The notes under the pieces are model-generated. The model saw only the letters and a program-made list of their open reading frames with translations, ran no database searches and was not told the DNA's origin. DNA of 42,615 bases, from positions 1-42,615 of the forward strand of contig JBCNVN010000008.1 of assembly GCA_039630055.1 (NCBI GenBank). The letters are read 5' to 3'. The stretch comes from Candidatus Caldarchaeales archaeon. Lineage in GTDB: Archaea; Thermoproteota; Nitrososphaeria_A; Caldarchaeales; Wolframiiraptoraceae. The position numbers were made by a program, and so were the translations under genes. This document shows, one piece after another, positions 1 through 42,615 of this stretch; position 1 is the stretch's first letter; every line of letters starts with the position of its first letter.

Positions 1-237
1 TGGATCTTTTCAAATTATTTATTATTCTCGCTCTGGAACGATACCCCAGTATGGCTTTCAGAGGTTGATAAATTGATGTCAGATCTACTAGTGCATAGAC
101 CTCTTGATATAATCTTCTTTCTAACAGTTCCCCCAATAATCTCTGCCAGCATATCTGCCATGATTACGATGATCTCTAAAGAAGTCTCTAAGGAAGATAC
201 TGAGATAAAAGAAGATGAACAGTACCAGTTATGGTAA
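1..237 (+). CDS. 3' end of a probable membrane protein (partial, runs off left edge)
   Basis: Frame 1 is open from base 1 to TAA at 235-237: WIFSNYLLFSLW...DIIFFLTVPPIISASISAMITMISKEVSKEDTEIKEDEQYQLW*. A hydrophobic segment is followed by an acidic tail. Not in the ORF track. Confidence 0.65.
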   Translation, partial: WIFSNYLLFSLWNDTPVWLSEVDKLMSDLLVHRPLDIIFFLTVPPIISASISAMITMISKEVSKEDTEIKEDEQYQLW

Positions 238-240
238 GGT

Positions 241-258
241 CAGAAAAAGAAAAAATAG
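241..258 (-). terminator. Oligo-T tract, likely archaeal terminator of the Lys-rich microprotein gene
   Basis: Minus strand reads CTATTTTTTCTTTTTCTG about 12 nt after the TAA at 271. Confidence 0.5.
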
Positions 259-270
259 AGAGACGGTTTG

Positions 271-426
271 TTATGCAGCCGGTGCTCCAGGTATTTCTTC
301 AGGTGCAGGTTTTGCAGGCGCTTTCTTAGCCTTCTTCTTCGGAGCTTTCTTCTTAGCTACCTTCTTCTTAGCTCCCTTCTTCGCCGTCTTCTTTTTACTC
401 GTCTTCTTTGCTTTCTTAGGATTCAT
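271..426 (-). CDS. Lys/Ala/Pro-rich histone H1-tail-like basic microprotein (51 aa; 57 aa if ATG at 444 is used)
   Basis: Manual translation MNPKKAKKTSKKKTAKKGAKKKVAKKKAPKKKAKKAPAKPAPEEIPGAPAA* (21 K, 12 A). GGAG SD-like motif upstream of ATG426, TTTTTATA box near 468-475 and downstream T tract. The + strand ORFs 215..472 and 268..486 are its antisense shadows. Confidence 0.8.
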   Translation of the reverse strand: MNPKKAKKTSKKKTAKKGAKKKVAKKKAPKKKAKKAPAKPAPEEIPGAPAA

Positions 427-558
427 TCTCTTACTACACTCCATCAATTCTTATATTATTTTAGTTGTATAAAAATTTTCGGGTAAATTGATGGATGAAG
501 TTTGGGTAAGATGATCGCAAATGATAATAATGGGTAATGCATAGTTTTTGTGATGTAA

Positions 559-891
559 ATGGTAGCGGAAGTAGATATCTCAGAATTTAGGCGTCTTGAT
601 CTAAGAATTGGACGGGTTATTAGCGCCGAGAAGGTGAGGGGAACGGATCGTCTCATCAAGATGCTGGTAGACTTCGGGGATGTGAAGAAACAGGCTATAG
701 CAGGTCTTGGCCATATTTATGGTCCAGAACACTTCATCGGCAAACTATATGCATTCGTCTTCAATCTTAAACCTAGAAAGATTAGAGGAGAAACATCCGA
801 ATGTATGATCTTAGCAGCAACCGCAAGCGAGGAAGATATCGCTCCCTTGATACCTGAGAAGTCTATTCGAGTAGGCGCCCCTATAACGTGA
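559..891 (+). CDS. Stand-alone tRNA-binding OB-fold protein (MetRS C-terminal/Trbp111/CsaA family)
   Basis: Motifs DLRIGRVISAE, L..VDFG and NLKPRKIRG..SECMILAA are typical of tRNA_bind domains. Confidence 0.9.
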   Translation: MVAEVDISEFRRLDLRIGRVISAEKVRGTDRLIKMLVDFGDVKKQAIAGLGHIYGPEHFIGKLYAFVFNLKPRKIRGETSECMILAATASEEDIAPLIPEKSIRVGAPIT

Positions 892-960
892 CCAGTAGCT
901 GGTATGATCTGAGAAATAGAAAATAATTGGGATTAATAGGCTTATGATGGAGGGGAAAGG

Positions 961-2256
961 GTGCTTAAGAATTTCTTCATTAAGGATGCATTATCTTCCG
1001 CAGATGGATCAGAGTTAGAGTTGATAGGATGGGTGAGGTCTAAGAGGAGGCATGGTAAACTAGTCTTCTTAGACCTGAGAGATTCTACGGGCATGATTCA
1101 GGTAGCGGTAAAACGTGATACGGCGAATCTAGAAAGCTTTGAAAAGGCATTAGAGATAGGTTTAGAATCGGCTGTGATGGTCAGAGGTATAATTAAGAGA
1201 GACCCAAGAGCTCCAGGAGGGGTGGAACTCCATTGTAATAACTTGAGTGTTATCAGTCCTAGTCTAGAAGATTTTCCAATAAGGAAGGGGGTTGGATTAA
1301 GATATCTTCTAGATAATAGACATCTCCACCTGAGAAGTATGAGGGTTGCCTCCATAATGAAGGTGAGGGCGATGCTTATGGATATCGCCCGTAGATGGCT
1401 GAGGGAAAATGGATTTATAGAGATTAATTGTCCAACGTTTATAACAGCGGCTGTTGAAGGTGGAGCCACCTTATTTAAATTAGACTATTTTGGAAAGATT
1501 GCTTATCTCACTCAAAGCGTACAGTTTTATCAAGAGGCTGCTATATACGGGCTAGAAAAAGTATATAGTCTTCAACCTAGTTTTAGAGCAGAGCTAAGTA
1601 GAACTAGGAGGCATCTAACCGAGTTCTGGCACCTAGAAGTAGAGGTTGCACATGCCGAGTTGAATGATATTATGAAGATAATAGAAGAGCTTGTCCATGC
1701 TATGGTTTATGGTCTAAGTAAAGAATCAGGAGATGTTTTGAGAGTTCTTGGTAGAGAGATTAAACCCGAGATTGCTGAGCCACCTTATCCTCGATTGAAA
1801 TATGCTGAGGCTCTACAGATCCTACAGAGTAAGGGGGTCAAAATAGATTGGGGTGATGATTTCGGAGCAGATGAAGAAAGAATACTATCTAAAGAGTTTG
1901 AGAAGCCATTCTTCGTAACTAATTATCCGAGAGAGGCTAAAGCCTTCTATCACATGCCTGATCCAACCAATCCATCAGTTTGCTTGAATGCCGATCTTCT
2001 TGCACCAGGTGGTTATGGTGAGATAGTTGGAGGTGGACAGAGGATCCACGATTACAATCTACTGATAGAAAGAATCAAGGAGAATGGATTGAATGTTGAA
2101 GATTATAAATGGTATATTGATTTGAGGAGATATGGTAGTGTACCACACAGTGGTTTTGGGCTTGGTATTGAGAGGATGTTGTGGTGGCTTCTAGAACTAC
2201 CCCATATCCGTAGTGCATGCCTATTTCCGAGAACACCTACAAGGATATACCCATAA
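961..2256 (+). CDS. asnS: Asparagine--tRNA ligase
   Basis: N-terminal OB fold (GWV...FLDLRDSTG), YLTQS, FRAELSRTRRHLTEFWHLE (AsnRS-type motif 2), GYGEIVGGGQR and PHSGFGLGIER motif 3. Confidence 0.9.
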   Translation: MLKNFFIKDALSSADGSELELIGWVRSKRRHGKLVFLDLRDSTGMIQVAVKRDTANLESFEKALEIGLESAVMVRGIIKRDPRAPGGVELHCNNLSVISPSLEDFPIRKGVGLRYLLDNRHLHLRSMRVASIMKVRAMLMDIARRWLRENGFIEINCPTFITAAVEGGATLFKLDYFGKIAYLTQSVQFYQEAAIYGLEKVYSLQPSFRAELSRTRRHLTEFWHLEVEVAHAELNDIMKIIEELVHAMVYGLSKESGDVLRVLGREIKPEIAEPPYPRLKYAEALQILQSKGVKIDWGDDFGADEERILSKEFEKPFFVTNYPREAKAFYHMPDPTNPSVCLNADLLAPGGYGEIVGGGQRIHDYNLLIERIKENGLNVEDYKWYIDLRRYGSVPHSGFGLGIERMLWWLLELPHIRSACLFPRTPTRIYP

Positions 2257-2490
2257 CAATGGATATGTCTAAGTATCGTAAGGTTTGGATAGATTGTTCT
2301 ACTCGATTCCTGAAGAAGACATGCAAAGTTTTTAAGTGAACTTTAGAGATATAGTTGGTGAAGGTAATCGAGTGATCTTCATAAGTCCTTATTGAGAAAT
2401 ATATAAACAGATAGACTTCTATAAGATTAAATATTTCATCCTGGTGAAAAAGGTTAACTCTTAATCATATAGGCTGAAAAGCTACTCTTT

Positions 2491-3956
2491 CTATCTCGTC
2501 CTCTCATCATAGTCTCCTGATCTTTGAGAGAGATTTACATCCGGAGTTAAGAGATAGAGTATTAAAGCTGATGCCGCGGCTCCGGTAAGTATGTACATGG
2601 CTTGAGATATTCCGATTGTAAAGACCATTCTCTCTGATTCAGATAAAAGTACACCTACTGTTGACTGGATATTGAACTGTCTCACTAAGCTGCCTATAGG
2701 TATCCAAAGAACTGCTGCTGAAACTGCACCACCCATTAGACGGAGAAAGCTGAGTAGGGAGGTTCCGACTCCGAGTATTCTTCGAGGTAGCAGAGTCTGG
2801 GTTGAGATTAGAAATGTTGAGACAGTGAACCCCATTCCAAGCCCAATAATAGGGAAACCAACCAGAATCAGAAAATCTTCTAAGTGAAGAAGAGTTAGTA
2901 TAATGGTGCCGGTCAGAAGAGAGAGCCCGCTTATGATAGCCGGCAGCTTTATCGATTTTTTATAACTATTCGTGAAGAGACATTTGCTCCTATAACCCAT
3001 CCTAAAACAAGGGGTAGAAAATAAAAACCAGAGGTCGTAGCCGTATATGAAAGAACCAGTTGAAGATATAATGGCATGTAGGCCACTACTCCGAAGAAAA
3101 TGAATCCAGCGAGCATGTTGCCGAGAAACCCGGTTCTCAATACTTTATCACTGAAAAGGCTGAGAGGGATTAATGGAGATTCAGACCTACGCTCACTGAT
3201 GAAGAACATCCCAAGAAAAGTTGCAGAGCCGAGTAGAAACAGAGAGGATGATAATCCAAGGTTTTGATACTCGGTTAAGAAGAGTAGGAGTAGTGATACT
3301 CCGGTCAAGAAGAGTAAAGAATCTAGAAAGCCGATTTTTGATGGAGCTCTTACGTCTGAGTCAAGGTTTCTCATCACTGTGAGGATACAGAGTAGTCCTA
3401 TGGGGAGATTTATCAGAAAGATCCAACGCCATCCAATCGTGTCAACTATTATTCCACCGAGCGGTGGGCCGACGATGCTCGCTATAGCCCATACAGACGA
3501 AGTATATCCTGTCGCCTTTGCCTTCTCTTTGAGGCTGAAAATTTCGCCGATAATCGTGAAAGTGAGGACTAGTAAGGCTCCTCCACCAAGACCTTGAACC
3601 CCTCTGAAGATGACAAGCTGAATCATATCGGAAGATAATCCGCATAGAACGCTGCCAGCGAGAAAGACTGAGAGACCGAGAAGATAGACCGGTCTTCTTC
3701 CATAGATGTCGCTGATCCGTCCCCAGATAGGGCCTGTAACGGTTGAGGTGAGGATGTATGCTGTAAAGGTCTAGCTGTAGACTTCGAGGCCTCTCAGAGA
3801 GGAGACTATGTTGGGCATAGCGATAGCGACTACTGTGGAATCTATTGCAGCTAAGAATATTCCTACTAGGAGGCCGATGAGAAGTATACCTCTCCTCGTA
3901 TCTAGAGAAATTTGAAAGATTTCCATGGTATAACCCTTGAAGAACGACTTAGACAT
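2491..3956 (-). pseudogene. DHA2/EmrB-QacA-like MFS transporter, disrupted by a nonsense codon and a frameshift
   Basis: Three track ORFs join into one ~488-codon gene. In-frame TAG at 3771-3773 (YS*TFTAYILTSTV, expected W) is followed by WGRISDIYGRR and FRGVQGLGGG. A -1 shift occurs at the A6 run near 2956-2961. Confidence 0.88.
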
Positions 3957-4269
3957 GGTTTGGGAGATGATGGCTGGGTTAGGTCAAATATTAGACAAGA
4001 TCTAGAGGAATAACGATCTCGTCGGCTAAGATGCAGTCTATCCTGGACGACCTATAATAGTCTAGATACTGTGAGAAAAGATAACTATATAGTCTGCAAA
4101 TTATTCGGATACAGATTAAAATCTTCTATAATAGTGGGATATTTTTGGATATTATCTGAACATATTATTCCTTTAATCTTTTTTAGTTTACTTTAATATA
4201 TAGGGTAAGACGATTGTAGGATGGGCTGACCCTTCCGAACCCCATAAGTTTACTGGAGGATAAATAACC

Positions 4270-4845
4270 ATGAATACTCCTCATATTAATAAAGATGATC
4301 TATACATGCCTAGTGAAGATACATTCCTACTACTAGACTCTATCGAGAGTTTAAGTAATAGAATTTTTGAGAGGACGTTAGAGATAGGTTCCGGCGTAGG
4401 CATAGTAACCGAGGCACTCTGTAAAATCTCTAGAGAGGTTTACGCTATAGATATTTCGAGGACAGCTATACTAGAGACATGGAGAAGGCTAAAGATGAAG
4501 GGTCATGGAGGTGTCTCACATGTAATAGAAGGCGACCTTCTATCTATGTTTAGAGAGACCCCACTCTTCGACCTCATCGTCTCTAATCCACCATACCTAC
4601 CTCAAGAGAGATTAGATGATAGAACAGTAATAGGAGGGGTAGAGATTATTAAGAGGATCATCAATGCTTCCGCCCATCTAACATTACCGAAGGGCATAAT
4701 CATGATAGTGGTATCTTCTCTTACCTCCGATCTGCATGAGATAAAAAATCATTTTATGGTGAATGGGTTCCACCCCTATATAAAGATGTCTAGAAAGCTA
4801 TTTTTTGAAGAGATAATAATTATAGAAGCTATTAGGGAGTGTTAG
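4270..4845 (+). CDS. HemK2/PrmC-like SAM-dependent N-methyltransferase
   Basis: YMPSEDTFLL N-terminus, LEIGSGVG SAM motif I and VSNPPY motif. Confidence 0.85.
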   Translation: MNTPHINKDDLYMPSEDTFLLLDSIESLSNRIFERTLEIGSGVGIVTEALCKISREVYAIDISRTAILETWRRLKMKGHGGVSHVIEGDLLSMFRETPLFDLIVSNPPYLPQERLDDRTVIGGVEIIKRIINASAHLTLPKGIIMIVVSSLTSDLHEIKNHFMVNGFHPYIKMSRKLFFEEIIIIEAIREC

Positions 4846-4871
4846 TTCTTTCCGGTGGAGGCCTGTAAGAT

Positions 4872-6764
4872 GTGAGTAACGAAGTATCTTTAAAGAGGGA
4901 GGTAGGATGGTTCGGATCATTCTCACTGGGATATGCAGACGTAGGAGCAGACATATTTATAGCTCTTGGATTGATAGCATTATATGCTGCAGGGGCCACA
5001 CCCTTAGTATTCCTGGTAACAGCAATCGTCTATATCTCGATTGGATTAGCCTATGCTGAGCTGTCTCCCACATATCCCTACGCTGGAGGTGTCCAGGTAT
5101 ATTCAATGAAGGCTTTCAATGATTTGATAGGGTTCATAGCAGGTTGGGCTTTAATATTAGGATACACTCTCTGCATCTCTCTATTCGCTCTAGCATCTGC
5201 AGGATACTTCTCCTATCTATTTCCAGAGCTCACCTATTCTCTTAACGTGTTAGGCATCCCTCCTCTGGGAACAATGTCTATGATCTTAATACTAACTCTC
5301 ATACTTGTCAACTATTTTGGAATAAGATACTCCGTCGAGGTTTCTATAGCTCTAGTTATACTTGGTCTAACAGTTCAAGGATTTATCCTGGCCTCTGGCT
5401 TCCTACTAGTATTCGACCCTTTTAAGCTCATTGAACAGTTGCAGATACTAGGTTCACCTAAACCTTTAAATGAGGTCTCATACCTGTCGAACAGCTCTAT
5501 AAACCTTCAAAATTTACTATATTCCTTAACCCTGGCCATGGCCTCCTTTGTAGGTATAGAGTCTATCGCTCAAGCCGCTGAGGAAACTAGAAGGCCTGCC
5601 AAACATATTCCTAGAGCTGCAAAAATCTCTGTTATCGCTGTCTTGATATCCGTTCTAGGATTCTCAACATTATCTATGGGCTCTGTCTCTTGGATGAAGC
5701 TAGCTGAAGAGTTAGAATATTCTATCGCGGGCTTGGTAAGCACGTATCCAATCGTTGGATCGATAGGATCTAAACTTGTAGCGGTCGCCGGCTTCGTCCT
5801 CTGTTATGCTTCATCGAATACAGGTGTAGTTGGAGTGTCTAGACTAGTAGCTTCAATGGGGAGGTATAGATTGATCTCAAAATGGTTCTATAAGATCCAT
5901 CCAAGATTCAGAACTCCTACCCGCACCATTATAATATTTGGATTAATAGGTTTAGCCTTAGCATCTTTTGGAAATATTCCGTTTGTTGCAGAACTATACG
6001 TTTTCGGAGCGCTTATAAGTTATCTAATACTTATGCTAGCTTTCATTAAATTAAGGAATGTCGGGGATGAAGTTTATGTACCTTGGAAGGTTCCAGGAGA
6101 GATAAAGATACGGGTTGGAGGAAGAACGGTGAGGGTGCCTATTCTAGGATTGGTTGGACTTATCGGGATCGGCGGGCTACTAGTCCTTACACTCTTGTTT
6201 CACTCAAATGGAAGAGTTCTTGGAACATTATGGATCGTTATAGGAGTAGTCATGTATCTTCTTTATAGAAGAAAGATGGGGCTAAGACCTACAGCCTCTC
6301 TATCTGTGGCAGAGATAATACCTGTCTCATACATCTATGACGTAGGGGTTCTGATAAGACCCATAGTAGAAAAATCTGAGAAGATCCTTGATATAGTGAC
6401 TAGAAATCTAGATAGAAGGTTTAGAATAACTTTGATTAGTATAATCGATCCTGATGATTTCAACCTAGACTTGTCTCAGATTAGTCAGAGAGCAAGCCTC
6501 TATCAGATTAAAGATGAGACTATGGAGGAATTGGGAGAGATAGCAGACAAGCTTAGAAGATTAGGTTATATTGTAAGGGTTAGGGTCTTCATCGGAGATC
6601 TAGAGCGTATACTAAATAGCTTATTAGAGTCTGGAAGGATGGAGTTTATAGCTTTAATTAGAAGAATATCTGAGAAGGTGAAGGTTGAGAAAGCCCATGA
6701 AGACAAGCTGTATAGAGTTATATCTAAGTATCATGGAAGAATTATGACGTTGAGAAGGGTTTAG
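4872..6764 (+). CDS. APC-family permease with soluble C-terminal (USP-like) domain
   Basis: About 12 hydrophobic segments, FVGIESIAQAAEETRRPAKHIPRA and HPRFRTP motifs, and a ~140-aa hydrophilic C-terminus. Confidence 0.85.
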   Translation: MSNEVSLKREVGWFGSFSLGYADVGADIFIALGLIALYAAGATPLVFLVTAIVYISIGLAYAELSPTYPYAGGVQVYSMKAFNDLIGFIAGWALILGYTLCISLFALASAGYFSYLFPELTYSLNVLGIPPLGTMSMILILTLILVNYFGIRYSVEVSIALVILGLTVQGFILASGFLLVFDPFKLIEQLQILGSPKPLNEVSYLSNSSINLQNLLYSLTLAMASFVGIESIAQAAEETRRPAKHIPRAAKISVIAVLISVLGFSTLSMGSVSWMKLAEELEYSIAGLVSTYPIVGSIGSKLVAVAGFVLCYASSNTGVVGVSRLVASMGRYRLISKWFYKIHPRFRTPTRTIIIFGLIGLALASFGNIPFVAELYVFGALISYLILMLAFIKLRNVGDEVYVPWKVPGEIKIRVGGRTVRVPILGLVGLIGIGGLLVLTLLFHSNGRVLGTLWIVIGVVMYLLYRRKMGLRPTASLSVAEIIPVSYIYDVGVLIRPIVEKSEKILDIVTRNLDRRFRITLISIIDPDDFNLDLSQISQRASLYQIKDETMEELGEIADKLRRLGYIVRVRVFIGDLERILNSLLESGRMEFIALIRRISEKVKVEKAHEDKLYRVISKYHGRIMTLRRV

Positions 6765-6766
6765 AG

Positions 6767-7039
6767 ATGCCAAGGGGAATATTAGCCATAGTCCACATAT
6801 TCGTTGAGTCTTCCAAGCTCGAGCACGTAGCTAGAGAGATCAATAAGCTTGAAGAAGCTTTAGACCTATATGAGGTTACTGGAGAGTTTGATATAATTGC
6901 CATAATGAAGGCGGACGACATCATCGGCTTCAGAAAGCTCTTAAAAGATAAGATAATGAAGATAGAAGGCGTAAAGAGCACGGTGACATCTATAATCCTC
7001 TACACTTATAAGAGAGGGGGGAGAACTGTAGAAGAATGA
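6767..7039 (+). CDS. Lrp/AsnC ligand-binding (RAM) domain protein, no HTH
   Basis: YEVTGEFDII and IEGVKSTVTSIIL pattern, 90 aa. Confidence 0.85.
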   Translation: MPRGILAIVHIFVESSKLEHVAREINKLEEALDLYEVTGEFDIIAIMKADDIIGFRKLLKDKIMKIEGVKSTVTSIILYTYKRGGRTVEE

Positions 7040-7470
7040 GTAAGAGGCATCCTCATCGAATGCTTCTAGTCGTCGAAGATTATGTCAATCTTAAAGCACT
7101 CGCCCACCTACTTGATCTTATATCTAGAGATATCTACATAACATTTTTACATGTGGTAGAGTTCCCGATCTCTACATCCATCTATCCTGAGACCGTGACA
7201 CCATATTTAGAAGAAGCAAAAAAGAGGTTTGATAATCTTATAGATTGGGCTAAGTCTCAGGGGGTGAACGCTGATTTAAAAGTAGTAGCATCTAGAAGCA
7301 TTATTGAGGCAGTGCTAATGGAGGCTGATAGGGATGAATACGATCTTATAGTATTACAAAAAGCAGTAAAGAAAATGAGGAGAAGGATAAGTGAGCTTTT
7401 TCATCGAACTAGTCTTGAGAGGTTGGTCGATAAGTCGAGGCACGTCATCATTATCCTCCCTACAAATTAG
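7036..7470 (+). CDS. Universal stress protein (USP)
   Basis: ITFLHVVE, EAVLMEA...YDLIVL and LERLVDKSRHVIII USP-like pattern. ATGA overlap with the upstream gene. Confidence 0.75.
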   Translation: MSKRHPHRMLLVVEDYVNLKALAHLLDLISRDIYITFLHVVEFPISTSIYPETVTPYLEEAKKRFDNLIDWAKSQGVNADLKVVASRSIIEAVLMEADRDEYDLIVLQKAVKKMRRRISELFHRTSLERLVDKSRHVIIILPTN

Positions 7471-7595
7471 AATTCTTCCTCTTCTTCCTCGTACTCTTCT
7501 TCCCAGCCCTCTTCTTCTTCCTCTTCTTCGAATTCTTCCCACTCTTCTTCCTCTTCTTCCTCCTCCATCCTTAAGATTCTATCTTCCAACTCCAT
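7467..7595 (-). CDS. Ultra-acidic Glu-rich microprotein (42 aa)
   Basis: Manual translation MELEDRILRMEEEEEEEEWEEFEEEEEEEGWEEEYEEEEEEF* (28 E). GAA/GAG codons are mixed in one frame. The stop overlaps the USP stop tail-to-tail. Track ORFs 7354..7542 and 7391..7597 are alternative frames of this tract. Confidence 0.7.
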   Translation of the reverse strand: MELEDRILRMEEEEEEEEWEEFEEEEEEEGWEEEYEEEEEEF

Positions 7596-7830
7596 AACTG
7601 TTCAATAAATTAAGTACAAATCGGCTCATAAGTATTTCTTCTAAAGGAGGTATCCGTATCTAAAGATGTTGTCTAGTTTTATTTTACTGAAACATATTAT
7701 CCATCATACCTATCTCTCTATCAGTGTTTTAAATATTTTAAGAAAGAATTTATAGAATCTTCGGCCATTCATTATAGATTCTTCGAATCGATTCAAATCC
7801 TGTAAGCCTATCCCATATCTTCTAAAGATA

Positions 7831-8511
7831 TTATTTTTGGGATACACTCTTAAGCTCTTTTAGAGAGATGCCTACTTTAATACTTTTTATTGATGGGTAA
7901 ATGTTTCTGAGCCCGTCTAGGAAACTTTTAATCTTCCTTATCGGTACATATGGGTACCCATCCACTATCAGCTCCCTAGGCTCATATAGTGTGAGGACAA
8001 CAGGTATGATTCTAATTTCAAAATCTCCATGAAGTCTAGTTAAAGCTTTCATCCTCTCCATCTGCTTTAACATTATCCTTCTCCTCTCACTATAGGCCGG
8101 CGGCTTTCTCCAATGCTTACAATCTACTATTAACATTAAGCTATCTATGATCGCTATCAGATCTATCTGAATCCTCTTTCTATCCAGTTTAATTTTAACA
8201 TCTCTGAATACGGTGTAGCCGGCCTCCTTAAATAATTCAGCAGACAGTTCTTCAAACTCTCTCCAATCTAGATATCTCGATATTCTATCTCCCTCAACCC
8301 CTAGAGATAAAGCTAAGACCGCGGCCCTAATTCTCTTACAAGAATCAACTTCACCATCCAACCCATAATATCTTAAGAAATCTTCTACGAGACCTTTCTC
8401 AACTAGGGCTTCTTCAGAGACCTCCTCAGGTTTGAGAAGATCTTTCCTAGACGTTATCTTAAGATATGTAGTGGTGATCTTGATGATTGCATCTTTAGAG
8501 AAATAGGTCAT
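7831..8511 (-). CDS. PD-(D/E)xK nuclease-domain protein (Mrr_cat/NERD-like)
   Basis: LDWREFEELSAELF...GY followed by QIDLIA...LIVDCKHW catalytic pattern. Confidence 0.75.
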   Translation of the reverse strand: MTYFSKDAIIKITTTYLKITSRKDLLKPEEVSEEALVEKGLVEDFLRYYGLDGEVDSCKRIRAAVLALSLGVEGDRISRYLDWREFEELSAELFKEAGYTVFRDVKIKLDRKRIQIDLIAIIDSLMLIVDCKHWRKPPAYSERRRIMLKQMERMKALTRLHGDFEIRIIPVVLTLYEPRELIVDGYPYVPIRKIKSFLDGLRNIYPSIKSIKVGISLKELKSVSQK

Positions 8512-9250
8512 CTTCCTCTCTCCTAGGGATCACGGTTGCAGGCGTCTCCGAAGATTTGTATCTATATCCTCTTATCACGGCTATAGGGATTCCCTCATCC
8601 GCTTGACCTATTACCAACTCTGCGGCAGAAGCCAGTTCATCAGCAATACATATAATCTTAGCAGTAAGTTCTCTACCATAGAGGTCTCTTTCTCCCCTTC
8701 TATCTAGTAATGGTTCTATCCCAGAACATCCTATGGCCACATTTATTGCACCATTTCTAAGAGGTCTTCCATGTGTATCAGATATTATAATCGCAACATC
8801 TACGCCTGTCAATTCCCGTATCTTCTCTCTTATCTTCTTGGCAGATCTGTCTGGATCGAGAGGTAATAGTGCGGCTCTACCTCTTCCTGCATTGGATAAG
8901 TCGACTCCTGCATTTGCACAGACAATCCCCCCATTGGTCTCAGAGATTATTAAGCCCCTCCTCATCCTAACTATCCTCTTAGACTCTCTTAAGACTAACT
9001 CTATTTGTCTAGGATCTTTACCTGATTCCTCAGCGATCTTTATAGCGAATTCTGATGGCTTTATGCTTGATAAGTCTACTACTCTTCCCTCCGACTTAGA
9101 GATTATGATATGGCTGACTACGAATATATCTCCTTCTTTTGGTTCTAAACCCATCCTCTTCATGGAATCAACTATAATCTCTCCGATATCTACACCTTCA
9201 GATATATCTGGAATATATTCCAATCCGATAATCTCTATCTTGTTTTTCAT
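8495..9250 (-). CDS. cofE: Coenzyme F420-0:L-glutamate ligase
   Basis: IISKSEGR, ANAGVDLSN, LPLDPDRSA, ISDTHGRPLRNG and ADELASAAELVIGQADEGIP motifs. Confidence 0.93.
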   Translation of the reverse strand: MKNKIEIIGLEYIPDISEGVDIGEIIVDSMKRMGLEPKEGDIFVVSHIIISKSEGRVVDLSSIKPSEFAIKIAEESGKDPRQIELVLRESKRIVRMRRGLIISETNGGIVCANAGVDLSNAGRGRAALLPLDPDRSAKKIREKIRELTGVDVAIIISDTHGRPLRNGAINVAIGCSGIEPLLDRRGERDLYGRELTAKIICIADELASAAELVIGQADEGIPIAVIRGYRYKSSETPATVIPRREEDDLFL

Positions 9251-9303
9251 GGTATAGATGATTAATGTGTAAAGTCTCTAATATTATTTCTTTAGAAAGA
9301 GTT

Positions 9304-9471
9304 TTAAATCTCGATGATCCACTGAGATATGTTAAATATATCTCTTACCGTGGGCGATATGAATTCTTTCAATAAATATGCTAATCCTGCGACCGCGACT
9401 AGAACCGCTAGGAAGAACATGAACAAAGCTATGACAGACAATGCTTCTTTAACAAGTATTCTGTAAGACAT
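9304..9471 (-). CDS. Small single-TM membrane protein (55 aa)
   Basis: Manual translation MSYRILVKEALSVIALFMFFLAVLVAVAGLAYLLKEFISPTVRDIFNISQWIIEI*. It has one ~24-residue hydrophobic helix and a CTTATAT box ~30 nt upstream, and it fills an otherwise empty gap. Confidence 0.6.
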   Translation of the reverse strand: MSYRILVKEALSVIALFMFFLAVLVAVAGLAYLLKEFISPTVRDIFNISQWIIEI

Positions 9472-9562
9472 CTCTGTATTTGTCTAAAGATTAAAGGAGA
9501 ATATAAGCATCTCCTGCTTGGAGATGCTAGAAGCTTGGATGAGCTCTCTCATAAAGCTATAT

Positions 9563-10276
9563 TTACGCTATTCCTAGATACATTTTTGCTAATTCAGGAT
9601 GGTGTAAAAGATCTTTTGCCGAGCCTTCAAACCTCATAGTACCGCTTACAAGCAGGTAGGCTCTATCTCCTATCTCTAATGCTTTCCGAGCAGCCTGCTC
9701 TACCATTACGATCGTTAATCCCAGCTCATCTCTCAATTGTACAACTTTCTCCATCACCCTCTTCACTAGTATAGGTGCTAGATCTGTAGACATCTCATCA
9801 AGCATTAGGATCTTCGGTTGTCTCATCAAGGCCATGCCTATCGCAAGCATTCTCCTCTCTCCACCGCTTAGAGTACCTGCTCTCCTATTGATGAAATCTT
9901 TCAATACGGGGAAGATATCTAGTATCTCTAACATCCTGGTTTTAACTTCTTCTTTGGGAAGGAGATACCCAGCGATCTTCAAGTTCTCTTCAACGGTCAA
10001 TTCTGATAGGACATTATCCATCTGGGGTAGGTAGGCTATACCCATCTTTGCGATCTTGTAAGCGGGTAGACCGTTCAGCTTCTTACCCTCAAAGAATATG
10101 TTACCATTATGGATCGTTGCTAAACCCACCAAACTATTTAGGAGGGTTGTCTTCCCAGCTCCATTGGGCCCGACGACAACCGTTATACTATTACTCTCTA
10201 CCGTGAAGTTTATATCGAATAATACTTTGATCTTCCCATATCCAGAATATAGTGAAGACGTCTCTAGGAGGGGCAT
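9563..10276 (-). CDS. livF: Branched-chain amino acid ABC transporter ATPase
   Basis: GPNGAGKTT Walker A, LSGGERRMLAIG signature, LMLDE and VEQ. Confidence 0.9.
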   Translation of the reverse strand: MPLLETSSLYSGYGKIKVLFDINFTVESNSITVVVGPNGAGKTTLLNSLVGLATIHNGNIFFEGKKLNGLPAYKIAKMGIAYLPQMDNVLSELTVEENLKIAGYLLPKEEVKTRMLEILDIFPVLKDFINRRAGTLSGGERRMLAIGMALMRQPKILMLDEMSTDLAPILVKRVMEKVVQLRDELGLTIVMVEQAARKALEIGDRAYLLVSGTMRFEGSAKDLLHHPELAKMYLGIA

Positions 10277-10282
10277 GAAGGT

Positions 10283-11047
10283 TCACCCTAGGTATACTTC
10301 AATCACCTTAGGGTTTCTTTCAACCTCATTTGGAGGCCCTTCAAATATAACTCGACCACGATCCATAACGTATACATAGTCAGCGAAGGGCAATGCTATA
10401 TCAATCCTATGCTCGATCAATAGGAAGCTTATTCTCAAAGCATCCTTAATATTTCTAACGTAACCAAGTATGTCTCCTGCGTATGATGGATCTACCCCTC
10501 CAATAGGCTCATCGAGAGCTATAAGCTTAGCGCCTGTGGCCAATGCTCTAGAGATCTCAAGCATCTTGAGCTGGGCTCCCCCTAGTTTGAAAGCTTCATA
10601 ATACCATAAATCTTCTAGACCGACCCTAGCCAGTATCTTAAATGCTTTCTCAATATTCTCTTCTTCCTCTCTTATCCAGGCTCTTCTCAACAGACTTTTT
10701 ATCGGGTTTTCAGCACTACTTTTCAAGGAAGCTAAGACATTCTCTAAAACCGTAAGCTTTAAGAAGGGTGAAGGGATCTGGAATGTTCTCACGAATCCTG
10801 CTCTATATACTTTATGGGATGGCCATCCAGTGATATCTTTTCCCATGAAGTATATACTCCCTGAATCTGGTTTCAATACACCAGTACACAAGTTGACGAA
10901 CGTGGTCTTTCCCGCACCATTAGGACCGATCAACATGGTAATCATATTCTCTCTCAGAATAATCCTAACATTATCTACCGCAAGTAATCCACCAAAAGAC
11001 TTGGTCAGGTTAACAGTCCATAAAATCCTTCCATCTTCTTGAGCCAA
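10283..11047 (-). CDS. livG: Branched-chain amino acid ABC transporter ATPase
   Basis: KSFGGLLAV, GPNGAGKTT, RTFQIP, LDEP, IEH and NPKVIEVYLG C-terminal motif. Confidence 0.9.
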   Translation of the reverse strand: MAQEDGRILWTVNLTKSFGGLLAVDNVRIILRENMITMLIGPNGAGKTTFVNLCTGVLKPDSGSIYFMGKDITGWPSHKVYRAGFVRTFQIPSPFLKLTVLENVLASLKSSAENPIKSLLRRAWIREEEENIEKAFKILARVGLEDLWYYEAFKLGGAQLKMLEISRALATGAKLIALDEPIGGVDPSYAGDILGYVRNIKDALRISFLLIEHRIDIALPFADYVYVMDRGRVIFEGPPNEVERNPKVIEVYLG

Positions 11048-11077
11048 ATCCTATCCGCCTACCATTACTCTATTCAT

Positions 11078-11108
11078 AATAAAAAAGGGTGGAAAGATAA
11101 AAAGGTTA
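11078..11108 (-). terminator. T-rich tracts downstream of the substrate-binding protein gene (possible partial terminator)
   Basis: Minus strand reads CCTTTTTATCTTTCCACCCTTTTTTATT between the SBP stop and livG. Confidence 0.4.
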
Positions 11109-11112
11109 TTTT

Positions 11113-12468
11113 TTATTTTGCTGTAGCTTTTAGCCACCAGTCAGACCATGTTATAGTATCTGTTACCGCATTCCATATTCCAGCTATCTTCCAATCGTAT
11201 TCTCCGTCTTTGGGCCAAGGTATCCATAATTCGTAGTCTGCGAAGGCTCTATCTCCATCGGGGTTAAGCCCGAAGTATCCTGTTGCGCCAAAGTATCGTT
11301 TAAGGACCTCGGGTAAATGTTGTCTAACAGCCTCTGAATCATATGAATCGACATGGTCTAAAGCTAGAGCAAGTGTCCACACAATATCATATGCTGCATA
11401 TGCATATGTATCTGGTGTTCTCCCAAGCTTCTCTCTGACATATGCTTCAACCTTATCTTTGTAGGGTGATGCTCCAGCAGCAAAGATAGGATTCAAGAAT
11501 CTAACCTTCACAGATAATTCTGCTGCATCTTTCTCTTTCACTATTGGTGCAAGTCCAGCTGTTCCATCGGATCCAACCCAATGAACCTCCGCAAGTATTG
11601 GATAAGCTTTAGCAGCCGCGAAGAATGCGACCGCTTCTTCAAAGGCTATGAGCGAGACTCCTACCTTCTCTTTACCATGCTTCTTAACTAAGTCTTCTAC
11701 TATCTCTGCGAGTTTTGCTGCTTCTGCAGAGAATTCTTTTGCTGCGGGATCGTAACGTATCCCTGGAGTCACACCCCCTTCTACTCCAGCCTTTTCCAAC
11801 AACTTCTTAAATGATTCTTCGGTTGCATGAGCTAGTCCATCTCCCCAAGTATCTCCTCTCCATGCTTGTACTATGTATCGGACACCTGCATCAAAGAAGA
11901 CCCTTGCGGCTGCAGGTCCCTGTATTACATCTGTTGGACAGTATCTATATACCCAGTCCCCTGGAATCGCTAATGCTGGAGATGTGGATGATTGGGAGAT
12001 CACTAGCAGCTTGTTTGCATCTGCATAAGATTTAATCTCACTAACCTCAGCACTTGTCATAGGTCCTATAAAGAATTTTATACCTCTACCGTGTAGAACC
12101 ATCGCTTTATCCATGGCTGTCTTTGGATCGGTGGCGGTATCCTCGACATATATCTTGATAAACCATGGTTCCCCTCTAGCTTTAAGCCATTCATTAATCT
12201 CCTTCTCCGCCAACTCCAATGCAACCTTGCTATTCTCACCATATGATGAGAGGACGCCCGTCAGGGCTAACAGTGCACCTATCTTGACCTCGCCTACTAA
12301 TCCCGGAGCCCCAGGAGCCGTAGTGGTTACGGTCGTTGTAACGGTAACTGGAGCTGCAGGCGGTGGTGATGTCGTTAAAGCTACCCCATATCCTGCGGCC
12401 ACACCAACGACTAAGGCGACGATTACGGAAACTACAAGTAGACTTCTGGTTATTGCAACCATCTTCAC
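11113..12468 (-). CDS. Liv-type ABC transporter substrate-binding protein (N-terminal TM anchor, Thr/Pro linker)
   Basis: N-terminal hydrophobic helix, TVTTTVTTT linker, VKIGALLALTG, EDTATDP, SQSSTSPAL and YAYAAYD. The true start may be ATG at 12462 (GGTG SD upstream). Confidence 0.9.
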   Translation of the reverse strand: MKMVAITRSLLVVSVIVALVVGVAAGYGVALTTSPPPAAPVTVTTTVTTTAPGAPGLVGEVKIGALLALTGVLSSYGENSKVALELAEKEINEWLKARGEPWFIKIYVEDTATDPKTAMDKAMVLHGRGIKFFIGPMTSAEVSEIKSYADANKLLVISQSSTSPALAIPGDWVYRYCPTDVIQGPAAARVFFDAGVRYIVQAWRGDTWGDGLAHATEESFKKLLEKAGVEGGVTPGIRYDPAAKEFSAEAAKLAEIVEDLVKKHGKEKVGVSLIAFEEAVAFFAAAKAYPILAEVHWVGSDGTAGLAPIVKEKDAAELSVKVRFLNPIFAAGASPYKDKVEAYVREKLGRTPDTYAYAAYDIVWTLALALDHVDSYDSEAVRQHLPEVLKRYFGATGYFGLNPDGDRAFADYELWIPWPKDGEYDWKIAGIWNAVTDTITWSDWWLKATAK

Positions 12469-12758
12469 ACCTTCTTGGTAGAAATTAGAGAAAAGTTGTT
12501 TATATAATTTTTGGTTAAAAATGTGAATACATCTCTAGACGAATTTGTTGGGAACAATCCAATGGATAGTGACAATACTATTGCATCGGCACTTACTAGA
12601 GAGTCGACTATACTAATCCTAAATTTTGTAGAGAGAAACTAGTAGGGGTTTGGAAGACCTAGCGGATGCCTAATTATGACTTATATTATGATTTATTCTG
12701 TGATAAGATTTTTATTCTATGGAATTAACTATTAACCTAAGAGTATAGGGTGAGATGA

Positions 12759-13742
12759 TTGATAGACCTAGTATTGAAGGCGATAGCTTATTCAAGTGGG
12801 ATCGCTCTAACTTCGGCTGGAATAACGATAATATACATGGCTACTAGAACATTCAATTTCTCACATGCCTCGATGGTTTCATGGGGATTCTATGTTGTCT
12901 TTGCCTTATACACACTTCTCGGTGGAACACCTTACTACTATATCGCATTCGCAGCTTTATTCTCAGGATTTCTAGGAATAGTTCTATATTACTTCGTAAA
13001 TAGGTACCTTCTAAAAGTCGGAGCCTCGACCATCACACTAATGATGTCTACTCTGGGTATAGACCTAATATACTTCGCATCTATCAATATTTTCGCAGAT
13101 TACTTGACGGAGGTATACAAGGTCCCCAACGCTAGATACTTTGTCTTAGAATTAAAAGATCTATCTCTGGGAACCATAGGTGGTATAAATATAAGAGCTA
13201 TCCCATTTGTCTCTATATCGATCGTAGTTGTGCTCATAATAATTCTCCACCTATTCTTGGTAAAGACGAAGTTCGGCATCGCGGTCAGAGCAACCATTGA
13301 AAATACCTCCCTGGCGACAGTGCTCGGAATTAATCCTGAAAGAGTATATGTCTTCTCATGGTTTATTGGAGGTGCACTCGCAGGGTTAGGTGGTGGATTA
13401 CTCTCGATGACGATAAGCGGTTACCCAGCTGTCGGAATAACTATTATAGTCACTATGTTTGCCGGCTCGATAGTTGGAGGATTATACAGTATCTTTGGAA
13501 GCTTGCTGGGAGGGTTCATGATAGGCCTGAGTGAGTACCTGGGAATAACAGCTCTTTCAATAGTGTTAGGTGGATGGGTTTTAGCTTATAGGTTACTCAT
13601 ACCTTTAACAGCCTTGGCATTATCGTTACTTATCTATCCGCAAGGCCTTGGCGGCATAAAGTTCAGAAGATTAATGTTTAAATCTTCTAGTAGAAGGATT
13701 TTGTCTAGCGGTGGAGGCGGAGAAGGGAAGGTGAAGAAGTGA
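12759..13742 (+). CDS. livH: Branched-chain amino acid ABC transporter permease
   Basis: GITIIY...FNFSHA, KTKFGIAVRATIEN...LGINPERV and GGALAGLGG. Confidence 0.88.
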   Translation: MIDLVLKAIAYSSGIALTSAGITIIYMATRTFNFSHASMVSWGFYVVFALYTLLGGTPYYYIAFAALFSGFLGIVLYYFVNRYLLKVGASTITLMMSTLGIDLIYFASINIFADYLTEVYKVPNARYFVLELKDLSLGTIGGINIRAIPFVSISIVVVLIIILHLFLVKTKFGIAVRATIENTSLATVLGINPERVYVFSWFIGGALAGLGGGLLSMTISGYPAVGITIIVTMFAGSIVGGLYSIFGSLLGGFMIGLSEYLGITALSIVLGGWVLAYRLLIPLTALALSLLIYPQGLGGIKFRRLMFKSSSRRILSSGGGGEGKVKK

Positions 13743-14815
13743 TGGTTATCGAGATACCTCCCCTAATCCTAAATATCCTGATAAATTTCGCTATAGGATT
13801 GATAATAACCGTCAGTCTAAACCTAGAGGTTGGGATAGCGGGTGTGGCCCAGTTTGGTAGAGTTCTGGCCGTGATCGTGGGAGCGATAGTCGCCGCAGCC
13901 ATTCCTGGAAGAATCTTGGCGTGGAGTATGAATCTACCTTATGGTGCGGATTATGCTTTTCATCTATATAACTTCAGGATCGTCTACCAGATAAACACCA
14001 TTCTCCAAACAGATATTGCTCTCTCTATCGGAATATTCCTGTTCACGTTAATTCTAGCTATGTTGATCGGAGGATTAATCGGATACATTTGTTCATATCC
14101 TGCATTAAGGCTTAGAGAAGCATATCTAGGAATCACATTGCTGGCTTTCGGTGATGCAACCCAGATAATTGCATGGAATTATGATCCTCTTGCAGGAGCT
14201 ACACAAGGAGTGATGGTGCCTGATGTATTCGGCTGGCTCGGAGCAGGACCTGAAAGATATATAGGAATAATATCTATAATCATAGGAATTGCGATATTAT
14301 CATTCGTGTTTGTTGAAGCTCTTATAAGGTCACCATTCGGCAGAGCTTTAAAATCAATGAGAGACTCAGAAGTGGCCGCAAAAGTTTATGGTAAAGACAT
14401 AATCAGGTTGAGAGCTCAAGCATTGATAGTAGGCGGTGCTCTAGCTGCGGTAGGAGGAGCTCTATGGGCATTCTACGCAGGACATTTCAAGGCTGTAACG
14501 TATACTAGGCTTACCTGGACCTTCTGGCCATGGGCTTACATGATGTTAGGAGGTATAGGAAATAACCTCGGCATGCTCATAGGAGTATTTGCCTTCTCCA
14601 CAGTCAGATCATTGATATATGCTTATAAAACTGAGATAACCGCATTTATACCTATAAGTCCTCAATGGTTTGAGTACATACTGGTAGGCCTAGCGATAGT
14701 AATTCTCGTATTATTTAGACCCCAGGGATTACTACCTGAGAAGCCTGCATTAACCCTTCCAAAGAGTAAGATTGAGGAGATAATGAAGAAGGTTAAAGAA
14801 GCAGAGAAGTATTAA
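13739..14815 (+). CDS. livM: Branched-chain amino acid ABC transporter permease
   Basis: SLNLEVGIAG, LRLREAYLGITLLAFG, SPFGRALKSMRDSE, GGIGN and FRPQGLLP. Confidence 0.88.
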   Translation: MMVIEIPPLILNILINFAIGLIITVSLNLEVGIAGVAQFGRVLAVIVGAIVAAAIPGRILAWSMNLPYGADYAFHLYNFRIVYQINTILQTDIALSIGIFLFTLILAMLIGGLIGYICSYPALRLREAYLGITLLAFGDATQIIAWNYDPLAGATQGVMVPDVFGWLGAGPERYIGIISIIIGIAILSFVFVEALIRSPFGRALKSMRDSEVAAKVYGKDIIRLRAQALIVGGALAAVGGALWAFYAGHFKAVTYTRLTWTFWPWAYMMLGGIGNNLGMLIGVFAFSTVRSLIYAYKTEITAFIPISPQWFEYILVGLAIVILVLFRPQGLLPEKPALTLPKSKIEEIMKKVKEAEKY

Positions 14816-14856
14816 GAGACTTTGTCCCTATTTCAATAAAGATCTCATGAAGTCTT

Positions 14857-15381
14857 CTATAGGTTGAATACTATCTTCTCATATCCATTATAGTATTCTC
14901 CTCTCCTCATCCTTGTAATCAATATTCTACCATCTAGTATTTCGTATTCTCCCGAGATTTCCACTTCGGTTATTTTCGCCTCGAGGGGGAGAATCCAGTA
15001 AACTTCATAATCGTATTCTGCGACCCCCTTCTCATAAAAGCATTCATAAATATTTAACCCATTTAGCAACTCTCCTCTAAACTCTATCAAATATACTGGA
15101 GTTGGTAATTCGGGGGATCCTCTAAACTCTAAGCTTACCATCGATACCTCGACTTCTACTTCTTTCTTGTTAACCAGTACTTTTTCTTCTCTTAAAAATT
15201 CATTCATCACGAGTAGAAGCCTCTCCATCTCTCTTTGATACTCATCTTCATTCTCGACTAGATGGTAATAGTAATGCTCTCTATCATAGTAATCGAAGAT
15301 CAGTATCTGTGAAAAGAGGCCTGAAGCATCTACTTTAAAGAATGCTTGTGCATGTATCGGTTCAATATTCATCTCCAACAA
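14857..15381 (-). CDS. Hypothetical acidic protein
   Basis: 174-aa ORF with normal coding composition and no recognised motif. Confidence 0.7.
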   Translation of the reverse strand: MLEMNIEPIHAQAFFKVDASGLFSQILIFDYYDREHYYYHLVENEDEYQREMERLLLVMNEFLREEKVLVNKKEVEVEVSMVSLEFRGSPELPTPVYLIEFRGELLNGLNIYECFYEKGVAEYDYEVYWILPLEAKITEVEISGEYEILDGRILITRMRRGEYYNGYEKIVFNL

Positions 15382-15558
15382 CTAGAATTATTAACTGATA
15401 AATAATATATATCCAATTCTCTCCGGTATTAGTAAGCCGGAATATATTCTACCCTAAATATTTATGCCATACTGATTGGATATACTTGTAAAGTTTGCAA
15501 AGTATTCTTCATATAGTTTGCTGAGAAGCATTATAGTTGAAGATATTTCGGTGATTGT

Positions 15559-15613
15559 TGGTCAGACTGCCCGTCGTGTATCATTGTTCAACGTGGACGT
15601 TATTCATCATCCC
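15559..15613 (-). ncRNA. Box C/D methylation guide sRNA; D guide predicts 16S rRNA Cm1402 (E. coli numbering)
   Basis: Minus strand: gg-ATGATGA(C)-ATAACGTCCACG-TTGA(D')-aca-ATGATAC(C')-ACGACGGGCAGT-CTGA(D)-cc. It has two 12-nt guides, GG/CC ends and a TTTAATA box ~25 nt upstream. Confidence 0.85.
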
Positions 15614-15646
15614 TTAACATAATGATGAGATATTTCTATTAAATAT

Positions 15647-17776
15647 TTACTTTGAGTTCTTTTCACGTAAGACTATTCTTGCATCCACTACTTTGTATCC
15701 TCTTCCTTTCTCGAAAACCATTACAGGGTTTGCATCCAGCTCGCTTATATACTGCTGCTCTAGAGAGAGTTGGGAGAGCCTCATCAACCCTTCAGCAACA
15801 GCATCTATATCTCTTTCTTCTCCACCTCTATAGCCTTTTAAGATCTGCTTTGCACGTATATCTTCTATCATATGGTATGCGCTTAGTTCACGTATTGGTG
15901 CAAGTCTGAAGCTTACATCTTTATATGCCTCGACATATATCCCTCCTAGCCCAAACATTACTACAGGTCCGAATAATGGGTCTCTCTTAACCCCGAAGAT
16001 CACTTCTAAACCATCTCTAACCATCTCTTGTACTGATACTCCCCAAATCCTAGCTTGTGGAGCATGCTTCCTAACATTATTTACTATTTCGTCGAATACT
16101 CTCTTGACTTCTTCAGCATTCTCAATCCTTATCCTTACACCTCCTATATCGAACTTGTGGATTATATCGGGAGAAGCTATCTTCATAACCACTGGATAGC
16201 CTATCTTCTCAGCTGCTTCAACCGCCTCCTCCGGATTCTTAGCCAAGATCATTTTAGCAGTCTTAAAACCATAACATTCTAAGACCTCTAAAGCTTCTAC
16301 ATCTGGCAGGTATCTTCTCCCCTCTGATAGAGCCCGTTTAATAATATCCTCAGCTCGATCCCTATGTACTATGAATGTTCTTACACCCGTTCTAGGTCTC
16401 GTCACCCATTCTCCATACTTATAGAGAGCGGCTAGAGACCTCACAGCATCTTCAGGAAAGTTGAAGTTCGGTATTCTAGAGTTTTCAAGAATCTCTATTG
16501 ATGAAGATATATCACTTACTCCCATAAAACATGTAAGTACAGGTTTATTATACTTAGGAGCTATATCGACTACAACCCTTGCAATCTCATCAACTGTAGT
16601 CATCGCTTGTGGTGTAAGTATTACAATCACAGCATCGACATTCCCATCATTTAGTACATGTTTTAAAGCATGCTCATATCTGGAGTGGTCAGCATCTCCA
16701 ATTAAGTCTACAGGATTCTTGACACTGGCAGCTGGAGATAGACCTGCTCTAAGATTCTTTATAGTATCTTCACTGAACTGAGCAAGTCTAAGTTTATTCC
16801 TAATAACAGCATCTGTTGCAAGTATTGCTGGACCGCCTGCATTACTTATAATAGCTACCCTATCTCCTTTTGGTAGCGGCTGAGTTGAGAAAGCTTTAGC
16901 ATAGTTAAATAACTCTTCTATAGATTCCACTCTCAGCACGCCTGATTGGTTGAAGATAGCTTCGTAGACCTCATCTGAGCTTGCCAAGGCTCCCGTATGG
17001 CTCGATGCTGCACTTGCTCCCTCTAGAGTTCTACCAGCTTTTATAGCTATAACAGGTTTGCCAACCTCTCCCGTAATATATCTCACCGTCTCTATAAATC
17101 TTCTACCATGAGATAGATCTTCGACATACATTAAGATTGTCTTACTCTCAGAGTCGTCTTTAAGATACTCTAATACGTCTATCTCGTTAACATCTGCCTT
17201 ATTTCCGAGGCTGACAACTTTAGAGAAACCTATCCTATACTGTCTAGCATATTCTAATGCTGCAACACATAATGCTCCGCTTTGAGAGATCAGTGCGATC
17301 TGACCGCTTAAAGGCATCTCTCTAGCAAAGGTGACATTCATCCTAACTTTCGGGTCAGCATTTATTATTCCTAAACAGTTCGGTCCAATTATTCTCAGAT
17401 TACCTCTCTTAGCGATAGAGACCACTTCTTCTTCTAATTTTGCACCTTCGGGACCTGTTTCTTTAAATCCAGCAGAGATTATCACTGCAGATCTGATTCC
17501 AACCTCTACACACTCTTCTATTACTTGAGGAGCCGCCCTGTTGGGAACGACTACCACAGCTAAGTCAATCTCATCAGGTATTGAAGAGACATTTGGATAG
17601 GCTTTTATCCCTAATATAGCTCTAGCCTTAGGGTTAACTGGATAGATTACTCCTGTAAACTGCCCATTTACTAGATTTCTCATGATTGCGTGTCCAACAC
17701 TATCGGGATTTCTTGAAGCTCCTATGACCGCTATCGAGTTTGGGTAAAAAAATTTCTGAAGGCTCAACTTCCCCAA
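15647..17776 (-). CDS. acdAB: Acetate/acyl-CoA ligase (ADP-forming), fused alpha-beta subunits
   Basis: IAVIGASR CoA-binding domain, GPNCLG, SQSGA, SHTGALAS phospho-His, SNAGG, NPVDL and C-terminal ATP-grasp (GYPVVMK...HKFDIGGV, ELDANP). Confidence 0.9.
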   Translation of the reverse strand: MGKLSLQKFFYPNSIAVIGASRNPDSVGHAIMRNLVNGQFTGVIYPVNPKARAILGIKAYPNVSSIPDEIDLAVVVVPNRAAPQVIEECVEVGIRSAVIISAGFKETGPEGAKLEEEVVSIAKRGNLRIIGPNCLGIINADPKVRMNVTFAREMPLSGQIALISQSGALCVAALEYARQYRIGFSKVVSLGNKADVNEIDVLEYLKDDSESKTILMYVEDLSHGRRFIETVRYITGEVGKPVIAIKAGRTLEGASAASSHTGALASSDEVYEAIFNQSGVLRVESIEELFNYAKAFSTQPLPKGDRVAIISNAGGPAILATDAVIRNKLRLAQFSEDTIKNLRAGLSPAASVKNPVDLIGDADHSRYEHALKHVLNDGNVDAVIVILTPQAMTTVDEIARVVVDIAPKYNKPVLTCFMGVSDISSSIEILENSRIPNFNFPEDAVRSLAALYKYGEWVTRPRTGVRTFIVHRDRAEDIIKRALSEGRRYLPDVEALEVLECYGFKTAKMILAKNPEEAVEAAEKIGYPVVMKIASPDIIHKFDIGGVRIRIENAEEVKRVFDEIVNNVRKHAPQARIWGVSVQEMVRDGLEVIFGVKRDPLFGPVVMFGLGGIYVEAYKDVSFRLAPIRELSAYHMIEDIRAKQILKGYRGGEERDIDAVAEGLMRLSQLSLEQQYISELDANPVMVFEKGRGYKVVDARIVLREKNSK

Positions 17777-17885
17777 GGATTTATCTCTTAAACACGTATT
17801 TAAGAATATAAAGGGGGTGATTATATACTCTATATAGTTCTTATTACTTAATGGGATCTGTAAAGTGTGTAGTACCGCATGATTT

Positions 17886-18635
17886 TTAAGATTTACTTGT
17901 TAAGGGAGTTTTTACATCAATCTTCCTCATTGCTTCAAAGACTATTCTAGCCGCTCTCTCAACCAATTCTCTTAATTCTTCACGTCTATCTAATCTACTC
18001 TTATTGACAAGATTGTCTGTTACAATCAGTAATGCTCCGGTCTTAATTCTATGAATATGTCCTAGAGCGAATATTGTCGAACACTCCATCTCGACCGCTA
18101 TTACACCGGCCCACACCCATCTAGATATGAAATGTTCATCTTCTGCATAGAAAGCATCGCTTGAGACTACTGGACCTACCCGAAAACTTTCGAGACTATT
18201 CCTCGACTCATTCACCAGAGTTTCTAGAACATCAAAAGATGGAACCGACGGTGGAACTATCCCAGGAGTATAAGCTGAGATCGTCCCTGACCCTATATAA
18301 TAGCATGCAGCATTTGGTATTATGAATTCTCCTTCTTTTATATCTGCTAATAGACTTCCCGCTGTGCCCAATCTTATAATAATCTTTGCTCCAAGCATCT
18401 TCAATTCTTCGAAGACTATCGCAGAAGATGGCCCACCTATACCATGACATGCAACTGAGTAGAGATGATTCCTATATCTGCCTGTGTAAACGTTGAACCC
18501 TCTATTGGAGGATACTAGTCTAGCATCTTCTAACATTTCGGCAAGCTGATCTACTCTTCCAGGATCTCCAGCTACTATAACCCTCTCAGCGATGTCTCCA
18601 GGTTTTGCAAGAATATGAACTGGCTCACCCTTCAT
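17886..18635 (-). CDS. Purine nucleoside phosphorylase (DeoD/PNP_UDP family)
   Basis: HI...GDPGR, HGIGGPS, IIRLGTAG, SSDAFY and VEME motifs. Confidence 0.88.
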   Translation of the reverse strand: MKGEPVHILAKPGDIAERVIVAGDPGRVDQLAEMLEDARLVSSNRGFNVYTGRYRNHLYSVACHGIGGPSSAIVFEELKMLGAKIIIRLGTAGSLLADIKEGEFIIPNAACYYIGSGTISAYTPGIVPPSVPSFDVLETLVNESRNSLESFRVGPVVSSDAFYAEDEHFISRWVWAGVIAVEMECSTIFALGHIHRIKTGALLIVTDNLVNKSRLDRREELRELVERAARIVFEAMRKIDVKTPLTSKS

Positions 18636-18675
18636 ATATTAAAGATTATATCTATCTAAGTTTAAACTTTAACAG

Positions 18676-19194
18676 ATGAATTACGCAATATATCATACGC
18701 CTTTCAAAGTAGTTTTAGGATATATCTGGTCTGATAAAGGATTAAGAGAGATGGGCTTCTATCCTGATGAGGAAAGCTTCAAAAATTATCTAAAAAAATT
18801 CTCAGAAGATTTTACATGGAGTAGACTTGTCGACCTAGAAGAAGCTATCGATAAATACTTTAATGGAGAATCTATCTCACTTGACTATAACTTAGATATC
18901 TCTGGAACCAGATTCCAGAAGAAGGTCTGGAGTATTGTTAAAGAGATACCCTATGGTGAGGTTAGAAGCTATAAGTGGATTGCGAGTAGGGTTGGGAACC
19001 CTAAGGCTGCGAGACCTGTGGGGAACGCAGTAGCATCTAACCCGGTCGTCTTAATCATCCCATGCCATAGAGTAATCAGGAGCAATGGTTCTATAGGGAG
19101 ATATGGAGACCTAGATTGGCTGAAGGTTAAACTGTTGAGGCTTGAGAAGGTTAGAGGGGTTGATGAAGATATTAGAGATGGAGAATATTGTTGA
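18676..19194 (+). CDS. ogt: Methylated-DNA--protein-cysteine methyltransferase
   Basis: GTRFQKKVW, IPYGEVRSY, ARPVGNA and the IPCHRV active site. Confidence 0.93.
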   Translation: MNYAIYHTPFKVVLGYIWSDKGLREMGFYPDEESFKNYLKKFSEDFTWSRLVDLEEAIDKYFNGESISLDYNLDISGTRFQKKVWSIVKEIPYGEVRSYKWIASRVGNPKAARPVGNAVASNPVVLIIPCHRVIRSNGSIGRYGDLDWLKVKLLRLEKVRGVDEDIRDGEYC

Positions 19195-19295
19195 TAACAA
19201 AAATCAACTGGAGTGTTTATCTTTTTCATGATCCATATCTATCGGAAAATCTTTCAATGATAAGGTTGACATCATGAATATCCCATTATTAATCT

Positions 19296-21635
19296 TCATC
19301 CCTCCTCGATATTATGCATCGCAACCAGGTCTCTTTTGAAGATCTTCAAGTTTTCAGGTATCTCAATCTTTATCCTATCTTTTAGAGATAGTCTTCTCTC
19401 TTTCTTCCTAGTCCAAACTTCTGAGTTAAACTTGATCAGCTCATCCGTATATTTCACATATCTAGTGGACCAAACTGGCTTTGGAAATCTAGAGAGATGT
19501 ATGCTTTTCTTAGAATATATTCTTCTCCATATCTCATCTGTTATGAAGGGGGTTATCGGTGCGAGTAGAAGCAGTATTACTTTCAAGGATGTGTGGAGGG
19601 TATACCATGCAGCCTTCTGTTCCCCGGGCTTAAATCCCTTTAAGCCGTATGCTCTAGGCTTACTCAACTCTATGTAATGGTCGGCAAAAATATTCCATGT
19701 AAAATGTCTAATCCTAGTAGCGGGGATGAAGAAGTTGAACTCCTTGTATCCCTCTAGACTCTTCCTCACCGCTATAGATAGCTCTGATAAAATCCATCTA
19801 TCTGTAGGAGTAAGCTCAGCCTTCTTAGGAACTGGAAAGCTGGATACATATCTAGCAATATTCCAAAGCTTCGTAATGAATTTTCCAGCATTCTGTATTC
19901 TCTGCTCGGATATTCTAAAATCTTCTCCGAGACTTGCTTCCTGAGCACTCCAAAACCTGAATACATCTGCACCATATCTATCCAATATCGGTATAGGATC
20001 TATCACGTTTCCTTTGCTCTTGCTCATCTTCTGTCCATGCTCATCCAACCCCATACCACCTATCCAGACATGTCTAAAAGGAGGCTTACCAGTTAGCTGA
20101 TAACATCTCAATATAGTATAGTATAACCATGTTCTAACTATATCTTTACCTTGAGGTCTTATACCATTAGGATAAGTCGCTTTAAAGAATCTTCTATCTT
20201 TCATGTATCTTGATATATATAGGGGAATTCTTATGCTCGAGTCCATCCACGTATCAAATGTCCTCGACTCACCGATGAATTCCTTATTCCCACATTTTGA
20301 ACACTTCTGGAATGGCGGTTGCTCCTTCCACGGTCTATAGTATCTTCCAGGCTCAGGTAGGTGGGGCTCACCACATCTTGAACAATACCATACAGGTATC
20401 TCGGTACCATAATATCTCCTCCTACTTATCGGCCAATCTATTCTAAGAGAGTTTATCCAGTCTATCAGGAGTCGTTTATGACTCGATGGATGAAAACTCA
20501 TTTTATCTATTAAATTCAATAGTTTATCAACCATGTCCAACTGTTTTAAGTAGTATTCTTTCATCGGAATGATCTCTATAGGCGTCTTGCTCCTTTCACA
20601 GATAGGCGTCCTATGAATTATATCTTCTATCTTCGTTACCAATCCTGCTTCTTCAAGATCCTTAATAATATTTGCCCTTGCTTCCATTATGCTCATATTG
20701 GAATATTTTCCCGCAGAATCAGTCATCCTCCCATCTTCCCCAACTGCTATAACTTCCTCTAATCCCAATTCTCTAAAGAGTAGGACATCAGTATAATCGC
20801 CGTAACTACAGACCATGACTGCACCGGTTCCGTACTCTGGTTTAGCTGCAGGATGGGGTATTATATCCACTATATGACCGTATATCGGGACTATTGCATG
20901 CTTCCAATGTAAGTCTAAATATCTTTGATCTCCTGGATTAACTATAACCGCTCTACATGAGGCTAAGAGTTCAGGTCTAGTTGTCGCTATTATCAAATCA
21001 CTATGATCTTCTGCTACTTTGAATTTTATGTAAACGAGTTTAGTGGGAATTTCTTCATAATCTACCTCAGCATCTGCAAGGGTTGTGCCGCATTCCCAGC
21101 AATAGTTGTTTGGTCGAGTTGCGGTATAGATCAAACCTCTCTTCCAAAGTTTTATAAATGTTGCTTGAGTAAGCTTACGATAATCTTCTGAATCTGTTCT
21201 ATAGTAATGCTCAAAGTCTCCACTAAGACCCATCCTCTTCATGATCCATATCATCTCAGATTCTAGGTCATCCAGTGCATGGCTGCATATCTCAACGAAC
21301 TTGTCTCTAGGACTACTTCTCATATCGATCTTATAGGTTCTCTCCACGTATAGTTCAACTGGTAAACCATTTCTATCTATGCCTATCGGAAAATATACTT
21401 CATAATCGTTCATCCTGGCAGTCCTAGCAATCATATCTATCTGAGAATACTGTGCAGCTGCTCCAATATGCCAAGGTCTACCACTTGGGTATGGTGGAGG
21501 AGTATCTATCACGAAGCATCGTTTCTTCGCTTTTAACTTAAATTTGAATATGCCTTCTTTCTCCCATAGATTATAGAGGTCTATTTCTCTCTTAATGTTC
21601 CATCTCGCCTCTTCAATCTTCGGAGTAAACTCCAC
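19296..21635 (-). CDS. valS: Valine--tRNA ligase
   Basis: DTPPPYPSG, HIGA (HIGH variant), ATTRPE editing domain, DWPISR, DTWMDSS, RPQGKDI and KMSKS. Confidence 0.93.
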   Translation of the reverse strand: MEFTPKIEEARWNIKREIDLYNLWEKEGIFKFKLKAKKRCFVIDTPPPYPSGRPWHIGAAAQYSQIDMIARTARMNDYEVYFPIGIDRNGLPVELYVERTYKIDMRSSPRDKFVEICSHALDDLESEMIWIMKRMGLSGDFEHYYRTDSEDYRKLTQATFIKLWKRGLIYTATRPNNYCWECGTTLADAEVDYEEIPTKLVYIKFKVAEDHSDLIIATTRPELLASCRAVIVNPGDQRYLDLHWKHAIVPIYGHIVDIIPHPAAKPEYGTGAVMVCSYGDYTDVLLFRELGLEEVIAVGEDGRMTDSAGKYSNMSIMEARANIIKDLEEAGLVTKIEDIIHRTPICERSKTPIEIIPMKEYYLKQLDMVDKLLNLIDKMSFHPSSHKRLLIDWINSLRIDWPISRRRYYGTEIPVWYCSRCGEPHLPEPGRYYRPWKEQPPFQKCSKCGNKEFIGESRTFDTWMDSSIRIPLYISRYMKDRRFFKATYPNGIRPQGKDIVRTWLYYTILRCYQLTGKPPFRHVWIGGMGLDEHGQKMSKSKGNVIDPIPILDRYGADVFRFWSAQEASLGEDFRISEQRIQNAGKFITKLWNIARYVSSFPVPKKAELTPTDRWILSELSIAVRKSLEGYKEFNFFIPATRIRHFTWNIFADHYIELSKPRAYGLKGFKPGEQKAAWYTLHTSLKVILLLLAPITPFITDEIWRRIYSKKSIHLSRFPKPVWSTRYVKYTDELIKFNSEVWTRKKERRLSLKDRIKIEIPENLKIFKRDLVAMHNIEEG

Positions 21636-21987
21636 TTTATCTTCCCTCTCAGATCACTTCAATAACCTCTAGTTAATAAAGAATATGAGTTCAAGGAATG
21701 TGGGTGATTTGGTAGAGAGATTGATTACTATTAAGCTCATCTTCCATAATAAAATGCAGGTCAGGTCTGCTTAACTAATTCTCTATCTTCATTCTAGCCT
21801 TTAAGGCAAATAATTTTTAATTTTACTTTCCACATTGATAATCCATATCTCTACTTCGGGATCATCTAATCTTCCTATAAGGAAGCTTTGAAAAAGTTCT
21901 AGAAATCATAAGACTCTAGATTTTACAGGATATTATATCAGACTAACCTTGCATCTTAAATAAAACAAAAATATATGGGGATGATTT

Positions 21988-22293
21988 TTATATCCCTAAT
22001 TTATCGAGCTTCTTTCTAACTTTTTCTAGAGACTCGGTTCTTAGAGGCTTTATAGACTCTGGAGTTTCATATTCTACTGTTTTCCTCTTTACGAATAGCC
22101 CGCACCTCCCATCTGGAAGCATCTTTACTTGAATACATTGTGAATATGGGCATCTAAAGCCTATGCATGGTCCATTTACCCAGTTACACCAGGGAGGATT
22201 TCTCCTGAAGTCTAGAACCTTTTTCCCACATCTGAAGAATCTACAGAGAGGATTGCATATCTCGGTGGGCTCTCTGCTTAGAATCCATTCCAA
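21988..22293 (-). CDS. Small Cys-rich hypothetical protein (probable metal binding)
   Basis: Eight Cys (CxxxCxxxxC...WCxxxxxxCxxxxCxxxxC...DGRC) and a GGTGA SD upstream of the TTG start. Confidence 0.75.
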   Translation of the reverse strand: MEWILSREPTEICNPLCRFFRCGKKVLDFRRNPPWCNWVNGPCIGFRCPYSQCIQVKMLPDGRCGLFVKRKTVEYETPESIKPLRTESLEKVRKKLDKLGI

Positions 22294-22339
22294 CGCTTGT
22301 TCACCTATAATGCTGTTGCTCTCAATGATTATTTTATGT

Positions 22340-24088
22340 CTACTTGGTTATTAATCTTCTCTTTTTACTTTCCCTATATATGATGATAATACCTATGAAG
22401 ATTATTATGGAAGATACTACTATCGATACCGCTAATGCAATAATCTCTAAAGGTATGAGGACTCCAAGAAACTCTATATAGCTGTCTAGCCTTACGGTTT
22501 TCAGTGCTGGACCATTAACTAGTATAGTCTCCCTCAAGATTAAAGAACCTGAAGACTTGATGTCGATCGTTAAATAGCCTGCGTATGGGAGAGTGAAATT
22601 GGAGAGAAGCTTCATGGGGCCATCATAAATTTCTTCTCCACCTAGACTGATTTTTACCTCTATATTCTTTACAATATTTCCAATTGCATCTAAAACTTGT
22701 AGTCTAAGTGGAAAGTTCATACTCTTTATGTCTAGAATCAAATTCTTGTCCTGTATGTTTATAATGTCTTTATATTTCACTATACCGTCTTTTGCAACTT
22801 GGACATCATATCTTCCAGGGAACATCTTTAAATCAATTTTACCATTATCATCCGTTACTCCAGAGTATTTTTCTCCAGAGTCAAGGTCTATGAGAGTTAT
22901 TGTATGGCCTGCTACCGGTTCACCAGTATAATCTCTCAATAAAATCTCTACAATCGACCTCGCAATCTTTAATTCTACGGTTGTCTTAGCTGAGGAGACT
23001 TCGATAGTCTTCTCCTCCATCTTCTTATCTAGCCTATAGAGTTGTATTATGTATTCTCCAGCTTGAGATAGCCCAGTGCTGGTAGGTATATTTAAGAAGA
23101 TTGCTTTCCCTCTTTCATCAGTATTGCTTCTCATAAAGTTTTTAGACCTATTATTGCTTAATGAGACTAGCGCATCTTTCACTGGCCTATCTTCCTCATC
23201 TAATACTACTACTTCAAGTCTTGCGAGCTGCAATACTAGGTCGAGTGATTGGGAAGCTGATAGACTTCTCTTGGTATAGTAGACATTATACTCTACTCCT
23301 CCGACCGTATATGTTACATTAAGGGTGTATTCTCTTATCCATTCAATATCTGATGAAGGTATCTGATTGATGACAGCGGTACCCTTCTCCGCCTTGACGA
23401 TTCTACTAAAGTTTCCTGCCTTCAACCTAATGGTTGTCTTACCTACTAATTCTCCTTCCATATTCAAGGTCGTGATATTCAGATTTATGAGGGGGAGGAT
23501 GTATTCAAGAGTTTGTTTAGGCTTGTCAACAGCTAGGTCGGATGAAGTGAATATTGTATAGCCTTCCACTACTATCTTTATATTGTATCCCTTGATATCG
23601 TTTAGAGAAGAATATGGGATCTTAGAGAATGTTATATCTCCACCACTATCTGTCGTTCCACTATATTCTACCAGTCCAGTAGAGCTTACAAGCCTCACTT
23701 CTGCAGAGGGCACAGGTCTCTTATCCATATCCTTCAGACTTATCTTTAAGTCAGAGATGTTAGCTACGATCACTAGGTTCAATGTTGTGGGGAAATTCAC
23801 TCTACTCTCGGCCACGATCACTTGGTTAAGCTTCGCTCTAACGGTATATTCTCCTGCATCTAGTCCGCTAAAAACCGCATAACCAGTTGTATTCGTTACA
23901 AACCTATAGGTCTCCGAATCCTTTACTAAGACTACCTCTATCTTCTCTAATGGTGTACCTAGAGGATCTAGGACTCTTACTATTAGGTCGGGAGACTGAG
24001 AATCTACAGATCCATGATATAAAGCTGTCAAAATTAAAACTATAAACATGGCTGGTAGAAGTCTTTTCTCAAAGTATCTCTCGAACAT
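22340..24088 (-). CDS. Secreted, C-terminally anchored surface protein with tandem carboxypeptidase-regulatory-like/Ig-like beta domains
   Basis: Signal peptide-like N-terminus, repeated units (V.V.D..G.P...V.L...T...G...F....G.Y.V) and a C-terminal TM helix followed by KKRR. Confidence 0.75.
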   Translation of the reverse strand: MFERYFEKRLLPAMFIVLILTALYHGSVDSQSPDLIVRVLDPLGTPLEKIEVVLVKDSETYRFVTNTTGYAVFSGLDAGEYTVRAKLNQVIVAESRVNFPTTLNLVIVANISDLKISLKDMDKRPVPSAEVRLVSSTGLVEYSGTTDSGGDITFSKIPYSSLNDIKGYNIKIVVEGYTIFTSSDLAVDKPKQTLEYILPLINLNITTLNMEGELVGKTTIRLKAGNFSRIVKAEKGTAVINQIPSSDIEWIREYTLNVTYTVGGVEYNVYYTKRSLSASQSLDLVLQLARLEVVVLDEEDRPVKDALVSLSNNRSKNFMRSNTDERGKAIFLNIPTSTGLSQAGEYIIQLYRLDKKMEEKTIEVSSAKTTVELKIARSIVEILLRDYTGEPVAGHTITLIDLDSGEKYSGVTDDNGKIDLKMFPGRYDVQVAKDGIVKYKDIINIQDKNLILDIKSMNFPLRLQVLDAIGNIVKNIEVKISLGGEEIYDGPMKLLSNFTLPYAGYLTIDIKSSGSLILRETILVNGPALKTVRLDSYIEFLGVLIPLEIIALAVSIVVSSIIIFIGIIIIYRESKKRRLITK

Positions 24089-24123
24089 ATCAAATTTTCA
24101 CCATCGCATTTTTCCTATATATG

Positions 24124-24570
24124 TTAACCCCTTATCTTATATAGCTGAGTTAGATAGATGTGTGCAGCCTCTAAAACATTTCTAGCAGTCTTAAATGTAA
24201 GCTTTCTCATAGCTTCTGGATATTCTAGCCAGATGTATCCTTTGTGCTCGTAAGAGAGTCTTACTTCTTTCGTAGCGGACCTCGCAAGATAGAAGATAAC
24301 TTCTTTTCTCACTAGTTCACCGAGTTTCTTATAAAAATAAGTGATCTCTTTTCTAAAGTTTGGGATTATTTCAACATTATCTATACCAGTCTCCTCCCAG
24401 ACCTCTCTCCTAACAGTATCTATCTCGTGTTCTCCAGACTCGATTGCACCTTTGGGGAAATCCCAGTGACCAGCATCATAATGTAGTAGCAGATACTCTA
24501 TCCGAGTATTCAGATTGGATAAATGATACACTACCGCTCCTGCAGACCTCTCCCTGATCATCTCTAACAC
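24124..24570 (-). CDS. NUDIX hydrolase (Ap4A hydrolase-like)
   Basis: SAGAVV, GHWDFPKG, NUDIX box GxxExGExxxxTVRREVWEETGI and LSYEHKGYIW. Confidence 0.88.
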   Translation of the reverse strand: MLEMIRERSAGAVVYHLSNLNTRIEYLLLHYDAGHWDFPKGAIESGEHEIDTVRREVWEETGIDNVEIIPNFRKEITYFYKKLGELVRKEVIFYLARSATKEVRLSYEHKGYIWLEYPEAMRKLTFKTARNVLEAAHIYLTQLYKIRG

Positions 24571-25076
24571 CGTCTAAAACCCTAACATATATAAATGAGG
24601 GGGACTTAAATAAATATATCTAGGGCTTTGAAATACTCTTTTCAAGATATAGTGGAATAAGCATATCTAAAGGTTCTCTAGAATATATGTGTATGACGAT
24701 TAGGTAATCCTACTTCGAATTTAGACGAGTATCAAGATATAAAAGGGCTGGGAAAGGTTATAATTATTGAGATGGGGAAAGCAATAGGTTAAAGATTTAT
24801 TTTTTGCTCGAAGATCATCATGATTTAATATCTCTTTCTTTTCATGCTCTCGATGATCTATGGAGGTCTAGCCTACCATGAATCTCCTGTTAAGCATTTT
24901 AAAGACCTTAATTAATCTGGTGCTTGTGGATGAATATTATTTGAGATCGATGAGGATAGATGAAAGATTATTCTCGATATAGATCTGGTGAATCTATATA
25001 TCGATTCATCGAGATGATGGGCTTCGGTTGAAGCTTAATCGTAAGCTTTTGTACAATACATCATAGTATATAAGTT

Positions 25077-25152
25077 TAGCGGGGGTTGGATTTGAACCAA
25101 CGCTCTCCGGGTTATGAGCCCGGCGGGTTCGCCCTGGCTACCCTACCCCGCT
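25077..25152 (-). tRNA. tRNA-Met(CAT), initiator; intronless, CCA not encoded
   Basis: AGCGGGG/CCCCGCT acceptor stem with A1-U72, anticodon arm CCGGG-CTCATAA-CCCGG with three consecutive G-C pairs, and T arm GTTGG-TTCAAAT-CCAAC. Confidence 0.95.
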
Positions 25153-25213
25153 TTCTTCTCCATTATCTATATTATGTGTTAGGTCTTAATATAGGTTACA
25201 TCTTTAAGCAGAA

Positions 25214-26107
25214 TTAGATCCAAGTCTTCTTCAATAATCTGTAAAATTCTCTTCTACATTCTTCATAGCTCATCTCATCCACCTCATCTATTATCTTAAG
25301 TTCTTCTATCAAGTGGGGAAAGAGGACCTCGGATGTTGGCTCTTTCTCATCTCTACTTATTAAGAGTTGATATATTATAGATTGAGCAGCTTTCAATCTC
25401 TCTTCATCTCCCAGTTCTCTCTCCGTAATGTATGCTTTAGTTAAAATATCTCCAGGATTTTCCAAGTATCTTGAATTTAGTATCTTACAAGCCTTCTCCA
25501 CCAGGTTTATCGTGGATACTCTTACCCCCTTCTCCTCTAAGTAGACTGGTAGGAGAATATGCATGTATCCAGCTTCCACCACCACTCTATCATCCAGCCG
25601 TGAAGCTGCAACCGCTTCAGCTCTCATAAGATCTCTCAACTTAAATCTCCGAGCATCTTTCTTGGAAAATTCTATAACTTTATTCACTAACCCATTAAAT
25701 TCTCCTTTCATGAATTCTTCTTGATATTCTATGAGTGCTCTAACAACCTCTTTCTCTATTTCTAGAACCCTCTTAACATTAGGATCTAAGATATATTCTT
25801 CAAATTTTCCAGTTTCTATTGATTGATAGATCTTCTCCATAATCGTAAGGTATGGCTCGATCTGGATGATCTCTACACCCTTACTATGTAATTTCTTCAT
25901 TAAGAGGGCTTGATGCACCGCATATAGGGGGAAACCTGTATTAGAAAGTTTAACATATTCCTCTAAGCTGATATATCCGTTTAAGAAATTTTTCAGATTC
26001 TCATCATCAGGCTCCTCCAATACGAGTGTGTGATATCCTTTAATCTCTTCTTCAAGGAGCTTCAAGAACTCTACTCTATGGGCTAAAAAGACTACTTTAA
26101 CATCCAT
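25214..26107 (-). CDS. Hypothetical protein
   Basis: 297-aa ORF with LVLEEP and VVEAGYMH motifs. Family not confidently recognised. Confidence 0.75.
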   Translation of the reverse strand: MDVKVVFLAHRVEFLKLLEEEIKGYHTLVLEEPDDENLKNFLNGYISLEEYVKLSNTGFPLYAVHQALLMKKLHSKGVEIIQIEPYLTIMEKIYQSIETGKFEEYILDPNVKRVLEIEKEVVRALIEYQEEFMKGEFNGLVNKVIEFSKKDARRFKLRDLMRAEAVAASRLDDRVVVEAGYMHILLPVYLEEKGVRVSTINLVEKACKILNSRYLENPGDILTKAYITERELGDEERLKAAQSIIYQLLISRDEKEPTSEVLFPHLIEELKIIDEVDEMSYEECRREFYRLLKKTWI

Positions 26108-26241
26108 AAAACTTCATCTAAGCTATCTATACGATGAAGGAGAAGTTATTAATTCTTTAGAGTTTACTAAACATGCTGGACCTCTTCCCTATAACTATCT
26201 AGTTTAAATCTTTAAAGATACTTGAAGTGATCTAGATAGGG

Positions 26242-27513
26242 ATGGTAAAGACTGTCTGGATAGGTGTAGATGATACAGACTCTAAGAAGGCTGGATGTAC
26301 AACCTACGTAGGGGCGCTGATAATTAGAAGGATAGAGAGCCTTGGCTACAGGTTACTCAGCCATCCTAGACTTATTAGGCTTAACCCGAATTGCCCATAC
26401 AAGACTAGGGGTAATGCGGCCATAGCCTTAACGGTTGAAGTAGATAAACTTGAGATCCTTGAAGACATAGTTATCAAGACAGTTGAGGAATACGCTGAGC
26501 TGGAGGCTGAGGGCACCAACCCTGGAGTTGCTCTACTCATGGGAGAGCCGAGTACAGAGTTGAGAAACTATTATTGGCATACGGTGAGAGAGCTATCATC
26601 TATCGATGAAGCTATGAGGGTTGCCAACTATATTGGTGCCAAGCTATATAGATGGAAGAGTGGTAGAGGAATTATCGGAGCACTATCAGCTATAGGCGCT
26701 GACCTATCGAGGGATAGAACCTATGAATTGATAGCTCATCGGAGGAGAGATTACTGGGGGACGGTTAGACAGGTCGATCCCAACAGCGTATGGGATATGG
26801 ATAGAGCTACTTATCCGTTGACATTCGATAACATCGATATAGATACTGGTGAGATTAGGATCACGCCTCATACACCATGCCCAGTATTGCTCGGTATAAG
26901 GGGGGTTACGCCGGATATCGTTGAAGAAGCTTACAAGATGCTCAAGATATATGAGCCAGTAGAATTCTATACGATTTTTGAGACAAATCAAGGTACAGAT
27001 GCTCATCTACAATTAATGAAGATAAAGGAAGTTAAAGAGGGTGTATCAGCTATAATTAACTGTAAGGTAAAATCTAAACCAGTGTATAGTGCTGGAGGCC
27101 ACGTATTCTTCAAGCTGGAAGATGAGACAGGCGAGATAACTTGTGCAGTATATGAGCCTACGAAAAAATTTAGACACATAGTGGTAAAACTTGAGCCTGG
27201 TGATGAGGTCACAGTCTATGGAGGAGTAAAGATGAAGCCTCAAGGCCTCACACTCAACTTAGAAAAGATACATATTAGATCCTTGGTAAAGATCTTTGTT
27301 ACAAAAACTCCGAGATGTAAAATTTGTGGAAGAAAGATGGAGAGAGTGGGAAGATCTGGTTATCTTTGTAAAGTTTGTAAGATTTCTTCAATGTGGCCAG
27401 AGGTAGTAGAAGTTGAGAGGGATATCTCTCCAGGATTTTACGAGGTTCCTCCATCTGCACGGAGACATCTGTCTAGACCCCTAGCTCTCGCCGCTAACCA
27501 CCAGCATAGTTAG
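26242..27513 (+). CDS. tiaS: tRNA(Ile2)-agmatinylcytidine synthase
   Basis: IGVDDTDS..GCTT, PRLIRLNPNCPYKTRGNAA, PHTPCPVLLGIRG, TNQGTDAHL, OB fold, C-terminal Zn ribbon and RRHLSRP. Confidence 0.95.
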   Translation: MVKTVWIGVDDTDSKKAGCTTYVGALIIRRIESLGYRLLSHPRLIRLNPNCPYKTRGNAAIALTVEVDKLEILEDIVIKTVEEYAELEAEGTNPGVALLMGEPSTELRNYYWHTVRELSSIDEAMRVANYIGAKLYRWKSGRGIIGALSAIGADLSRDRTYELIAHRRRDYWGTVRQVDPNSVWDMDRATYPLTFDNIDIDTGEIRITPHTPCPVLLGIRGVTPDIVEEAYKMLKIYEPVEFYTIFETNQGTDAHLQLMKIKEVKEGVSAIINCKVKSKPVYSAGGHVFFKLEDETGEITCAVYEPTKKFRHIVVKLEPGDEVTVYGGVKMKPQGLTLNLEKIHIRSLVKIFVTKTPRCKICGRKMERVGRSGYLCKVCKISSMWPEVVEVERDISPGFYEVPPSARRHLSRPLALAANHQHS

Positions 27514-27720
27514 AGTACTTCTAACCTTGTCCAATCGCCTTATCTTCCACGATATTATCTCCTTTAACTTATCCATACTATCTGCTTCAACCTTTGCTAT
27601 GATATCGTATACTCCATAGACTACATAGGCTTCTTTTACATTTACTATCTTCTTCAATTCTTGGAGTATCTCTTCCTCCGCACCTATCTCCGTATTTATT
27701 AAAACGAACGCTGAAGGCAT
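27481..27720 (-). CDS. Lrp/AsnC ligand-binding domain protein, no HTH
   Basis: AFVLINTEIG, VYGVYDIIAKVE and VRSTLTM. Confidence 0.9.
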   Translation of the reverse strand: MPSAFVLINTEIGAEEEILQELKKIVNVKEAYVVYGVYDIIAKVEADSMDKLKEIISWKIRRLDKVRSTLTMLVVSGES

Positions 27721-27852
27721 ACAATTTCAATATCTAAGGCGGTAAATAAAGACTTCTAATATTGATTAGCCTAGAAGTCTAAATGATGACGAATTTCTAT
27801 CGACTGGATGTTTTTGGTCAAGATATAGATCTATAGACCTATCCCTCGAAGA

Positions 27853-28239
27853 TCATTCTTCTCTATATGCAATTACATCTATTTCTACTAGTGCTTCATC
27901 GAGAGGTGGAGGAGCAACAACAGATGTTCTAGACGGTTTATGGTCTCTAAAGAATTCTCCATATACTTTATTTAGAGTCTTGAAATATTCTGAACTCTTC
28001 AAATACACGTTTACCTTGACTACATCTTGTAGACTATATCCAGCTGCCTCCAGTATTGCTTCTACGTTTTGAAGAGCCTTCCTAGCCTGTTCTTCGAATC
28101 CACCTTCAACCAGCTTTCCAGTAACTGCGTCTATCCCTAGCTGTCCAGAGACGAAAAGAAAGCCACCACATCTAATTGCTTGAGAATATGGAGCCACAGG
28201 TTTAGGAGCCTTCTCTGTAGTTATTACCTCTCTAACCAT
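27853..28239 (-). CDS. ridA: RidA/YjgF family deaminase
   Basis: APKPVAPYSQA, FVSGQLG, VVKVNVYL, KPSRT and LVEIDVIA. Confidence 0.9.
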   Translation of the reverse strand: MVREVITTEKAPKPVAPYSQAIRCGGFLFVSGQLGIDAVTGKLVEGGFEEQARKALQNVEAILEAAGYSLQDVVKVNVYLKSSEYFKTLNKVYGEFFRDHKPSRTSVVAPPPLDEALVEIDVIAYREE

Positions 28240-28308
28240 CTCATCCGAACATTGTCTATCAATAGATAAAGCTTTTTACTAAGCTTCTAGAGAGTATAAG
28301 TCTCGAAG

Positions 28309-29379
28309 ATGAGGATTGTAAATAACGAAGAGAAGATGAAAGAGGCGGAGGCGATACTTTTAGATTGTGATGGTACTATTATCGATGCCTCCAAGTCTTA
28401 TGATTTGGCCATAAAGCTCGCCACGGTCATAGTCCTAGACAAGCTATTCAACATAGAGATCAAGCTTGGTCGAGAGATTGAGAAGACGATAGAATCACTT
28501 AGGATGACTGGAGGATTCAATAACGATAGCGATACCACTTCAGCCATCATACAGGCCATTAGCATATTTCTACCCATAACAGTGGAATACAACATAGACA
28601 AATGGGAGAGGATCGAAGATATGAATGAGTATATCCATTCAGTTCAATGGGAGAGATCATATCCAGGGTTTGTCTCTACCGCCTTGGAATGGCTATCTAC
28701 CACAGTAGAGCTAGATAAAAATTATTTAGATTTAGAAATGATTGAGAGATTAATCGATGATAAAGCCTCAAGACTTTACACATCGAAGAGACTCTTAAAA
28801 CTGAGATCTTTCTTAAAATATCCAGGAGCCTTCGGCGAAAGCTTTCTCACAACTCTATTTGATGAAATATTTCTTGGAAGAGATGGGGTTAGAGAGAAGT
28901 ATGGACAAGAGCCACGATACGTAATCTACAGTGGAACCTTGAGCAATGAAAAGATCTTGATAAGTGAAGAATCTATAAGAAGGTTGACGAGTCTTTTCCC
29001 AAAGGGTATAGCATTGATTACCGGTCGAGGTAGATGGGAGACCGAGAAAACCCTTAAACCTATTCTAGATTACATAAATATGGAGGCATCTGTTTTTACC
29101 GCTGATAGAGGTTCAGATTTCGAGAAGCCAAGCCCTAAAGCAGTATTAGAAGTAGCAAGAATACTTCAATCTACTAAATTACTGTATGTTGGAAACTCTA
29201 TGGAAGATCTCCTAATGGCTTCATCAGCTTCTAGAGAGGGATTAGATGTAGGATTTATAGGGGTGGTTAATGATAGGGATAGAGCTAGAGAATTTGAGAT
29301 CCGTGGTGCAGATGCGATCATAGATGATATCAACGAGCTACCATTATTGATCCAAGAGGTCAAATTTGAAAGATGCTAA
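28309..29379 (+). CDS. HAD-superfamily hydrolase
   Basis: DCDGT motif I, ITGR motif II, KPSP and YVGNSMED. Confidence 0.8.
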   Translation: MRIVNNEEKMKEAEAILLDCDGTIIDASKSYDLAIKLATVIVLDKLFNIEIKLGREIEKTIESLRMTGGFNNDSDTTSAIIQAISIFLPITVEYNIDKWERIEDMNEYIHSVQWERSYPGFVSTALEWLSTTVELDKNYLDLEMIERLIDDKASRLYTSKRLLKLRSFLKYPGAFGESFLTTLFDEIFLGRDGVREKYGQEPRYVIYSGTLSNEKILISEESIRRLTSLFPKGIALITGRGRWETEKTLKPILDYINMEASVFTADRGSDFEKPSPKAVLEVARILQSTKLLYVGNSMEDLLMASSASREGLDVGFIGVVNDRDRAREFEIRGADAIIDDINELPLLIQEVKFERC

Positions 29380-29483
29380 GATTATTTTAGAAAGTCAACA
29401 AAAAGTATCATGTATTTGTATGTTTCTGGATGGAGGTATCTTATGAATCAGTGGTAGGGTTAGAGATCTTATCCATCTTCTCT

Positions 29484-30641
29484 TCAGATTATCGCTTTCA
29501 ACATTAATCTAAATAGGATGCTGGGTTTCATGAATATTCTTGAGAGAGAGGTAAACTGGAGATCCATGTCTCCCCTCTTAGATATCTCATCCAGAATGAA
29601 TCTATCATCCATCATCTTGAATAATTTATCAATTAATTTCGATGGCAAGCTTCTTATAATTCTAGTGATGCTAGCAATCCTATCCAACTCTTTTAAGAGA
29701 AGATCGATCTCTCTTACATGGCTTCTCGGTAGGTGGCCTTCCAAAAGTTGTGAAGATATTACCTTAGCGATGTGCTCTGCTATTAGCCCACCTACTATTA
29801 CTCCACCACCTGTACTAGCTTTAACATGACCTGCAGCATCTCCTACAGGTATAAACTTGGATTCGAAGTCGATCCTTAGCGGTCTACCAGTATATACTGC
29901 GTGGGAGGTTCTCCTGATTATATCTGATCTTGGAAATCTTTCTCTTAGAAATCTGTTCAACTTTATCTTCAGGTTTCTTCTAGATGCCACGCCAAGCTTA
30001 CCTAAGTTTTCATTGATCGGTATCAAATATGCAAAGAACTCGGGAAGATACTCTTCAAGGTAAATATAGACGTATCTGGGATCTAAACCATGATCTTTAA
30101 TCCAGAGCTGGATGATCGGTATCCACATATCTCTCTCGGTATTTTTCCTTAGTACTCTTCGGAGGATTATCGAGGACATCCCCTCAGCATCCACCACTCT
30201 CTTTGCTCTTATCTCATGTCCATCTTTCATCTTCACCACTAAGAGATCATCCGTAGAGTTTACTACATCTATTACCCTTCTACCTAGGATCATCTTTCCA
30301 CCTTTCCTCTCAAACTCTTGTGCCAAGAATTTATCTAGCTCCATCCTAGATGTAACGACGGCCACGGCTCTTCCAGCATCTATATGGATCATTCTATTGG
30401 TTGGAGAGTAAAAGTAGGCTCCTTCAACTATATTCTCTACATATTTGCTAGAGATATTTAGTCCTAGTTTTTCTAGGTTTCGGATATTGTATAATCCTGC
30501 ACAGTGTTCTGGGACACCTATCTCATCATGCTCTTCGATCAACACTGTTTCTAACCCACTTTCAGCCATAGTCTTTGCAGCTAGTAATCCTACAGCGCCT
30601 CCACCTATTACGACGACATCAACAACATTCTCTTCAGTCAT
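29484..30641 (-). CDS. Geranylgeranyl reductase-family FAD oxidoreductase
   Basis: VVVIGGGAVG, EHCAG, DAEG and VGDAAGHVKASTGGG. Confidence 0.85.
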   Translation of the reverse strand: MTEENVVDVVVIGGGAVGLLAAKTMAESGLETVLIEEHDEIGVPEHCAGLYNIRNLEKLGLNISSKYVENIVEGAYFYSPTNRMIHIDAGRAVAVVTSRMELDKFLAQEFERKGGKMILGRRVIDVVNSTDDLLVVKMKDGHEIRAKRVVDAEGMSSIILRRVLRKNTERDMWIPIIQLWIKDHGLDPRYVYIYLEEYLPEFFAYLIPINENLGKLGVASRRNLKIKLNRFLRERFPRSDIIRRTSHAVYTGRPLRIDFESKFIPVGDAAGHVKASTGGGVIVGGLIAEHIAKVISSQLLEGHLPRSHVREIDLLLKELDRIASITRIIRSLPSKLIDKLFKMMDDRFILDEISKRGDMDLQFTSLSRIFMKPSILFRLMLKAII

Positions 30642-30754
30642 TTTTGATTTAAAGATCTTTTGAACAATCTTATATCTTTTAGTGGAGGTTTTGTCTCTCG
30701 AGTTTTAAAAACTTAAAAAATTGCTCTAACTTAGAATCTTCTTAGCTGGAGGCG

Positions 30755-31039
30755 GTGACCATATTGAAAGCGAGAGCTCATATAATTATTGATGGGAGAG
30801 TTCAAGGAGTATTTTATAGAGCTAATACAAAGAAGATGGCTGAGAAGCTTGGTGTAAAAGGTTGGATAAGAAATCTTCCAGATGGAAGAGTTGAAGCAGT
30901 ATTTGAAGGAGAGAAAGAAGATATAAAGAAACTACTTTCATGGTGCTGGATAGGGCCGCCTGGTGCAAAGGTAACTAACATAGAGGTTAAATGGGAAGAG
31001 TATCTAGGAGAGTATGAAGAATTTCAGATACTCTATTGA
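30755..31039 (+). CDS. acyP: Acylphosphatase
   Basis: GRVQGVFYR, GWIRNLPDGRVE and GPPGAKV. Confidence 0.95.
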   Translation: MTILKARAHIIIDGRVQGVFYRANTKKMAEKLGVKGWIRNLPDGRVEAVFEGEKEDIKKLLSWCWIGPPGAKVTNIEVKWEEYLGEYEEFQILY

Positions 31040-31086
31040 TGAATATAACATGATATTATCGACATTTTGCAGAGAAGATTGTTATC

Positions 31087-32553
31087 TTATTCGGGGAGTC
31101 CTTGCTGAGAGATTCTTTTATAGTATTCTCTGCCAAAATCTGTCAGAGTATATCTTTTCCTAAACCTCTTATTTTTGATCTTATCGGAGATTAATGGTTG
31201 GATTAATCCTGCTGAAGCTAGTTCGGTTAAGTGCTCGTAGATCGATGGATACTTTATCTTTATACCGTATCTGGTGGCAAGCTCTTTCTGGATCCCATAT
31301 CCATGTAGAGGTTTTTCAGCCAGTAAACTCATTATCCTCCTCTTAGTTATCCCGATCATTTTATGCTGTCTAGTCATCTTACCCGTCTCAATCTCTATGA
31401 TGGACTGGATCGTTGAGGGATCCTTCATTCCAGAGCCTGTGACTATGTAGACTACAGTTTCATCTCTTTTAACGAGACCTAAGTTTAAAGCATCGATCAG
31501 GGTTGCAAGGGATACCGCTGCTGCAGGCTCAGCAAGTATCCCCTCACTCTTAGCAAGAACTTTTATCGCATCTAGTACCTGCTCTTCATTTACCGCCAAT
31601 ATTTCTCCATCAGATTCTCTTACAGCCTTTAATGCCATATGCCCCCAGACAGGGTTCGGCTCAGCGATGTCTGGAAAAACTACCCTAAAATTGGAGGAGG
31701 GCTCAAAAGTTTCTCTACCTTCTCTATAGGCTTCAGCTATAGGTGCACATGAAGAAACTTGGCCGCCGAGTATACTTGGAGGCCGATCTCGCAGTAGACC
31801 TATCTCTTCAACTTCCTTGATTGCTTTCCAAGATGCTGTAACGTGGGACCCGCTTCCAATAGGTATCAAGATCCAGTCGGGTGGATTCCAGTTGAGCTCT
31901 TCTAAGACTTCTAATGTACAGGTTTTGAAACCTTCTACTAGTAATGGGTTCGAAGATGTAATTATGTAGTTTTCATGTGGCCATGAGGTTGAGAAAGTTA
32001 GAATAGATGTAGGATCGTTGGTAAGGAAGACTTCTGCATTATATGCTAGTGCTTGTAATAATTTAACTTGTTCAACCCCTGGTTTTAGGTAGACTGAGCA
32101 TGGAATACCGGCTTTCGCTGAGTAGGCCGATATGGATACTGATAGATTTCCAGGAGCTATACAGATTATTCTCGAGATACCTAACTCAACATCTCTGCTA
32201 ATCTCTACCGTTGCACCTCTATCCGTAAAGGCTCCCGTAGGATTGGTTGATTCATTCTTAATGTAGAGTTTCCTTAAACCGATCATCTTTCCAAGCCCAT
32301 AAGAATGATGTAGATATGATCCACCCTCACCCATACTAATCGGATTGATCTTTATGGGTGGGAGAAGCTCGAGATATCTCCAGACACCCTTCGGTCTAGA
32401 GGTAAACTTCTCAGTTAGGTTAGAGTTATCTAGTAGATTAAGATCGTACTCGAGTAGGAATGGTGAGCCACATTTGCAGATGTTTTTAGTTAGGAGACTG
32501 TAGACCTCTTCTCTGCCACATCCTGAACACCTATATATGAGGTTCAATTTCAC
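31087..32553 (-). CDS. Threonine synthase-like fold-type II protein lacking the PLP lysine, fused to a C-terminal PadR-like winged HTH
   Basis: N-terminal CxxC...CxC, VWRY, MGEG, NPTGAFTDRG (canonical FKDRG), PIGSG, EGILAEPAAA and VTGSGMK, followed by LLAEKPLHGYGI...SIYEHLTELASAGLI...RKRYTLTDFG. Confidence 0.85.
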   Translation of the reverse strand: MKLNLIYRCSGCGREEVYSLLTKNICKCGSPFLLEYDLNLLDNSNLTEKFTSRPKGVWRYLELLPPIKINPISMGEGGSYLHHSYGLGKMIGLRKLYIKNESTNPTGAFTDRGATVEISRDVELGISRIICIAPGNLSVSISAYSAKAGIPCSVYLKPGVEQVKLLQALAYNAEVFLTNDPTSILTFSTSWPHENYIITSSNPLLVEGFKTCTLEVLEELNWNPPDWILIPIGSGSHVTASWKAIKEVEEIGLLRDRPPSILGGQVSSCAPIAEAYREGRETFEPSSNFRVVFPDIAEPNPVWGHMALKAVRESDGEILAVNEEQVLDAIKVLAKSEGILAEPAAAVSLATLIDALNLGLVKRDETVVYIVTGSGMKDPSTIQSIIEIETGKMTRQHKMIGITKRRIMSLLAEKPLHGYGIQKELATRYGIKIKYPSIYEHLTELASAGLIQPLISDKIKNKRFRKRYTLTDFGREYYKRISQQGLPE

Positions 32554-32608
32554 CTATATGTAGGGAATAGATTATATTATAGATTACCAGGATGTATTAA
32601 GGGTTGTC

Positions 32609-33322
32609 TTGAAGGTTAATTCTATAGGGATTAAGACGATAAGAGTAGCATTATCTACGGCTATCGTAGCGATAGCTACCAGTATCTTTACAGTATATGT
32701 TCCAGCTACTAGAGGATACTTCAATCTAGGAGAGACGATGATCTACTTTACAGCTCTATACTTTGGACCATTTATAGGAGCTTTTGCAGGAGGGATTGGA
32801 TCAGCATTGGCCGATATCCTTCTAGGTTATACGATCTATGCTCCAGCCACTCTAGTTATAAAAGCGGCTGAAGGTTGGACGGCTGGATACTTAGCCAAAA
32901 AGATATTGGGGAAAGAGAGGAATATCTTCAACTTTATATTATCTTTGATAGTGTCAACAGGCTACCTCTTCATAATACTGATTATAGGGTTGTATATCTT
33001 CTCTGGAGAGGTTGAGTTATCCCTCCAGATGCTGCCTTCACTTAGTGGGTTTATTCAACCTTATATCTGGTTTCCATTAGCGGTATTAGCTACTGCTACT
33101 CCAATATATCTAACTGTAAAATCTAAGAAGTCTGAAGGTCTTCTAGTACTCGTACTACTCCTATCTGGATTAGTAATGGTTTCAGGATACTTTATCTATC
33201 AACAGTTTATCTTGGGATACTATGCTGTAGCAGAAGTACCGGTAAACCTCGGCCAAGTAGTTTTAGGAGCTGCTGTAGCCATCCCTCTATATAGAGCTGT
33301 AAAAAGATTATCATCTAGATGA
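32609..33322 (+). CDS. ECF transporter substrate-specific (S) component
   Basis: VPATRGYFNLGE...FGPFIGAFAGGIGSALADILLGY..YAPATLVIK..EG, multiple TM helices and NLGQ. Confidence 0.85.
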   Translation: MKVNSIGIKTIRVALSTAIVAIATSIFTVYVPATRGYFNLGETMIYFTALYFGPFIGAFAGGIGSALADILLGYTIYAPATLVIKAAEGWTAGYLAKKILGKERNIFNFILSLIVSTGYLFIILIIGLYIFSGEVELSLQMLPSLSGFIQPYIWFPLAVLATATPIYLTVKSKKSEGLLVLVLLLSGLVMVSGYFIYQQFILGYYAVAEVPVNLGQVVLGAAVAIPLYRAVKRLSSR

Positions 33323-33725
33323 TGCCGATCGCGACTATCGATGGATACTTTGAGAGAATCTTCAAGATGATAGGCTTATAAGTGTAATAACGTTCTCCAT
33401 CATAAGGTATAAATCTTAATCCAGTCAATTTCTTCACTACTCCAGCCTCTACCTCACCACCATCTATAAAATATATGCTCTCTCCACTCTCGATACTTCT
33501 CCTAAATACTAGTGGTAGCCTTATCTTCTCCTTAAGCTCTTCTGGAAGAATGCTCTCTAAAAGCTCTAGCTCCCGTTTATCAAAGTAGTGTACACCTTTT
33601 ATGGTCTCAACAGATGGGACGTCCATATTCAAGAGAGTCTTTAATGGCAATCTGACTTTTGGAATATCCTTGTTTAGCTCTCTCAGCTGATATCTAAGCC
33701 ATTCATCTGAACTCTCTACAGACAA
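33315..33725 (-). CDS. DUF61/UPF0216-like protein
   Basis: LRELNKDIP..R..L..LL, HYFDKRELELL and RLPLVF resemble DUF61. Confidence 0.65.
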   Translation of the reverse strand: MSVESSDEWLRYQLRELNKDIPKVRLPLKTLLNMDVPSVETIKGVHYFDKRELELLESILPEELKEKIRLPLVFRRSIESGESIYFIDGGEVEAGVVKKLTGLRFIPYDGERYYTYKPIILKILSKYPSIVAIGII

Positions 33726-33831
33726 CCCCTATTCTAACGATATTCCAAATATATTAACCATTTTTTACAGAACAATTGTTAAGGAGAAAATCATTATATG
33801 ATACATTAATAATGAATGTTTAGAGTAGAGT

Positions 33832-36021
33832 ATGTGGAGTAATAGTGGGGGTAATAGTGGGGCGAAGAAAGAAATCCAACTGAGGGTTGCGGAAGCTAGA
33901 CAGAGAGATATTGGTAGAAAGATCGCTAGAGTTGATAGTAGAGCTCTTAGAGAGTTAAATCTTAGCCCAGGAGATCTTATAGAGATTGTCGGTAAGAGGT
34001 CTACCGTTGCTATTGTGTGGCCACCGTATAAAGAGGATGATGGAATGGGTCTCATCAGGATAGATGGTGAAGTAAGAAGAAATGCAGGTGTATCTGTTGG
34101 AGAGTATATCAGGATACAGAAGGCATCCGCTAAGCCTGCTACAAAGATTGTTCTAGCACCTTACGAGAATCTTCCATTTGTAGGAGATTTTGCAAGAATT
34201 GTCAAGAGCCAGTTGATGAACCTACCGGTAATGAAGGGGGATACAGTCATAGTACCCATACTTGGGATGGGGATAGAGTTGAAAGTAACTTCTACGAGCC
34301 CGACGAATGCAGTAATAGTTACAGAGACAACAGTTATAGAGGTAACCACATCTCCTGTGAAGAGGCTTGAAGAGGCCACAGGTGTAACATACGAAGATAT
34401 CGGTGGACTACATGAAGAGCTTCAGAGAATAAGGGAGATGATCGAGCTTCCCTTAAAGCATCCAGAACTCTTCCGACATCTAGGGATAGACCCTCCTAAG
34501 GGATTGATATTGTATGGTCCTCCAGGTACTGGTAAGACCTTGATAGCAAAAGCTATAGCTAATGAGACAGGCGCCCACTTTATCTCGATTAATGGACCTG
34601 AGATCATGAGCAAGTTTTATGGAGAGAGTGAGGCAAGACTTAGAGAAGTCTTCCAGGAAGCTGAACAGAATGCCCCAAGCATCATATTTATCGATGAGCT
34701 TGATGCTATAGCTCCTAAGAGAAGTGAAGTTACAGGAGAGGTAGAGAGGAGGGTTGTCTCACAGTTACTTGCCTTAATGGATGGGTTGAAGGGAAGGGGT
34801 CAAGTAATAGTTATAGGTGCAACTAATAGGATCGATGCAGTAGACCCAGCTTTAAGGAGACCTGGAAGATTTGATAGAGAGATAAGGATTGGGGTACCTG
34901 ATAGAAATGGTAGAAAAGAGATACTGCAGATCCATACTCGTAGGATGCCTCTTGCAGAAGATGTAGACTTAGATGAGATCGCAGATATTACTCATGGGTT
35001 TACAGGTGCAGATTTGGCTGCATTATGCCGTGAGGCGGCCATGAATGCTCTTAGAAGATTCTTGCCGAAAATAGATCTCGAGAAAGAGGTTATCCCTGCC
35101 GAGGTGTTGGAGCAGCTTAAAGTTTCTAGAGATGATTTTGCAAATGCTTTGAGGATGATCCAGCCCTCTGCCCTCAGAGAGGTAATATTGGAGATACCTA
35201 ATATCAAGTGGGAGGATGTAGGAGATCTTCAATCTATAAAACAGGAGCTCAAAGAAGCTGTTGAGTGGCCTCTGAAATATCCTGAAGTTTTCAAGAGGCT
35301 GGGGATAAGACCTCCTAGAGGGATCCTCCTCTACGGTCCTCCAGGCACAGGAAAGACCCTACTCGCTAAAGCCGTGGCCACAGAGTCTGAAGCTAACTTC
35401 ATATCTGTCAAAGGTCCTGAAGTCTTGAGTAAATGGGTTGGAGAATCTGAGAAAGCTGTGAGAGAGATATTCAGAAAGGCTAGAGAGACAGCTCCATGCA
35501 TAGTATTCTTCGATGAGCTTGATGCTATAGCTCCTAGAAGAGGGCTACATGCGGATGCAGGTGTAACAGATAGGATAGTAAACCAGCTTCTCACAGAGAT
35601 GGATGGGATACAGACGCTTAAAGGAGTCGTAATTATAGGCGCATCCAATAGACCTGACATACTCGACCCCGCACTTCTTAGACCTGGAAGATTCGATAGA
35701 GTCATCTACGTTCCTCCACCCGACATAGATGGAAGATACCAGATATTCCAGATACATACACGTGGAATGCCACTATCAGATGATGTTGACCTCAGTAAGC
35801 TTGCATCTATAACCGAGGGGTATACTGGAGCAGATATAGAAGCAGTATGTAGAGAGGCTGCGATACTCGCGATGCGTGAGAATATAAATGTTGAGAAGGT
35901 CAGTATGAGGCACTTCATGATGGCTCTAGAAAAGATCAAGCCGAGCATATCATCTGAACAGAAGAGGGAATATGAAAGAATATTGACAGACTTTAAGAGG
36001 TCTATGGCTTATATCTCATGA
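33832..36021 (+). CDS. cdc48: CDC48/VAT AAA+ ATPase
   Basis: N domain ([15 protein letters not shown]) and two AAA modules, each with [17 protein letters not shown]-type Walker B and RPGRFDR. Confidence 0.96.
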
Positions 36022-36022
36022 A

Positions 36023-36733
36023 ATGACTGGGCTCGGAAAGGAATGGACTAAAACCATAAGAGCTCTATCGAAGATCTCGAGTTACTATAGAGAACTGAAT
36101 TCGGTTGTCTCTCTTGGCAATGATATAAAGATTAGAAGAGAAGCAATAGAGAAGTTTCTTAAACAGCCTCGGATAGTTCTAGATCTAGGATCTGGAGATG
36201 GAGTATCTACTGAGATAACAATCTTTACGAAACCATCTATTTATCTCGTAGTTATGCTCGACGTACTCTTAGAGATGTTAAAGAAAGCGAAGAGGATGGA
36301 TAACGTGGAGAAGGTTCAGGGAACTTTTGAGCATCTACCCTTTAGAGATTTAGGATTCGATAACATTATTGCAGCCTTCTCTCTACGCGATTCCATGAAT
36401 CTAGAAGAAGCATTATCTGAAATTAAAAGAGTAATGAATGACCGTGGAGGATTAGTTGTAGTTGATCTAGGTAAACCGAACCCTTATCTCAAGAGGTTTT
36501 TGATATATTTTTACTGGACTTTGATCGCACCCTTTATCGCAATGGTTAAGCTTGGATTTAGAGGTATTTTCGGTTGCTTAGAAATAGCGAGGACTCTAAA
36601 ACATCATCCAACCAATTCCAATCTTGCAGAAATCTATAAGAAATATTTTTTACATCTCGTTCTATTTGAAAAATTTATTGGTGGTGTAATACTACTTCAT
36701 GCTTCTAAAGAGTTTTTAAGAGAAGCTTCTTAA
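36023..36733 (+). CDS. UbiE/MenG-like class I SAM methyltransferase
   Basis: LNSVVSLGND, VLDLGSGDG, EHLPF, AFSLRD, EIKRV and DLGKP. Confidence 0.8.
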   Translation: MTGLGKEWTKTIRALSKISSYYRELNSVVSLGNDIKIRREAIEKFLKQPRIVLDLGSGDGVSTEITIFTKPSIYLVVMLDVLLEMLKKAKRMDNVEKVQGTFEHLPFRDLGFDNIIAAFSLRDSMNLEEALSEIKRVMNDRGGLVVVDLGKPNPYLKRFLIYFYWTLIAPFIAMVKLGFRGIFGCLEIARTLKHHPTNSNLAEIYKKYFLHLVLFEKFIGGVILLHASKEFLREAS

Positions 36734-37466
36734 AGTTGATAGCATCATCCTTCATAGAAATATTGTTAAACATTACGTAGACTTCTACTCTTCCCTCCCT
36801 CTCTTCTCTCTCAATGATTTTCAACAACCTATTCAGATCATCTAACGTATATCTATATGAGTAATTTGCTTCTTTACCTCCTATCCCATGAAGTCTAAAA
36901 TAGCCGATAGGATGATTGGAGACATTCTCAGATCTGAACGGGTCTGTAACATGTAGTATATCGAGCTTACTGCAAAGCTTTTTTACTTCATCTAAATGTT
37001 CTCTCCAATCCCCTCTCGGCTCCCATCCAATTAGACTCTTACCTCTCTCAACTGTAGAGAAGAACCCGACAATATTACTGATGTTTTCATCACTGTAGTT
37101 GAATGATGCAGGTGTTTGGAAGACTATTATCTTAGCATTCAATGCTTCTGCAACCTTGCATGTCTCAGCCCATGCCTCAATATTTTCTCTACTAGGCTTT
37201 AGTGAACCATATAATTCAGCTTTCGACTTAGATATCCTTAAACCACTCCTCCTCCAAGTAGGACTTTTAGATGGATGCGTTATGACTTGCCAAGCCTTCA
37301 TATTGAAGGTAAACTCGAATGGCGCATCTTCTCTCCATTTCTTTACAGTCTCTACTCTAGGAAGCCTATAGAAGGTTTCTTGAATTTCCACCGTATCGAA
37401 TACTTTGAAGTATTCTTTCTTCCCACCCTTAATACACCATCCACAACAACCAACCCTAACCATCAT
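36705..37466 (-). CDS. DUF72 family protein
   Basis: VGCCGW, VEIQETFYRLP, KAWQVITH, FQTPASF, WEPRG, YFRLHG and YVMFNN. Confidence 0.9.
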   Translation of the reverse strand: MMVRVGCCGWCIKGGKKEYFKVFDTVEIQETFYRLPRVETVKKWREDAPFEFTFNMKAWQVITHPSKSPTWRRSGLRISKSKAELYGSLKPSRENIEAWAETCKVAEALNAKIIVFQTPASFNYSDENISNIVGFFSTVERGKSLIGWEPRGDWREHLDEVKKLCSKLDILHVTDPFRSENVSNHPIGYFRLHGIGGKEANYSYRYTLDDLNRLLKIIEREEREGRVEVYVMFNNISMKDDAINFKKLLLKTL

Positions 37467-37556
37467 ATTCTTTATGTAATATTTTAGGGACCTCTTATAA
37501 ACAGATCTTTTAAATTCCTGTTTTTATATTACGTAAGAGTTTTTAGAAGATTAGAG

Positions 37557-40500
37557 ATGAGTAGGCCGAGTGTAGATACGGGTCAGCTTCTAGACATGCT
37601 GGGATATAGTTACTATTCTTTTTATCAGAGTGGAGAAAGCCCTGAATATTCAGAGGTATATTTTAAAGAGATTATTCCAAGCTTGGCGAATGGAGTATCT
37701 AAGAAGACTCTTGAGCTGATCAACATGAAGCTCTACAGACATCAATTAGAATCTCTTCAGGCTCTTGAAGATGATATGAATATAATCTTGAAGTCTGGGA
37801 CAGGCTCTGGAAAGACTGAGTCATGGTTTATATATGCTGGTAGACATAGGGTTAAGACTTTATCAATCTATCCTACACTAGCCCTAGCATATGACCAGCT
37901 TAACAGACTTAGTCAATACTGTTCAGATTTAAGATTGAATATAATGATCTTAGATGCAGTTAAGAGAGATGAATTAGTATCTAAACATGGATTCAGGAAT
38001 GTTAAGAAGATGGTCTCCGATTCAGACCTCGTCGTAACAAACCCTGCATTCCTTCTAAACGAGGTTAAGAAGTCTGCTCTAGCAGGGTCAAGCTTATTAT
38101 CACCATTCTTCGAGAAGCTTAGATTAATAGTAGTTGATGATTTTGATTTTTATGGGCCTAGAGAGATCGCACTATTATTTTCTATGCTAAAGATTCTCAC
38201 AAAACTATACGGCCATGATGTCCAGTTCGCATTTATGACTGCAATGTTGGCAAATCCTGAAGAGATAGCAGAATATCTAAAGACGATAAATAATAGAGAG
38301 ACGAAGATTATCTCTGGAAGACCATTCAAGGCTCCAAATAAAGTCTATATTGTTTTAGGTAAGAATCTTAAGAGGCTGTGGGAAGAGGCGAGAAAGTTTG
38401 AAGATAGATTAAAAGATGCAAAGGTTGGAGGAGACATCCTAAACGCTCTGAAAGATTACAATCTTTTTAAACAGAATGTTTATAGAGTATGGGATGCTCT
38501 AAGATATGCCGGGATCCCAGCTCCCGAACCATATTCAGACATAGTTGAGATAGTATCAAACTATGTACTTGATGACTCCGTAACATTAGTATTCACAAAG
38601 AGTATTGAACGTGCTGAAGAGATCTCTAGAAGAATAGTTGAGAAGACTGGTAAAGGTGGGCGGGTGGGAGCTCACCACCATCTAGTATCGAGAGAGACTA
38701 GGAGAGAGATAGAAGATGCAGCAAGATCTGGGATGATCAAAGTCCTTATATCTCCTAGAACGCTTTCTCAAGGGATAGATATTGGAGAGGTTTTGAGGAT
38801 AGTTCACGTCGGGTTACCAGACACTTTGAGAGAGTTTTACCAGAGAGAAGGTAGAAAGGGGAGGAGGAGTGGGATAGAGCTGACAGAGACCGTGATAATC
38901 CCTAGTAGTTCATGGGATTATGATTTGCTATCGAGAGGTGTAACGGCCATGGAGAAATGGCTAAACCTTCTCTTAGAAAAGATAATTGTGAATCCTGAAA
39001 ATGATTATTCAAAATTGTTTGAGGCATTATTGAAAGCTCAATCTCCTACATTGAAGAAAGAGCTAACATCAGAAGAAGTAGACCTCTTGAAGAGTCTAGG
39101 CCTCCTCGACGGATCGGAACTTTCAAGAGCGGGAAAGAGGGTTTGGAGACAGATGAACTTCTATGAGTTTGCTCCACCATATGGGATAAAGAGGTTAAAG
39201 ATTGAGGAGGATGGATCTGTTAAGAAACTTGAGGATATCAGCCACTGTGATCTCGTCGAGAAGTTCCAGATGGGAGCATTAGATTATACAAGTGATGGTA
39301 TTGTAACATATCATAAGATTGGTGGAGGTAGAGCGGTTACAGGGATAACTGTTGAGCCTTTAAGAGAGAGGATCCTTAGAAGATATGAGGGGACATCTTA
39401 TGCTCTTGAAGAATATGAAAGAATAAAAAGAATGTGGGGAGAAGAACCTAACATCTTGAAAGATTATATTCTGGGCAGGCTCCACTCTAGAATATTCTGT
39501 GTTGTACATCCACCTATAGAAGGATTCGGTAAATACGTTAAGATACCGAATAGGGTTGAATGGGTAGTGGTAGGTGAGAAGAAGAAGTTGCTGAGAAGAG
39601 GGGAGGAGACGATATTTTATAGAGATAAGAAGTCGGTGGTAGTTGCATCTCCAACATATGGAAAGTACGAAGACTATACGTATGGAATCGTGGTCGAGGT
39701 TGGATTAGAAGAAGATCTAGAACTATTAAGGCTTGGACTAGCTTACATAATGATCGTCTTGAGAAGGGTGCTGGGGATACCTTTAGAGACAATAATGTAT
39801 GGTACTATGAGACTGAGTGAAAGGAAGTTCATAGCTTTACATGAGCCTGAGAGCGCAGGCTTGATTAAGAAACTAGATTGGAGTAGGGTCTATAGAGAGG
39901 TGGAAAACTATAAGCCGGATGAGATAGACGAGATTATACTTGAAGAATTAGATGAGGACTCTTATTCAACCCTGATCTCTCTCAAGGTCGAATGGAAGAT
40001 AGCTAGAGAATATGCTTTGAGAGTTTTAGACTATATGAGACGTAGAGAGAAGATTGTGCTAGAGTTTATGGGAAAGATGTTGGAGGTTCCGAAACCTTCT
40101 AGAAGCTTAAAGATAGCATCTATATCTGGAATATATCTTCAGCTTAGAGAAGATCTGAACTCGGGAATTTACGCTCTCCTAGTCTATGATGGTGAAGAAC
40201 ATGTATACTGTTCTGGAGTTACAGAATTTGGAAGACCAGACCAGAACCATCTAATAGTCCAAGAAGTATTATCAAGACTTATAGATGAGGGGTTCACATT
40301 TACAACATATGGAATAGGAACATTGTACAGGGTTCTAGACTCAGCCGGTCTAAGAAGTTTAGAGACATTTATAAAAGGATTAGAAGCTAATAGAATCCTG
40401 CATGATTCTCGTGAGAATCTCTCCAAGTTCTTAGGATTTACTGTGGAGCTAGAAGATCTAAAGCATGCTCTAGGATTTTCTTCTAAGAGCGTTAGCAGGA

Positions 40501-40658
40501 TCATTGAGGTGGTGGAGGATGCGAAGAGAAAGATGCCGGGAAGTAGAATGATAGAATATGTTTGGAAGAGTCTAGATAATGAGTTGAGGGAGTATATGAG
40601 GGATGAGGGTATCTCGACCTATATATCATATCTAATCTCTCAGAGGAGTGGAGAGTAA
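37557..40658 (+). CDS. Large SF2 helicase (SftH/Hrq1/YprA-like core) with long C-terminal extension
   Basis: LYRHQ Q motif, SGTGSGKT, YPTLALAYDQ, VTNP, DDFD motif II, TAML, LSQGIDIG and QREGRKGRR motif VI. Confidence 0.85.
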   Translation: MSRPSVDTGQLLDMLGYSYYSFYQSGESPEYSEVYFKEIIPSLANGVSKKTLELINMKLYRHQLESLQALEDDMNIILKSGTGSGKTESWFIYAGRHRVKTLSIYPTLALAYDQLNRLSQYCSDLRLNIMILDAVKRDELVSKHGFRNVKKMVSDSDLVVTNPAFLLNEVKKSALAGSSLLSPFFEKLRLIVVDDFDFYGPREIALLFSMLKILTKLYGHDVQFAFMTAMLANPEEIAEYLKTINNRETKIISGRPFKAPNKVYIVLGKNLKRLWEEARKFEDRLKDAKVGGDILNALKDYNLFKQNVYRVWDALRYAGIPAPEPYSDIVEIVSNYVLDDSVTLVFTKSIERAEEISRRIVEKTGKGGRVGAHHHLVSRETRREIEDAARSGMIKVLISPRTLSQGIDIGEVLRIVHVGLPDTLREFYQREGRKGRRSGIELTETVIIPSSSWDYDLLSRGVTAMEKWLNLLLEKIIVNPENDYSKLFEALLKAQSPTLKKELTSEEVDLLKSLGLLDGSELSRAGKRVWRQMNFYEFAPPYGIKRLKIEEDGSVKKLEDISHCDLVEKFQMGALDYTSDGIVTYHKIGGGRAVTGITVEPLRERILRRYEGTSYALEEYERIKRMWGEEPNILKDYILGRLHSRIFCVVHPPIEGFGKYVKIPNRVEWVVVGEKKKLLRRGEETIFYRDKKSVVVASPTYGKYEDYTYGIVVEVGLEEDLELLRLGLAYIMIVLRRVLGIPLETIMYGTMRLSERKFIALHEPESAGLIKKLDWSRVYREVENYKPDEIDEIILEELDEDSYSTLISLKVEWKIAREYALRVLDYMRRREKIVLEFMGKMLEVPKPSRSLKIASISGIYLQLREDLNSGIYALLVYDGEEHVYCSGVTEFGRPDQNHLIVQEVLSRLIDEGFTFTTYGIGTLYRVLDSAGLRSLETFIKGLEANRILHDSRENLSKFLGFTVELEDLKHALGFSSKSVSRIIEVVEDAKRKMPGSRMIEYVWKSLDNELREYMRDEGISTYISYLISQRSGE

Positions 40659-40722
40659 TTGGGAAAGAGTACAATGGTCATGATTAAATACAACCTTCAA
40701 CCGTTTTGTAGGTAGGTCTGAA

Positions 40723-42180
40723 ATGCCTAGAATACCCATCCAGAAGATAGAGGAGTATATGTGGAAGATACCTCAAAACTATAGACCGGATATGAAAGTA
40801 CCTGTAACAATCTTTGCTTCAGAAGAGCTGATCCAGAAGATGCAAATGGATAGAACGCTAGATCAAGGAGTGAATGTAGCAACACTCCCAGGAGTCCTAA
40901 AGCATAGCGTGGTCTTGCCTGATGCACATGAAGGATATGGTTTCCCTATAGGAGGAGTGGCAGCAACAGACTACAATGAAGGTGTTATCTCACCTGGAGG
41001 AGTCGGCTATGATATAAACTGTGGTGTTAGATTGATGGTTACAAATCTCGATGAAAAAGATGTCAGACCTAGGATAACCGAGTTGGTAAACACTCTATTT
41101 GCCAATGTCCCTTCGGGTCTAGGTTCTAGGAGGAAAGATTTCAATATCACTATGAGCGATCTTGATAGGATAGCGGTCGAGGGTGCAAGATATATTGTGG
41201 AGAAGTTTGGTCTTGGATGGAGTGAAGATATACTACACTGTGAAGAAGAAGGTTCTATGGAGGGAGCTGATCCAAGACTCGTTAGTCCAACCGCTAAGAA
41301 TAGGGGTATAGGTCAGATAGGAACTCTTGGAAGTGGAAACCACTTTCTAGAAGTTCAACGTGTAGATAAGATATATGATCCGAGAGCTGCAGAGAGGATG
41401 GGTATAACCCATGAAGGCCAGATAACGGTCTTGATACATACTGGTAGTAGAGGTTATGGACATCAGATCTGTGGAGACTATCTTAGAGTTATGGAGAGAG
41501 CGGTGGCTAAGTATGGGATAAAGCTTCCAGATAGAGAGTTGGCATGTGCCCCTGCAAATTCTCCAGAGGCGGAACAGTATCTTAAGGCTTTCAAGTGTGC
41601 TGTAAACTTTGCCTTCGCAAATAGACAGGCGATAACCCACTGGGTTAGGCAGAGCTTCGAACAAGTATTCAAGAAGACTGCAGATTCTTTAGGGATGAAA
41701 CTTATCTATGATGTGGCCCACAATATAGTTAAGCTAGAAGAACATGTTACAGATGGAAGGCTGAGGAAGGTCTGGGTCCATAGGAAGGGAGCTACGAGAA
41801 GCTTTCCACCAAACCATCCTCTGATACCTAAAACATATAGAGATATCGGGCAACCAGTCTTGATACCTGGATCCATGGGTACGGCGAGCTGGGTTCTCTT
41901 AGGAAATGTGAAAGCTATGGAGCTTACTTTTGGGAGTACAGCTCATGGAGCTGGGAGAGAGATGAGTAGAGCCGCTGCAAAGAGGGCGACGAGGGCTAGT
42001 GAGATCGTGAATGAGCTTAAAGAAAAAGGGATATATATTAAGGCAGATAGTGCTGAGACGATAGTTGAGGAAGCTGATGAAGCATATAAATCTGTTGATA
42101 AGGTGGTTGAGGTCAGCCATATTGCTGGTATAGGGACGAAGGTTGCGAGACTAAGACCTATAGGAGTTGTTAAAGGATAA
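40723..42180 (+). CDS. rtcB: RNA-splicing ligase RtcB
   Basis: PDAHEGYGFPIGG, GYDINCG, GSGNHFLE, HTGSRG, HN, HRKGAT, PGSMG, HGAGR and EEA..AYK. Confidence 0.96.
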   Translation: MPRIPIQKIEEYMWKIPQNYRPDMKVPVTIFASEELIQKMQMDRTLDQGVNVATLPGVLKHSVVLPDAHEGYGFPIGGVAATDYNEGVISPGGVGYDINCGVRLMVTNLDEKDVRPRITELVNTLFANVPSGLGSRRKDFNITMSDLDRIAVEGARYIVEKFGLGWSEDILHCEEEGSMEGADPRLVSPTAKNRGIGQIGTLGSGNHFLEVQRVDKIYDPRAAERMGITHEGQITVLIHTGSRGYGHQICGDYLRVMERAVAKYGIKLPDRELACAPANSPEAEQYLKAFKCAVNFAFANRQAITHWVRQSFEQVFKKTADSLGMKLIYDVAHNIVKLEEHVTDGRLRKVWVHRKGATRSFPPNHPLIPKTYRDIGQPVLIPGSMGTASWVLLGNVKAMELTFGSTAHGAGREMSRAAAKRATRASEIVNELKEKGIYIKADSAETIVEEADEAYKSVDKVVEVSHIAGIGTKVARLRPIGVVKG

Positions 42181-42455
42181 CCTTTATCGAGATGATCGAC
42201 TCTACATTCAAGATGTCTCCATCCAGAAGTCTAGGATAGATCATATTGAAGATCTCTATCTTCACATAGTTAAGAATTGAAGAGAGTATTGGAGAAGTAT
42301 GAATACTTTTAATGGTAATACTTCTTTTATAGGTATTACCTAAAGCTTATATAGACGTCTCTCCAGCTTATATATGAATTCCCGGAAGAGGGACTATTCA
42401 AAGAATTAAGAATTAGAATGCCTAGATAAGGCTTAGAAAGGCGAAAAACAATACG
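42181..42455 (+). promoter_or_regulatory. Putative CRISPR leader
   Basis: Non-coding AT-rich 275 bp immediately 5' of the first repeat, with TATA-like CTTATATA boxes at 42346 and 42367. Confidence 0.6.
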
Positions 42456-42615
42456 GAATCTCATAAAGAGAATTGAAAGCAAGTACTGCATTCACGTTCT
42501 CAACCCATCTTCTAATTTCGCGAATCTCATAAAGAGAATTGAAAGAAATATTCTCCTACTCGGCGATCCCAATAACCCGGATAGTTCCCCGGGCGAATCT
42601 CATAAAGAGAATAGA
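42456..42615 (+). CRISPR. CRISPR array (start; truncated by window edge), repeat GAATCTCATAAAGAGAATTGAAAG
   Basis: Identical 24-nt repeats at 42456-42479 and 42522-42545, and a third partial variant copy from 42595 (...GAATAGA). Unique spacers of 42 and 49 nt. The ATTGAAAG 3' end is typical of archaeal repeats. Confidence 0.9.

Follow-up and report, generated by a model that had tools for sequence, protein, structure and literature searches.

The gene at 31087..32553 on the minus strand of the window (the whole 42,615-nucleotide stretch of archaeal DNA analysed here) encodes a threonine synthase (ThrC)-like domain fused to a PadR-type winged helix-turn-helix (wHTH) domain. Its product is probably a homodimeric one-component transcription regulator that senses vitamin B6 and regulates its own gene, and not an enzyme; its binding of a ligand and of DNA is what we infer from the evidence below. 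An earlier note on this DNA had proposed a one-component regulator built on a dead ThrC fold, and every part of that proposal open to computational testing holds.

Domain layout of the fusion protein

The fusion gene contains the following features.

31087..32553, minus strand: ThrC-like/PadR fusion ORF, 488 aa from the GTG at 32553; the likelier TTG start at 32547 gives 486 aa
32470..32529, minus strand: N-terminal Cys4 zinc-ribbon-like motif, C9-x2-C12 ... C26-x-C28, from the translation and the family consensus CxxC...CxxCG
31435..32340, minus strand: PALP domain of the ThrC type, fold-type II, residues 72-373 (Pfam PF00291, E 3.2e-53)
32224..32226, minus strand: codon ACG of Thr110 at the Schiff-base lysine position, by alignment to solved ThrCs
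31360..31422, minus strand: flexible linker, residues 378-398 (pLDDT <50 in the AF2 model)
31117..31335, minus strand: PadR-type wHTH, residues 407-479 (Pfam PF03551, 49.3 bits versus a cut-off of 27, E 4.8e-13)

No other ORF of at least 60 aa in the ORF listing overlaps 31087..32553 (minus strand). Translation probably starts at the TTG at 32547 rather than at the GTG at 32553, because the resulting length of 486 aa matches that of P0001 (a database protein with 100% identity to the fusion), because the GTG overlaps a conserved palindrome at 32553-32564, and because the start codons of orthologues lie 1 to 5 nt after this palindrome in most loci with a readable start. The Cys-rich extension at the N-terminus is common to the fusion and to unfused archaeal ThrC homologues, whose alignment to the fusion begins at query residue 5-9, and C28 of the zinc-ribbon-like motif is nearly invariant across the family.

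The combination of a ThrC-like and a PadR-like domain, which the earlier note had read from the translation, is recovered by Pfam at the residues listed above. The best PDB sequence match of the PALP domain is the ThrC structure 2zsj (E 3e-52). Structure prediction, which had been suggested as a check, gave an AF2 model with a pLDDT of 88.3 and a disordered linker at residues 378-398, and the top Foldseek matches of this model are ThrC structures, with 2c2b_A at 6.6e-30. The C-terminal wHTH sequence LLAEKPLHGYGI...SIYEHL...GLI...RKRYTLTDFG is present in the translation as it had been written. PDB sequence matches of this domain are the PadR-family proteins 5dym_A, 8jxk_A and 3elk_A, and the secondary structure predicted for residues 407-479 fits a winged helix. 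The AF2 model contains helices at residues 402-413, 418-429 and 435-447, strands at 451-455 and 466-470, and a last helix at 472-483. Within the wHTH, Y419, H441, L442 and Y468 are invariant across the family.

The homodimer model scored 0.86 (0.00 for the best control) with interface residues 55-386, in the ThrC domain, a pass that may reflect likeness to ThrC dimers, which are solved structures. In the calibration, the mark was reached by 20/30 proteins solved as pairs and by 1/23 solved as single chains. Contact agreement among three runs was at least 64%, and the pLDDT of the partner was at least 84. We take the PALP domain to be both the ligand-sensing and the dimerising domain.

Loss of the Schiff-base lysine in a conserved pocket

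The motif NPTGAFTDRG, in which the earlier note had found a threonine in place of the catalytic lysine, occupies residues 104-113, with the ACG codon of Thr110 at 32226-32224 on the minus strand. In HMMER alignments to the ThrC structures 2zsj, 2d1f and 1uim, Thr110 lies opposite the K of NPTGSFKDRG, and the altered IAPGN loop (residues 132-136) lies opposite ASTGN of the solved ThrCs, as had been claimed. We surveyed 265 homologous sequences, 161 with the wHTH and 104 without it. The lysine is absent in 158/161 wHTH-bearing homologues (kept in 2, gap in 1), so the possibility raised earlier that orthologues retain it and that the window carries a strain mutation does not stand. The position is taken by I in 49 of the 161 fusions, L in 47, V in 24, T in 17, M in 12, R in 5, K in 2, and others in 4. 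Homologues without the wHTH keep the lysine in 101/104 cases, and the three exceptions include two short, probably truncated proteins. FTDRG is found in all 13 of the closest homologues (P0001-P0013, 48-100% identical). The loss of the lysine is a family trait and not an error.

The rest of the pocket framework is conserved. Among the 161 fusions, N104 is kept in 157, D111 in 160, R112 in 160, G135 in 157, N136 in 149, G233 in 157, G235 in 161, E342 in 158, T372 in 159, G375 in 158 and K377 in 157. The pocket framework is under selection in these fusions. PMC6411801 gives the general roles of the residues that surround the PLP ring and phosphate of fold-type II enzymes. A different pattern is seen at the NPxRxEG motif. 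Leu205 of the fusion lies opposite the Arg of this motif in 2zsj, 2d1f and 1uim, and the position is hydrophobic among the 161 fusions (L in 64, F in 56, I in 17). In ThrC, this Arg binds the phosphate of the substrate O-phosphohomoserine.

In a FastTree phylogeny of 263 sequences, a single clade of 161 leaves (support 0.991) unites the fusions; the clade was read from the tree bipartitions, and midpoint rooting gave an uninformative split. P0165, a wHTH protein, falls outside this clade. All members of the main clade (153/153) are without the Schiff-base lysine and have residues in its place that cannot take over its chemistry, and a small sister clade of 8 has R, K or S there, with P0191 and P0194 keeping the lysine. 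Compared with ThrC (TIGR00260, PRK08197; 2zsj, 2d1f, 1uim, 6cgq), the fusion has the same fold, with 31-36% identity to solved chains, but is without the Schiff-base lysine, has the NPxRxEG Arg replaced and the GNAGN loop altered, carries the additional linker and wHTH, belongs to a separate clade and scores below the equivalog cut-offs. These cut-offs are 167.1 for TIGR00260 (fusion, 156.9), 303 for NF006050 (255.6) and 421 for NF004170 (257.2). The own genome also contains two genes that exceed the TIGR00260 cut-off for ThrC and in which both FKDR and STGN are unchanged, so the fusion is not needed as an enzyme.

Relatives of the fusion were suspected to be mis-annotated, and the source names are indeed 'threonine synthase' or 'pyridoxal-phosphate dependent enzyme'. 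The equivalog model NF004170 (PRK05638, 'threonine synthase') is a 442-position profile that covers the wHTH as well as the ThrC part, and it is matched over positions 2-441 by family members and over 3-420 by the window protein. The best relatives tested, P0264 with 384 bits (Arg at the lysine position) and P0191 with 357 bits (lysine kept), both score below 421. It is unlikely that lysine-less members of NF004170 are enzymes, as the name implies. No control genome, among the model organisms scanned for a tractable carrier, passed the NF004170 cut-off, and a cluster look-up for a cultured carrier returned MAG names only. The homologue sequences were drawn from NCBI, JGI, ENA and Logan, and the loci include records titled Thorarchaeota, Bathyarchaeia, Thermoplasmata, Nitrosopumilales and Nitrososphaerota. 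A description of this architecture was not found in a literature search that covered a minority of the subscription journals.

Divergent neighbours and a candidate operator

Three features lie at or next to the 5' end of the fusion gene.

32609..33322, plus strand: ECF-transporter S-component gene, PF07155, 237 aa (Pfam 99.2 bits versus a cut-off of 26.7)
32553..32564, no strand: candidate operator CCTATATGTAGG, one mismatch to the palindrome CCTATATATAGG, 5 nt upstream of the TTG start
32571..32582, no strand (read on the plus strand): AT-rich TATA-like box ATTATATTATAG, six bases from the palindrome, between the divergent starts

The S-component gene diverges from the fusion gene and is presumed to be the target that the fusion regulates. 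It is the sole PF07155 gene in the own genome, and its only PDB sequence match is 4hzu_S (E 5.6e-11). PF07155 is a heterogeneous family whose Pfam name is that of the riboflavin-transporter S component, and weak NCBIfam matches of the gene include an uncharacterised family and the riboflavin and folate S components. According to PMC9997740, the B6 transporters PdxU and PdxU2/HmpT belong to PF07155, and it is difficult to extend the annotations of the few B6 transporters known so far to other proteins. HmpT has been shown to hold pyridoxamine, in a pocket formed by E41, H84, Q87, Y120, N140 and Q143 (PMC4860826). The S-component of the window, with 237 aa versus 166 aa in HmpT, keeps four of these six residues (E41, Y120, N140 and Q143), with H84 changed to K and Q87 to E.

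A PF07155-like S-component gene is found in 24/36 distinct fusion loci and is adjacent and divergent in 22/36, counts that overstate the independent observations because many loci come from close relatives (genus g1 contributes 5 and g2 contributes 7). In 2/36 loci, from two distant lineages, pdxS-pdxT diverges from the fusion gene (PdxS Pfam E 4.6e-97 and 1.7e-100), and the TATA box and palindrome are arranged there in the same way. Neither a PF07155 gene nor pdxST was found in 74 unfused ThrC loci (657 kb), and genes of threonine, homoserine or the aspartate family do not recur as conserved neighbours in the 36 fusion loci. The remaining 10/36 fusion loci are without a transporter or pdxST in the flanks examined, most of which are 1.5 kb, and their neighbours are unrelated to B6 (for example GNAT with EamA, GH18, amidohydrolase and topoisomerase).

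We found no PdxS or PdxT in the own genome (91.9% complete, 80-contig assembly), which contains three EcfT-type genes. Genera g1 and g2 of the same taxonomic family carry the fusion, and PdxS is found in 0/7 genomes of each; in genus g3, PdxS is found in 10/14 genomes, and the five g3 genomes with a homologue match showed unfused ThrC only. Free PLP is reactive and toxic, and PMC9997740 calls its sensing and limiting an open question and describes B6 transporters and regulators as poorly known.

The palindromic consensus CCTATATATAGG has 12 bp. Six bases separate it from the TATA box, and the start codon of the fusion follows it closely. At the 5' end of the fusion gene it is present with at most one mismatch in 23/37 loci (22/36 distinct loci) and with at most two mismatches in 29/37; the best site has at least three mismatches in 7 or 8 of the 36 distinct loci. 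With at most one mismatch, it is found in 0/72 unfused ThrC loci, and 23 of the 24 such sites in 852,394 bases sit at the 5' end of a fusion gene. The composite consensus is a.aATATATAAG-N6-CCTAtATATAGG, and all 31 aligned sites have the same distance between palindrome and TATA. In archaeal promoters, the TATA box is centred ~26 nt before the transcription start. The TATA-like box at 32571..32582 is probably the shared promoter core of both divergent genes, whose start codons lie on either side of it. A look-up of sequencing runs that contain this DNA listed no RNA run. Another palindrome-like site lies within the ORF (32530-32541, two mismatches); it is not kept in the 72%-identical orthologue at locus L086 and is treated as chance.

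Eight sites with at most one mismatch were found in the 1.54 Mb of the own genome, and, judged by the flanks, only the window site has a TATA at the right spacing. In five other carrier genomes, the 12-mer with at most one mismatch is no commoner than its reversed control, and the composite element is found only at the fusion promoters of loci L120 and L122, with an ambiguous candidate at L131. As the counts of the 12-mer equal those of its reversed control in these five genomes and a second promoter-like site was not found in this one, the regulon appears to be local, and the motif by itself reveals no more B6 genes.

Proposed B6 sensing, its alternatives and known systems

We propose that the ThrC-fold domain binds a phosphorylated B6 vitamer, most likely PLP, and thereby acts as a sensor. 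Binding would be reversible and non-covalent, which is expected because the lysine is lost while the rest of the cofactor framework is kept. The flexible linker would join this sensor to the PadR winged helix, which would recognise the palindrome CCTATATATAGG. The fusion would repress its own gene, because the palindrome lies between the shared TATA box and the start codon of the fusion; from the side of the S-component gene, the palindrome lies directly upstream of BRE/TATA. The S-component, of the PdxU/PdxU2 family, would be a B6 uptake gene in an organism without a detected PLP synthase, and in other archaea the same regulator is found beside pdxS-pdxT. Our guess is that the vitamer-bound form shuts down the uptake and synthesis genes. 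The signal might also be an adduct and not the vitamer itself, because without the lysine the aldehyde of free PLP could react with an amino compound.

The evidence favours B6 over a phospho-amino acid, the other ligand class suggested earlier, because of the PdxU-family and pdxST neighbours, the conserved cofactor framework and the hydrophobic residue at the position of the NPxRxEG Arg. A regulator that senses an amino or phospho-amino compound (threonine, O-phosphohomoserine or serine), either directly or as an aldimine with non-covalent PLP, is conceivable but unlikely. Such a signal would suit a domain descended from threonine synthase, and the lysine-less pocket would leave the PLP aldehyde free for amines; GabR senses GABA through an aldimine with PLP. 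The 10/36 loci with B6-unrelated neighbours also fit this alternative. However, the recurrent neighbours are PF07155 genes (24/36) and pdxST (2/36) and not aspartate-family genes, and the position of the Arg that would be expected to hold a substrate phosphate is hydrophobic in the fusions.

We consider it improbable that the fusion and the transporter serve another micronutrient, such as riboflavin or hydroxymethylpyrimidine, with a pocket re-tooled for it. The Pfam name of PF07155 and the weak riboflavin and folate matches of the S-component point in this direction, and 4hzu_S was first named HmpT, for hydroxymethylpyrimidine, although the protein held pyridoxamine (PMC4860826). This reading would leave unexplained why, in two distant lineages, pdxS-pdxT diverges from the fusion and the TATA box and palindrome are arranged in the same way. 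It also fits poorly with the conservation of the residues framing the PLP ring and phosphate, and with a genome in which no PLP synthase was seen.

It is very improbable that the protein is still an enzyme, either bifunctional, as RbkR is, or a ThrC variant for which the lysine is dispensable, with the wHTH as an add-on. Most of the active-site framework is conserved, P0191 and P0194 of the sister clade keep the lysine, and RbkR shows that an archaeal enzyme can be joined to a wHTH and stay active (PMC5397151). These points are outweighed by the non-substitutable residues in all 153 main-clade members, the scores below every ThrC equivalog cut-off and the two intact ThrC genes in the genome. 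Finally, a sequencing error or strain mutation in an ordinary ThrC, for which a single base change from AAG to ACG would suffice, is already refuted by the family-wide loss of the lysine: Thr is found in 13/13 of the nearest homologues, down to 48% identity, 158/161 fusions are without Lys, a second metagenome run holds 93% of sampled words of the window, and the homologues, from NCBI, JGI, ENA and Logan, do not come from one faulty assembly.

The B6-sensing regulator that we prefer has its closest analogues in the bacterial MocR subfamily (PdxR, GabR, TauR), whose members are likewise one-component proteins made of a wHTH and a sensor with a PLP-enzyme fold. To our knowledge, no PLP-sensing transcription factors are known outside the MocR family. 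MocR proteins carry a GntR-type wHTH at the N-terminus, followed by a domain of fold-type I that resembles aminotransferases, and keep the PLP lysine, whereas the fusion has a C-terminal PadR domain and a fold-type II domain, and Pfam finds no GntR match in it. The parallel to MocR/GabR with a different fold, as drawn in the earlier note, is thus apt, with the C-terminal PadR domain and the lysine-less ThrC domain as its terms; the relationship is convergent and not homologous. Bacterial PdxR regulons consist of pdxST, pdxK and pdxU, and MocR factors are described as 'not present in Archaea' (PMC5320631). Gene types of the PdxR regulon also adjoin the fusion family, which is an association only.

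RbkR, a riboflavin kinase with a wHTH, resembles the fusion as an archaeal vitamin regulator made from an enzyme-type domain and a wHTH. As is proposed for the fusion, RbkR acts on genes of both vitamin synthesis and transport, by way of palindromes that lie within a few bases of the TATA box (PMC5397151). The two proteins consist of unrelated domain families, and RbkR is still an active kinase, with a sensor taken from the pathway that it regulates. By contrast, the fusion would use a dead enzyme to detect the cofactor on which that enzyme once depended. ThiR, in which a ThiN-like domain is fused to a DNA-binding domain, is reportedly a similar case. With the PadR family (PF03551), the fusion shares the PadR wHTH; it also has a predicted dimer and a candidate operator that is palindromic. 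PadR proteins of the classical type have only ~110-180 aa, whereas the PadR domain of the fusion follows an enzyme-fold domain of ~400 aa, which supplies the predicted dimer interface.

A lysine-less ThrC-fold B6 regulator would be a kind of regulator for which the literature searched gives no description in Archaea. We lean towards the wider reading that the fusions form an archaea-wide family of B6 sensors, in which the lysine was given up for reversible PLP binding and the PadR domain acts, at a leaderless promoter that serves both directions, on a palindrome conserved between phyla. Such a family would be the missing counterpart of bacterial PdxR, built from wholly different components, with the Lys/Arg sister clade as a step from enzyme to sensor. 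If the reading is true, the fusion fills the archaeal gap in PLP-sensing regulators and is a clean natural case in which an enzyme has become the sensor of the cofactor it once used. Because the design needs a single protein and a conserved 12-bp operator, simple binding assays can address the hypothesis, and the system might yield a PLP-responsive genetic switch. The finding would correct a widespread 'threonine synthase' annotation and would help to predict B6 auxotrophy and vitamin exchange in uncultured archaea.

Domain architecture of the fusion

The fusion joins a threonine synthase (ThrC)-like PALP domain to a PadR-type wHTH. An ORF scan of the window found no ORF of at least 60 aa overlapping 31087..32553.

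31087..32553, minus strand: fusion ORF, 488 aa counted from GTG
residues 104-113, minus strand: NPTGAFTDRG motif in the translation of the ORF
32226-32224, minus strand: ACG codon of Thr110, inside NPTGAFTDRG
residues 132-136, minus strand: IAPGN motif in the translation of the ORF
residues 72-373 of the fusion: PALP domain, Pfam E 3.2e-53
residues 407-479 of the fusion: PadR domain, Pfam E 4.8e-13, 49.3 bits against a cut-off of 27

The three sequence features named in the earlier note, NPTGAFTDRG with its ACG codon, IAPGN and a C-terminal winged-helix sequence, were all found in the translation. In HMMER alignments with the solved threonine synthases 2zsj, 2d1f and 1uim, Thr110 lies opposite the lysine of NPTGSFKDRG, IAPGN opposite ASTGN, and GSGSH opposite GNAGN. 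Leu205 lies opposite the ThrC arginine of the motif NPxRxEG; this arginine has a role in substrate-phosphate binding. The fusion scores below all curated NCBIfam threonine-synthase cut-offs (TIGR00260, 156.9 vs 167.1; NF006050, 255.6 vs 303; NF004170, 257.2 vs 421). Judged by score and motif, the fusion is not a threonine synthase. Its own genome (1.54 Mb in 80 contigs, rated 91.9% complete) contains two further ThrC genes that pass the TIGR00260 cut-off, on contigs C3 (C3:17859-18830) and C12 (C12:53680-54657), both with FKDR and STGN intact. Because these two intact genes are present, the genome does not appear to need the fusion as an enzyme.

The AlphaFold2 model of the fusion, derived from a family alignment of 43 sequences, shows a mean pLDDT of 88.3, with a low-confidence linker (residues 378-398) between two confident domains. 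Its top structural matches are threonine synthases (2c2b_A, E 6.6e-30; 2zsj, 5.9e-29). A two-copy model (residues 41-488, PLP riding along) scores 0.86 and the best control 0.00; in calibration, 20 of 30 proteins with a structure solved as a pair reached this mark, as did 1 of 23 solved as a single chain. Contact agreement is at least 64% across three runs, the partner pLDDT is at least 84, and the confident interface lies in the ThrC-fold domain (residues 55-386). We note that this pass may stem from likeness to solved threonine synthase dimers.

Lysine loss and the cofactor pocket

A word-indexed search with the fusion returned 270 proteins at E <=0.001. Most of the best 120 of these 270 homologues carry both PF00291 and PF03551, and among the same 120 the source names are 'threonine synthase' or 'pyridoxal-phosphate dependent enzyme', in line with the earlier suspicion that relatives are mis-annotated. 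Searching cluster representatives exhaustively with HMMER yielded further homologues. In the resulting pool of 265 proteins, the wHTH was called by an HMM from the family alignment, and the lysine column was read from an hmmalign alignment. Retention of the lysine by orthologues had been put forward as evidence against a pseudoenzyme. Among the 161 wHTH-bearing homologues, 158 carry another residue (I in 49, L in 47, V in 24, T in 17, M in 12, R in 5, and N, F, A and S in one each), two carry lysine and one has a gap. The lysine is present in 101 of the 104 homologues without a wHTH; the others are P0156, P0168 and P0205, two of which are short (362 and 306 aa) and probably truncated. FTDRG is found in all 13 nearest relatives of the fusion (48-100% identity), and a sequencing error or strain mutation at the ACG codon is therefore excluded.

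In a PALP-domain tree built with FastTree (263 sequences, 341 columns), the fusions form one clade of 161 leaves with a support of 0.991. At the lysine position, the main fusion clade (n=153) has solely V, I, L, M, T, N or F, and its sister clade (n=8, support 1.0) has five R, two K and one S. P0165, a wHTH protein with Ala at this position, falls outside the fusion clade. Provided that the root lies among unfused enzymes, the wHTH would have been gained once and the lysine lost later.

The sister clade consists of P0164, P0181, P0185, P0225 and P0264 (Arg), P0191 and P0194 (Lys) and P0231 (Ser), with the motif PT(N/G/S/Q)SF(R/K)DR(A/S/V), and holds the proteins closest to NCBIfam NF004170 (384 and 357 bits). 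Separately, some lysine-retaining ThrC homologues are ~610-627 aa long (P0178, P0184, P0190, P0198, P0221, P0229, P0230, P0237 and P0250). In the three scanned, P0184, P0190 and P0230, the C-terminal extension is the LeuA allosteric/dimerisation domain PF08502 (E 1.6e-27, 7.1e-22 and 9.4e-26); by domain content these would be threonine synthases fused to an amino-acid-binding regulatory domain.

As described in PMC6411801, fold-type II enzymes have the Schiff-base lysine near the N-terminus, bind the PLP phosphate by a loop nearer the C-terminus and contact the pyridine nitrogen through Ser, Thr or Cys. Conservation of the positions framing the cofactor is no lower among the 161 fusions than among the 104 unfused proteins (counts out of 161: N104 157, D111 160, R112 160, G135 157, N136 149, G233 157, G235 161, E342 158, T372 159, G373 156, G375 158, K377 157), and putative roles are assigned to single residues by alignment to ThrC. 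A framework under selection, combined with replacement of the lysine by hydrophobic residues or Thr, fits a pocket that may still hold a PLP-like ligand non-covalently.

Neighbouring genes and a probable link to vitamin B6 supply

A transporter gene is divergent from the fusion in the window.

32609..33322, plus strand: ECF-transporter S component, PF07155, 99.2 bits vs 26.7

In a sequence search among solved structures, its sole match is 4hzu_S (E 5.6e-11), and 4HZU is described as the structure of Lactobacillus brevis HmpT/PdxU2 holding pyridoxamine (PMC4860826). Four of six HmpT pocket residues are identical in the S component (E41, Y120, N140 and Q143), and H84 and Q87 are aligned with K and E, respectively; as the six are described as conserved among S-components (PMC4860826), this identity is weak evidence on the substrate. 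Only three characterised prokaryotic B6 transporters are given in PMC9997740, and two of them, PdxU and PdxU2/HmpT, belong to PF07155.

Two further genes lie nearby. A DUF61 (PF01886) gene at 33315-33725 (minus strand) is convergent with the S-component gene, overlaps it by 8 bases and is syntenic in the genus only. A HAD-family hydrolase gene at 28309-29379 (plus strand; 356 aa, PF00702 E 9.8e-07) is 1.7 kb from the regulator, with genes for a geranylgeranyl-reductase-like flavoprotein and an acylphosphatase in between, syntenic within the genus only; PLP phosphatases such as YbhA are described as HAD enzymes (PMC9997740).

Scanning species-representative genomes, and 301 genomes of the phylum, gave 37 loci with the full-length fusion, of which 36 are distinct, as L007 and L100 represent one stretch of DNA. 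Of these 36, 24 have a PF07155-like gene, which is adjacent and divergent in 22; these raw counts overstate independence because many of the loci are closely related, with five in the window's genus and seven in its sister genus. Elsewhere it is downstream on the same strand (L018) or ~3 kb off (L021). In L105 and L008 (record titled Thermoplasmata), pdxS and pdxT are the divergent neighbours (Pfam SOR_SNZ, E 4.6e-97 and 1.7e-100; SNO, 7.3e-31 and 2e-52). Ten of the 36 have neither PF07155 nor pdxST within the flanks examined. No PF07155-like gene, pdxS or pdxT was found in 74 loci with unfused ThrC (657,316 bases). Record titles of the fusion loci include Thorarchaeota, Bathyarchaeia, Nitrososphaerota, Nitrosopumilales, Nitrososphaerales and Thermoplasmata, and no bacterial record with a match extending into the wHTH was found in that list. 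The neighbouring genes point to vitamin B6.

Neither PdxS (PF01680) nor PdxT (PF01174) was found in the 91.9% complete genome carrying the fusion; the search found them in 10 and 11 of 14 control genomes, respectively. PdxS was likewise found in none of seven further genomes of the window's genus and none of seven of the sister genus, and it occurs in 10 of 14 genomes of a third genus of the same family. In the phylum scan, the first two genera carry the fusion, and the five genomes of the third genus with a match have unfused ThrC only. This complementarity, drawn from very few independent events and incomplete assemblies, is consistent with a module for salvage in B6 auxotrophs, and the window's lineage is probably a vitamin B6 auxotroph. 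The fusion's own genome has three EcfT/CbiQ-type genes, a single PF07155 gene, which is the fusion's neighbour, and Phos_pyr_kin-family kinases, which could phosphorylate salvaged vitamers. The DNA of the stretch was matched in hot-spring metagenome runs of one study, one of which is possibly its origin.

Candidate operator and comparison with known regulators

A 12-bp palindrome, CCTATATATAGG, is common to the intergenic regions of fusion loci. Between -200 and +40 of the fusion start, 23 of 37 loci (22 of the 36 distinct ones) have a copy with no more than one mismatch, and 29 of 37 have one with no more than two; in the same zone of 72 unfused ThrC loci, none was found at either threshold. 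Across all 852,394 bases of loci, 24 sites differ from the palindrome at one position or none, and 23 of them sit at the fusion 5' zone. Alignment of 31 sites, including that of the window, gives a.aATATATAAG-N6-CCTAtATATAGG with constant spacing.

32553-32564: candidate operator, window copy CCTATATGTAGG, palindrome match
32571-32582: AT-rich box beside the window palindrome

In most loci with a readable start, the start codon is 1 to 5 nt after the palindrome. The window TTG at 32547 matches that spacing and gives a product of 486 aa, the length of the homologue P0001; the GTG at 32553 runs into the palindrome. In Archaea, TATA boxes have their centre ~26 nt ahead of the transcription start, and leaderless mRNAs are common. 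The TATA-box centre is ~26 nt from the fusion start codon (TTG 32547), and from the transporter start codon it is ~26 nt in the sister genus and ~33 nt in the window. From these distances we infer one shared core promoter firing both ways. The palindrome separates the TATA box from the start codon of the regulator, which is the classical position for archaeal repressors; seen from the transporter gene, the palindrome is immediately upstream of BRE/TATA. RbkR sites ~5 nt upstream of TATA boxes are read as suggesting activation (PMC5397151), and the sign of transporter control could therefore be either. Loci with a non-transporter neighbour (L104, L109, L114 and others) keep the TATA-palindrome element, and the pdxST loci have it in degenerate form. 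As the element is kept beside varied neighbours, autoregulation seems to be the constant feature of the family. Residues Y419, H441, L442 and Y468, invariant in the presumed recognition region of the wHTH, fit a candidate operator conserved across phyla, and the predicted dimer is compatible with its palindromic form.

In the window, CCTATATATGAG at 32530-32541 is palindrome-like with 2 mismatches, inside the 5' end of the ORF and 23 bp from the main site; it is not kept in the 72%-identical orthologue L086. In the congeneric locus L090 (genome G082), a perfect palindrome precedes the extrapolated fusion start by 78 nt, and an apparent second copy, partly captured, is next to the start; this locus may have two operators. 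In L104 (genome G252; 2-1395, minus strand), the gene that diverges from the fusion encodes a membrane-anchored GNAT acetyltransferase. It has a perfect TATA-palindrome element in front, is followed by an EamA-family transporter gene and suggests a possible alternative target of the regulator.

The nearest system in function is bacterial PdxR, a member of the MocR subfamily, whose reported regulons comprise pdxST, pdxK and pdxU (PMC5320631). Both combine a wHTH with a PLP-enzyme fold. However, PdxR/MocR proteins have an N-terminal GntR domain and a fold-type I sensor, whereas the fusion has a C-terminal PadR domain, a fold-type II sensor and no lysine. Sequence comparison places the fusion outside MocR/PdxR on every structural criterion, and MocR factors are described as absent from Archaea (PMC5320631). 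Archaeal RbkR is a precedent for a vitamin regulator derived from an enzyme (PMC5397151). No sequence relation links the fusion to RbkR or to ThiR. ThiR is another precedent for enzyme-derived archaeal vitamin regulators.

The fusion is very probably a non-catalytic, autoregulated DNA-binding regulator, and the earlier interpretation as a regulator with a dead ThrC-fold sensor is supported. The full model, in which this lysine-less ThrC-fold, PadR-type one-component regulator would sense a B6 vitamer and control genes of B6 uptake or synthesis as well as its own gene, is less certain but still likely. No published description of a ThrC-fold and PadR architecture was found in the literature searched, the coverage of which was incomplete. 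The fusion would belong with one-component regulators with enzyme-derived sensors, and is apparently undescribed in print.
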